Part shown: positions 1-9,401 of the stretch, piece by piece
Layout of the letters: every line of letters starts with the position of its first letter
Numbering within the stretch: position 1 is the first letter of the stretch
DNA from: a virus
Lineage: Duplodnaviria; Heunggongvirae; Uroviricota; Caudoviricetes
Strand: one strand, 5' to 3'
Length of the DNA stretch: 9,401 nucleotides
IMG/VR virus record: IMGVR_UViG_2537561618_000016
Location: 1-9,401 of that record
Translations under genes and position numbers: made by a program
The notes under the pieces: model-generated
Database searches by the model: none
Told to the model about the DNA's origin: nothing
What the model saw: the letters and a program-made list of their open reading frames with translations, nothing else

Positions 1-554
1 TCAAACGCCCCGAATTGAAGCCAAATCATCCAGACCGCTCGGCTCCTCTTTCATTTCACGCTGACGGCGATAAATCTCGTCGTTGCGATCGACCTGCGCC
101 TGCACCATTGCTGCCGCCAGTTCTTCCAGTTCCGGCATCGACAGTTTCACCTGCTGATTATCGGCATCGCTCCACGCCATATGTGTTTGTGCTGTGACAG
201 ATTTTGCCAGCATGACTACCGGGGACAGGCGGCCCAGTGAGTCGGGGCCAGCATTCCAGATACGACCGTTCCATTCAAACGTGAACGGCTTCGCCTCCTG
301 TTCTGCGCGCCATGCTTCAATTTCCTGACGTCTGGCCTCTCTGGCCGCTTCCAGCATTTCTGGTGTCACAGTGAATGGGGCTATCTCACCCCATTTGCCA
401 CTTTGCAGTTCCTGCCAGATTTGCTGACCCGTCGGTGCGACATCATCAGCGGTGGCTGTGTAGGGGACTGCCTGGTCCCTGTCGTCAAAAAAACGTCACA
501 GTCTACTGCGCCACTTTCGGTATAACGGGGATTAATGATTTTTTTAATTTCCAC
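1..554 (-). pseudogene. Putative tail fibre assembly/chaperone protein of the second fibre cassette (DUF4376-like C-terminal domain), frameshifted as sequenced: N-terminal segment 497-554, C-terminal segment 1-495
   Basis: Minus-strand ORF 1-369 extends open to 495 in the same frame, with stop at 1-3. Its sequence (FEWNGRIWNAGPDS...WSDADNQQVKLSMPELEELAAAMVQAQ) fits the DUF4376 pattern seen in phage tail fibre assembly proteins. An upstream ORF in another frame (...TVEIKKIINPRYTESGAVDCDVF) joins it across a 7-A run at 487-493; one extra base would give a continuous ~184 aa protein. A GAGGA Shine-Dalgarno (562-566) sits 7 nt before a GTG at 554. It lies directly downstream of a tail fibre gene. 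Confidence 0.55.
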
Positions 555-561
555 GGTGCAT

Positions 562-566
562 TCCTC
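562..566 (-). promoter_or_regulatory. Shine-Dalgarno (GAGGA) for the second chaperone gene, 7 nt upstream of GTG start at 554
   Basis: Plus-strand tcctc at 562-566 is GAGGA on the coding strand, followed by a 7-nt spacer and GTG. Confidence 0.4.
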
Positions 567-692
567 ACGATGTGCGAATAAAAAGCCCGGGCATTGCGCC
601 AGAGACATGTGCATCCGGCACCCCGGACAGGGCGCAATATGACCCCGGTAATGAATGCTCTGAACATCCCGTAATGAAAAATTGTGGGGATA

Positions 693-1979
693 CTATATAC
701 GTTCCGGTGGGAGTACTGGGCACTGAAATCCCCACCGGTCCCAGTCGTGAGCCTCTGTATGACTGCCCCCTGACAAGTCTGATGACTTTATCACCGTCAG
801 CTTCTCCTGGTACGCAGCAATAATCAGCCCGCCAATGTCAGGGTCTCCCCATCTGTTGCGGACAGAGCTCGCCACGATTCTGTAAATAATATCTTCTGTG
901 GTTATATTTATTTTCACCCAGCCAGTCAGTCTGGATATGGGCCAGTAGCAGTAGCGGGTGTGATAAATGGGGCCGTTAATGCCGTAAAAAGTAAGGGATT
1001 TGGCTCTGTACCGCGGTTCTGTTGTCTCAGGGCGTGCATCAGTCCACCGGATGCTGAGCACCCCTTCAAACCGTGTGTCGGGTATGATGATGCCGTAAGG
1101 GCCAGCAACGGAATATTCACCTGGCAGCGCATTCCTTACCCAGGCCAGGAAATCACTCTTAGTGTCAAAACGGATAACATCTTCAGGCAGAAAAGCACAC
1201 CCAAAGCCGAATGCGCCGGGTATCGCCAGACGGCCTTTTGTCCGGTCGTAAATGTCGCTCTGTGCTTCCATCGTGGCCGCACTTTTCAGCCCCAGATTAT
1301 CCCGGGACTTCTGTTGTGCCTTTTCGCCTGCTGCTGCGATTTCAGACAGATGGTTAGCCGTTTTCAGAGTGCCGGTCAGCGCAGCATCAATGTCATTTTT
1401 GGCCTGCTCTGCTGCGCGGGCATAACCTGCGGCATCCTGTGCGCTCTGTCCGGCTGCGGCTGCATTTGCTCCTGTGCTTGTCACATCTTCCGCAGTGGCC
1501 TTTCTGTCCTCAGCTGTGACGGTTGCATCCTGTCGGGCTTTCTCCGCAAAACGTTGTGCATCATCACGGGCCGTTGCGGCTGCCGCCACATCCTGCGCCG
1601 TCTGCTGTGCGTTTCCGGCTGCGGCCCCGGCGCTCTGCTGCGCCTGCGCCACCATTTCCTCAAAGCGTTTGACGACATCCGGTTTCAGGTCGCCCTCATC
1701 AGGAGCAATCAGAAAGTCATTCAGCGTGCCGGGCTTTGAGTCCTCATATACAGCAATGTCGCCAACGTTGTACTCGTTGCGCCAGTCCTGTTTCAGATAC
1801 ACACCATATTTTCCAGTCCGCGCATGGAAACAGTATTCACCATCGTTTCCTGTCATCACATCAGCAACAGTGTTCATCACCACTTCCGGGGTGTTTACCC
1901 GGGATTTCAGAATAATATGGTATCCGGACATGGGGATACCTGCGCCATCAGTCAGCGCACCTGATATCACTACAGACAT
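693..1979 (-). CDS. Tail fibre protein (428 aa) with lambda Stf-like N-terminal anchor domain and Ala/Gln-rich shaft
   Basis: The N-terminus MSVVISGALTDGAG...VYEDSKPGTLNDFL closely follows the conserved N-terminus of lambda Stf and lambdoid prophage side tail fibres (MAVKISGVLKDG...TVYEDSQPGTLNDFL, from memory), followed by a low-complexity Ala-rich region. ATG at 1979 lies 23 nt after the upstream chaperone stop; stop TAG at 693-695. Confidence 0.8.
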   Translation of the reverse strand: MSVVISGALTDGAGIPMSGYHIILKSRVNTPEVVMNTVADVMTGNDGEYCFHARTGKYGVYLKQDWRNEYNVGDIAVYEDSKPGTLNDFLIAPDEGDLKPDVVKRFEEMVAQAQQSAGAAAGNAQQTAQDVAAAATARDDAQRFAEKARQDATVTAEDRKATAEDVTSTGANAAAAGQSAQDAAGYARAAEQAKNDIDAALTGTLKTANHLSEIAAAGEKAQQKSRDNLGLKSAATMEAQSDIYDRTKGRLAIPGAFGFGCAFLPEDVIRFDTKSDFLAWVRNALPGEYSVAGPYGIIIPDTRFEGVLSIRWTDARPETTEPRYRAKSLTFYGINGPIYHTRYCYWPISRLTGWVKINITTEDIIYRIVASSVRNRWGDPDIGGLIIAAYQEKLTVIKSSDLSGGSHTEAHDWDRWGFQCPVLPPERI

Positions 1980-2002
1980 TGTTTTTCTCGCGATAAATTA
2001 AA

Positions 2003-2547
2003 TCAGGAAGAACCTTCCGGAGAGGCGGGCCATTCAATGGCGTTGTATGAGGATTTATCAGTGATGGTGCTGAAATCCATCGCCTGCAGCGATTTCGCGT
2101 AAATACGACAGGCTTTCAGCTTTTCTTTATCTTCGTCGCTGATTAACCCCAGCAGCAGGTCTTCTTCCCATTCCCCTGTCCGGGCACTGACCTGAGCCAG
2201 AAGGGCATCACGCTCATCTTCCGCTTTGAGTCTGTAGTCAAAGACAAATTCATCATTGCGGTAAAACCAGTAACCCGGCGCGGTAATCCGTCGGTTAGTG
2301 GTAATATCCGGAACTTCGATAACGCTGGCATTGCGTGGCTCGATGCCTGTCACATCCTTACCGACCCACACCACGCGACCATCTCCGGTGTAAGCTATTT
2401 TTATTGTGTCGCTGGCGAAATTCTTCAGCTCTTCATACCAGTTTTTCCGTCTTCTGAAAAAAGCCAGGTGACCGAATATCGTTTTGTCATCTGATATTGT
2501 TCTGCTGTTTTCGGATTACCCGCAGTAATATTTTTTAAATGCAACAT
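2003..2547 (-). pseudogene. Tail fibre assembly protein (lambda Tfa / e14 TfaE family), frameshifted as sequenced at a 5-T run (plus 2442-2446)
   Basis: ATG at 2547-2545 encodes [35 protein letters not shown], matching the canonical Tfa N-terminus ([19 protein letters not shown]...YTEDGKNWYEE). After the A5 run the Tfa sequence continues in the -1 frame (NWYEELKNF...SVIEVPDITTNRR...ISDEDKEKLKACRIYAKSL...IEWPASPE) to the stop at 2003-2005. One extra A restores a ~181 aa protein. The start is 2 nt after the fibre stop, suggesting translational coupling. Confidence 0.85.
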
Positions 2548-3035
2548 TGTTAAATACTCGCTACGTTATACCAGGTGCCATTAATCAGTTTTTGCAGTGG
2601 TCGGTAATACACACCGTCAACGTTATCCGCTGAGTTACGGCCGGTATCCGATATCGCCATCCCTGACAGCCCGTGTCCCGAAGGTGCGCAAAATCTCCAC
2701 GAAACGGTGTTACTGCCGGGGCTGTAATACATTTCATGGCCATACCGTACATCCTGTACCCCCTCTGTTCGATATTTATAGCGGGCATCGAAGTTTCCGT
2801 AATTTAACGGAATTACCTGTCCGTTAACAGTGAACACTATGCTGTTATCCGGGTTTCTCTGGCTGAAAAAATGCCAGCCTGAATCATCACCAAGCTCTGC
2901 AACAACAGGCCTGGATGGATTACCCCACAAATAAAACGCTGCATTTTTCGTGGAGTTGTTGGCGCTGGATAACGTGAATTTTCTGGCAGTTCCGGCCTGA
3001 ATATTCTTAAAAGCAATAGCCACTCCATTCTGAAA

Positions 3036-3040
3036 GCGGA
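3036..3040. repeat. IS2 target site duplication, left copy (GCGGA)
   Basis: Identical 5-mer gcgga immediately flanks both IS2 ends (3036-3040 and 4372-4376); IS2 makes 5-bp duplications. Confidence 0.85.
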
Positions 3041-3081
3041 TAGACTGGCCCCCTGAATCTCCAGACAACCAGTATCACTTA
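3041..3081. repeat. IS2 left terminal inverted repeat (approx. 41 bp, imperfect)
   Basis: Aligned by eye against the reverse complement of 4331-4371; shared TCCAGACA and TATCACTTA blocks with one gap. Confidence 0.7.
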
Positions 3082-3131
3082 TTTAAGTGATAGTCTTAAT
3101 ACTAGTTTTTAGACTAGTCATTGGAGAACAG

Positions 3132-3497
3132 ATGATTGATGTCTTAGGGCCGGAGAAACGCAGACGGCGTACCACACAGGAAAAGATCGCAATTGTTCAG
3201 CAGAGCTTTGAACCGGGGATGACGGTCTCCCTCGTTGCCCGGCAACATGGTGTAGCAGCCAGCCAGTTATTTCTCTGGCGTAAGCAATACCAGGAAGGAA
3301 GTCTTACTGCTGTGGCCGCCGGAGAACAGGTTGTTCCTGCCTCTGAACTTGCTGCCGCCATGAAGCAGATTAAAGAACTCCAGCGCCTGCTCGGCAAGAA
3401 AACGATGGAAAATGAACTCCTCAAAGAAGCCGTTGAATATGGACGGGCAAAAAAGTGGATAGCGCACGCGCCCTTATTGCCCGGGGATGGGGAGTAA
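3132..3497 (+). CDS. insC: IS2 transposase OrfA (InsC), 121 aa
   Basis: [56 protein letters not shown]... matches IS2 InsC. GGAGA Shine-Dalgarno at 3123-3127 precedes ATG 3132; the ORF-track start at 3087 is an upstream extension. Confidence 0.9.
3449..3455 (+). other. IS2 programmed -1 ribosomal frameshift heptamer A AAA AAG (makes the InsCD fusion transposase)
   Basis: The heptamer is in the insC zero frame (gca aaa aag tgg); the insD frame is -1 and open from this point. Confidence 0.8.
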
Positions 3498-4360
3498 GCT
3501 TAGTCAGCCGTTGTCTCCGGGTGTCGCGTGCGCAGTTGCACGTCATTCTCAGACGAACCGATGACTGGATGGATGGCCGCCGCAGTCGTCACACTGATGA
3601 TACGGATGTGCTTCTCCGTATACACCATGTTATCGGAGAGCTGCCCACGTATGGTTATCGTCGGGTATGGGCGCTGCTTCGCAGACAGGCAGAACTTGAT
3701 GGTATGCCTGCGATCAATGCCAAACGTGTTTACCGGCTCATGCGCCAGAATGCGCTGTTGCTTGAGCGAAAACCTGCTGTACCGCCATCGAAACGGGCAC
3801 ATACAGGCAGAGTGGCCGTGAAAGAAAGCAATCAGCGATGGTGCTCTGACGGGTTCGAGTTCTGCTGTGATAACGGAGAGAGACTGCGTGTCACGTTCGC
3901 GCTGGACTGCTGTGATCGTGAGGCACTGCACTGGGCGGTGACTACCGGCGGCTTCAACAGTGAAACAGTACAGGACGTCATGCTGGGAGCGGTGGAACGC
4001 CGCTTCGGCAACGATCTTCCGTCGTCTCCAGTGGAGTGGCTGACGGATAATGGTTCATGCTACCGGGCTAATGAAACACGCCAGTTCGCCCGGATGTTGG
4101 GACTTGAACCGAAGAACACGGCGGTGCGGAGTCCGGAGAGTAACGGAATAGCAGAGAGCTTCGTGAAAACGATAAAGCGTGACTACATCAGTATCATGCC
4201 CAAACCAGACGGGTTAACGGCAGCAAAGAACCTTGCAGAGGCGTTCGAGCATTATAACGAATGGCATCCGCATAGTGCGCTGGGTTATCGCTCGCCACGG
4301 GAATATCTGCGGCAGCGGGCTTGTAATGGGTTAAGTGATAACAGATGTCTGGAAATATAG
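3455..4360 (+). CDS. insD: IS2 transposase OrfB (InsD), DDE catalytic domain, 301 aa; expressed as InsCD fusion by -1 frameshift
   Basis: The 301-aa ORF in the -1 frame relative to insC matches IS2 InsD (...[42 protein letters not shown]...). Confidence 0.9.
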
Positions 4361-4371
4361 GGGCAAATCCA
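4331..4371. repeat. IS2 right terminal inverted repeat (approx. 41 bp, imperfect)
   Basis: The reverse complement TGGATTTGCCCCTATATTTCCAGACATCTGTTATCACTTA aligns with the left end. Confidence 0.7.
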
Positions 4372-4376
4372 GCGGA
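4372..4376. repeat. IS2 target site duplication, right copy (GCGGA)
   Basis: See the left copy at 3036-3040. Confidence 0.85.
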
Positions 4377-5257
4377 ATACACGCTGACTATTAGCATAAA
4401 CATCCAGAATACCGTCTCCATTCTGTTTAAATCCGGTGTCATTATCACCAAGAACAATTGAATTCCCCCCCAGGGCGTTCTGAACGCCGATACCCAGCGC
4501 ACCATTGACCTGCGAACCACCGCCAACAGACACTTTATGCGACATGGATATTTCACCCGTCCGCAAATTAATGGTGAACGGGCGCAGGGGACCAATATCG
4601 CCATTTTCCCCCTGACCTTCACTGGTGGGAATAAGGTGCAGGCACTCTTCCGAACGACGAAAAATCAGGCCAAAAGCTTCGTTGAAAATCCTCAGCGCAT
4701 TAACACCACGGATTTTCAGCTCTCCGGTTATTTTATCGCCTTCCCGATGAACATAGCGTTGATCTGACTGCTCTTTACTGTAAACCTGAAGATTATCCCG
4801 TGCCGTCCCTTTATTCTGAAGGTCTGACAGATTGTTCTTCTGCCGCAGGAATATCCTTTTCGGATCCTCAAGAAGATTTACCCAGCCCGCACTGTCGGAG
4901 CCTTCAGGATCGGTCAGGTTATCGTCCGTGGTATTCAGCCAGACCGCTGTTGTTGCGACTCCGGCGAGAATGGCTCCTTTTGCATATCCACCAATGGCCC
5001 CCGCAAAACCGGCATTATACGTGTACAAACCGCCAGCCTGGGCGAACCGTATTGCTGCGGTAATATCGTACATCAGACCGTTAAAATCCTTGCCGTGTGG
5101 CGGTATACCTCCCGCTGAGACCGCTGTCATGGTCACCGGAGGAAAACCTGAATCATACGCAGCATTACCGCTCTCTCTGGTCTGCTGTGTCGCCTTGTCC
5201 GGGATACGGTTTTTATCTCCGGTACTCGCAAAGGGGACCGCCAGCTGGCGGGGTTTA

Positions 5258-5863
5258 TCACTGGCCTTCATTACGGGACTCCTTTAAAACTACTGAAACA
5301 TAAACACCCGGCGGGGATGGCAGTGCACCCGACGACTGGATAATCGCCAGTTCTGCCAACGAGAGCGCGGACTCAAAGACGTAACTCATCCTCAGCCCGC
5401 CATTATTCAGAACATAAGCCCGGCGTTTTTTTCCGAACATAAATCTCAGCATCAGGTTAATATCCGGAACGGAACAGTCAGTAATGTTCGACATGGCTTT
5501 CATCAGTATCAGCCGCCAGTATACAGCATCAGACAGGTCAACAGTCCGGGTATCCGATTTTCCGTTGTAAAACGGTGCCTGATTAAACGGACAGGGATCA
5601 TCCATTACCGGGGTGTCCATCCTGGACTCGCTGAAGCCCAGGTAATTAAAATCGTCCTTTACCGTCAGCCAGCAACTGACACCCACAATCTTTCCCCAGA
5701 CATCAAGACCATACTTTTCTGCGGTATCGATGTTCCAGATAAGACCATAAAAATCACTGATAAAACTGTCGGGGGAAAGCGCTGCGTTAAAGCTGTTAAT
5801 GAGGGCATTGAGTCGGGGGCTGGCAGCATACTGCGCAAGCACAGTGGCAGCCACATTCTGCAC
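5258..5863 (-). CDS. Phage tail/baseplate-associated protein in the gpI (P2) / gp48 (Mu) / YmfQ (e14) position, 201 aa
   Basis: Intact ORF with GTG start at 5863 preceded by a GGAGG Shine-Dalgarno (5871-5875), 1 nt after the upstream stop. Its 3' end overlaps the fibre start by 14 nt. It sits between a J-like gene and the tail fibre, as in the P2 J-I-H-G and Mu gp47-gp48-S-U order. The family assignment is by synteny and size, not a confident sequence match. Confidence 0.6.
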
Positions 5864-5864
5864 G

Positions 5865-6566
5865 TTATGCCTCCTGGAGTTTCACACTGATATCCGACAC
5901 ATCCAGAACCGGAATCTCATCTATCCCGAAAGTGACAGCCGTTGTCCATGACGAACCATCACGGCTCACAGTAAGGCCCAGAATATCAATATGTTCCGGA
6001 TCGGTTTTGTAAATGCCGGCATAGTAGCGCCCGGCAGAGACAACAGAGGCAACTCTTGCCCGCAGACCACCATCTGTACCATTAAATGCGTCCAGCACGG
6101 ATTGCTGTACCTGTCGGGTAATATCTGAAGGCAGGTAGTCACTTTTTTTCAGCGTCACACTGACATGCAGACTGACGGGTTTGAGTGTCTGCCAGCTGAT
6201 CACGTATTCAGGATACGGCGGATCGTACTCCTTATCTGCAACAGTGAACGTTGTGTTGCCATTCATATCAATACCCGGCGGAGCCTTACGCCAGATGGCC
6301 GCCGCGATATCTGCCGGGCTGCCGCCGTACACGCCAACATAAAGCGAACCGGGTGTTAATGGATACTGACTGACTCCGGCTTTTTGTTCTGTTTTTTTCG
6401 GATTATGGGTGACGTAAACATCCACCACGTTTTCTACCGTGGAGAGTATTTCACCCCGGATGGCTTCCAGAATATTCCGGGCATTACGGGCAACTGAATT
6501 ACGTCGGCGGTTTTCAAAGTCCGCACGGGTTTCCTCATCGCTGCCCGGCACACCGGCACGGGCGTT
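5865..6566 (-). pseudogene. Baseplate assembly protein J-like (P2 gpJ / Mu gp47 position), 5'-truncated at the IS600-like element
   Basis: The reading frame is open from the IS boundary (6566) to the stop at 5865-5867 (233 codons), with no credible start or Shine-Dalgarno. It is immediately upstream of the gpI-like gene. The J-family assignment is by synteny only. Confidence 0.5.
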
Positions 6567-6630
6567 TGAGGTAGCCTGAGTTTAACGGACACTCCTTCCT
6601 GAAATAGAATGGCATCAGAAGGAGCTAATA

Positions 6631-6918
6631 ATGAGCAGAAAAACCCAACGTTACTCTAAAGAGTTCAAAGCCGAAGCTGTCAGAACGGTTCTTGAAAATC
6701 AACTTTCGATCAGTGAAGGCGCTTCCCGATTATCTCTTCCTGAAGGCACTTTAGGACAATGGGTTACCGCCGCCAGAAAAGGGCTCGGTACTCCTGGTTC
6801 CCGCACGGTGGCTGAACTGGAATCTGAAATTCTGCAACTGCGTAAGGCGTTAAATGAAGCTCGCCTTGAGCGAGATATATTAAAAAAGCAACAGCGTATT
6901 TTGCACAGGAGTCACTGA
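6631..6918 (+). CDS. IS600-like transposase OrfA (HTH DNA-binding), 95 aa as sequenced
   Basis: MSRKTQRYSKEFKAEAVRTVLENQLSISEGASRLSLPEGTLGQWV...LERDILKK is an IS3-family OrfA. The C-terminal tail KQQRILHRSH looks aberrant; the -1 frame gives the expected ATAYFAQESLKNTR ending. Confidence 0.85.
   Translation: MSRKTQRYSKEFKAEAVRTVLENQLSISEGASRLSLPEGTLGQWVTAARKGLGTPGSRTVAELESEILQLRKALNEARLERDILKKQQRILHRSH
6882..6888 (+). other. A AAA AAG slippery heptamer of IS600-like orfA (A6 tract); orfB frame opens here but is +1, not -1, to orfA
   Basis: Codons tta aaa aag are in the orfA frame; the orfB frame (KSNSVFCTGVTEKYALIEQWRQQFPIEVMCQVF...) is open from 6884. Confidence 0.6.
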
Positions 6919-6964
6919 AAAATACGCGTTAATCGAACAATGGCGACAACAATTTCCCATTGAA

Positions 6965-7786
6965 GTGATGTGTCAGGTATTTGGTGTATCCAGGAGCGGT
7001 TATTACAACTGGGTACAGCATGAACCCTCAGACAGAAAACAAAGTGATGAGCGGCTAAAACTGGAGATTAAGGTGGCACATATCCGCACTCGCGAAACAT
7101 ATGGAACCCGGCGGCTCCAGACGGAGCTGGCAGAGAATGGCATCATCGTTGGTCGTGACCGACTGGCACGTCTTCGTAAGGAGCTGAGGCTACGCTGTAA
7201 GCAGAAACGCAAGTTCAGAGCGACTACGAACCCGAACCACAATCTGCCAGTTGCGCCAAATCTGCTGAACCAGACGTTCGCTCCTACAGCACCAAATCAA
7301 GTCTGGGTGGCGGACCTGACGTATGTTGCCACACAGGAAGGATGGTTGTACCTCGCTGGCATCAAAGATGTTTATACGTGCGAAATTGTCGGCTACGCCA
7401 TGGGAGAGCGCATGACAAAAGAGCTGACAGGTAAAGCCCTGTTTATGGCGCTCAGGAGCCAGCGCCCACCTGCCGGGCTAATCCACCACTCTGATCGAGG
7501 TTCACAGTACTGCGCATACGATTACCGGGTCATACAGGAGCAGTTTGGTCTGAAAACATCAATGTCGCGTAAAGGTAACTGTTACGACAACGCTCCGATG
7601 GAAAGCTTCTGGGGAACGCTGAAAAATGAGAGCCTGAGCCACTATCGTTTTAATAACCGGGATGAAGCCATCTCAGTAATACGGGAATACATTGAGATTT
7701 TCTACAATCGTCAGCGTCGTCACTCTCGTCTGGGGAATATCTCCCCGGCAGCCTTCAGGGAAAAACATCATCAGATGGCTGCTTAA
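6965..7786 (+). CDS. IS600-like transposase OrfB (DDE integrase-type catalytic domain), 273 aa from the first in-frame start; frame open from 6884
   Basis: IS3-family OrfB hallmarks: SRSGYYNW, WVADLTY, HSDRGSQY, NAPMESFWGTLK, YNRQRRHS. Confidence 0.85.
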   Translation: MMCQVFGVSRSGYYNWVQHEPSDRKQSDERLKLEIKVAHIRTRETYGTRRLQTELAENGIIVGRDRLARLRKELRLRCKQKRKFRATTNPNHNLPVAPNLLNQTFAPTAPNQVWVADLTYVATQEGWLYLAGIKDVYTCEIVGYAMGERMTKELTGKALFMALRSQRPPAGLIHHSDRGSQYCAYDYRVIQEQFGLKTSMSRKGNCYDNAPMESFWGTLKNESLSHYRFNNRDEAISVIREYIEIFYNRQRRHSRLGNISPAAFREKHHQMAA

Positions 7787-7829
7787 AAAAAGAACAAATG
7801 GTAGTGTCCGCTATTGCCAGTACACCTCA

Positions 7830-8926
7830 TTTTACAGCCCCGTCCGGGCTGTATGTTTTCACCAGCTTATCCAGTGATCGTTTTGAAAATGGCTGCATTG
7901 GATCACGTGGCTGCAAAAATACATAATCCCTGTTGCACTCAGGAACTGAATCACGCCAGGCTTTCTGCTCGTCGATAATCCGCCGGATCTCAGGCGTTAT
8001 CGGCAGGCGGAAAGCCTTTTGTGTTTTCATAGCCCCTCGCATGCCGATAACCCCTTCCGGATAAACAATTTCACCAGCCTCCTCGTAAACGTAGTCCCAG
8101 CGCAGGTTATGGACATTAATCGGACGAACACCAGTGATGATCATGAAGCGAACAGCATTCTTCTGGTGTACAGAGGTGCAGGCAGCAACATTGAGCCAGA
8201 GTCGGGCGATTGATTCAATATCGGTAAAAAGCCGTGTGGGGGTAGGTTTCTGTACGCGGGAGGAAACATAATCATCTGGCAGACTGGCGGCAACATTGCG
8301 GCCGTTGCAAAGAGTAGGTGCGCAGAACTTCCAGAACCGACGGAGCTCGGCAAACAACTCCAGGGCGTTATTGTTCGAGCGAGTGGCGATCCACTCGTCC
8401 AGCACTTCCACCAGCCGATTGTATGTTACGTCGCTGAACACCTCACGCTCGCCGAACGTTGCTTTAATCCGGTCGATACGCACCCCGTAGGTTGTGAAAC
8501 TGTCCGGGCTCAGCTTCTGCCGGGCTACTTTGGCTTTGGGTCATCCCGGTACATTTCCAGCGCTGCATGTACGGACTCTGCCCGCAGTCCACCGTCAGCC
8601 ATACCTAGTGCTTTTTCGCGCGCCAGCTGGATAACGAGCTCCGGCCACTCGCCGAGCTTTTTACCTTTGAGGCCCATCTTTTTTGGAAACTCGGCGTAAA
8701 ATGTAACCTTACCGGCTTTGCTGAAATCGATACGGAGATAGTTCTCTTTTTCGTATTTGGAACGGCGAGCCACGCCGGAAGCAGCGAGGATGATTTTGGC
8801 GGCAGCAACACAGATTTTCATGTGTGCGCTGGTATAGGGGGGTTTACAGGCGTCCCATTTTTCAGATGCGGCTAAAACATCGTCATTATTGGGGCTATCC
8901 GGATTATGTGTTACAGTGCGCGGCAT
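7830..8926 (-). pseudogene. Phage integrase (tyrosine recombinase, P4-type with arm-binding N-terminal domain), frameshifted near 8529-8537 and 3'-truncated by the IS600-like element
   Basis: ATG at 8926 with AAGGA Shine-Dalgarno. The N-terminal segment (...KVTFYAEFPKKMGLKGKKLGEWPELVIQLAREKA...) resembles the P4-type arm-binding domain and stops at 8525. The downstream segment continues in the -1 frame from 8540 and carries box I (ITGVRPINVHNLRWDYV) and the lysine hairpin (MKTQKAFRLPITPEI). The frame runs into the IS terminus at 7829, and the catalytic H-x-x-R and Tyr regions are absent. Confidence 0.75.
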
Positions 8927-9131
8927 TCTCAATCCTTATCTGCGTAGGCGCAGAAAACAAGCTCACACATACAAGTCTTTTCTACGGGACAAAATGCAAT
9001 GTGTTGCGGTTTTGTGTTGCTGGACTGAGTTTATCAAGGTTAAATACACTGGATCAACATACAGTAAGTTAATGACAGTAAAGCATACAAACTCGATACA
9101 ACTTACTGATTTTAAAATGATTTAACGGTAA

Positions 9132-9401
<270 letters not shown>

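Follow-up and report, generated by a model that had tools for sequence, protein, structure and literature searches.

One-base frameshifts and the elements that accompany them here are familiar from several described systems: homopolymer miscalls by flow-based or early long-read platforms, which leave spurious frameshifts in drafts (454, Ion Torrent, unpolished PacBio or Nanopore); pseudogenization and insertion sequence (IS)-driven reduction in Shigella; programmed -1 frameshifting in IS3-family elements (IS600, IS2, and IS911), which have an A6G or A7 slippery site where orfA and orfB overlap; and phase-variable contingency loci, which switch by slipped-strand mispairing in homopolymers, such as those of Neisseria, Haemophilus, and Campylobacter. 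The original prediction for the locus described here held that all four of its apparent frameshifts are one-base contractions in A/T homopolymers, due to either under-calling or slipped-strand decay. Comparison with same-locus genomes favors under-calling for three of the four reported broken genes (Tfa, DUF4376, and IS600), which are each one base short, most likely because long A/T runs were miscalled in the sequencing of an old draft. For the integrase, in contrast, the pseudogene is genuine and inherited, and its lesion lies outside of any homopolymer.

The window (i.e., the whole stretch of 9,401 nucleotides that was analyzed) corresponds to bases 240-9640 of AFHC01000047.1 from the 2011 draft genome of Shigella flexneri 4343-70, a project that we take to have used 454 pyrosequencing. 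The proteins EGJ84331, EGJ84333, EGJ84335, EGJ84341, and EGJ84343 of this strain are encoded in the window, which contains a long-dead ipaH-prophage remnant between yfhH and yfhL. The gene ipaH sits just past the window start, beside the DUF4376 gene. The features are:

1-614, minus strand: DUF4376 gene (Pfam PF14301), last of the tail-fiber module, present as ORFs of 77 and 122 aa
8-11: C4 tract, private to the 4343-70 draft (C3 in every other genome compared)
487-493: A7 tract (T7 on the coding strand) in the DUF4376 gene; same-locus genomes have A8 (intact) or A9
693-1979, minus strand: side-tail-fiber-like gene (prophage tail fiber N-terminal domain, Pfam PF08400), stopping early at 428 aa
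806-807: C2 tract in the side-tail-fiber-like gene, private to the 4343-70 draft (C3 in all others compared)
1428-1574: 147-nt in-frame segment (49 Ala-rich residues), missing from all other same-locus genomes
2003-2547, minus strand: tail-fiber assembly (Tfa; Caudo_TAP) gene (Pfam PF02413), split into ORFs of 40 and 123 aa
2442-2446: T5 tract (A5 on the coding strand) in the Tfa gene; T6 in S. flexneri orthologs, TTTTTG or T7 in EIEC
2550-5271, minus strand: main tail-fiber gene, split by IS2 into an N-terminal part (4372-5271) and a C-terminal part (2550-3040)
3041-4371, plus strand: IS2, 1331 bp, with a normal A6G frameshift site at 3449-3454
5258-5863, minus strand: DUF2612 baseplate-wedge gene (Pfam PF11041), intact at 201 aa
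5865-6566, minus strand: 3' fragment of a baseplate J/gp47 gene, about 233 of 413 codons
6567-7829, plus strand: IS600, 1263 bp (canonical length 1264 bp), bridging the baseplate J and integrase fragments
6882-6887: A6 at the IS600 orfA/orfB frameshift site (A7 in canonical IS600)
7830-8926, minus strand: tyrosine integrase remnant (465 aa originally, from an island at the yfhL site), frameshifted at 8538^8539 and missing its last 99 residues
8538-8539: site of the one-base integrase deletion, an A on the plus strand (GGCTTTG[A]GGTC in intact orthologs; the T of CC[T]CAAA on the coding strand)
9141-9401, plus strand: yfhL (4Fe-4S ferredoxin), chromosomal flank

Tract lengths in some 20 independent assemblies, together with the frequencies of the encoded products, carry the argument, and from them we infer the cause at the level of reads. 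Comparison with orthologous loci bore out three of the predicted contractions, with the tracts at 2442-2446, 487-493, and 6882-6887 each one base shorter than in same-locus genomes (A8/A9 for 487-493). The five same-locus genomes with zero private indels (L009, L011, L032, L033, and L038) have T6 in Tfa, A7 in IS600, C3 at both C tracts, and A8 or A9 at 487, and the tract lengths of L007, L008, and L010 are identical to theirs. Apart from the window itself, short tracts were confined to sibling drafts and to closed genomes with several other private homopolymer deletions apiece. The closed genomes comprise L036 (T5 and three other private deletions), L037 (A7 and three other private deletions), and L035 (A5 in IS600). 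Among sibling drafts, K-218 has A6 in IS600 only, AFGZ has A7 at DUF4376 and T5 but A7 in IS600, and a paralog in AFGW has T5. These combinations are mutually incongruent, with 4343-70 sharing A6 with K-218 yet T5 and A7 with AFGZ, and no single tree fits the short-tract combinations across same-locus assemblies and sibling drafts. None of the short tracts of Tfa, IS600, or DUF4376 (A7) is shared by descent with a polished same-locus genome.

The distribution of changes within the window follows its homopolymers. All five private or near-private one-base indels fall in runs (A7, T5, A6, C4, and C2); two of these, C4 at 8-11 and C2 at 806-807, had been overlooked by the original prediction. A/T runs of at least 5 account for about 198 of 9401 bases (2.1% of the window), and the location of three of the four reported sites in such runs is thus not due to chance (P of about 4e-5, binomial estimate). 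About 3 of 16 runs of at least 6 were affected, compared with 2 among about 317 three-mers. Aligned to L011, the stretch 1575-9401 shows one substitution and two one-base homopolymer gaps. The two control tracts named previously, a C7 placed near 4463-4469 and a T7 placed at 6144-6150, were slightly misplaced and lie at 4465-4471 and 6143-6149.

The Tfa gene provides the clearest case. As predicted, A5 stands where A6 is needed: Tfa is unbroken at 181 aa in every polished same-locus genome, each such S. flexneri genome has T6 on the plus strand, and the addition of one T at 2442-2446 yields a 181-aa Tfa identical to an allele found on 931 contigs. The 40-aa Tfa fragment was identified on three contigs, all from sibling drafts. 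The true Tfa gene of 4343-70 is very probably intact at 181 aa. The frequency of such fragments must be read with some care: their scarcity is partly attributable to annotation bias, since PGAP-annotated genomes emit no proteins for frameshifted genes, and few Illumina contigs span the Tfa tract because short-read contigs often break inside the repeat. Gene calls from Logan and ENA are free of the annotation bias, and no record of the 40-aa Tfa, the 95-aa OrfA, or the 57-aa A7 product came from Logan or ENA assemblies.

The prediction of A6 where A7 would restore the -1 arrangement of IS600 likewise agrees with the canonical element and with the same IS600 copy of all polished genomes, which has A7. 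An A7 tract, as carried by L003 and every polished genome, places orfB in the -1 frame, and the canonical element is annotated by PGAP as a programmed frameshift. The window instead has orfA (6631) in frame 1 and orfB (6965) in frame 2, a +1 arrangement, such that a slippery heptamer with orfB open in the -1 frame was not found in this copy. The 95-aa OrfA variant was identified on two contigs (4343-70 and K-218), versus at least 1000 for the canonical 100-aa form. On this basis, the IS600 copy of 4343-70 is probably canonical in truth.

The history of the DUF4376 tract is less simple. Relatives with A8 are indeed intact, consistent with the prediction of T7 where T8 is needed; however, A9 is also common, and C4 at 8-11 alters the C-terminus from ...SIRAFDVE to ...SIRGV. 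Unbroken 207-aa orthologs were identified in EIEC and S. flexneri. Repair of the window to A8 gives 204 aa, and A8 combined with C3 at 8-11 gives the 207-aa type. The A8 protein of 207 aa is present on 63 contigs, and the A9 allele, which is frameshifted into 41- and 169-aa products, is represented by its 41-aa product on 119 contigs, those from Logan and ENA among them. In contrast, the exact 57-aa A7 product was found on one contig, that of the 4343-70 draft, although a second, distinct locus of this draft also has an A7-type product, as do 2930-71 and K-671, two of the sibling drafts. Judging from these alleles, the tract is truly polymorphic (A8/A9) in S. flexneri, with natural slippage taking the form of expansion. 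Since its nearest relatives carry both alleles, the DUF4376 gene of 4343-70 would be either intact (A8) or truly frameshifted (A9).

The integrase is a different case. One extra A had been predicted to be needed in a homopolymer at 8529-8537. This stretch reads TTTGGCTTT, its longest run is 3, and it is unchanged in intact 465-aa orthologs (Escherichia coli XH993, IAI1, and SI-NP020); the missing base instead falls between 8538 and 8539. The deletion was identified in all same-locus S. flexneri loci except L034. In NCBI and Logan data, 994 contigs encode the resulting 133-aa product, and a close variant of it, also of 133 aa, occurs on at least 1000 contigs, including those of strains 301 and 2457T. 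Because the lesion is common to nearly all S. flexneri and its product occurs in assemblies that include Illumina-based ones, it is real. The expectation that a single added base would restore a full-length protein in each case held for Tfa and failed for the integrase, where the repaired frame still covers no more than 366 of 465 residues, the 3' end of the gene having been lost to IS600 at 7829/7830. The deletion is probably younger than this truncation.

Other lesions at the locus are also inherited. IS2 splits the main tail-fiber gene, which is uninterrupted at 410 aa in CFSAN029787. The element lies between the two copies of a 5-bp target duplication (GCGGA, 3036-3040 and 4372-4376), and every same-locus S. 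flexneri, as well as EIEC VL40, has it at the identical position. The IS2 split was overlooked in the original prediction. IS600 stands in place of the 5' part of the baseplate J gene and the rest of the prophage, and no target duplication was present at its ends (GTT on one side, TTT on the other). In the collection, 467 blocks list the remaining 228-aa baseplate J ORF.

Collectively, we consider it quite likely that lesions of two kinds are present at this locus. The real, inherited set would comprise IS2 in the tail-fiber gene with its target-site duplication, IS600 in place of most of the prophage, cutting both baseplate J and the integrase, and the one non-homopolymer base gone from the integrase. 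The second set would comprise length miscalls introduced in sequencing or assembly, three in long runs (T6 to T5, A8 or A9 to A7, and A7 to A6) and two in short C runs (C3 to C4 and C3 to C2), the latter sited where the locus has paralogs elsewhere in the genome.

It is the latter pair that leaves room for another explanation. Flow-based sequencing seldom miscalls 3-mers at the consensus level, and the consensus from about 1 to 1600 could instead be a chimera of several paralogous stf-DUF4376-ipaH modules or a collapsed version of them. The mixing of copies, rather than per-base miscalls, would then account for the clustered private substitutions, the 147-nt segment, and the C-run indels. We regard this as possible, if somewhat unlikely. 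The paralogous ipaH island near metG (L027) also carries the 147-nt segment, which no other same-locus genome has. Both C-run indels fall within 1-810, as do three of the four private substitutions; the contig runs for another 239 bp past the window start and ends inside the ipaH repeat, and 4343-70 has at least one other DUF4376 copy. However, L027, the sole paralog available, lacks the C4 and C2 tracts as well as the private bases found at 41, 79, and 306, and the T5 and IS600 A6 sites are left unexplained. The lost C at 806-807 shortens the product of 693-1979 from 471 to 428 aa, and its restoration gives 471 aa, one residue off WP_039066297 (P0100). Closed Shigella genomes do encode, as a real protein, the 471-aa allele with the segment, which could therefore represent genuine recombination. 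The two C-run changes may reflect either paralog mixing in assembly or real variation.

Genuine slipped-strand mutation at every site, as strain-specific, Shigella-type erosion of unselected prophage DNA, appears improbable. The prophage is defunct, and frameshifts would therefore not be selected against; the DUF4376 tract shows a true A8/A9 polymorphism, and polished relatives do carry real small indels (L007 and L008, for instance, have 4-nt repeat deletions). The absence of errors from the contig's 7.5-kb housekeeping flank also fits this explanation, but says little because long runs are almost absent there (only two of at least 6, both T6). Against these points, real slippage requires five private or near-private one-base indels versus four private substitutions in 9.4 kb. 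It also requires A7 at two separate paralogous loci of one draft and the same contractions in unrelated combinations in sibling drafts and error-rich closed assemblies, never in polished ones. A narrower version, in which the DUF4376 tract (7 to 10 across assemblies) is truly hypermutable and the A7 of 4343-70, and perhaps its T5 and A6, are real, would make frame switching at this site a recurrent event in the ipaH prophage remnants of Shigella and the tract more than an artifact, and although natural A8/A9 variation means that a true A7 may exist, we consider it slightly more improbable still.

Frameshifts in runs of at least 6 in AFHC01 and sibling Shigella drafts should be left out of pseudogene counts when Shigella genome erosion is studied, and this locus should be annotated with a canonical IS600 and an intact Tfa of 181 aa. 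The biological value of the finding is small: the prophage is dead regardless, with its tail fiber split by IS2 and its baseplate and integrase genes truncated by IS600, and the intactness of the two chaperone genes is therefore without functional consequence.

With respect to the described systems, the DUF4376 tract resembles phase-variable contingency loci in that lengths of 7, 8, 9, and 10 across genomes switch its frame. Unlike those loci, the gene is in a dead prophage without an evident selectable phenotype, A7 and A10 are confined to error-prone assemblies, and the A8/A9 polymorphism is one between strains, as the comparison covered different strains only. The tract at 6882-6887 is exactly the slippery site at which IS600 undergoes programmed -1 frameshifting, and the IS2 copy has its normal A6G. 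However, the IS600 A6 would be a defect or a miscall rather than an alternative design, since it puts orfB in +1 and a normal -1 shift would therefore produce the canonical OrfA tail alone, without a transposase. The integrase deletion, the IS2 insertion, and the IS600-mediated deletion, all common to the S. flexneri lineage, resemble the pseudogenization and IS-driven reduction known from Shigella, as does the A9 expansion of DUF4376, a real frameshift allele; the three contracted A/T tracts differ in lacking shared descent in polished genomes. Compared with homopolymer miscalls, the integrase site is outside the class, and 3-base C runs account for two of the five events, one of them an insertion, which is less typical. 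The changes otherwise share the features of such miscalls: they are single-base, in mononucleotide runs, and mostly deletions, their likelihood grows with run length, and they are missing from polished assemblies while recurring at the same tracts in other error-prone ones.

Products of ORFs in the window matched exactly the GenBank proteins EGJ84331, EGJ84333, EGJ84335, EGJ84341, and EGJ84343 of Shigella flexneri 4343-70, and the window corresponds to AFHC01000047.1:240-9640 (assembly GCA_000213475.2), the accession of the 4343-70 assembly being confirmed in the literature (PMC6397287). The window spans the right-hand end of a prophage remnant that carries ipaH, with the following features:

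1-614, minus strand, DUF4376 gene
693-1979, minus strand, side-tail-fibre-like gene
2003-2547, minus strand, Tfa (Caudo_TAP) gene
2550-3040 and 4372-5271, minus strand, tail-fibre gene split by IS2
3041-4371, IS2, with GCGGA target duplication
5258-5863, minus strand, DUF2612 gene
5865-6566, minus strand, 3' part of the baseplate J gene
6567-7829, IS600, linking the baseplate J part directly to the integrase part
7830-8926, 5' 1.1 kb of the gene for a 465-aa tyrosine integrase
9141-9401, yfhL, adjoining the integrase fragment

Coverage of the window by E. coli genomes did not exceed 52%. Its best relatives were enteroinvasive E. coli (EIEC), including VL40, which has this prophage between yfhH and yfhL as well, its tail-fibre gene likewise interrupted by IS2. 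The phage collection yielded no close DNA match to the baseplate and tail module; tail fibres of phiP27 and Rac came nearest (~88% identity over 380 nt).

IS2 and IS600 occupy identical positions in all same-locus S. flexneri genomes. Perfect 5-bp duplications (GCGGA at 3036-3040 and 4372-4376) flank IS2 within the tail-fibre gene, and since VL40 shares the insertion with all same-locus S. flexneri genomes, it predates the split of these lineages or came with the prophage. IS600 is without a target-site duplication (GTT at 6564-6566 versus TTT at 7830-7832) and links what is left of baseplate J to what is left of the integrase, and it therefore marks an IS-mediated deletion. In one genome (L013; CP026776.1, FDA-ARGOS), a 1252-bp insertion of another IS was observed in IS600 orfA at the equivalent of window position 6728.

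It had been proposed that all four apparent frameshifts in the window are one-base contractions of A/T homopolymers, a description that applies to the Tfa, DUF4376, and IS600 sites and fails for the integrase, where it was both misplaced and misclassified. The bases at 8529-8537 (TTTGGCTTT) do not form a homopolymer and are the same in three intact orthologues, which differ from the window in having an additional A between 8538 and 8539. Restoring this base recovers only 366 of the 465 residues, the remainder having been lost to IS600, including what we take, from general features of tyrosine recombinases, to be the catalytic Arg, His, and Tyr motifs (NTMCRKF, LCLHH, and AEHYDF). The 133-aa fragment produced by the frameshift was found on 994 contigs, Logan assemblies included, and a close variant on at least 1000 contigs, including those of strains 301 and 2457T. 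All same-locus S. flexneri genomes share the deletion apart from L034 (JARGEV010000001.1), in which the A is retained although the truncation is present; this one genome suggests that the IS600 truncation probably preceded the one-base deletion. In E. coli IAI1 and XH993, this integrase is accompanied on its island by a DEAD/DEAH helicase and an HTH regulator, and the integrase may be foreign to the prophage rather than its own.

At the Tfa site (2442-2446), the window reads T5 on the plus strand, and all same-locus S. flexneri genomes have T6 followed by CC. As originally predicted, adding one T restores a full-length Tfa; this 181-aa protein is identical to an allele found on 931 contigs. 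EIEC relatives read TTTTTG or T7 here, and loss of the flanking G, as suggested by the EIEC sequence TTTTTGCC, was considered and rejected, since the closer S. flexneri orthologues read TTTTTTCC, indicating a contraction of the T run. Fragments of the Tfa C-terminus (123 aa on 30 contigs and 116 aa on 2 contigs) might be taken as Illumina support for T5. However, the source draft excepted, these are short contigs whose starts lie a little upstream of the ORF, and they stop short of the tract.

The IS600 site likewise bore out the expectation that A7 would restore the normal arrangement. The window has A6 at 6882-6887, which places orfB in the +1 frame, and A7 is present in the annotated canonical IS600 and in the same copy of every polished genome. 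An alternative in which A6G at 6882-6888 is a normal slippery site and the lesion lies in the A5 at 6918-6922 was rejected by alignment of the canonical IS600, which has A7 at 6882 and an identical downstream A5. The tract is the programmed -1 frameshift site of IS600, and A6 represents a broken arrangement rather than a variant design.

To compare tracts across assemblies, two exact-protein look-ups, one with a 228-aa baseplate fragment as the query, were used to compile approximately 20 assemblies of the same locus, and 18 homopolymer tracts were tabulated for each. Eight of these (L007-L011, L032, L033, and L038, of which L009, L011, L032, L033, and L038 have no private indels) have C3 at 8-11, C3 at 806-807, T6 at the Tfa site, A7 at the IS600 site, and A8 or A9 in DUF4376. 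Contracted tracts were restricted to three groups: the window, drafts with neighbouring accessions, and the closed genomes L035 (CP037996.1), L036 (CP128220.1), and L037 (CP130063.1). Among the sibling drafts, K-218 combines the IS600 A6 with five further private indel events, AFGZ shows the DUF4376 A7 together with T5, and a paralogue in AFGW shows T5. In each of the three closed genomes, several further private homopolymer deletions of one or two bases occur across the 9-kb locus (e.g., A5 at IS600 and at IS2 slippery sites); their polishing seems to have been inadequate, and pseudogene counts based on them would be too high. The only assembly sharing the IS600 A6 with the window is K-218, and the only one sharing T5 and the DUF4376 A7 is AFGZ, an incongruent combination that is not explained by shared descent. 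Protein frequencies agree with the tract comparison: the 40-aa Tfa fragment was found on 3 contigs, all from sibling drafts, the 95-aa IS600 OrfA on 2 (4343-70 and K-218), and the exact 57-aa product of the DUF4376 A7 on 1 (the 4343-70 draft).

The DUF4376 site (487-493) is less straightforward. The window has A7, and relatives have either A8, with an intact 207-aa product, or A9, where a stop follows 41 aa and the gene is split into 41-aa and 169-aa products. The predicted contraction is thus present, but a single base does not restore a typical protein: A8 alone gives 204 aa, and the family-typical C-terminus also requires that C4 at 8-11 become C3. This private extra C, ten bases from the true gene end, accounts for a stop codon at the window start that is absent in other genomes. 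The tract is truly polymorphic in S. flexneri, with A8 in L008, L010, L032, L034, K-218, and EIEC, and A9 in L007, L009, L011, L013, L033, L035, L036, L038, and L039, from several submitters, as well as in short-read assemblies; 119 contigs, Logan and ENA ones among them, encode the 41-aa product. A7-type and A10-type products were found only in error-prone assemblies, and fragments of the A7 type are additionally encoded at another, separate locus of the 4343-70 draft and in drafts 2930-71 and K-671. The nearest relatives, L013 and L010, have both alleles between them, and the gene in 4343-70 may therefore be intact or truly frameshifted, but is probably in a state other than that in the window. 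The A8/A9 difference between strains is the sole observation pointing to a contingency locus, which is conceivable.

A fifth frameshift, absent from the original prediction, results from a private loss of C at 806-807 (C2 versus C3) that shortens the 471-aa product of the gene at 693-1979 to 428 aa; restoring it gives a 471-aa protein one residue off WP_039066297. The same gene carries a private 147-nt in-frame segment (1428-1574; 49 Ala-rich residues), absent from every other same-locus genome, that was found in the paralogous metG-linked ipaH island (L027) and in the 471-aa Shigella allele. This segment represents a recombinant allele or else a chimera of the assembly. Within the first 810 bases lie both C-run changes and three of the four private substitutions, with the 147-nt segment nearby, and other ipaH islands of the genome hold further copies of this part of the window. 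Changes in 3-mer C runs are less typical of homopolymer miscalls, and a reasonable, if unproven, additional cause is that the assembly mixed paralogous copies.

As to whether the contractions reflect under-calling or decay, an artefact is much better supported for the three homopolymer sites, and we consider it quite probable there, whereas the integrase, IS2, and IS600 lesions are real. The highlighted pattern, as biology, is not a real feature. A 7.5-kb housekeeping flank on the same contig (acpS to lepA) has zero private differences, which might argue against an artefact. However, the flank has only two runs of at least 6 bases, neither longer than 6, compared to ~16 in the window, three of them affected, and its cleanliness therefore fits run-length-dependent error as well as selection. 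A literature search for the sequencing platform of this assembly returned nothing useful; the 2011 Shigella drafts with EGJ/EGK protein accessions were presumably 454-based. Whether the chaperone genes are intact is functionally moot, since most of the prophage genes are missing and the tail-fibre gene is disrupted.

Collectively, the pattern in the window is the familiar homopolymer-miscall signature of flow-based or unpolished long-read drafts, and the integrase, IS2, and IS600 lesions belong to Shigella genome erosion of the standard kind.

Follow-up and report, generated by a model that had tools for sequence, protein, structure and literature searches.

The window, a stretch of 9,401 nucleotides, very likely holds the host-recognition part of a decayed prophage of Shigella flexneri 4343-70, once a temperate myovirus, in which all four genes of a two-fibre module are damaged. 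Since phiP27 and other intact phages are known to carry the same block, what remains of it here is ordinary: a broken remnant of a common set of two fibres and two helpers.

Layout of the module and its setting

All genes of the module are on the minus strand, in two tandem, co-directional cassettes of a fibre and its chaperone, as the earlier note had read them. The order is fibre 1, cut by an IS2, then a chaperone of the lambda-Tfa type, a spacer, fibre 2 with an Stf-type N-terminus, and a DUF4376 chaperone. The spacer TTTAATTTATCGCGAGAAAAACA (1980..2002, minus strand) is exactly 23 nucleotides long, the gap given previously; in an alignment of five loci it hardly varies from phage to phage, and it contains the ribosome-binding site of fibre 2.

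Directly upstream of fibre 1, at 5258..5863 on the minus strand, is a DUF2612 baseplate wedge protein (PF11041, E 2e-61) that resembles gp17 of phage XM1 (PDB 7kh1, E 2.2e-5). On the same strand, segment 5865..6551 encodes the C-terminal 228 of the 413 residues of baseplate protein J/gp47, as seen by comparison with L001/L002 and by its match to PHROG 6. The upstream portion of this gene is lost: an IS600 (6574-7829), just beyond it, abuts the remaining half gene and a broken integrase. The integration site adjoins yfhL, and an ipaH effector gene is just beyond the window, its 3' end 239 nucleotides outside. Intact versions of the prophage were found, with the full tail operon present, and their tail is of the E217/Pa193/XM1 type.

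Fibre 1 had been described as a P2 H/Mu S-type fibre disrupted by IS2, and both the domain matches and the IS2 junctions agree. Its 5' part (PHROG 11982 and 6859) is at 4372..5271 and its 3' part, with the distal tip, at 2550..3040, both on the minus strand. Between them, IS2 occupies 1331 bp at 3041..4371 on the plus strand, with 99.7% identity to the IS2 copy of E. coli VL40, and its 5-bp target duplication, GCGGA, is read at 3036-3040 and 4372-4376. Removing the element and one copy of the duplication in silico restores an ORF of 461 amino acids. In this protein, a baseplate anchor specific to the lineage takes up residues 1 to ~170 and leads into a shaft common to phiP27 L54; tblastn aligns residues 255-461 with P2 gpH at 61% identity, and the distal half matches Mu S (PDB 5yvq, E 5.6e-14). 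The assignment of the chaperone to the lambda-Tfa type also holds: the gene at 2003..2547 (minus strand) matches PF02413, Caudo_TAP, with E 2.7e-23. Alignment and translation place a deletion of one nucleotide at 2446/2447, after which only a GTG ORF at 2374-2003 is still open.

Frameshifts in the second cassette

The lambda Stf-type N-terminus attributed to the second fibre is borne out by its match to PF08400, 'prophage tail fibre N-terminal' (E 5e-70). The true extent of this fibre is 565..1979 on the minus strand, but one nucleotide has been deleted: positions 806-807 read GG, against GGG in relatives. This loss splits the gene into an ORF at 1979-693, of 428 amino acids, and a true C-terminal end of 81 residues in the frame of the ORF at 735-565. 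The last 38 residues of the 428 are out of frame, and they include the end '...WDRWGFQCPVLPPERI' that the earlier note had quoted as that of the fibre's C-terminal region, which is thus a frameshift artefact. All relatives run on in the other frame and terminate in a conserved GLF(I/V)R, and with one base added the protein is 471 amino acids long and differs from P0129, an intact protein of Shigella boydii (WP_039066297.1), only by T207M.

The repaired protein has three parts, all on the minus strand. The PF08400 anchor, residues 1-131, is encoded at 1587..1979 and includes a beta-sandwich collar domain at about residues 1-95. It is followed by an Ala/Glu-rich stalk (1296..1586), modelled by AlphaFold2 as long helices, in which a stretch of 141 nucleotides, or 47 amino acids, at 1434-1574 is missing from the E. 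coli relatives according to blastn breakpoints and protein comparison. The putative receptor-binding tip, residues 229-471, is encoded at 565..1295 and begins at the motif LGLKSAA...DIYDRT.G.LAIPGAFGFG. This tip had been proposed as an uncharacterised receptor-binding domain. It belongs to a small family that is already catalogued, PHROG 2636, together with gp76 of Escherichia phage Av-05, with which the repaired fibre aligns end to end, up to GLF(I/M)R; we found neither a close solved structure for the tip nor a receptor assigned to its family.

The chaperone of this cassette is of the DUF4376 type, as previously recognised (PF14301, E 9e-17); experiments on Alteromonas phage V22 have established that a protein of this type acts as a fibre chaperone (PMC7289586, PMC10579305). 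The gene here, at 1..554 on the minus strand, is in the sequence as given a pseudogene. It probably starts with a GTG at 554, 10 nucleotides past the stop of fibre 2 and preceded by GAGGA; relatives in RefSeq are annotated instead from the ATG equivalent to 614, and the PHROG 1141 alignment begins at residue 19 of the 207-residue annotated form. DNA alignment with CFSAN029787 and VL40, with the homopolymer runs read directly, reveals two frameshifts: a run of eight T is reduced to seven at 487-493, and a run of three G has become four at 8-11, which makes a stop at 3-1. The gene is split into ORFs 554-381 and 369-1.

The earlier note had held that, with cassette 1 destroyed by IS2, cassette 2 would have the only intact fibre; on that reading it might still be functional. 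It is true that long frames are open, at 1979-693 for the fibre and at 369-1 for the chaperone. Nevertheless, this reading is very improbable: the end of the fibre is out of frame, a single inserted base regains the match to P0129, the chaperone gene is in two pieces, and no tail is left to carry the fibre, with IS600 set against half a baseplate gene and a broken integrase. Because of the frameshifts in both of its genes, cassette 2 is not an intact fibre cassette.

Alignment with two E. coli relatives and with P0129 served to locate the frameshifts. Three of the four indels lie inside homopolymer runs (GGG to GG, T8 to T7 and GGG to GGGG), while the fourth adjoins a run of five A. Moreover, the frameshift products that were tested, of 428 and 57 amino acids, are seen on one contig only among about 15 billion proteins, that of a single draft assembly of 2011. 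Consequently, sequencing errors may account for some of the indels. That all four are errors, so that the real chromosome has unbroken frames for Tfa, fibre 2 and the DUF4376 chaperone, is a stronger statement, which we consider unlikely, even with a near-identical intact protein known in S. boydii. There are no indels with respect to VL40 in 1833 nucleotides of upstream phage genes, nor in the 1331 nucleotides of IS2, and the genes recO, pdxJ, acpS and yfhL of the same contig seem normal in length, compared with what we take to be their expected lengths. That four indels crowd into 2.5 kb of a prophage already dead agrees with genuine decay, which is common in Shigella. In either case the loss of function stands, since tail genes are deleted: the segment from the middle of baseplate J to the integrase has been lost, with IS600 at the junction, and, with fibre 1 split and the other three genes frameshifted as sequenced, nothing in the window works.

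A known block, and no inversion switch

The succession of an Stf-type anchor and contractile-tail baseplate genes had been called a mosaic arrangement, but this tandem layout is a regular feature of several lineages of contractile-tail phages. All four genes, again with a spacer of 23 nucleotides, close phiP27, Rac-SA53, Actinobacillus pPE4 and a prophage of E. coli W, and at least 118 of 5426 complete E. coli genomes contain the module junction.

A close parallel is drawn with the Stx2e phage phiP27, whose genes L54-L57 (NC_003356, 38636-42244) follow the same order: fibre, Caudo_TAP, a 23-nucleotide spacer almost identical to the one here, PF08400 fibre, DUF4376. There too the module is at the very end of the prophage, with no invertase; unlike here, none of the four genes is damaged. 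Its fibre 2 anchor shares 87% identity with ours and its fibre 1 shaft 81% over residues 142-304, while Tfa and the chaperone of phiP27 are 74% and 75% identical to those of the intact relative CFSAN029787. The tip of L56 is divergent, with a tblastn match to residues 1-291 only, and the baseplate of phiP27 is Mu-type (Baseplate_J and Mu Gp48), unlike that of this prophage.

Other likenesses are partial. Gp76/gp77 of Av-05 (Vequintavirinae), a virulent phage with a 121-kb genome, and Stf/Stf2 of SerU-LTIIb share the tip family and the DUF4376 partner; the tip of Av-05 gp76 aligns to the last residues with that of fibre 2 (32% identity, E 2e-37), but the N-terminal anchors of both phages are unlike the one here. 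In the marine-host Alteromonas myovirus V22, the DUF4376 chaperone gp27 directly follows fibre gp26 and is required for an active fibre, and the baseplate has a DUF2612 protein and an XM1 gp16-like wedge; PMC7289586 and PMC10579305 report no PF08400 anchor for gp26, and the likeness is one of gene pair and baseplate.

Two sets of fibre and chaperone closing a tail operon also recall the invertible segments Mu G, P1 C and e14 P, and Mu S, P1 S and P2 H are homologous to the fibre 1 tip. Here the sets point in the same direction and belong to unrelated families. We found no invertase and no inverted fibre partner in the window, and no inverted repeat flanks the region. Neither the window nor the syntenic VL40 locus has meaningful inverted repeats or gix-like sites with a AAACCnnGGTTT-type crossover core, also when one mismatch is allowed; the claim that this is not an inversion switch is thus upheld.

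One could still conjecture that the two cassettes are the fossil of such a switch, its inverted partner lost, since in VL40, where this prophage occupies the same site, the DUF4376 gene is followed after about 2.5 kb by a pinE pseudogene. We find this scarcely credible. The pseudogene lies beyond ipaH and has no inverted fibre 3' segments with it; in intact relatives the attachment site comes directly after the second chaperone; neither the fibres nor the chaperones of the two cassettes are alternative 3' ends of one gene, being of unrelated families (local alignment score 45); and the identical co-directional module ends the four other phages and prophages listed above with no invertase.

Proposed role and docking site of the second fibre

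In intact relatives, the block is a single co-directional segment of the late operon, from which two different fibres would be made simultaneously, with no switching. Fibre 1, with an N-terminus specific to its baseplate lineage and a distal tip of the P2 H/Mu S type, would be folded by Tfa; the beta-rich, 240-residue tip of fibre 2, borne on a helical coiled-coil stalk, would be folded by the DUF4376 chaperone encoded just downstream. Fibre 2 would presumably serve as an accessory adhesin that uses a second receptor to make adsorption faster, as Stf does for Ur-lambda.

Where such a fibre would be attached is a more delicate question. Its collar domain is homologous to Ur-lambda gpStfN, which forms a collar at the gpV/gpM junction (PMC12617516), and to XM1 gp40, of which six trimers sit on the neck (PMC10457771). 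By analogy with gp40, the collar may be held by the exposed neck ring of the contractile tail rather than by the baseplate, a placement that we propose tentatively and with some doubt. The anchor scores 62.7 bits with lambda Stf and 27.9 with gp40, which counts against the neck, and the match to gp40, a collar spike of 839 amino acids with a tailspike-like C-terminal part (PDB 7kjk; PMC10457771), is weak. The lambda tail is non-contractile, with its collar near the tip (PDB 9e7m, Stf with Tfa; PMC12617516), and the distal part of Stf is T4 gp37-like (PMC12617516), a family other than that of the fibre 2 tip with its DUF4376 partner. Nor is a lineage-specific neck contact obviously conserved, since phiP27 has the 87% identical anchor on a virion in which no similarity to this prophage is detectable in neck, tube, sheath or baseplate.

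Alternatively, fibre 2 could dock at the edge of the baseplate, or on the fibre 1 shaft that is transferred along with it, and form a branched fibre. A docking partner that travelled with the module would account for its portability. The only structural proteins common to this prophage lineage and phiP27 are indeed fibre 1 from residue 142, Tfa, fibre 2 and the chaperone. We nevertheless judge the branched fibre improbable, and prefer the neck: both solved homologous domains bind hexameric tail rings, gpV/gpM in lambda (PMC12617516) and gp4/gp5 in XM1 (PMC10457771), and fibre 1 of CFSAN029787 has a different mid-shaft, yet its fibre 2 has the same anchor.

A defunct prophage end in an ipaH island of Shigella

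The window comes from contig AFHC01000047.1 of the Shigella flexneri 4343-70 draft genome (GCA_000213475.2). Its phage genes are all encoded by the minus strand and are described here from position 9401 down to position 1. After yfhL (9141-9401, plus strand) come a tyrosine integrase in two fragments (8932-8525 and 8483-7827, minus strand), an IS600 element (6574-7829), what is left of a baseplate J/gp47 protein of 413 amino acids, its 228 C-terminal residues (6551-5865, minus strand), and a DUF2612 wedge protein (5863-5258, minus strand). The same strand then carries a first fibre with an IS2 inside, a Caudo_TAP chaperone of the Tfa type, a spacer of 23 nucleotides, a second fibre with a PF08400 N-terminus, and a DUF4376 gene that terminates exactly at position 1. 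The source contig (L006) extends a further 239 nucleotides to the left of position 1 (11980-12218) and breaks off within the 3' end of an ipaH effector gene of convergent orientation, which places the module in an ipaH island of Shigella. Between the DUF4376 gene and ipaH lies a GC-rich hairpin followed by a T-run (GGAGGCCCGGGGGCGGGCCTCC TTTTT). Scans for Rfam families and for tRNAs found nothing in the window, and a promoter and terminator scan of positions 1-5400 gave counts not above those in shuffled sequence.

IS600 joins the middle of the baseplate J gene to the truncated integrase, itself in two pieces (flanks 5865-6573 and 7827-8932): the hub, tube, sheath, neck and head genes, all present in intact relatives, are thus lost. 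It looks as if a deletion linked to IS600 removed everything between head and hub, both included, from the prophage (compare 17-29 kb of L001, the prophage of E. coli CFSAN029787). The window is a dead prophage end.

The earlier note, made from the sequence alone, held that with the first cassette destroyed by IS2 the second would be the only intact one. Alignment with two E. coli prophages, CFSAN029787 (L001) and VL40 (L002), at 98-99% identity, locates four indels of one nucleotide in the window: GG instead of GGG at 806-807 in the second fibre, T7 instead of T8 at 487-493 in the DUF4376 gene, a fourth G added to GGG at 8-11 towards the end of the same gene, and one base absent at 2446/2447 in the Tfa gene, whose reading frame then meets a stop after about 40 codons. 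The second cassette is therefore not intact, with frameshifts in both its fibre and its DUF4376 gene.

Because GG replaces GGG at 806-807, the final 38 residues of the 428-residue fibre reading frame are out of frame. The C-terminus that the earlier note quoted as unlike any known fibre tip, "...WDRWGFQCPVLPPERI", falls within these residues and is a frameshift artefact; before an unfamiliar C-terminus is called a new domain, a frameshift should be looked for. The true C-terminal 81 residues are in the frame of a small open reading frame at 735-565, and their end, GLFIRTS, fits the G-L-F-(I/V)-R terminus conserved in phiP27 L56, SerU-LTIIb Stf and Av-05 gp76. Restoring one base yields a fibre of 471 amino acids, in which T207M is the sole difference from the intact Shigella boydii homologue WP_039066297.1.

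Are these indels real? Three of the four fall in homopolymer runs, which makes a sequencing error possible, and a lookup of two frameshift products among some 15 billion proteins finds both in this one contig only. Against an error, the neighbouring phage genes (1.8 kb) and the IS2 element have zero indels with respect to VL40, and the housekeeping genes on the source contig look normal in length. We consider that the indels probably reflect real decay rather than sequencing error. Under either reading, the fibres of the window have no tail to sit on.

The two fibres and their chaperones

The insertion in the first fibre (3041-4371) has all the features of IS2: a length of 1331 bp, terminal inverted repeats, two transposase reading frames (3087-3497 and 3455-4360), and a flanking target duplication of 5 bp, GCGGA. 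Excising it in silico together with one copy of GCGGA restores a fibre of 461 amino acids. Since the fibre fragments have no match in a Pfam search, the identity of this protein is drawn from tblastn, PHROGs and sequence matches to the PDB. Residues 255-461 share 61% identity with the C-terminal part of P2 gpH (tblastn, E 3e-70), and residues 362-460 match the Mu tail fibre S (PDB 5yvq, E 5.6e-14): the distal region is a P2 gpH/Mu S homologue. The N-terminal baseplate-attachment region of P2 H or Mu S was not found in it: the P2 and SfMu matches begin at residues 255 and 181, and residues 1-177 fall in PHROG 11982/12796. The label "P2 H/Mu S-type" of the earlier note thus suits the distal half of the fibre, and not residues 1 to ~170, which match neither phage.

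The predicted Tfa-type chaperone is present (PF02413, E 2.7e-23), directly after the fibre, with an ATG at 2547 that lies 2 nucleotides past the fibre stop. A short hairpin (GGAAGnnnCTTCC, 2018-2006) spans its stop codon; it might be a recombination joint, or a tuner of the ratio of the first fibre to the second.

The lambda Stf-type anchor attributed to the second fibre is confirmed (PF08400, E 5e-70), including its N-terminal beta-sandwich collar domain. In the phage Ur-lambda, a collar of twelve copies of this domain (gpStfN, residues 1-94) encircles the place where the gpV and gpM rings meet (PMC12617516; PDB 9e7m). Lambda records match the fibre over residues 1-110 only: lambda Stf has a T4 gp37-like distal part and a downstream Tfa, whereas the fibre of the window has a tip of PHROG 2636 and a DUF4376 partner. 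Between anchor and tip, an AlphaFold2 model predicts a stalk of long helices with low confidence, as is expected when a trimeric coiled coil is predicted as a monomer. A stretch of the stalk rich in Ala and Glu, 141 nucleotides or 47 amino acids long (1434-1574), is missing in the E. coli relatives and found in Shigella forms of 467 and 471 amino acids. The forms of 467 amino acids combine the same stalk and tip with a different PF08400-type anchor (MPQLKGVIKTPTGEPL...), which shows that anchors are swapped.

The tip, residues 229-471 of the repaired fibre, is modelled with a pLDDT of ~85-90 in the full-length protein and of 74 alone. It belongs to PHROG 2636 (E 6e-201), an already catalogued family; at 50% identity it has 85 representatives in a set of 1.84 billion proteins, and some of these carry two or three copies in tandem; our searches found no close solved structure and no receptor for it. 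In the virulent coliphage Av-05, a fibre tip aligns end to end with this one, and that fibre too has a DUF4376 partner. Two or three tandem tips, each starting with DIYDRT.G..A.PGAFGFG, are seen in the proteins P0165, P0166 and P0167 and in Av-05 gp78 (L005 4472-6109).

The DUF4376 domain of the second chaperone was also correctly recognized (PF14301, E 8.9e-17), and the corresponding partner proteins of phiP27, Rac-SA53, pPE4, Av-05 and SerU all match the same family. In RefSeq, the gene starts at an ATG that overlaps the end of the fibre by 50 nucleotides (554-614; L001 12545-12594; L002 8565-8614). The PHROG alignment, the phiP27, Av-05 and SerU homologues, and an upstream GAGGA motif suggest instead that the true start is the GTG at 554, 10 nucleotides after the true fibre stop (565-567). 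No solved structural relative of this chaperone was found. Experiments on the Alteromonas phage V22 showed that an active fibre requires a DUF4376 protein (PMC7289586, PMC10579305). Both chaperones of the module have a match to PHROG 11571: the Caudo_TAP chaperone in its N-terminal part (residues 26-112; L001 13837-14382, the intact form of 2003-2547), the other in its C-terminal DUF4376 part (residues 71-206; L002 7991-8614, the intact form of 1-614). Hybrid chaperones joining the two types appear to exist.

A fibre module shared by different tails

The earlier note got the anatomy of the tandem cassettes largely right, with the 23-nucleotide gap and the domain assignments present as described, and called a lambda Stf-type anchor behind contractile-tail genes a mosaic arrangement. 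The four-gene order is, however, a standard one, on record in GenBank from phiP27 onward and frequent among prophages of E. coli and Shigella: the window is one more, degraded, case of a known fibre module. In the Stx2e phage phiP27, the fibre L54, the Tfa L55, a gap of 23 nucleotides, the PF08400 fibre L56 and the DUF4376 protein L57 are followed by attR. The same order and the same gap are found in Rac-SA53 (tail1-tail4), in Actinobacillus pPE4 (gp67-gp70) and in an E. coli W prophage. The spacer (region 1980-2018) is near-invariant in an alignment of the window with CFSAN029787, phiP27, Rac-SA53 and pPE4, and a probe of 401 nucleotides across the junction has at least 80% coverage in 118 of 5426 complete E. 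coli genomes.

At least three baseplate types carry the module: baseplate J with DUF2612 in the prophage of the window, Baseplate_J with Mu Gp48 in phiP27, and baseplate J with a protein of 208 amino acids without Pfam match in Rac-SA53 and pPE4. When the 23 structural proteins of the CFSAN029787 prophage (L001 11971-28683) are compared by tblastn to the whole phiP27 genome (L010), four have a match: the first fibre (from residue 142), Tfa, the second fibre and its chaperone. The anchor of the second fibre is 87% identical between this prophage lineage and phiP27. This host-recognition module has been transferred in one piece between contractile tails otherwise without detectable similarity.

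Two fibres with their chaperones could also be read as an invertible switch of the Mu G, P1 C or e14 P kind. We reject this reading, as the earlier note did: the window has no adjacent invertase, crossover sites or opposed fibre ends. The two fibres are unrelated (local alignment score of 45) and their cassettes run in the same direction. With at most one mismatch, no gix/hix-like core of the type AAACCnnGGTTT occurs in the window or in the syntenic VL40 locus; no relevant inverted repeat was found, the sole substantial one in VL40 being a pair of IS2 ends. The window holds no serine invertase gene, and no invertase follows the second chaperone in the module-bearing phages compared. In VL40 (L002 4941-7811), a pinE pseudogene and then yfhH come after ipaHb, and pinE lies about 2.5 kb past the DUF4376 gene, with ipaH in between. 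The earlier note had taken a serine invertase with inverted fibre 3' segments just outside the window as the mark of a canonical inversion system: the invertase does exist nearby, as a pseudogene in this relative, and the inverted segments are absent.

Attachment of the second fibre in an intact phage

Comparison shows that the four genes form one co-directional block, in which the 23-nucleotide gap carries the ribosome-binding site; with no terminator signal above chance, both fibre-chaperone pairs would be expressed together in an intact phage. The first fibre would be the baseplate fibre: its N-terminus varies with the baseplate type, phiP27 and P2 matches starting only at residues 142 and 255. 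The second would be an accessory adhesin comparable to the Stf of Ur-lambda. Lambda Stf, however, sits on a non-contractile tail, at the junction of tube and tip, while the intact relatives of our prophage have a contractile tail, since they encode a sheath, baseplate J and DUF2612. This tail is of the E217/Pa193/XM1 type: the sheath matches those of E217 and Pa193, baseplate J matches E217 gp44 and XM1 gp16, and the DUF2612 protein matches XM1 gp17.

Where would a collar domain dock on such a tail? No docking site of the anchor on contractile tails was identified in anything searched. By analogy with XM1, the likeliest site would be the neck, an exposed ring on a sheathed tail, and we offer this placement tentatively. 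Homology of the neck to that of XM1 was considered as support and set aside, the match between the terminator of an intact relative and XM1 gp5 being too weak (E 0.74). The 87% identity of an anchor whose lineage shares only module proteins with phiP27 also calls for caution: either the anchor grips a ring that is conserved in fold, irrespective of sequence, or the module brings the partner of the anchor along.

A more general, and rather doubtful, proposal is that a Stf-type collar fibre and its DUF4376 chaperone constitute a self-contained "plug-in" adhesin, independent of the tail type. If so, the same anchor would serve the Mu-type phiP27, the E217/XM1-type Shigella prophage and, more distantly, lambda; it would grip a structurally conserved hexameric ring, which on myoviruses would be the neck, or else a co-travelling partner, the first fibre; and the near-invariant spacer would be a sign that the module is exchanged as a unit. 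The window itself has very little significance here; the docking of Stf-type collar fibres on contractile tails is the question worth following. The portable anchor seems to work on unrelated tails and, together with swappable tips and a dedicated chaperone, it gives the module a modest interest for host-range engineering.

Follow-up and report, generated by a model that had tools for sequence, protein, structure and literature searches.

The window analysed here is the whole stretch of 9,401 nucleotides. The exact 57-aa, 122-aa and 428-aa products of the region were found on one contig only when approximately 15 billion proteins were searched, namely on AFHC01000047.1 (40,864 nt) of Shigella flexneri 4343-70, the end of which is located 239 nt from window position 1. 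The gene order is acpS, an integrase fragment, IS600, a truncated baseplate J gene, a DUF2612 gene and a fibre 1 gene cut by IS2, followed by chaperone 1 (Caudo_TAP), fibre 2, the DUF4376 chaperone and, as seen in relatives, ipaH. The baseplate and first-fibre genes are interrupted by IS600 and IS2, and head, sheath or tube genes are absent from the stretch examined. Orthologous loci in other Shigella genomes harbour this remnant too, IS insertions included. The locus is best explained as a phiP27-like prophage remnant of S. flexneri that is fixed and degraded. The features relevant for this study are listed in the direction of the coding strand:

6882 to 6887: A6 in the contig, A7 in relatives (private indel)
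2003 to 2547, minus strand: chaperone 1 gene (Caudo_TAP; 181 aa in relatives), split into ORFs of 40 aa and 116 aa
2442 to 2446: A5 in the contig, A6 in relatives (private 1-nt deletion, the lesion in chaperone 1)
565 to 1979, minus strand: tail fibre 2 gene (phage_tail_N family), ~470 aa in relatives (P0030, 471 aa)
806 to 807, minus strand: GG, GGG in all relatives compared (private 1-nt deletion)
577 to 592, minus strand: GCCCGGGC at 592-585, then TTTTTATT at 584-577, inside the intact fibre frame (..A M P G L F I R..)
562 to 566, minus strand: Shine-Dalgarno sequence GAGGA, with a 7-nt spacer to the GTG, overlapping the natural fibre stop
1 to 554, minus strand: DUF4376 tail-fibre chaperone gene (second chaperone), identified by Pfam, phrog_1141 and an alignment with homologues (A2)
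552 to 554, minus strand: GTG start codon, in frame with an ATG at 614 and supported by homologues
487 to 493, minus strand (A7 on the plus strand): T7 run and frameshift site, the coding strand reading GTTTTTTTG (T8 or T9 in relatives)
8 to 11, minus strand: GGGG, GGG in all relatives compared (private 1-nt insertion)
Beyond window position 1, towards the contig end: two further private indels

The ORF list contains two minus-strand frames for the second chaperone, 381 to 614 (77 aa, ATG start) and 1 to 369 (122 aa, GTG start). The original prediction regarded both as parts of one gene broken at the A7/T7 run, and the analysis bears this out. Translation of the record from the GTG at 554 gives a 57-aa product with a stop codon at 383-381, and no stop interrupts the downstream frame between the T-run and position 1. 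With one additional T at the run, translation yields a continuous protein of 187 aa. Intact relatives have T8 in the run, and their chaperone, 187 aa when counted from the GTG, extends 10 nt past window position 1. In a profile search, phrog_1141 (positions 4-190) aligned end to end with the fused protein over residues 1-187 (E = 4e-87), whereas the match to the 57-aa frameshift product was confined to residues 1-25. The expected relationship to DUF4376 proteins was found as well, with 59.8 bits for PF14301 (cut-off 25) at residues 70-173, a domain that the 122-aa ORF alone also has. The homology of the N-terminal segment, singled out beforehand as the point to be examined, is supported by the match of its 22 N-terminal residues to chaperone N-termini. 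Residues I6, E13, D18, C19 and F23, all upstream of the tract, are invariant in the alignment, which includes 20 database homologues. Runs of seven A or T are frequent in the window (6, with 0.75 expected from mononucleotide shuffles), and the junction is meaningful because of the homology on both sides, not because of the run length. The GTG-initiated 169-aa ORF of T9 alleles was considered as an independent start of the C-terminal segment and rejected, since the 22 N-terminal residues are conserved in distant homologues.

A database search yielded 1791 relatives; of those with 75-79% identity, most are 187-193 aa long. No match of the fused protein to Caudo_TAP (PF02413) was obtained in the Pfam search at E ≤ 1, and a sequence search of the PDB gave no relative (best E = 0.28). 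Judged by these searches, the second chaperone is not a Tfa of the Caudo_TAP type. Its gene lies downstream of a tail fibre gene in the same orientation, with the fibre ending at 567-565 in relatives and the chaperone starting at 554. Domain and position together make 'putative chaperone' a reasonable label. Experimental support for fibre chaperones among DUF4376 proteins comes from Alteromonas phages, in which their genes follow those of the fibres; promotion of folding or trimerisation of the cognate fibre is shown only for these distant members (PMC7289586, PMC10579305). Like the protein described here, gp27 of Alteromonas phage V22 and gp9 of phage A5 carry a C-terminal DUF4376 domain (PF14301) and are encoded immediately downstream of the fibre. 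Their size is also similar (195-239 aa, with 187 aa here). They share the domain alone, without a close sequence relationship; in addition, the gene is frameshifted here and its chaperone role is putative. Much closer are WP_000551130.1 and WP_000551126.1 (UniProt Q3Z413_SHISS) from remnants in Shigella and enteroinvasive Escherichia coli, with ~99% identical DNA and the same fibre-chaperone-ipaH cassette. These intact copies show T8, and GGG at each of the two G-run sites; their annotation starts from the ATG at 614 (207 aa). In the 4343-70 contig, the insertion at 8-11 alters the chaperone C-terminus, which reads ..SIRGV before the stop codon instead of ..SIRAFDVE.

The position of the start codon was inferred previously from the Shine-Dalgarno sequence, with preference for the GTG at 554 over the ATG at 614. 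Comparison with homologues agrees with this choice. For 16 of the 20 database homologues in the alignment, the first methionine is aligned to the GTG or one residue upstream of it, and the homologue of E. coli SE11 has an ATG at the same position, 9 nt past the fibre stop. The 187-aa form (P0162) is already annotated in some S. flexneri records. The 207-aa RefSeq models, which start at the equivalent of ATG 614, overlap the fibre 3′ end by 50 nt and are restricted to the close clade; they are probably 20 codons too long. The overlap of fibre stop and Shine-Dalgarno sequence is an arrangement typical of translational coupling, which may apply to this gene pair.

Fibre 2 was originally considered the only intact fibre of the locus. 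It is, however, frameshifted. The ORF in the record (1979 to 693, 428 aa) ends at an early stop codon (TAG, 695-693), as the GG at 806-807 is one G short of every relative compared and shifts the frame of the last ~80 fibre codons. With GGG, the fibre reads on to the TGA at 567-565 and ends with ..GAMPGLFIRTS. This frame is supported by the diverged fibre of SE11, which ends with ..GLFIRVY, so that the C-terminal GLFIR motif is conserved. Since the fibre runs to 567-565, the palindrome and the T-run at 577-592 are fibre coding sequence (A-M-P-G-L-F-I) and not intergenic, as had been assumed. An intrinsic terminator between fibre and chaperone was also tried as a candidate and rejected: there is no stable GC-rich hairpin, the site is located inside the fibre ORF and it is not conserved in SE11. 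A scan of positions 1-2100 gave four terminator-like matches, all weak, compared to 2.1 ± 1.5 in shuffled sequences, which is background, and no promoter-like sites. The only match near the site, with five pairs at 603-586, occurs at background frequency and is likewise not conserved in SE11.

The fibre 2 gene of the window also contains a segment (1434-1574) of ~141-147 extra nt, an alanine-rich repeat, relative to three of the four orthologous copies (422 aa). The segment matches the 471-aa fibre form found at paralogous cassettes, and could stem from gene conversion between paralogs or from mixed assembly of repeats. A chimera of paralogs at the contig end was considered in view of the 471-aa and 422-aa fibres, but fibres of 478 and 429 aa exist at one of the paralogous cassettes (locus A). 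ipaH, an effector gene in convergent orientation, comes next in most fetched fibre-DUF4376 cassettes of Shigella and enteroinvasive E. coli. It follows the cassettes whatever the type of the upstream prophage (phiP27-like, lambda-like or IS-truncated), with a sit-adjacent cassette (L005, L009) as the exception.

The length of the T-run was compared across strains. All close relatives fetched at the outset have T8. Among complete E. coli genomes, 9 of 5,426 carry the sequence, in 48 copies that are apparently T8 throughout; the best-matching copy is T8 in all nine genomes, and T7 or T9 in none. Exact intact proteins of 207 aa were found on 735, 79 and 63 contigs, many of them named S. flexneri or S. 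sonnei. In three collections, an unbiased scan for the pattern detected 85 copies, with T8 in 70, T7 in 10, T9 in three, and T6 and T10 in one each; its genome-contig copies come from two genomes only and its metagenome copies number three, and both parts confirm T8. The T8 run is not kept in the wider family: homologues with 75-79% identity have GTTTTATTTG (SE11) or encode VLFEG (alignment A2) at this position.

At the orthologous locus, T9 is present in two complete genomes and T8 in the other two assemblies. The ORFs specific for T9 (169 aa, beginning with MTFFFDD; 41 aa, ending with DCDVFF) were found on 64 and 119 contigs from sources that include Logan and ENA. The gene and its upstream flank contain no further private indel in the 12 fetched loci with T9, which come from nine assemblies. 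As an allele, T9 is clean and common in S. flexneri, and it is the one robust natural variant at the tract. Examples are SF2457T_0185 and AIL36402.1, with the same locus, haplotype and run and a gene that is also split; T9 is one base over the intact length and present in many independent assemblies, whereas T7 is one base under and without such support. Two paralogous fibre-chaperone-ipaH cassettes, A and B, occur with T8 and T9 in all four combinations in closely related, complete Shigella genomes (A/B states: T9/T8 in CP026765.1, T8/T9 in UAUS01000001.1, T9/T9 in CP034931.1 and T8/T8 in CP045941.1). These four combinations indicate that the run is a real hotspot of slippage, or of conversion.

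Other rearrangements were also observed just after the tract. A deletion joins the fibre 3′ end to ..PYTATADD in P0064, which represents a cluster of 243 member sequences, and an IS junction is present at VPYTAT in S. flexneri 2a 301 (P0063, SF2024). In P0020, a 187-aa product, the T7 is offset by a +1 in a G-run ~100 nt further downstream, and 34 residues are out of frame; it is either a compensated frameshift or the result of two homopolymer errors.

The distribution of T7 is different. IMG taxon ids track the date of import, and T7 is confined to older assemblies: it was found only in genomes with ids below 2.6e9 (10 of 27, compared to 0 of 42 with later ids; Fisher p = 2.5e-5). T7 and T8 genomes nevertheless occur side by side in a batch of consecutive IMG ids. 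Both detected copies have T7 in 4343-70 as well as in another T7 genome. The paralog backgrounds that bear T7 number at least five and differ widely, and each of them has a T8 twin that is much closer. In the protein collection, ORFs derived from T7 were found on seven contigs only, all from NCBI. Frameshifted genes receive no protein records from PGAP, and protein-based counts therefore under-sample T7. The closest orthologues of the window have T9, and from a true T9 the T7 would be a two-base undercall. The single T10 obtained by protein look-up (CP037996.1) is accompanied by four further private indels in a stretch of 1.1 kb. The lengths T7 and T10 are considered doubtful. The original prediction made its switch conditional on a tract length that is real and variable; this holds for T8 and T9, which vary between strains, but probably not for the T7 count in this record, which looks like an assembly artefact.

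Private indels of the contig were scored against four orthologous loci, two of them in complete genomes (L022, CP026765.1; L024, CP026871.1; L023; L025). AFHC01000047.1 has seven private 1-nt indels but only nine substitutions relative to its closest orthologue. The indels comprise five run-shortenings, one run-lengthening and one deletion outside a run, and five are located no more than ~1050 nt from the contig end. Five of the seven, from the chaperone 1 site to the contig end, were also private in comparison to ten near-identical loci of complete Shigella genomes. Such a cluster of run indels at a contig end looks like the pattern of consensus homopolymer error. AFHC01 may have been sequenced on the 454 platform. 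In 454 assemblies of E. coli, consensus errors climb steeply with homopolymer length (PMC3045373). Six other T7 copies show no extra private indels within 940 nt, which limits the argument from noisy assembly to the 4343-70 contig and a few others (L007, L010, L011). In the spacer between chaperone and ipaH, a G5/G6 run (L006 10687, 132 nt beyond window position 1) is length-polymorphic in otherwise clean assemblies. The A-run at 6882-6887 belongs to IS600 (6564-7832) and is located in the orfA/orfB overlap, a programmed-frameshift region; it is A6 in the contig and A7 in all four orthologous loci, which is either another miscall or the mark of an inactivated IS copy.

These observations can be read in several ways. 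A miscalled T7 competes with a real strain-level T7, in which one T was lost by replication slippage while the fibre and chaperone 1 were hit by 1-nt deletions of their own during Shigella pseudogene decay. Prophage remnants of Shigella are indeed heavily decayed, with IS600 and IS2 fixed at this locus; the tract is mutable, as T9 shows; and T7 is present in four NCBI assemblies and ten IMG/VR copies, with the other T7 records clean outside the tract. Yet a ratio of seven private indels to nine substitutions is far above the natural ratio, and the indels are clustered at the contig end. T7 is also lacking in all 42 copies from newer genomes and in the Logan- and ENA-derived protein calls in which T8 and T9 occur, and its presence on at least five paralog backgrounds, and in all copies detected in the affected genomes, would demand many identical independent events. 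A true deletion in this strain is hence considered unlikely. It is far less probable still that the frameshifted alleles give some full-length chaperone by recoding, either through transcriptional slippage on the U-run or, for T7, through -1 ribosomal slippage on U UUU UUG. The T7 site, as read from the sequence, matches the slippery pattern X XXY YYZ, and the T9 allele would be restored by a 1-nt mRNA deletion alone; RNA polymerase of S. flexneri slips on runs of ~9 A or T (PMC1088944, PMC6925163). A run of T7 is, however, shorter than the ~9 nt from which genes show selection against slippage (PMC1088944), no stimulatory element was identified, the sole nearby hairpin-like match being weak and at background level, and the locus is in any case defective. 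Both the ancestral state and that of the majority is the in-frame T8, and because the ancestral gene is in frame, recoding is neither required nor conserved. The mxiE and spa33 genes of S. flexneri, by analogy with which transcriptional slippage is conceivable for T9 alleles, likewise consist of two overlapping frames joined at an A/T homopolymer, but there the split is the conserved functional state and the runs are ~9 long, whereas T8 is ancestral in the chaperone and its split arose as a derived lesion or by miscalling. Programmed transcriptional slippage as in mxiE was rejected for this gene, given that the run is only T7 and the split state is not the conserved one.

The original prediction envisaged the tract as an on/off switch for the chaperone. 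In such a contingency locus, slipped-strand mispairing would toggle between T8 (on) and T7 or T9 (off) and switch the fibre chaperone and hence fibre assembly. A change in length does toggle the frame (T8 in; T7, T9 and T10 out), T8 and T9 are polymorphic among strains on dozens to hundreds of contigs each from several sources, and their four combinations at two cassettes imply recurrent change or gene conversion. A run of 8 nt is, on the other hand, short for classical phase variation in enterobacteria proficient in mismatch repair, and this run is interrupted in homologues with 75-79% identity. T8 dominates in the unbiased copies (70 of 85) and, apparently, in all 48 copies of complete E. 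coli genomes. The stretch examined is a remnant lacking head, sheath and tube genes, with its baseplate and fibre cut by IS elements, and a switch would have no target there. With no working context and no virion genes in the stretch, a tract that is not conserved and a dominant T8, the switch could not be upheld and is regarded as highly improbable. Scarcely better are the prospects of a tract that is tunable in S. flexneri, whereby T8 and T9 would alternate at two cassettes, T9 might yield full-length protein through slippage, and the cassettes would be retained and modulated.

Taken together, the most plausible interpretation, to which we assign a probability of roughly 0.7, is that of a fibre chaperone in a degraded remnant, with T8 as its functional form, a slippage hotspot at the run of an apparently unselected gene and a T7 that is probably miscalled. 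The functional gene starts at the GTG at 554, reads through the T8 run with the codons for V-F-F-D and would be translationally coupled to the fibre. Its T8 run is a hotspot of slippage. From its gene content, the remnant is seemingly unable to build a virion, and the gene would therefore probably be under no selection; frame-breaking variants such as T9 persist, probably for this reason. The T8/T9 polymorphism would accordingly reflect neutral decay and not regulation. The T7 in the record would most likely be an artefact, namely a homopolymer miscall near a contig end of an old draft assembly, with a true length of T8 or T9.

Frameshifts at homopolymers, old draft assemblies and cryptic prophage remnants are all known kinds of feature, and the chaperone tract raises no new biological question. 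For the annotation of the locus, the chaperone starts with the GTG at 554, fibre 2 is frameshifted, the supposed terminator is coding sequence and T9 is the robust variant. The case calls for caution, as genes that are split at homopolymers in old drafts are easily taken for cases of phase variation.

Follow-up and report, generated by a model that had tools for sequence, protein, structure and literature searches.

The tail-fibre gene in the H position of this prophage region was almost certainly split by one simple transposition of IS2, and the insertion was then inherited vertically. The window (the whole stretch of 9,401 nucleotides that was analysed) holds the entire IS2 element and both segments of the fibre gene. 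An intact IS2 transposed into codons 299-301 of the fibre gene and duplicated the sequence GCGGA, most likely in a single event. The insertion split the fibre ORF, leaving a 300-residue N-terminal piece that continues into 28 codons of the right end of IS2. The remaining C-terminal, predicted receptor-binding piece has no native start and would be promoterless, and as a result no full-length fibre would be produced. No evidence against a simple insertion was found in the analysis described below. The insertion is real and ordinary, and it is already known in the sense that it has been present in public reference genomes for two decades.

The inserted element and its ends

The initial annotation described an IS2 of exactly 1331 bp at 3041-4371 with GCGGA on both sides, and this description was confirmed base for base. 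The element (3041..4371) is on the plus strand, and its transposase genes are opposite in strand to the fibre gene. The left flank reads TGAAAGCGGA|TAGACTGG and the right flank reads GCAAATCCA|GCGGAATAC; on the plus strand, the junction at 3040/3041 is CTGAAAGCGGA|TAGACTGGCCCCCTGAATCTCC and the junction at 4371/4372 is GGGGCAAATCCA|GCGGAATACACG. The ends that define IS2, TAGACTGG... and ...GCAAATCCA, are both present, at 3041 and 4371 respectively. These ends were fixed independently by the IS2 of E. coli VL40, which has other flanks, the same terminal bases and likewise a length of 1331 bp. The target-site duplication is a 5-bp feature without strand, with its left copy, GCGGA, at 3036..3040 and its right copy, also GCGGA (TCCGC on the gene strand), at 4372..4376. 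The chance of finding a 5-bp repeat exactly at these IS2 ends is approximately 1/1024.

IS2 belongs to the IS2 group of the IS3 family, whose characteristics are a length of approximately 1331 bp, a 5-bp target duplication, imperfect inverted repeats, and the genes orfA and orfB with a -1 frameshift. The element in the window matched the known IS2 of Escherichia coli and Shigella in all of these defining features, and no difference of substance was observed. The imperfect inverted repeats IRL (approximately 3041-3081) and IRR (approximately 4331-4371) form the ends of the element and show imperfect complementarity over about 41 bp with one indel. They are visible only with a gapped alignment, as an ungapped comparison of the ends gave a poor match. 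The orfA gene (3132..3497, plus strand) encodes the 121-aa repressor InsC, which scored 276 bits against NF006928 ('IS2 repressor TnpA'; NCBIfam cut-off, 229 bits). The orfB gene (3455..4360, plus strand) encodes a 301-aa protein with the DDE transposase domain, which scored 727 bits against NF006918 ('IS2 transposase TnpB'; NCBIfam cut-off, 597 bits) and contains rve and rve_3 domains. The frameshift motif A AAA AAG (A6G) is located at 3449-3455, and a -1 shift at this motif gives an open OrfAB frame of 409 aa. In addition, the element is 99.7% identical to the PGAP-annotated IS2 of E. coli VL40. Because of the NCBIfam scores, the rve domains, the A6G motif, the open OrfAB frame, the inverted repeats and this identity, the element at 3041-4371 is identified from its sequence as a complete IS2 with intact reading frames.

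The window IS2 and the VL40 IS2 differ at 4 positions. Two of these are element positions 42-43, where TT is found in place of AA, and here the centre of an 18-bp palindrome that adjoins IRL is flipped.

Reconstruction of the fibre gene

The fibre gene is on the minus strand. Its 5′ segment (4372..5271, residues 1-300) begins with ATG at 5271..5269 and holds the right GCGGA copy, and its 3′ segment (2550..3040, residues 301-461) ends with TAA at 2552..2550 and holds the left copy. When IS2 and one repeat copy were removed, positions 5271..4372 joined to 3035..2550 gave an open frame of 1386 nt, comprising 461 codons and TAA, as the initial annotation had proposed. The break falls between codons 300 and 301, and the target (TTC CGC T) spans codons 299-301. 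No other lesion is visible within the fibre gene, as the excised frame is fully open.

The 5′ segment as it stands reads into the right end of IS2, also as first described. The resulting fibre::IS2 fusion ORF (4285..5271, minus strand, 328 aa) consists of 300 fibre residues and 28 IS-encoded residues, with the extra codons coming from the IRR end and the stop at 4285-4287. The earlier description of the 3′ segment as startless holds as far as native starts are concerned. Within the IRL, however, the TTG at 3066-3068 opens a mechanical ORF of 172 aa (2550..3068, minus strand) that runs into the fibre 3′ segment. This ORF was listed by gene callers in all ten of the related chromosomes compared below. 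A Shine-Dalgarno-like sequence was looked for upstream of its TTG and none was found; the 172-aa ORF is probably not a gene. The annotated 328-aa and 172-aa ORFs are the halves of one 461-aa fibre gene, and loss of fibre function is the expected outcome of this split.

Uninterrupted alleles

Closer comparators for the fibre came from searches with the excised gene and its protein. Full-length uninterrupted alleles of 461 aa, with 97-99% protein identity, were found in S. flexneri, S. boydii, S. dysenteriae and E. coli. At the insertion site the uninterrupted alleles (L017-L024) read GTATTCCGCTTTCAG, with a single TCCGC target. The 5′ segment of the window is in the identical frame to residues 1-300 of intact 461-aa alleles. 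The closest alleles were those of S. flexneri draft genomes, with 7 differences from the excised gene in 1386 nt; the S. boydii alleles, including that of CP000036, have 26 differences over the same length. These alleles appear to be homologous comparators of the fibre gene: the uninterrupted copies of S. boydii lie in another chromosomal context, and the S. flexneri draft contigs with the uninterrupted allele are too short for flanks and are approximately 2% different from the window outside the fibre gene. The uninterrupted allele that the initial annotation had advised looking for in related strains thus exists, with 461 aa and one copy of the target.

Alignment was also unbroken across VFR|FQNG in intact homologues of 466, 466, 402 and 410 aa from prophages of enteroinvasive E. 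coli (EIEC) and of E. coli. L001 (410 aa) and L002 were considered as intact comparators and were set aside, as they carry a different mosaic allele that has diverged across 2829-3040 and 4372-4733.

Relationship to other phage fibres

No Pfam or NCBIfam model matched the excised 461-aa protein. Among the PHROG families, it matched the tail-fibre families 6859 (8.9e-124) and 454 (1.8e-105). The excised protein was then compared to phage genomes by tblastn, and four fibres gave single-piece alignments that ran through residues 300/301: P2 gpH (61% identity, query residues 255-461), P1 S (50%, residues 183-460), the SfMu fibre (45%, residues 181-461) and an Actinobacillus phage fibre (66%, residues 170-461). 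Continuity of the reconstructed ORF across the junction, on which the first description had staked its interpretation, was therefore observed with P2 gpH, P1 S and SfMu as well as with the intact homologues.

The fibre is composed of parts with different relationships. Residues 1-178 are of the type found in DUF2612 prophages, residues 179 to approximately 260 are as in a Mu-like prophage (L006), and the C-terminus is shared. In the stretch of approximately 179-260 the fibre differs in mosaic type from the EIEC copies found at this chromosomal site. The C-terminal 200-280 residues resemble P2 gpH, P1 S and SfMu, whereas the first 178 residues show no relationship to P2 H and are of the kind carried by Shigella and EIEC prophages with a DUF2612-type baseplate (PHROG 11982/12796). 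An N-terminal P2 H-like attachment domain was not found by tblastn, in which residue 255 is the first to match P2 H. Because the P2 H matches start at this residue and the N-terminus falls into other PHROGs, the alignments identify the fibre as a mosaic with a P2 H-like distal end and not as a P2 H orthologue. The fibre 3′ segment is the predicted receptor-binding end and is P2 gpH-like.

The surrounding prophage

The order of genes around the fibre, with baseplate J, wedge, fibre and Caudo_TAP chaperone, is the P2 J-I-H-G order. By this synteny with the position of P2 H, it was reasonable for the initial annotation to call the gene the primary fibre gene. A DUF2612 baseplate-wedge gene (5258..5863, minus strand; PF11041, 207 bits) lies directly upstream of the fibre gene in the gene I position of the P2-like order and overlaps the fibre start by 14 nt. 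Downstream of the fibre gene is the tail-fibre assembly (chaperone) gene (2003..2547, minus strand; Caudo_TAP). After the chaperone gene there is a second fibre gene (693-1979, phage_tail_N) and then a DUF4376 gene, an arrangement that differs from the P2 gpH/Mu S/P1 S type. No invertible segment flanking the fibre gene was found in the window. The chaperone gene was observed to be one base short in the window, with A6 reduced to A5 at approximately 2441, when it was aligned with four other related loci.

Upstream of the wedge gene only the 3′ 702 nt of a baseplate J/gp47 gene are present (5865..6566, minus strand). The match ends at 6566; intact homologues have 1242 nt, and the remaining part is absent in the window. 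IS600 (6567..7829, plus strand) lies between this truncated gene and a phage integrase gene that is broken into two pieces, 7827-8483 and 8525-8932. The flanks of IS600 are GTT and TTT, without target duplication. Because IS600 joins the 3′ part of baseplate J to the integrase without a target duplication, its junction is the scar of a large deletion in which most of the prophage was lost.

The order of the remnant is integrase, IS600, truncated baseplate J, wedge, fibre::IS2, chaperone, second fibre, DUF4376 and ipaH. In related loci, ipaH and a remnant of a pin-type recombinase lie just past the left end of the window, and the chromosomal site, both in ten related chromosomes and in EIEC VL40, is between acpS/yfhL and yfhH. 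The window and the ipaH islands of Shigella and EIEC have the same gene order and the same site, and the host element is the remnant of an ipaH-carrying myovirus-type prophage. In contrast to this remnant, the EIEC copies of the ipaH prophage keep a complete baseplate module.

Other related prophages have also been hit by insertion sequences. IS4 is found in the chaperone gene of RMDEC465, IS66, IS3-family and IS1 elements are found in S. boydii prophage copies, and IS600 is found in VL7S7. It has been reported that 22% of S. flexneri pseudogenes are due to IS insertions and that the five IS types expanded in Shigella include IS2 and IS600 (PMC7373316). The IS2 insertion is one IS lesion among several here, of a kind that is typical of decaying Shigella genomes, and it fits this published picture.

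Distribution among strains

The 328-aa fusion protein exactly matched AAP17938.1, which is deposited as 'putative tail fiber protein [S. flexneri 2a 2457T]'. Further exact deposits include ABF04715.1, ADA74954.1 and others, with 295 contigs. Through this exact match the window is identified as Shigella flexneri DNA. The wedge and second-fibre proteins of the window were exact matches to those of S. flexneri 4343-70. By megablast, no complete E. coli genome covered at least 80% of the window, in a collection that has Shigella outside it.

Ten chromosome-scale records with the fusion ORF were compared (L007-L016, 2.8-4.7 Mb, including AE014073, which is 2457T). They are 98.8-99.96% identical to the window, and all ten have identical junctions and an identical duplication. 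Their IS2 copies differ from that of the window by 0-4 nt in nine records, and the copy in the tenth is 1330 bp. Because the junctions are identical in the ten records, we infer one ancestral transposition, a single event in an ancestor of the examined S. flexneri strains that would have been inherited vertically. By this comparison the insertion is older than the last ancestor shared by the ten related chromosomes. The event had initially been called datable; this is true only in the relative sense that it predates that ancestor, and no absolute date can be derived. Searches of the literature, in a scope without the S. flexneri 2a genome paper (PMC137130), gave reports on Shigella IS expansion and on ipaH loci, and none that discusses this insertion was found.

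Discussion

The structure at the fibre gene might in principle have arisen without a transposition into it, either as an assembly artefact or through recombination of two IS2 copies, which would have brought unrelated flanks together. IS2 is multicopy, the window comes from a draft assembly, and many proteins of the cluster end at contig ends. However, ten chromosome-scale records that were assembled independently agree in their junctions, the two GCGGA copies match perfectly, and both flanks are collinear with intact alleles. These observations refute the artefact and recombination explanations, which we regard as having practically no chance of being correct.

Given a simple IS2 insertion, the order of events in the prophage can be read in two ways. 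The IS600-associated deletion may have come first, so that IS2 struck a prophage that no longer worked, as a selectively neutral event without functional consequence, and we lean slightly toward this order. It is favored by the state of the remnant, in which the whole stretch from the integrase to the final 702 nt of baseplate J has been lost, and by the many other IS hits in the ipaH prophages of Shigella and EIEC, such as IS4 in RMDEC465 and IS66, IS3-family and IS1 elements in S. boydii. Alternatively, IS2 may have killed a working prophage by removal of its adsorption fibre, with the IS600 deletion and the other lesions following later, a course of events that is credible at somewhat under even chances. 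The excised fibre gene is fully open and near-identical to intact alleles, with no further lesion in the gene, and in EIEC VL40 an IS2 is located in the fibre gene while the baseplate genes are intact, which indicates that a fibre gene can be hit by IS2 at an early stage of decay. However, IS2 and the IS600 junction occur together in each of the ten related loci, and the lack of intermediates among them weighs against either order; the frame that is open after excision fits both.

The IS2 insertion probably had little or no selective effect, since what carries it is a prophage remnant that is retained for its ipaH cargo. The initial annotation had spoken of a clean inactivation. The ORF is indeed split, but the term overstates the case, as what surrounds the fibre gene is only the remnant of a prophage, with the IS600 deletion. 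Given this remnant state, the insertion should not be taken to say anything about a live phage. Its value is of a different kind. The insertion is a stable marker common to the examined S. flexneri chromosomes, and the locus is a textbook case of how IS expansion erodes Shigella prophages but spares ipaH, the virulence gene that they carry as cargo. An intact allele is available for comparison with the split fibre gene.

A second IS2 insertion in EIEC VL40

The prophage of EIEC VL40 is nearly complete and occupies the same chromosomal site (by yfhH, pin and ipaH). Its IS2 is in the orthologous fibre gene, 49 bp away from the position of the S. flexneri insertion and in the same orientation. 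The flanks of this IS2 are TTTTG|TAGACTGG...AAATCCA|TTTTG, with the duplication TTTTG. The possibility that the two elements result from the same event was ruled out, as both the duplication (TTTTG versus GCGGA) and the position differ. Because two independent IS2 insertions lie 49 bp apart in the same orientation in orthologous prophages, it is conceivable, although rather doubtful, that this conserved stretch of the fibre gene is a regional hot spot for IS2. If local DNA structure or composition is recognised here by the IS2 transpososome, then IS2 target choice could be studied at this locus as a naturally occurring case.

Deletion scar and composition of the fibre genes

The baseplate J gene, of which the last 702 nt are present, is directly joined to the phage integrase gene by an IS600 copy (window 6567-7829). 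The triplets that flank this copy, at 6564-6566 and 7830-7832, are unlike each other (GTT versus TTT). The IS600 junction is a deletion scar, left by the loss of most of the prophage, and the element is therefore a remnant.

The tail fibre encoded by window 2550-5271 is a three-part mosaic when read as the protein that results from the excision of IS2. Residues 1-178 are common to the DUF2612-type ipaH prophages, residues 179 to about 260 are identical to a fibre of a Mu-like prophage in E. coli FDAARGOS_944, and residues about 261-461, which resemble P2 gpH, are common to the DUF2612-type ipaH prophages and the same Mu-like fibre. The second fibre gene, of the phage_tail_N family, has an in-frame length polymorphism, with products of either 422-429 aa or 471 aa. 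The polymorphism consists of a 141-nt stretch (window 1434-1574) that the window shares with L016, a related chromosome with the fibre-IS2 fusion ORF, and that is absent from the nine other related loci and from the enteroinvasive E. coli (EIEC) loci.

IS2 in the orthologous fibre gene of EIEC VL40

An independent IS2 insertion was found in the orthologous fibre gene of EIEC VL40 (NZ_CM177011.1; positions 6774-8104 of the locus L002), within a prophage that is nearly complete and occupies the same chromosomal site as in S. flexneri. This copy has the same orientation as the S. flexneri copy, is flanked by a TTTTG duplication, and lies at the equivalent of window about 4421-4425, 49 bp from the S. 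flexneri insertion site. Two independent sites in such proximity may reflect a regional target preference of IS2.

The two insertions also differ within an 18-bp palindrome that adjoins the left terminal inverted repeat (IRL), the centre of which is flipped. At IS2 positions 42-43 (window 3082-3083), the window and the nine related copies with which it was compared read ATCACTTATTTAAGTGAT, and the VL40 copy reads ATCACTTAAATAAGTGAT. This is the pattern expected of a hairpin template switch.

One-base differences from chromosome L016

Compared to L016, the window is one base shorter at six places (486, 805, 2441, 6142, 6881 and 8538), resulting in apparent frameshifts in the DUF4376, second fibre, chaperone, IS600 and integrase genes. 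Four of the six losses are within homopolymer runs of six to eight (A8 to A7, T6 to T5, T8 to T7 and A7 to A6), a fifth falls in a run of three Cs, and the loss at 8538 is of a single base. Since the assembly that the window matches, S. flexneri 4343-70, is a draft, some of these differences may be sequencing errors; the length of the T-run at 6142 does vary between finished genomes. The integrase gene (window 7827-8932) is split into ORFs of 218 aa and 135 aa, while in L016 it is one unbroken 366-aa ORF, and the one-base deletion at 8538 accounts for this difference.

Follow-up and report, generated by a model that had tools for sequence, protein, structure and literature searches.

A single copy of IS600 was found to join the remaining 3' part of a baseplate J gene to the 5' part of an integrase gene, and we read this joint as the scar of an IS600-anchored internal deletion of one prophage (probability about 0.85). 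The window, that is, the whole stretch of 9,401 nucleotides that was analyzed (IMG/VR record IMGVR_UViG_2537561618_000016, positions 1 to 9,401), covers the right-hand portion of a decayed Shigella flexneri prophage, an "ipaH island", that had integrated into yfhL at its 5' end. About 38-41 kb of prophage would have been lost, with a single IS600 left in place, and the lost span would stretch from J codon 180 to integrase codon 367 and take in the genes for tail, head, packaging, lysis, regulation and replication. A preliminary description of the sequence had already proposed an IS-associated loss of the prophage core from between int and the baseplate genes, either by adjacent deletion or by recombination of two IS copies. 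This proposal was borne out by a relative in enteroinvasive E. coli (EIEC), VL40, in which the two breakpoints lie 41,333 bp apart, and by the finding that S. flexneri has kept both att ends. The features are listed in Table 1.

Table 1. Features at and around the IS600 joint (window coordinates)
Feature	Position	Strand	Remark
Baseplate J/gp47 3' remnant	5865..6566	-	residues 181-413 of 413
Left flank GTT	6564..6566		final J-derived bases
IS600 (IS3 family)	6567..7829	+	1263 bp
IS600 orfA	6631-6918	+	Pfam HTH_Tnp_1 match
IS600 orfB	about 6965-7786	+	Pfam rve matches
Right flank TTT	7830..7832		first int-derived bases
Tyrosine-integrase pseudogene	7830..8926	-	codons 1-366 of 465; last 99 codons deleted
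yfhL (4Fe-4S ferredoxin)	9141..9401	+	chromosomal gene bounding the island; annotated in IAI1, K-12 and VL40
attR core AATTGTGATATGTGTGAA	9171..9188		18 bp, inside the 5' end of yfhL

In S. flexneri, the island reads yfhL, int', IS600, 'J, DUF2612, fibre::IS2, TAP, tail_N, DUF4376, ipaH (608 aa), a pin fragment and yfhH. The 608-aa ipaH gene (LRR_TTSS+NEL) lies ~180 bp past the left window edge in all S. flexneri loci, and the same gene carries the annotation ipaHb in EIEC; the ipaH2610/ipaHb class has been given as 609 aa (PMC9046306). The ipaH islands are counted among the conserved features of S. flexneri (PMC4226921). Like them, the window is an IS-riddled phage remnant with ipaH just beyond the tail-fibre genes, and it differs from them in nothing essential, being one of them (ipaHb/ipaH2610 class). 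The att core is present at both ends in S. flexneri (locus L014) and in IAI1, and the K-12 site is empty. Comparison of this empty site with attL and attR of IAI1 and L014 showed that yfhL gets a replacement 5' end from the prophage. The att site escaped a short-repeat BLAST search of the two island ends against each other and was recognized through the comparison with the empty K-12 site. No tRNA was found at the att site, the core sitting in yfhL instead. The island was reportedly first described, and carries a number, in the paper on the genome of S. flexneri 2a 301.

The element at the joint had been called IS600-like. An element is indeed there, but it is IS600 itself: its nucleotide identity to IS600-annotated copies in E. 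coli genomes was 98.6-99.3%, and thousands of matching copies across these genomes carry the annotation "IS3-like element IS600 family transposase". The left inverted repeat begins at 6567 (TGAGGTAGCC...) and the right one finishes at 7829 (...GTACACCTCA). The ends are TGAGG...CCTCA, and manual alignment showed that the terminal inverted repeats are imperfect, too much so for an inverted-repeat search with a 9-nt seed, which found none at the IS600 ends. The window copy shares with known IS600 its length, the TG...CA ends, the orfA/orfB pair with an A-run at the putative frameshift site, and ~99% of its nucleotides; it measures 1263 bp, and other copies measure 1264 bp. It is unlike a typical copy in that it has no 3-bp target duplication and is one A short in the slippery run. 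The run, near 6877-6882, has 6 A in the window and 7 A in the other 12 IS600 copies that yielded the pattern and to which the comparison was limited. As written, orfB is outside the -1 frame relative to orfA. If real, the 6-A run would block OrfAB synthesis, but an error in the draft sequence may also account for it. It had also been pointed out that the two flanking ORFs are in frame across the element. This is arithmetically correct (1263 = 3 x 421), but it has a 1-in-3 chance of occurring and carries no meaning.

On the left of IS600, the J frame (minus strand) is open from 6566 to the stop at 5865 without a native start, as described before; gene callers use the GTG at 6551, which has no start codon upstream of it. 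The frame enters IS600 for 6 codons and then stops. All 233 residues of the remnant are identical to residues 181-413 of the 413-aa J/gp47 protein of EIEC CFSAN029787. In the intact J protein, Pfam Baseplate_J covers residues 90-241; a Pfam search of the fragment alone gave no Baseplate_J match, and no close relative of J was found in the phage collection.

On the right, the integrase starts with the ATG at 8926, not the TTG at 8932, and runs straight into IS600, whose final three bases (7829-7827) provide its TGA stop. Because the intact IAI1 homolog (99.2% nucleotide identity) is 465 aa long, the window integrase is short by 99 C-terminal residues. The catalytic set is incomplete without them, the C-terminal Arg/His and the Tyr nucleophile being absent (residues in MCRKF, LHH and EHYDF, assigned by eye), and the earlier claim of a lost catalytic C-terminus was correct. 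PF00589 matched the integrase with 30.6 bits (cut-off 27.1) and covered profile positions 14-117 of 172 in the fragment and the intact IAI1 protein alike; the unmatched positions 118-172 would fall in the missing 99 residues. No sequence relative of the integrase was found in the PDB, and its best match in the phage collection, Serratia phage OS31, reached only 70%. A point missed in the preliminary description is a 1-nt deletion between 8538 and 8539, which splits the integrase into ORFs of 133 and 218 aa. A 366-aa allele without this frameshift is present in other S. flexneri.

The match to the intact genes ends precisely at the IS600 boundaries, at GGCGTT/IS on the J side and IS/TTTTACAG on the int side, the slash marking the boundary. 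Uninterrupted J reads GGCGTT/AGTGAC in locus L002 and in VL40, and uninterrupted int reads TTATTCC/TTTTACAG in IAI1 and VL40. Since the homology stops exactly at the IS600 ends, GTT and TTT are no duplication, which agrees with the preliminary description, and none appeared when the IS ends were set against other IS600 copies. All four control IS600 copies had perfect 3-bp duplications (ATG, TCT, GTT and CCC). Within the window itself, IS2 (3041-4371) is flanked by a perfect 5-bp duplication, GCGGA.

The island was then set against intact relatives, as had been suggested at the outset. It matches the 42-kb IAI1 prophage at the same site in the attL/attR cores, in ~126 nt of the attL-proximal arm and in the int end. 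EIEC VL40 carries a nearly complete prophage at yfhH/yfhL, which spans about 52 kb when its IS elements are counted. It has ipaHb and shares with the island both the tail module (99.3% nucleotide identity) and int. Both breakpoints are unbroken within this one prophage, and IS600 therefore marks an internal deletion in a single prophage. The yfhL prophages of IAI1 and VL40 resemble the island in the att core in yfhL, the integrase (98.5-99.2% nucleotide identity) and the order and orientation of genes, but they keep ~40 kb between J and int, and that of IAI1 has another tail and cargo module. The VL40 int is broken by IS1 at a position different from the S. flexneri break. The VL40 prophage also contains another IS600, in the sheath gene, which is not the precursor copy because its orientation relative to J is opposite.

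As to the route of the deletion, we lean toward recombination between two IS600 copies. Two insertions of like orientation, at target GTT in J and at target TTT in int, would have been followed by homologous recombination between the copies, which would have excised the intervening DNA as a circle that was then lost. The product would be one hybrid IS600 with unmatched flanks. The scar is equally expected from an adjacent deletion by one IS, so we prefer the two-copy route without claiming to have demonstrated it. Reciprocal and precursor junction patterns gave 0 matches in IMG/VR and metagenome contigs, and no genome was found in which only int or only J carried an IS600 with a duplication; these collections are poor in Shigella genomes.

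A possible but rather doubtful alternative is that a single IS600 in int or J made a transposase-driven adjacent deletion from one of its ends to a second breakpoint, possibly with an IS-excision-enhancer (IEE)-type factor or by way of a tandem IS dimer. Such an event would leave one IS between an old flank and a new, unrelated one, exactly as observed, and the search of IMG/VR and metagenome contigs yielded no two-copy intermediate. However, IS3-family elements transpose by a copy-out/paste-in pathway via a circle, which by itself does not make adjacent deletions, and RecA recombination of direct repeats is simpler, given how many copies of IS600 a genome carries. In S. flexneri, IS600 ranks with the commonest IS elements (PMC4226921), and it is a known IEE substrate (PMC9397093). 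In known deletions between direct IS repeats and IS-adjacent deletions, including IEE-promoted ones of IS3-family elements in STEC, a lone IS likewise joins once-distant sequences with unmatched flanks; in contrast to those systems, the mechanism is here inferred from the scar only.

Without the catalytic Tyr domain and the lysis and structural genes, the prophage is unable to excise or lyse, and the adjoining ipaH effector gene is thus fixed in the chromosome. The deletion may have brought a selective benefit. We consider it a tentative suggestion that the IS600 transposase made the deletion (intramolecular and adjacent, perhaps with IEE-like help), and/or that the loss was selected for locking ipaHb/ipaH2610 into the chromosome by removing excision and lysis at once. 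If true, a transposase-dependent adjacent deletion would be unusual for a copy-out/paste-in element of the IS3 family.

It is highly improbable that IS600 copies of two different prophages recombined, in which case the joint would mark a chromosomal inversion or translocation and not a deletion in one prophage. EIEC ipaH prophages located elsewhere, beside yfaS and beside sitABCD, have a tail module (J, DUF2612) with 99% identity to that of the island, the tail module of the IAI1 yfhL prophage is a different one, and 0 single long contigs in IMG/VR carried both this J and this int. However, the tail/ipaH side of the island reaches a proper attL beside yfhH in native order and orientation. VL40 joins int, the early genes, the tail module and ipaHb as one continuous yfhH/yfhL prophage, so no second locus is needed. 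The junction strings whose presence elsewhere would speak for an inversion or translocation are ...TTATTCCTTT/TGAGGTAGCC and ...CACCTCA/GTTAGTGACACC.

A deletion that preceded the arrival of IS600 is also extremely improbable. Under that explanation, the element inserted into an existing int'-'J joint and a point mutation afterwards obscured the duplication, with which the difference between GTT and TTT at only one of three positions would be consistent. However, the flank bases are all parental in the intact copies (GGCGTT in J, TTTTACAG in int), so a duplicated triplet would imply either one additional base or a mutation that by chance restored the parental sequence. In addition, an IS-free joint was present in 0 of 5,426 E. 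coli genomes, and no joint of the form GGCG(T)TTTACAG without the IS was seen. The probability that contigs were mis-joined across a multi-copy IS during assembly is close to nil: the source contig, AFHC01000047.1, is a draft with single-base indels found only in the window, but numerous independent complete chromosomes show the joint (among them CP026765, CP026871, CP026776, CP026788, CP130061, CP034931 and CP182556), always inside a 12-kb island with yfhH and yfhL at its borders.

The IS600 joint was identical in every S. flexneri locus read (15 loci). The junction-specific integrase protein was found on 721 contigs in its 218-aa form and on 391 in its 366-aa form, the contigs being named Shigella flexneri, and the joint is older than the split of the two int alleles. 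Neither IS600 junction was found in any of 5,426 complete E. coli genomes, and no genome showed the two flanks contiguous, an arrangement that had been named beforehand as evidence against a deletion. Two extensions of IS600 matches were examined and set aside. In E. coli 10153, a 13-nt extension into an "integrase" belonged to an unrelated lambdoid int, and in O26 strains, extensions of 3+9 nt were a GTT duplication plus chance.

We found no published account of this particular IS600 joint. IS-driven prophage decay in Shigella is already well documented, and the joint is a known kind of event. Nothing in it challenges current understanding, and its value is mostly book-keeping. EIEC VL40 is a carrier of a near-complete, ancestor-like ipaHb phage and could help trace the arrival of ipaH effectors in Shigella. 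For the island itself, the joint explains the fragment annotations, namely the "integrase" entries of 133 and 218 aa and the "hypothetical protein" of 228 aa.

The element between the remnants of the integrase (int) and baseplate J/gp47 (J) genes was IS600; thousands of matching copies with the annotation 'IS3-like element IS600 family transposase' occur across 5,426 complete E. coli genomes. Its termini, TGAGGTAGCC... and ...GTACACCTCA, form imperfect inverted repeats, and Pfam profiles were matched in orfA (HTH_Tnp_1) and orfB (rve). Intact J reads GGCGTT/AGTGAC and intact int reads TTATTCC/TTTTACAG; the window reads GGCGTT/IS600/TTTTACAG, with all flanking bases parental. The preliminary description had reported GTT and TTT flanks with no 3-bp duplication, and this was borne out by the intact genes and by four control IS600 copies, which all had perfect 3-bp duplications (ATG, TCT, GTT, and CCC). 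A fifth IS600 copy, from EIEC O121, also lacked the duplication, likewise at a truncated prophage. The IS2 in the window, with its perfect duplication, is a simple insertion and provides a handy internal contrast to IS600.

Features of the window, with positions in nucleotides
Feature	Position	Strand	Remarks
Phage tail-fiber genes	left part of window		one split by IS2; from ORF list and sequence
IS2, 1331 bp	3041-4371		within tail-fiber gene; 5-bp duplication GCGGA
DUF2612 gene	between tail-fiber genes and J		from ORF list and sequence
Baseplate J gene, 5'-truncated	6566 to 5865	minus	
IS3-family element (IS600)	6567-7829		about 99% nucleotide identity to annotated copies
Integrase gene, 3'-truncated	8926 to 7830	minus	
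yfhL, chromosomal ferredoxin gene	9141-9401		

The int DNA was 99.2% identical to the gene for a 465-aa integrase adjoining yfhL in E. coli IAI1. Homology starts exactly at 7830 and, therefore, codons 367-465 have been lost; the stop codon, TGA, is the final three bases of IS600. The Pfam integrase profile was matched only at positions 14-117 of 172, suggesting that the lost stretch contained the C-terminal portion of the catalytic region and, with it, the tyrosine. No PDB relative of the integrase was found. The J frame is open to the IS end and continues for six IS codons before a stop, with a GTG at 6551 as its sole start. Its 233 residues were 100% identical to residues 181-413 of the 413-aa baseplate J/gp47 protein of EIEC CFSAN029787, and Pfam Baseplate_J was matched by the full-length protein but not by the remnant. 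Thus, the earlier account of an integrase running into the right IS terminus without its catalytic C-terminus, and of a J-like ORF open to the left terminus without a start, agrees with these comparisons, the catalytic loss being the inferred part.

The scar has a single IS, two unrelated parental flanks in native order and orientation, and intact att ends, which is the product expected of an IS600-anchored deletion. We favor recombination between two IS600 copies in the same orientation, with a probability of roughly 0.55. One copy would have inserted in J at GTT and the other, similarly oriented, in int at TTT, and recombination between them would have deleted the intervening region. This route is favored in part because IS3-family copy-out/paste-in transposition alone, as is generally known, makes no adjacent deletions. 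It is also favored because the prophage attracts IS elements: IS2 in the window, IS1, ISEc11, IS600, and IS2 in EIEC VL40, IS1 and IS66 in one S. flexneri locus (L017), and another IS within the IS600 itself in a second (L010). Lastly, S. flexneri is crowded with IS600, one of its two commonest IS elements (PMC4226921). A transposase-dependent adjacent deletion by IS600 would leave an identical product; we consider this route less probable. Such a deletion might have had help from an IEE-type factor; these factors stimulate the excision of IS3-family elements, IS600 among them, as well as the loss of adjoining DNA (PMC9397093). Reciprocal or precursor junctions were not found in IMG/VR and metagenome contigs, collections poor in Shigella genomes. 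Insertion of IS600 into an older joint between truncated int and J is unlikely, because the flanks are wholly parental.

Another possible explanation was that the tail/ipaH module derived from another locus, since EIEC has nearly identical modules at yfaS and at sit, and none of the long IMG/VR contigs had both the window's J and int. EIEC VL40 settled this in favor of one prophage and not two. Its single continuous prophage, from yfhL to yfhH, begins with the same int as the window, interrupted by IS1 at a different position. It continues with an IAI1-type early region (SNF2 helicase, DNA polymerase, DUF2800/2815, repressor, primase, and Q), lysis, terminase, head, and tail genes, and then intact 413-aa J, DUF2612, fiber genes, and ipaHb. 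Both S. flexneri breakpoints are uninterrupted in VL40 and lie 41,333 bp apart, or ~38 kb without its own IS1, ISEc11, and IS600. This alignment to a related prophage places the whole int-to-J core between the breakpoints and, together with the scar, supports the IS-mediated deletion of that core proposed in the preliminary description. The VL40 prophage (L172, 1-49901, and L173) is nearly complete, with IS1 in int, ISEc11, IS600 in the sheath gene (duplication CCC), and IS2 in the fiber gene. That IS2 is at a different site (duplication TTTTG) in the same gene as the window IS2, showing independent hits. The phage that brought ipaH2610 to Shigella may have closely resembled the VL40 prophage.

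Comparison with the empty K-12 site showed diverged copies of 38 bp of the yfhL 5' end at either end of the island, with AATTGTGATATGTGTGAA as the exactly shared core. The 42-kb IAI1 prophage is bounded in the same way. Integration was within the yfhL 5' end (9141-9188) and gave a replacement N-terminus, MSLLITKRC... versus MALLITKKC... in K-12. This hybrid yfhL, a mark of the prophage family, is very common and occurs in 10,582 indexed blocks. At attL, the island and the IAI1 prophage have the first ~126 nt of phage DNA in common, and at attR the int end, but not the interior. No tRNA was found in the window.

Misassembly of the joint was ruled out, as many complete genomes carry it. Exact-protein look-ups assigned the window to S. 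flexneri, and its own variant was traced to draft contig AFHC01000047.1. A 1-nt deletion at 8538/8539 splits the int remnant into 133-aa and 218-aa ORFs. The 133-aa fragment was indexed in 1,121 blocks; the 218-aa form and an unshifted 366-aa form from other S. flexneri lineages were found in 721 and 391 contigs, S. flexneri by name, and only the former allele has the deletion. Since the 366-aa form shares the IS600 end, the joint predates the frameshift. The junction string was present in the S. flexneri SFBU1023 chromosome, and neither S. flexneri junction was found in the 5,426 complete E. coli genomes. The int-IS600 junction specific to S. flexneri also occurs in CP178302.1, a 4.44-Mb chromosome under the name 'Escherichia coli strain ECMA0423', which, by this marker, probably belongs to a Shigella flexneri lineage.

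In complete chromosomes, the ~12.3-kb island reads yfhL, truncated int, IS600, truncated J, DUF2612, fiber gene with IS2, tail-fiber assembly, tail_N, DUF4376, ipaH (608 aa, LRR and NEL), an invertase (pin) fragment, and yfhH. In EIEC, this ipaH gene bears the name ipaHb, which denotes the ipaH2610 class, given as 609 aa (PMC9046306), and 'ipaH islands' are among the conserved features of S. flexneri (PMC4226921). The locus is present in hundreds of sequenced strains. The IS600 joint is routine IS-driven prophage erosion in Shigella, an already known kind of event. The same prophage has decayed independently in other lineages: a DDE_Tnp_1-family IS lies between the tail-fiber assembly gene and intact int (L030), an IS links the assembly gene with a truncated DNA polymerase (L033), int is cut at 400 aa beside other transposase genes (L028), and S. 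sonnei has int fragments with different cut positions.

The window IS600 is 1263 bp, compared to 1264 bp in other copies. What it lacks is an A in the slippery run at 6877-6882 (near 6882), which has six A versus seven in the 12 other copies where the pattern was found. As written, this would put orfB out of reach of a -1 frameshift and leave the element transposition-dead, but the draft contig may contain a sequencing error here. The fixed-locus IS600 differed from that of two other S. flexneri loci (L005 and L014) at at least seven sites (e.g., 6734, 6735, 6873, 6914, 6966, 7222, and 7300), whereas the flanking DNA was nearly identical, a pattern suggestive of gene conversion involving other copies of IS600. 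Single-base indels at 8, 487, 806, and 2442 set the window apart from all other S. flexneri copies; that at 2442 disrupts the 181-aa tail-fiber assembly gene and that at 806 alters the end of the tail_N gene. Along with 6882, these look like draft-assembly errors rather than biology. A 141-nt stretch at 1434-1574, within the Ala-rich portion of the 'prophage tail fiber N-terminal' gene, is missing in most S. flexneri and EIEC copies and kept in CP034931 (478-aa product). It represents a polymorphism in length rather than a tandem repeat.

Follow-up and report, generated by a model that had tools for sequence, protein, structure and literature searches.

An IS600 copy one adenine short at its frameshift run, in a decayed Shigella flexneri prophage: a loss that may be an assembly error

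The window, a stretch of 9,401 nucleotides, harbors an ordinary copy of IS600, an insertion sequence of the IS3 group within the IS3 family, and the copy lies at a deletion junction in a decayed Shigella flexneri prophage. By descent the element is IS600, and as written it is a defective copy whose failure comes down to a single base, since the adenine run at its frameshift site has six residues (A6) instead of the canonical seven (A7). This missing base may be an assembly error. We give a probability of about 0.56 to the reading that the draft assembly behind the window under-called an A7 run by one residue, in which case the true element would have the normal -1 arrangement of its two genes. 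Direct comparison establishes what the element is, how the canonical one is built, that one A is missing at the run, and which assemblies of the locus have A6 or A7.

The element and its ends are as follows, all positions here and below being those of the window.

6567-7829, plus strand: IS600 copy (IS3 family), 1263 bp as written, against a canonical length of 1264 bp.
6567-6593, plus strand: left terminal inverted repeat, which starts with TG; the repeat pair is 27 nt long, imperfect and 70% complementary.
7803-7829, plus strand: right terminal inverted repeat, which ends with CA; the 27-nt partner of 6567-6593.

By megablast, the element is 99.3-99.4% identical, over 1263/1264 bp, to the annotated IS600 copies of Shigella plasmids and E. 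coli. Matches are found in 4142 E. coli records and 890 plasmids, and the top ones are labeled either "IS600 ORF1/ORF2" or "IS3-like element IS600 family transposase". With 99.4% identity over the full length, a chance match is of no concern. The outermost 40 nt at both ends are identical to those of canonical copies, and the terminal inverted repeats are imperfect with TG...CA ends, as membership of IS600 requires. The preliminary description of this DNA had given the element 1263 bp, one base under the 1264 bp of IS600, and comparison with canonical copies confirms both the boundaries and the length.

The coding content is likewise that of IS600, with a helix-turn-helix in orfA and a DDE (rve) catalytic domain in orfB. 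The orfA product contains the Pfam domain HTH_Tnp_1 (E = 1.3e-20), and the orfB product contains rve (E = 3.2e-26), rve_2, rve_3 and HTH_21. Measured against the E. coli reference haplotype, five substitutions are particular to the locus, namely 6914 G>A, 6966 C>T, 7300 G>A, 7339 G>A and 7766 T>C. Two of them are silent and the other three cause A96T, A113V and Y380H in the OrfAB frame; the only differences between the OrfAB of the window and the canonical protein are A96T, A113V, S202P and Y380H.

Canonical copies, such as that of pCP301 (annotated as "IS600 ORF1/ORF2") and an E. coli chromosomal copy carrying the label "programmed frameshift", are 1264 bp long and have A7. When a canonical copy is translated, OrfA has 100 aa, and a -1 slip on A_AAA_AAA after codon 86 leads to an OrfAB of 385 aa. 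Our translation is concordant with Sharma et al. 2014 (PMC4066793), whose supplement places IS600 in the cluster A_AAA_AAA_1, marked as "true", and lists 86, 385 and 100 for it. In its main text, the same paper treats the frameshifting of this cluster as a proven case, stimulated by a stem-loop, and describes A7 runs as liable to indel mutation. A main-text literature search for IS600 together with frameshifting returned no dedicated study, the relevant data being held in that supplement. In the canonical element, OrfA (100 aa) acts as a DNA-binding regulator, and the transposase OrfAB (385 aa) results from -1 ribosomal frameshifting on A_AAA_AAA after codon 86, aided by the stem-loop 6 nt downstream.

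The corresponding region of the window is composed of the following features.

6631-6918, plus strand: orfA as written, 95 aa, of which residues 1-86 are canonical and are followed by the aberrant tail QQRILHRSH.
6882-6887, plus strand: A6 run; canonical IS600 has A7 here, in the slippery motif A_AAA_AAA (run lengths were counted in the window and in other copies).
6882-6888, plus strand: A_AAA_AAG heptamer, in the orfA frame, which arises from the missing A.
6884-7786, plus strand: orfB frame (DDE/rve transposase domain), +1 relative to orfA as written, open throughout, with its stop at 7784-7786.
6888-6932, plus strand: -1-frame continuation, ATAYFAQESLKNTR and then TAA, which is the canonical OrfA C-terminus, identical to that of the 100-aa OrfA.
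6894-6927, plus strand: predicted stem-loop, the likely stimulator of frameshifting, 5-6 nt 3' of the slippery run, with 12-nt arms that are 92% complementary.
7785-7791, plus strand: second A7 run of the element, at and just after the orfB stop; it serves as an internal control and is intact in the window.

The orfA-frame codons at the run are TTA AAA AAG, and the 0 frame continues as KKQQRILHRSH to a TGA stop at 6916-6918. The -1 frame reads KKATAYFAQESLKNTR and ends with a TAA stop at 6930-6932. In conceptual translation, a -1 slip on the A_AAA_AAG of the window yields the canonical 100-aa OrfA and no fusion protein. Where IS600 has orfB in the -1 frame and A_AAA_AAA in the overlap, the window has A6, an orfB in the +1 frame and an OrfA of 95 aa. 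The segment 6876-6965 folds with an energy of -20.6 kcal/mol (z = -3.96), the stem being formed by pairing of 6894-6905 with 6916-6927. The spacer is 5 nt in the window and 6 nt in canonical copies, and the window copy falls within the rule of Sharma et al. 2014, by which the stem-loop starts 4-10 nt after the motif.

The preliminary description had already located A_AAA_AAG at 6882-6888 in the orfA frame, the early stop of the -1 frame and the +1 position of orfB, and its coordinates are all correct. It had also recognized KKATAYFAQESLKNTR as the OrfA terminus of the family, which is indeed how the reference 100-aa OrfA ends, and had concluded that the reference has A7 and that one A is gone from this copy. 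Our own counts and translation, along with Sharma et al. 2014, agree that the copy is exactly one A short. A reference with A6 and the same frame relationship was looked for, and the reference IS600 instead has A7 with orfB in the -1 frame. As for the heptamer itself, which the description took as the frameshift site of such elements, the A-rich -1 site stands but its form is to be amended, because the canonical motif is A_AAA_AAA and the A_AAA_AAG of the window is a by-product of the lost A.

On either side, the element is bordered by a truncated prophage gene.

5865-6551, minus strand: left flank, a fragment of a phage baseplate wedge gene (PHROG 6, E = 2.4e-22, profile positions 231-407 of 548).
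7827-8483, minus strand: right flank, an integrase fragment whose frame runs into the end of the IS (Pfam Phage_integrase, positions 14-117 of 172; PHROG 1).

No 3-bp target-site duplication is present, as GTT (6564-6566) is found on the left and TTT (7830-7832) on the right, whereas matching 3-bp flanks surround the 7 other copies that were checked. The absence is explained by the position of the element between two truncated genes, as at a deletion or recombination junction, and the IS600 copy marks such an IS-associated junction in the decayed prophage. The prophage remnant adjoins a ferredoxin gene and acpS-pdxJ-recO. It also contains a complete IS2 copy (3041-4371, 1331 bp). A 5-bp target duplication, GCGGA, borders it without mismatch at 3036-3040 and 4372-4376, and its insertion leaves a phage tail-fibre gene in two pieces, the ORFs 4285-5271 and 2550-3068; the orfB of IS2 is in its normal -1 frame. 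The tail-fibre gene at 693-1979 (minus strand) includes a 147-bp in-frame segment, at about 1428-1574 in an Ala-rich region, which is absent from three sister assemblies and may reflect either real variation in repeat number or repeats that were collapsed when those three were assembled.

The window is 100% identical to a Shigella flexneri draft contig, AFHC01000047.1 (GCA_000213475.2). Its exact 95-aa OrfA is found in two Shigella flexneri drafts, of strains K-218 and 4343-70 by database name, one of which is AFHC01. Among the other exact-protein look-ups, the 273-aa OrfB gave no record, the 201-aa wedge and 428-aa tail-fibre proteins gave the source contig only, and the 157-aa protein had no complete genome among its matches. 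A look-up of the ATG-start OrfB brought in further genomes that carry the SNPs of the locus with A7.

The most informative of the same-locus copies is that of the complete genome CP026776.1. Aligned with window positions 6729-9286, it gives 2559 columns with 0 mismatches and one gap, which is an extra A that makes the run A7. This copy has the same right flank, with its integrase-fragment junction, and the same private SNPs as the window, and differs from it by A7. Comparison with other copies was one of the checks proposed in the preliminary description, and this is its outcome. A second complete genome, LM651928.1, likewise has the integrase-fragment right junction and the copy-specific SNPs found in the window, with A7 where the window has A6; here, as in the drafts AGRC01 and UDSS01, the copy-specific 6914A and 6966T occur together with A7. 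The linkage of A6 to 6914A/6966T in three assemblies was at one stage taken as proof that A6 is real, and was overturned by these complete genomes and other drafts, in which those SNPs accompany A7.

At this locus, A6 is confined to three drafts with neighboring accessions, AFGV01 (GCA_000213675.2), AFHB01 (GCA_000213455.2) and AFHC01, and AFHA, a fourth draft of the accession series, has A7 at the slippery run. Two haplotype backgrounds are represented among the three A6 drafts. One, that of CP026776.1, is shared by the window and AFGV, whose strains are close relatives, one flank SNP apart; AFHB matches LM651928.1, in an agreement that includes a 4-bp deletion at 6365-6368 and the alleles 8461A, 8764A and 6808C. 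Each A6 background therefore has an A7 counterpart in a complete genome. Since A6 is found on two backgrounds, a real origin would require two independent deletions, or one deletion and one error.

Other anomalies are seen in copies at this locus. The AFGV01 copy has lost 16 bp in orfB (window 7328-7352) and the AFHB01 copy 7 bp in orfA (window 6769-6775), each of which could be further decay or an assembly error. In CP026776.1, the IS600 copy is interrupted to the left of the equivalent of window position 6729 (locus positions 1-1260) by other sequence with genes for an HTH_Tnp_1 protein (100 aa) and an rve protein (217 aa), probably another IS3-family element. Several short-read drafts (4 loci) have the right half of the IS600 copy and its integrase flank joined to unrelated left flanks, which include a traI/PIN-toxin plasmid-like region and metG, and the IS interiors are SNP mosaics; these joins come either from chimeric assembly across the repeat or from genuine IS600-mediated rearrangement.

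The drafts in question are rich in indels. Over the 8.9 kb that four drafts have in common, 25 indel events were counted next to 33 SNP columns, and the indels are mostly single-base changes private to one assembly, most of these being in base runs. Six changes fall in runs of 6-7 bases and all are shortenings: T7 to T6 at 539, 5426, 6143 and 6392, A6 to A5 at 2457, and T6 to T5 at 2441. The AFHB draft has around 12 private indels. Relative to its three sister drafts, the window itself has private single-base indels at 2441 (T5 against T6) and 805 (CC against CCC), both likely to be assembly errors in its source; the former splits a tail-fibre assembly gene into 40 + 116 aa, compared with 181 aa in the other assemblies. 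A literature search for the sequencing platform used for strains K-218 and 4343-70 returned nothing useful.

How the missing base is judged depends on setting these error rates against the chance of a true loss. Roughly, an undercall is expected at about 0.1-0.2 per 7-base run per draft, and a true deletion, in a copy that otherwise equals its complete-genome counterpart, at about 1% or a few percent. These rates put the probability of an artefact at about 55-60%, against about 40% for a real deletion, so that error is somewhat more likely. This preference is founded on the A7 of the CP026776.1 copy, on the confinement of A6 to three error-prone drafts and on its occurrence on two backgrounds. 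The shortened base runs of these drafts, the prevalence of A7 among IS600 copies and the joint shortening of both A7 runs in other public assemblies point the same way. Other observations point the opposite way. Three assemblies agree on A6, and three independent miscalls would have a probability of only about 0.1-1% at an error rate of 0.1-0.2. The window and AFGV strains could share one real deletion, with AFHB alone in error. The control A7 run at 7785-7791 is also correct in AFHC, AFGV and AFHB, and AFHA reads A7 at the slippery run.

The competing account, tentative and the less probable of the two, is that A6 is real, and that strand slippage removed one A from A7 in the lineage of the strain to leave a non-autonomous copy. 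It would be in keeping with the company of A6 and copy-specific SNPs in AFHC, AFGV and AFHB, with their intact control runs, and with the A7 runs being indel-prone according to Sharma et al. 2014 (PMC4066793). The absence of a target-site duplication and the position at a deletion junction imply an old copy, and the losses of 16 bp and 7 bp in the sister drafts would fit a dead, drifting one, although these extra deletions may themselves be assembly errors. A6 alleles are also found elsewhere, including in the finished genomes RM12581 and RM13514, at two loci. Weighing against a real loss are the closest complete genome, CP026776.1, which is otherwise identical and has A7; the two haplotype backgrounds, both with A7 counterparts, which call for at least two independent events, or one event and one error; and the restriction of A6 at this locus to one accession series of error-prone drafts. 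Undercalling of an A7 run is consequently preferred. The earlier suggestion, of a copy that is probably unable to produce the fusion transposase, holds only if A6 is real, and the evidence favors the error alternative that the preliminary description had itself flagged.

If the loss were real, the consequences would be as follows. The 0 frame would produce a 95-aa OrfA with its HTH domain intact and its tail altered. With the stem-loop 5 nt after A_AAA_AAG, a -1 slip would produce the wild-type 100-aa OrfA in place of transposase, and OrfAB would be out of reach of -1 frameshifting, requiring instead a -2 or +1 event. The intact ends would allow mobility only through the transposase of other IS600 copies. 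For IS911, a review gives a transposase that works about 200-fold better in cis, and by this cis preference the movement of an A6 copy by the transposase of other copies would be inefficient. Regain of one A would restore the normal IS600 design.

In the databases, A7 is overwhelmingly the norm. The 100-aa OrfA is found on at least 1000 contigs by exact-protein look-up, compared with 184 contigs for the A6-type 95-aa OrfA on the canonical background and 2 contigs for the exact 95-aa OrfA of the window. With a 76-nt probe, among E. coli records with a full-length match, exact A6 is present in 6 of 1333 and exact A8 in 3 of 1333. For plasmids, an A6 copy is present in 28 of the 262 records that match over the full length, and many of the 28 come from consecutive accession numbers; the older reference plasmids pWR100 and pCP301 have no A6 copy. 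These counts use full-length 100% rows only, because the identity bands of short-query BLAST are confounded by partial matches.

It is very improbable that A6 is both real and compatible with autonomy, with OrfAB made by a -2 or +1 slip on A_AAA_AAG aided by the stem-loop, or by transcriptional slippage; if true, this would be a natural IS3-family element with a non-standard direction of frameshifting. A -2 slip from AAG would, in conceptual translation, lead to a protein of 385 aa whose junction, LKKSNS, is the canonical one, the predicted stem-loop is intact in the window, and RefSeq attaches a "programmed frameshift" label to A6 copies, but the label is automated. In some genomes, several A6 copies occupy separate sites and are flanked by target duplications. 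Against this, A6 is rare among the E. coli records counted above; the SNP 873T, common to two A6 copies of RM12581, is a common STEC allele that also occurs with A7 in the same genome; and in the sampled genomes with at least three A6 copies (n = 2), the control run is short in 3 of 3 and 1 of 4 copies, which points to assembly error. In the literature search, no experiment on +1 or -2 frameshifting in IS600 came up.

There is no support for an active A6 lineage. A self-copying A6 subfamily was considered for the two E. coli O145:H28 RM12581 copies, which share 873T and have target duplications, and was rejected as 873T with A7 is a common STEC haplotype present in that genome. Genomes with multiple A6 copies were also considered as an active lineage, and are treated as artefacts from the shortened control runs of GCA_949812105.1 and GCA_974490245.1. 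In the former, both A7 runs of IS600 read A6 in all three sampled copies, giving elements of 1262 bp, and in the latter the second A7 run is also shortened in one of the four sampled A6 copies; joint shortening of both runs is the signature of a systematic homopolymer undercalling or assembly artefact. The annotation of A6 copies is a separate matter. In NZ_CP007136.1 (2373127-2374989), RefSeq gives a 1263-bp A6 IS600 a two-piece CDS with "programmed frameshift", even though a -1 slip cannot yield the fusion, and the automated label does not distinguish A6 from A7 copies.

The biological import of the finding is small, as IS600, the -1 frameshift on A_AAA_AAA and IS decay in Shigella are all already known, and, whichever length the run has, the element is a familiar one whose behavior or decay follows a familiar course. 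Its interest lies more in how such elements are counted. Whether an IS3-family copy is considered active turns on a single base in its slippery run, which is also where sequencing errors are concentrated. Counts of intact IS600 taken from draft or long-read-only assemblies are for this reason biased.

Compared with known systems, the window copy shares with the "IS600 ORF1/ORF2" of pCP301 and with the IS600 family transposase elements of E. coli its ends, its orfA/orfB content and its downstream stem-loop. Canonical IS600 has A7, orfB in the -1 frame and a 3-bp target duplication, whereas the window copy has A6, orfB in the +1 frame and no duplication. IS911, IS3 and IS150 are likewise organized around an OrfA regulator and an OrfAB transposase whose synthesis takes a -1 slip at an A-rich heptamer, helped by RNA structure downstream, but their heptamers are A_AAA_AAG or A_AAA_G, in contrast to the A_AAA_AAA of canonical IS600. 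The IS911-like A_AAA_AAG of the window is due only to the missing A, and a -1 slip on it leads to the terminus of OrfA and not to OrfB.
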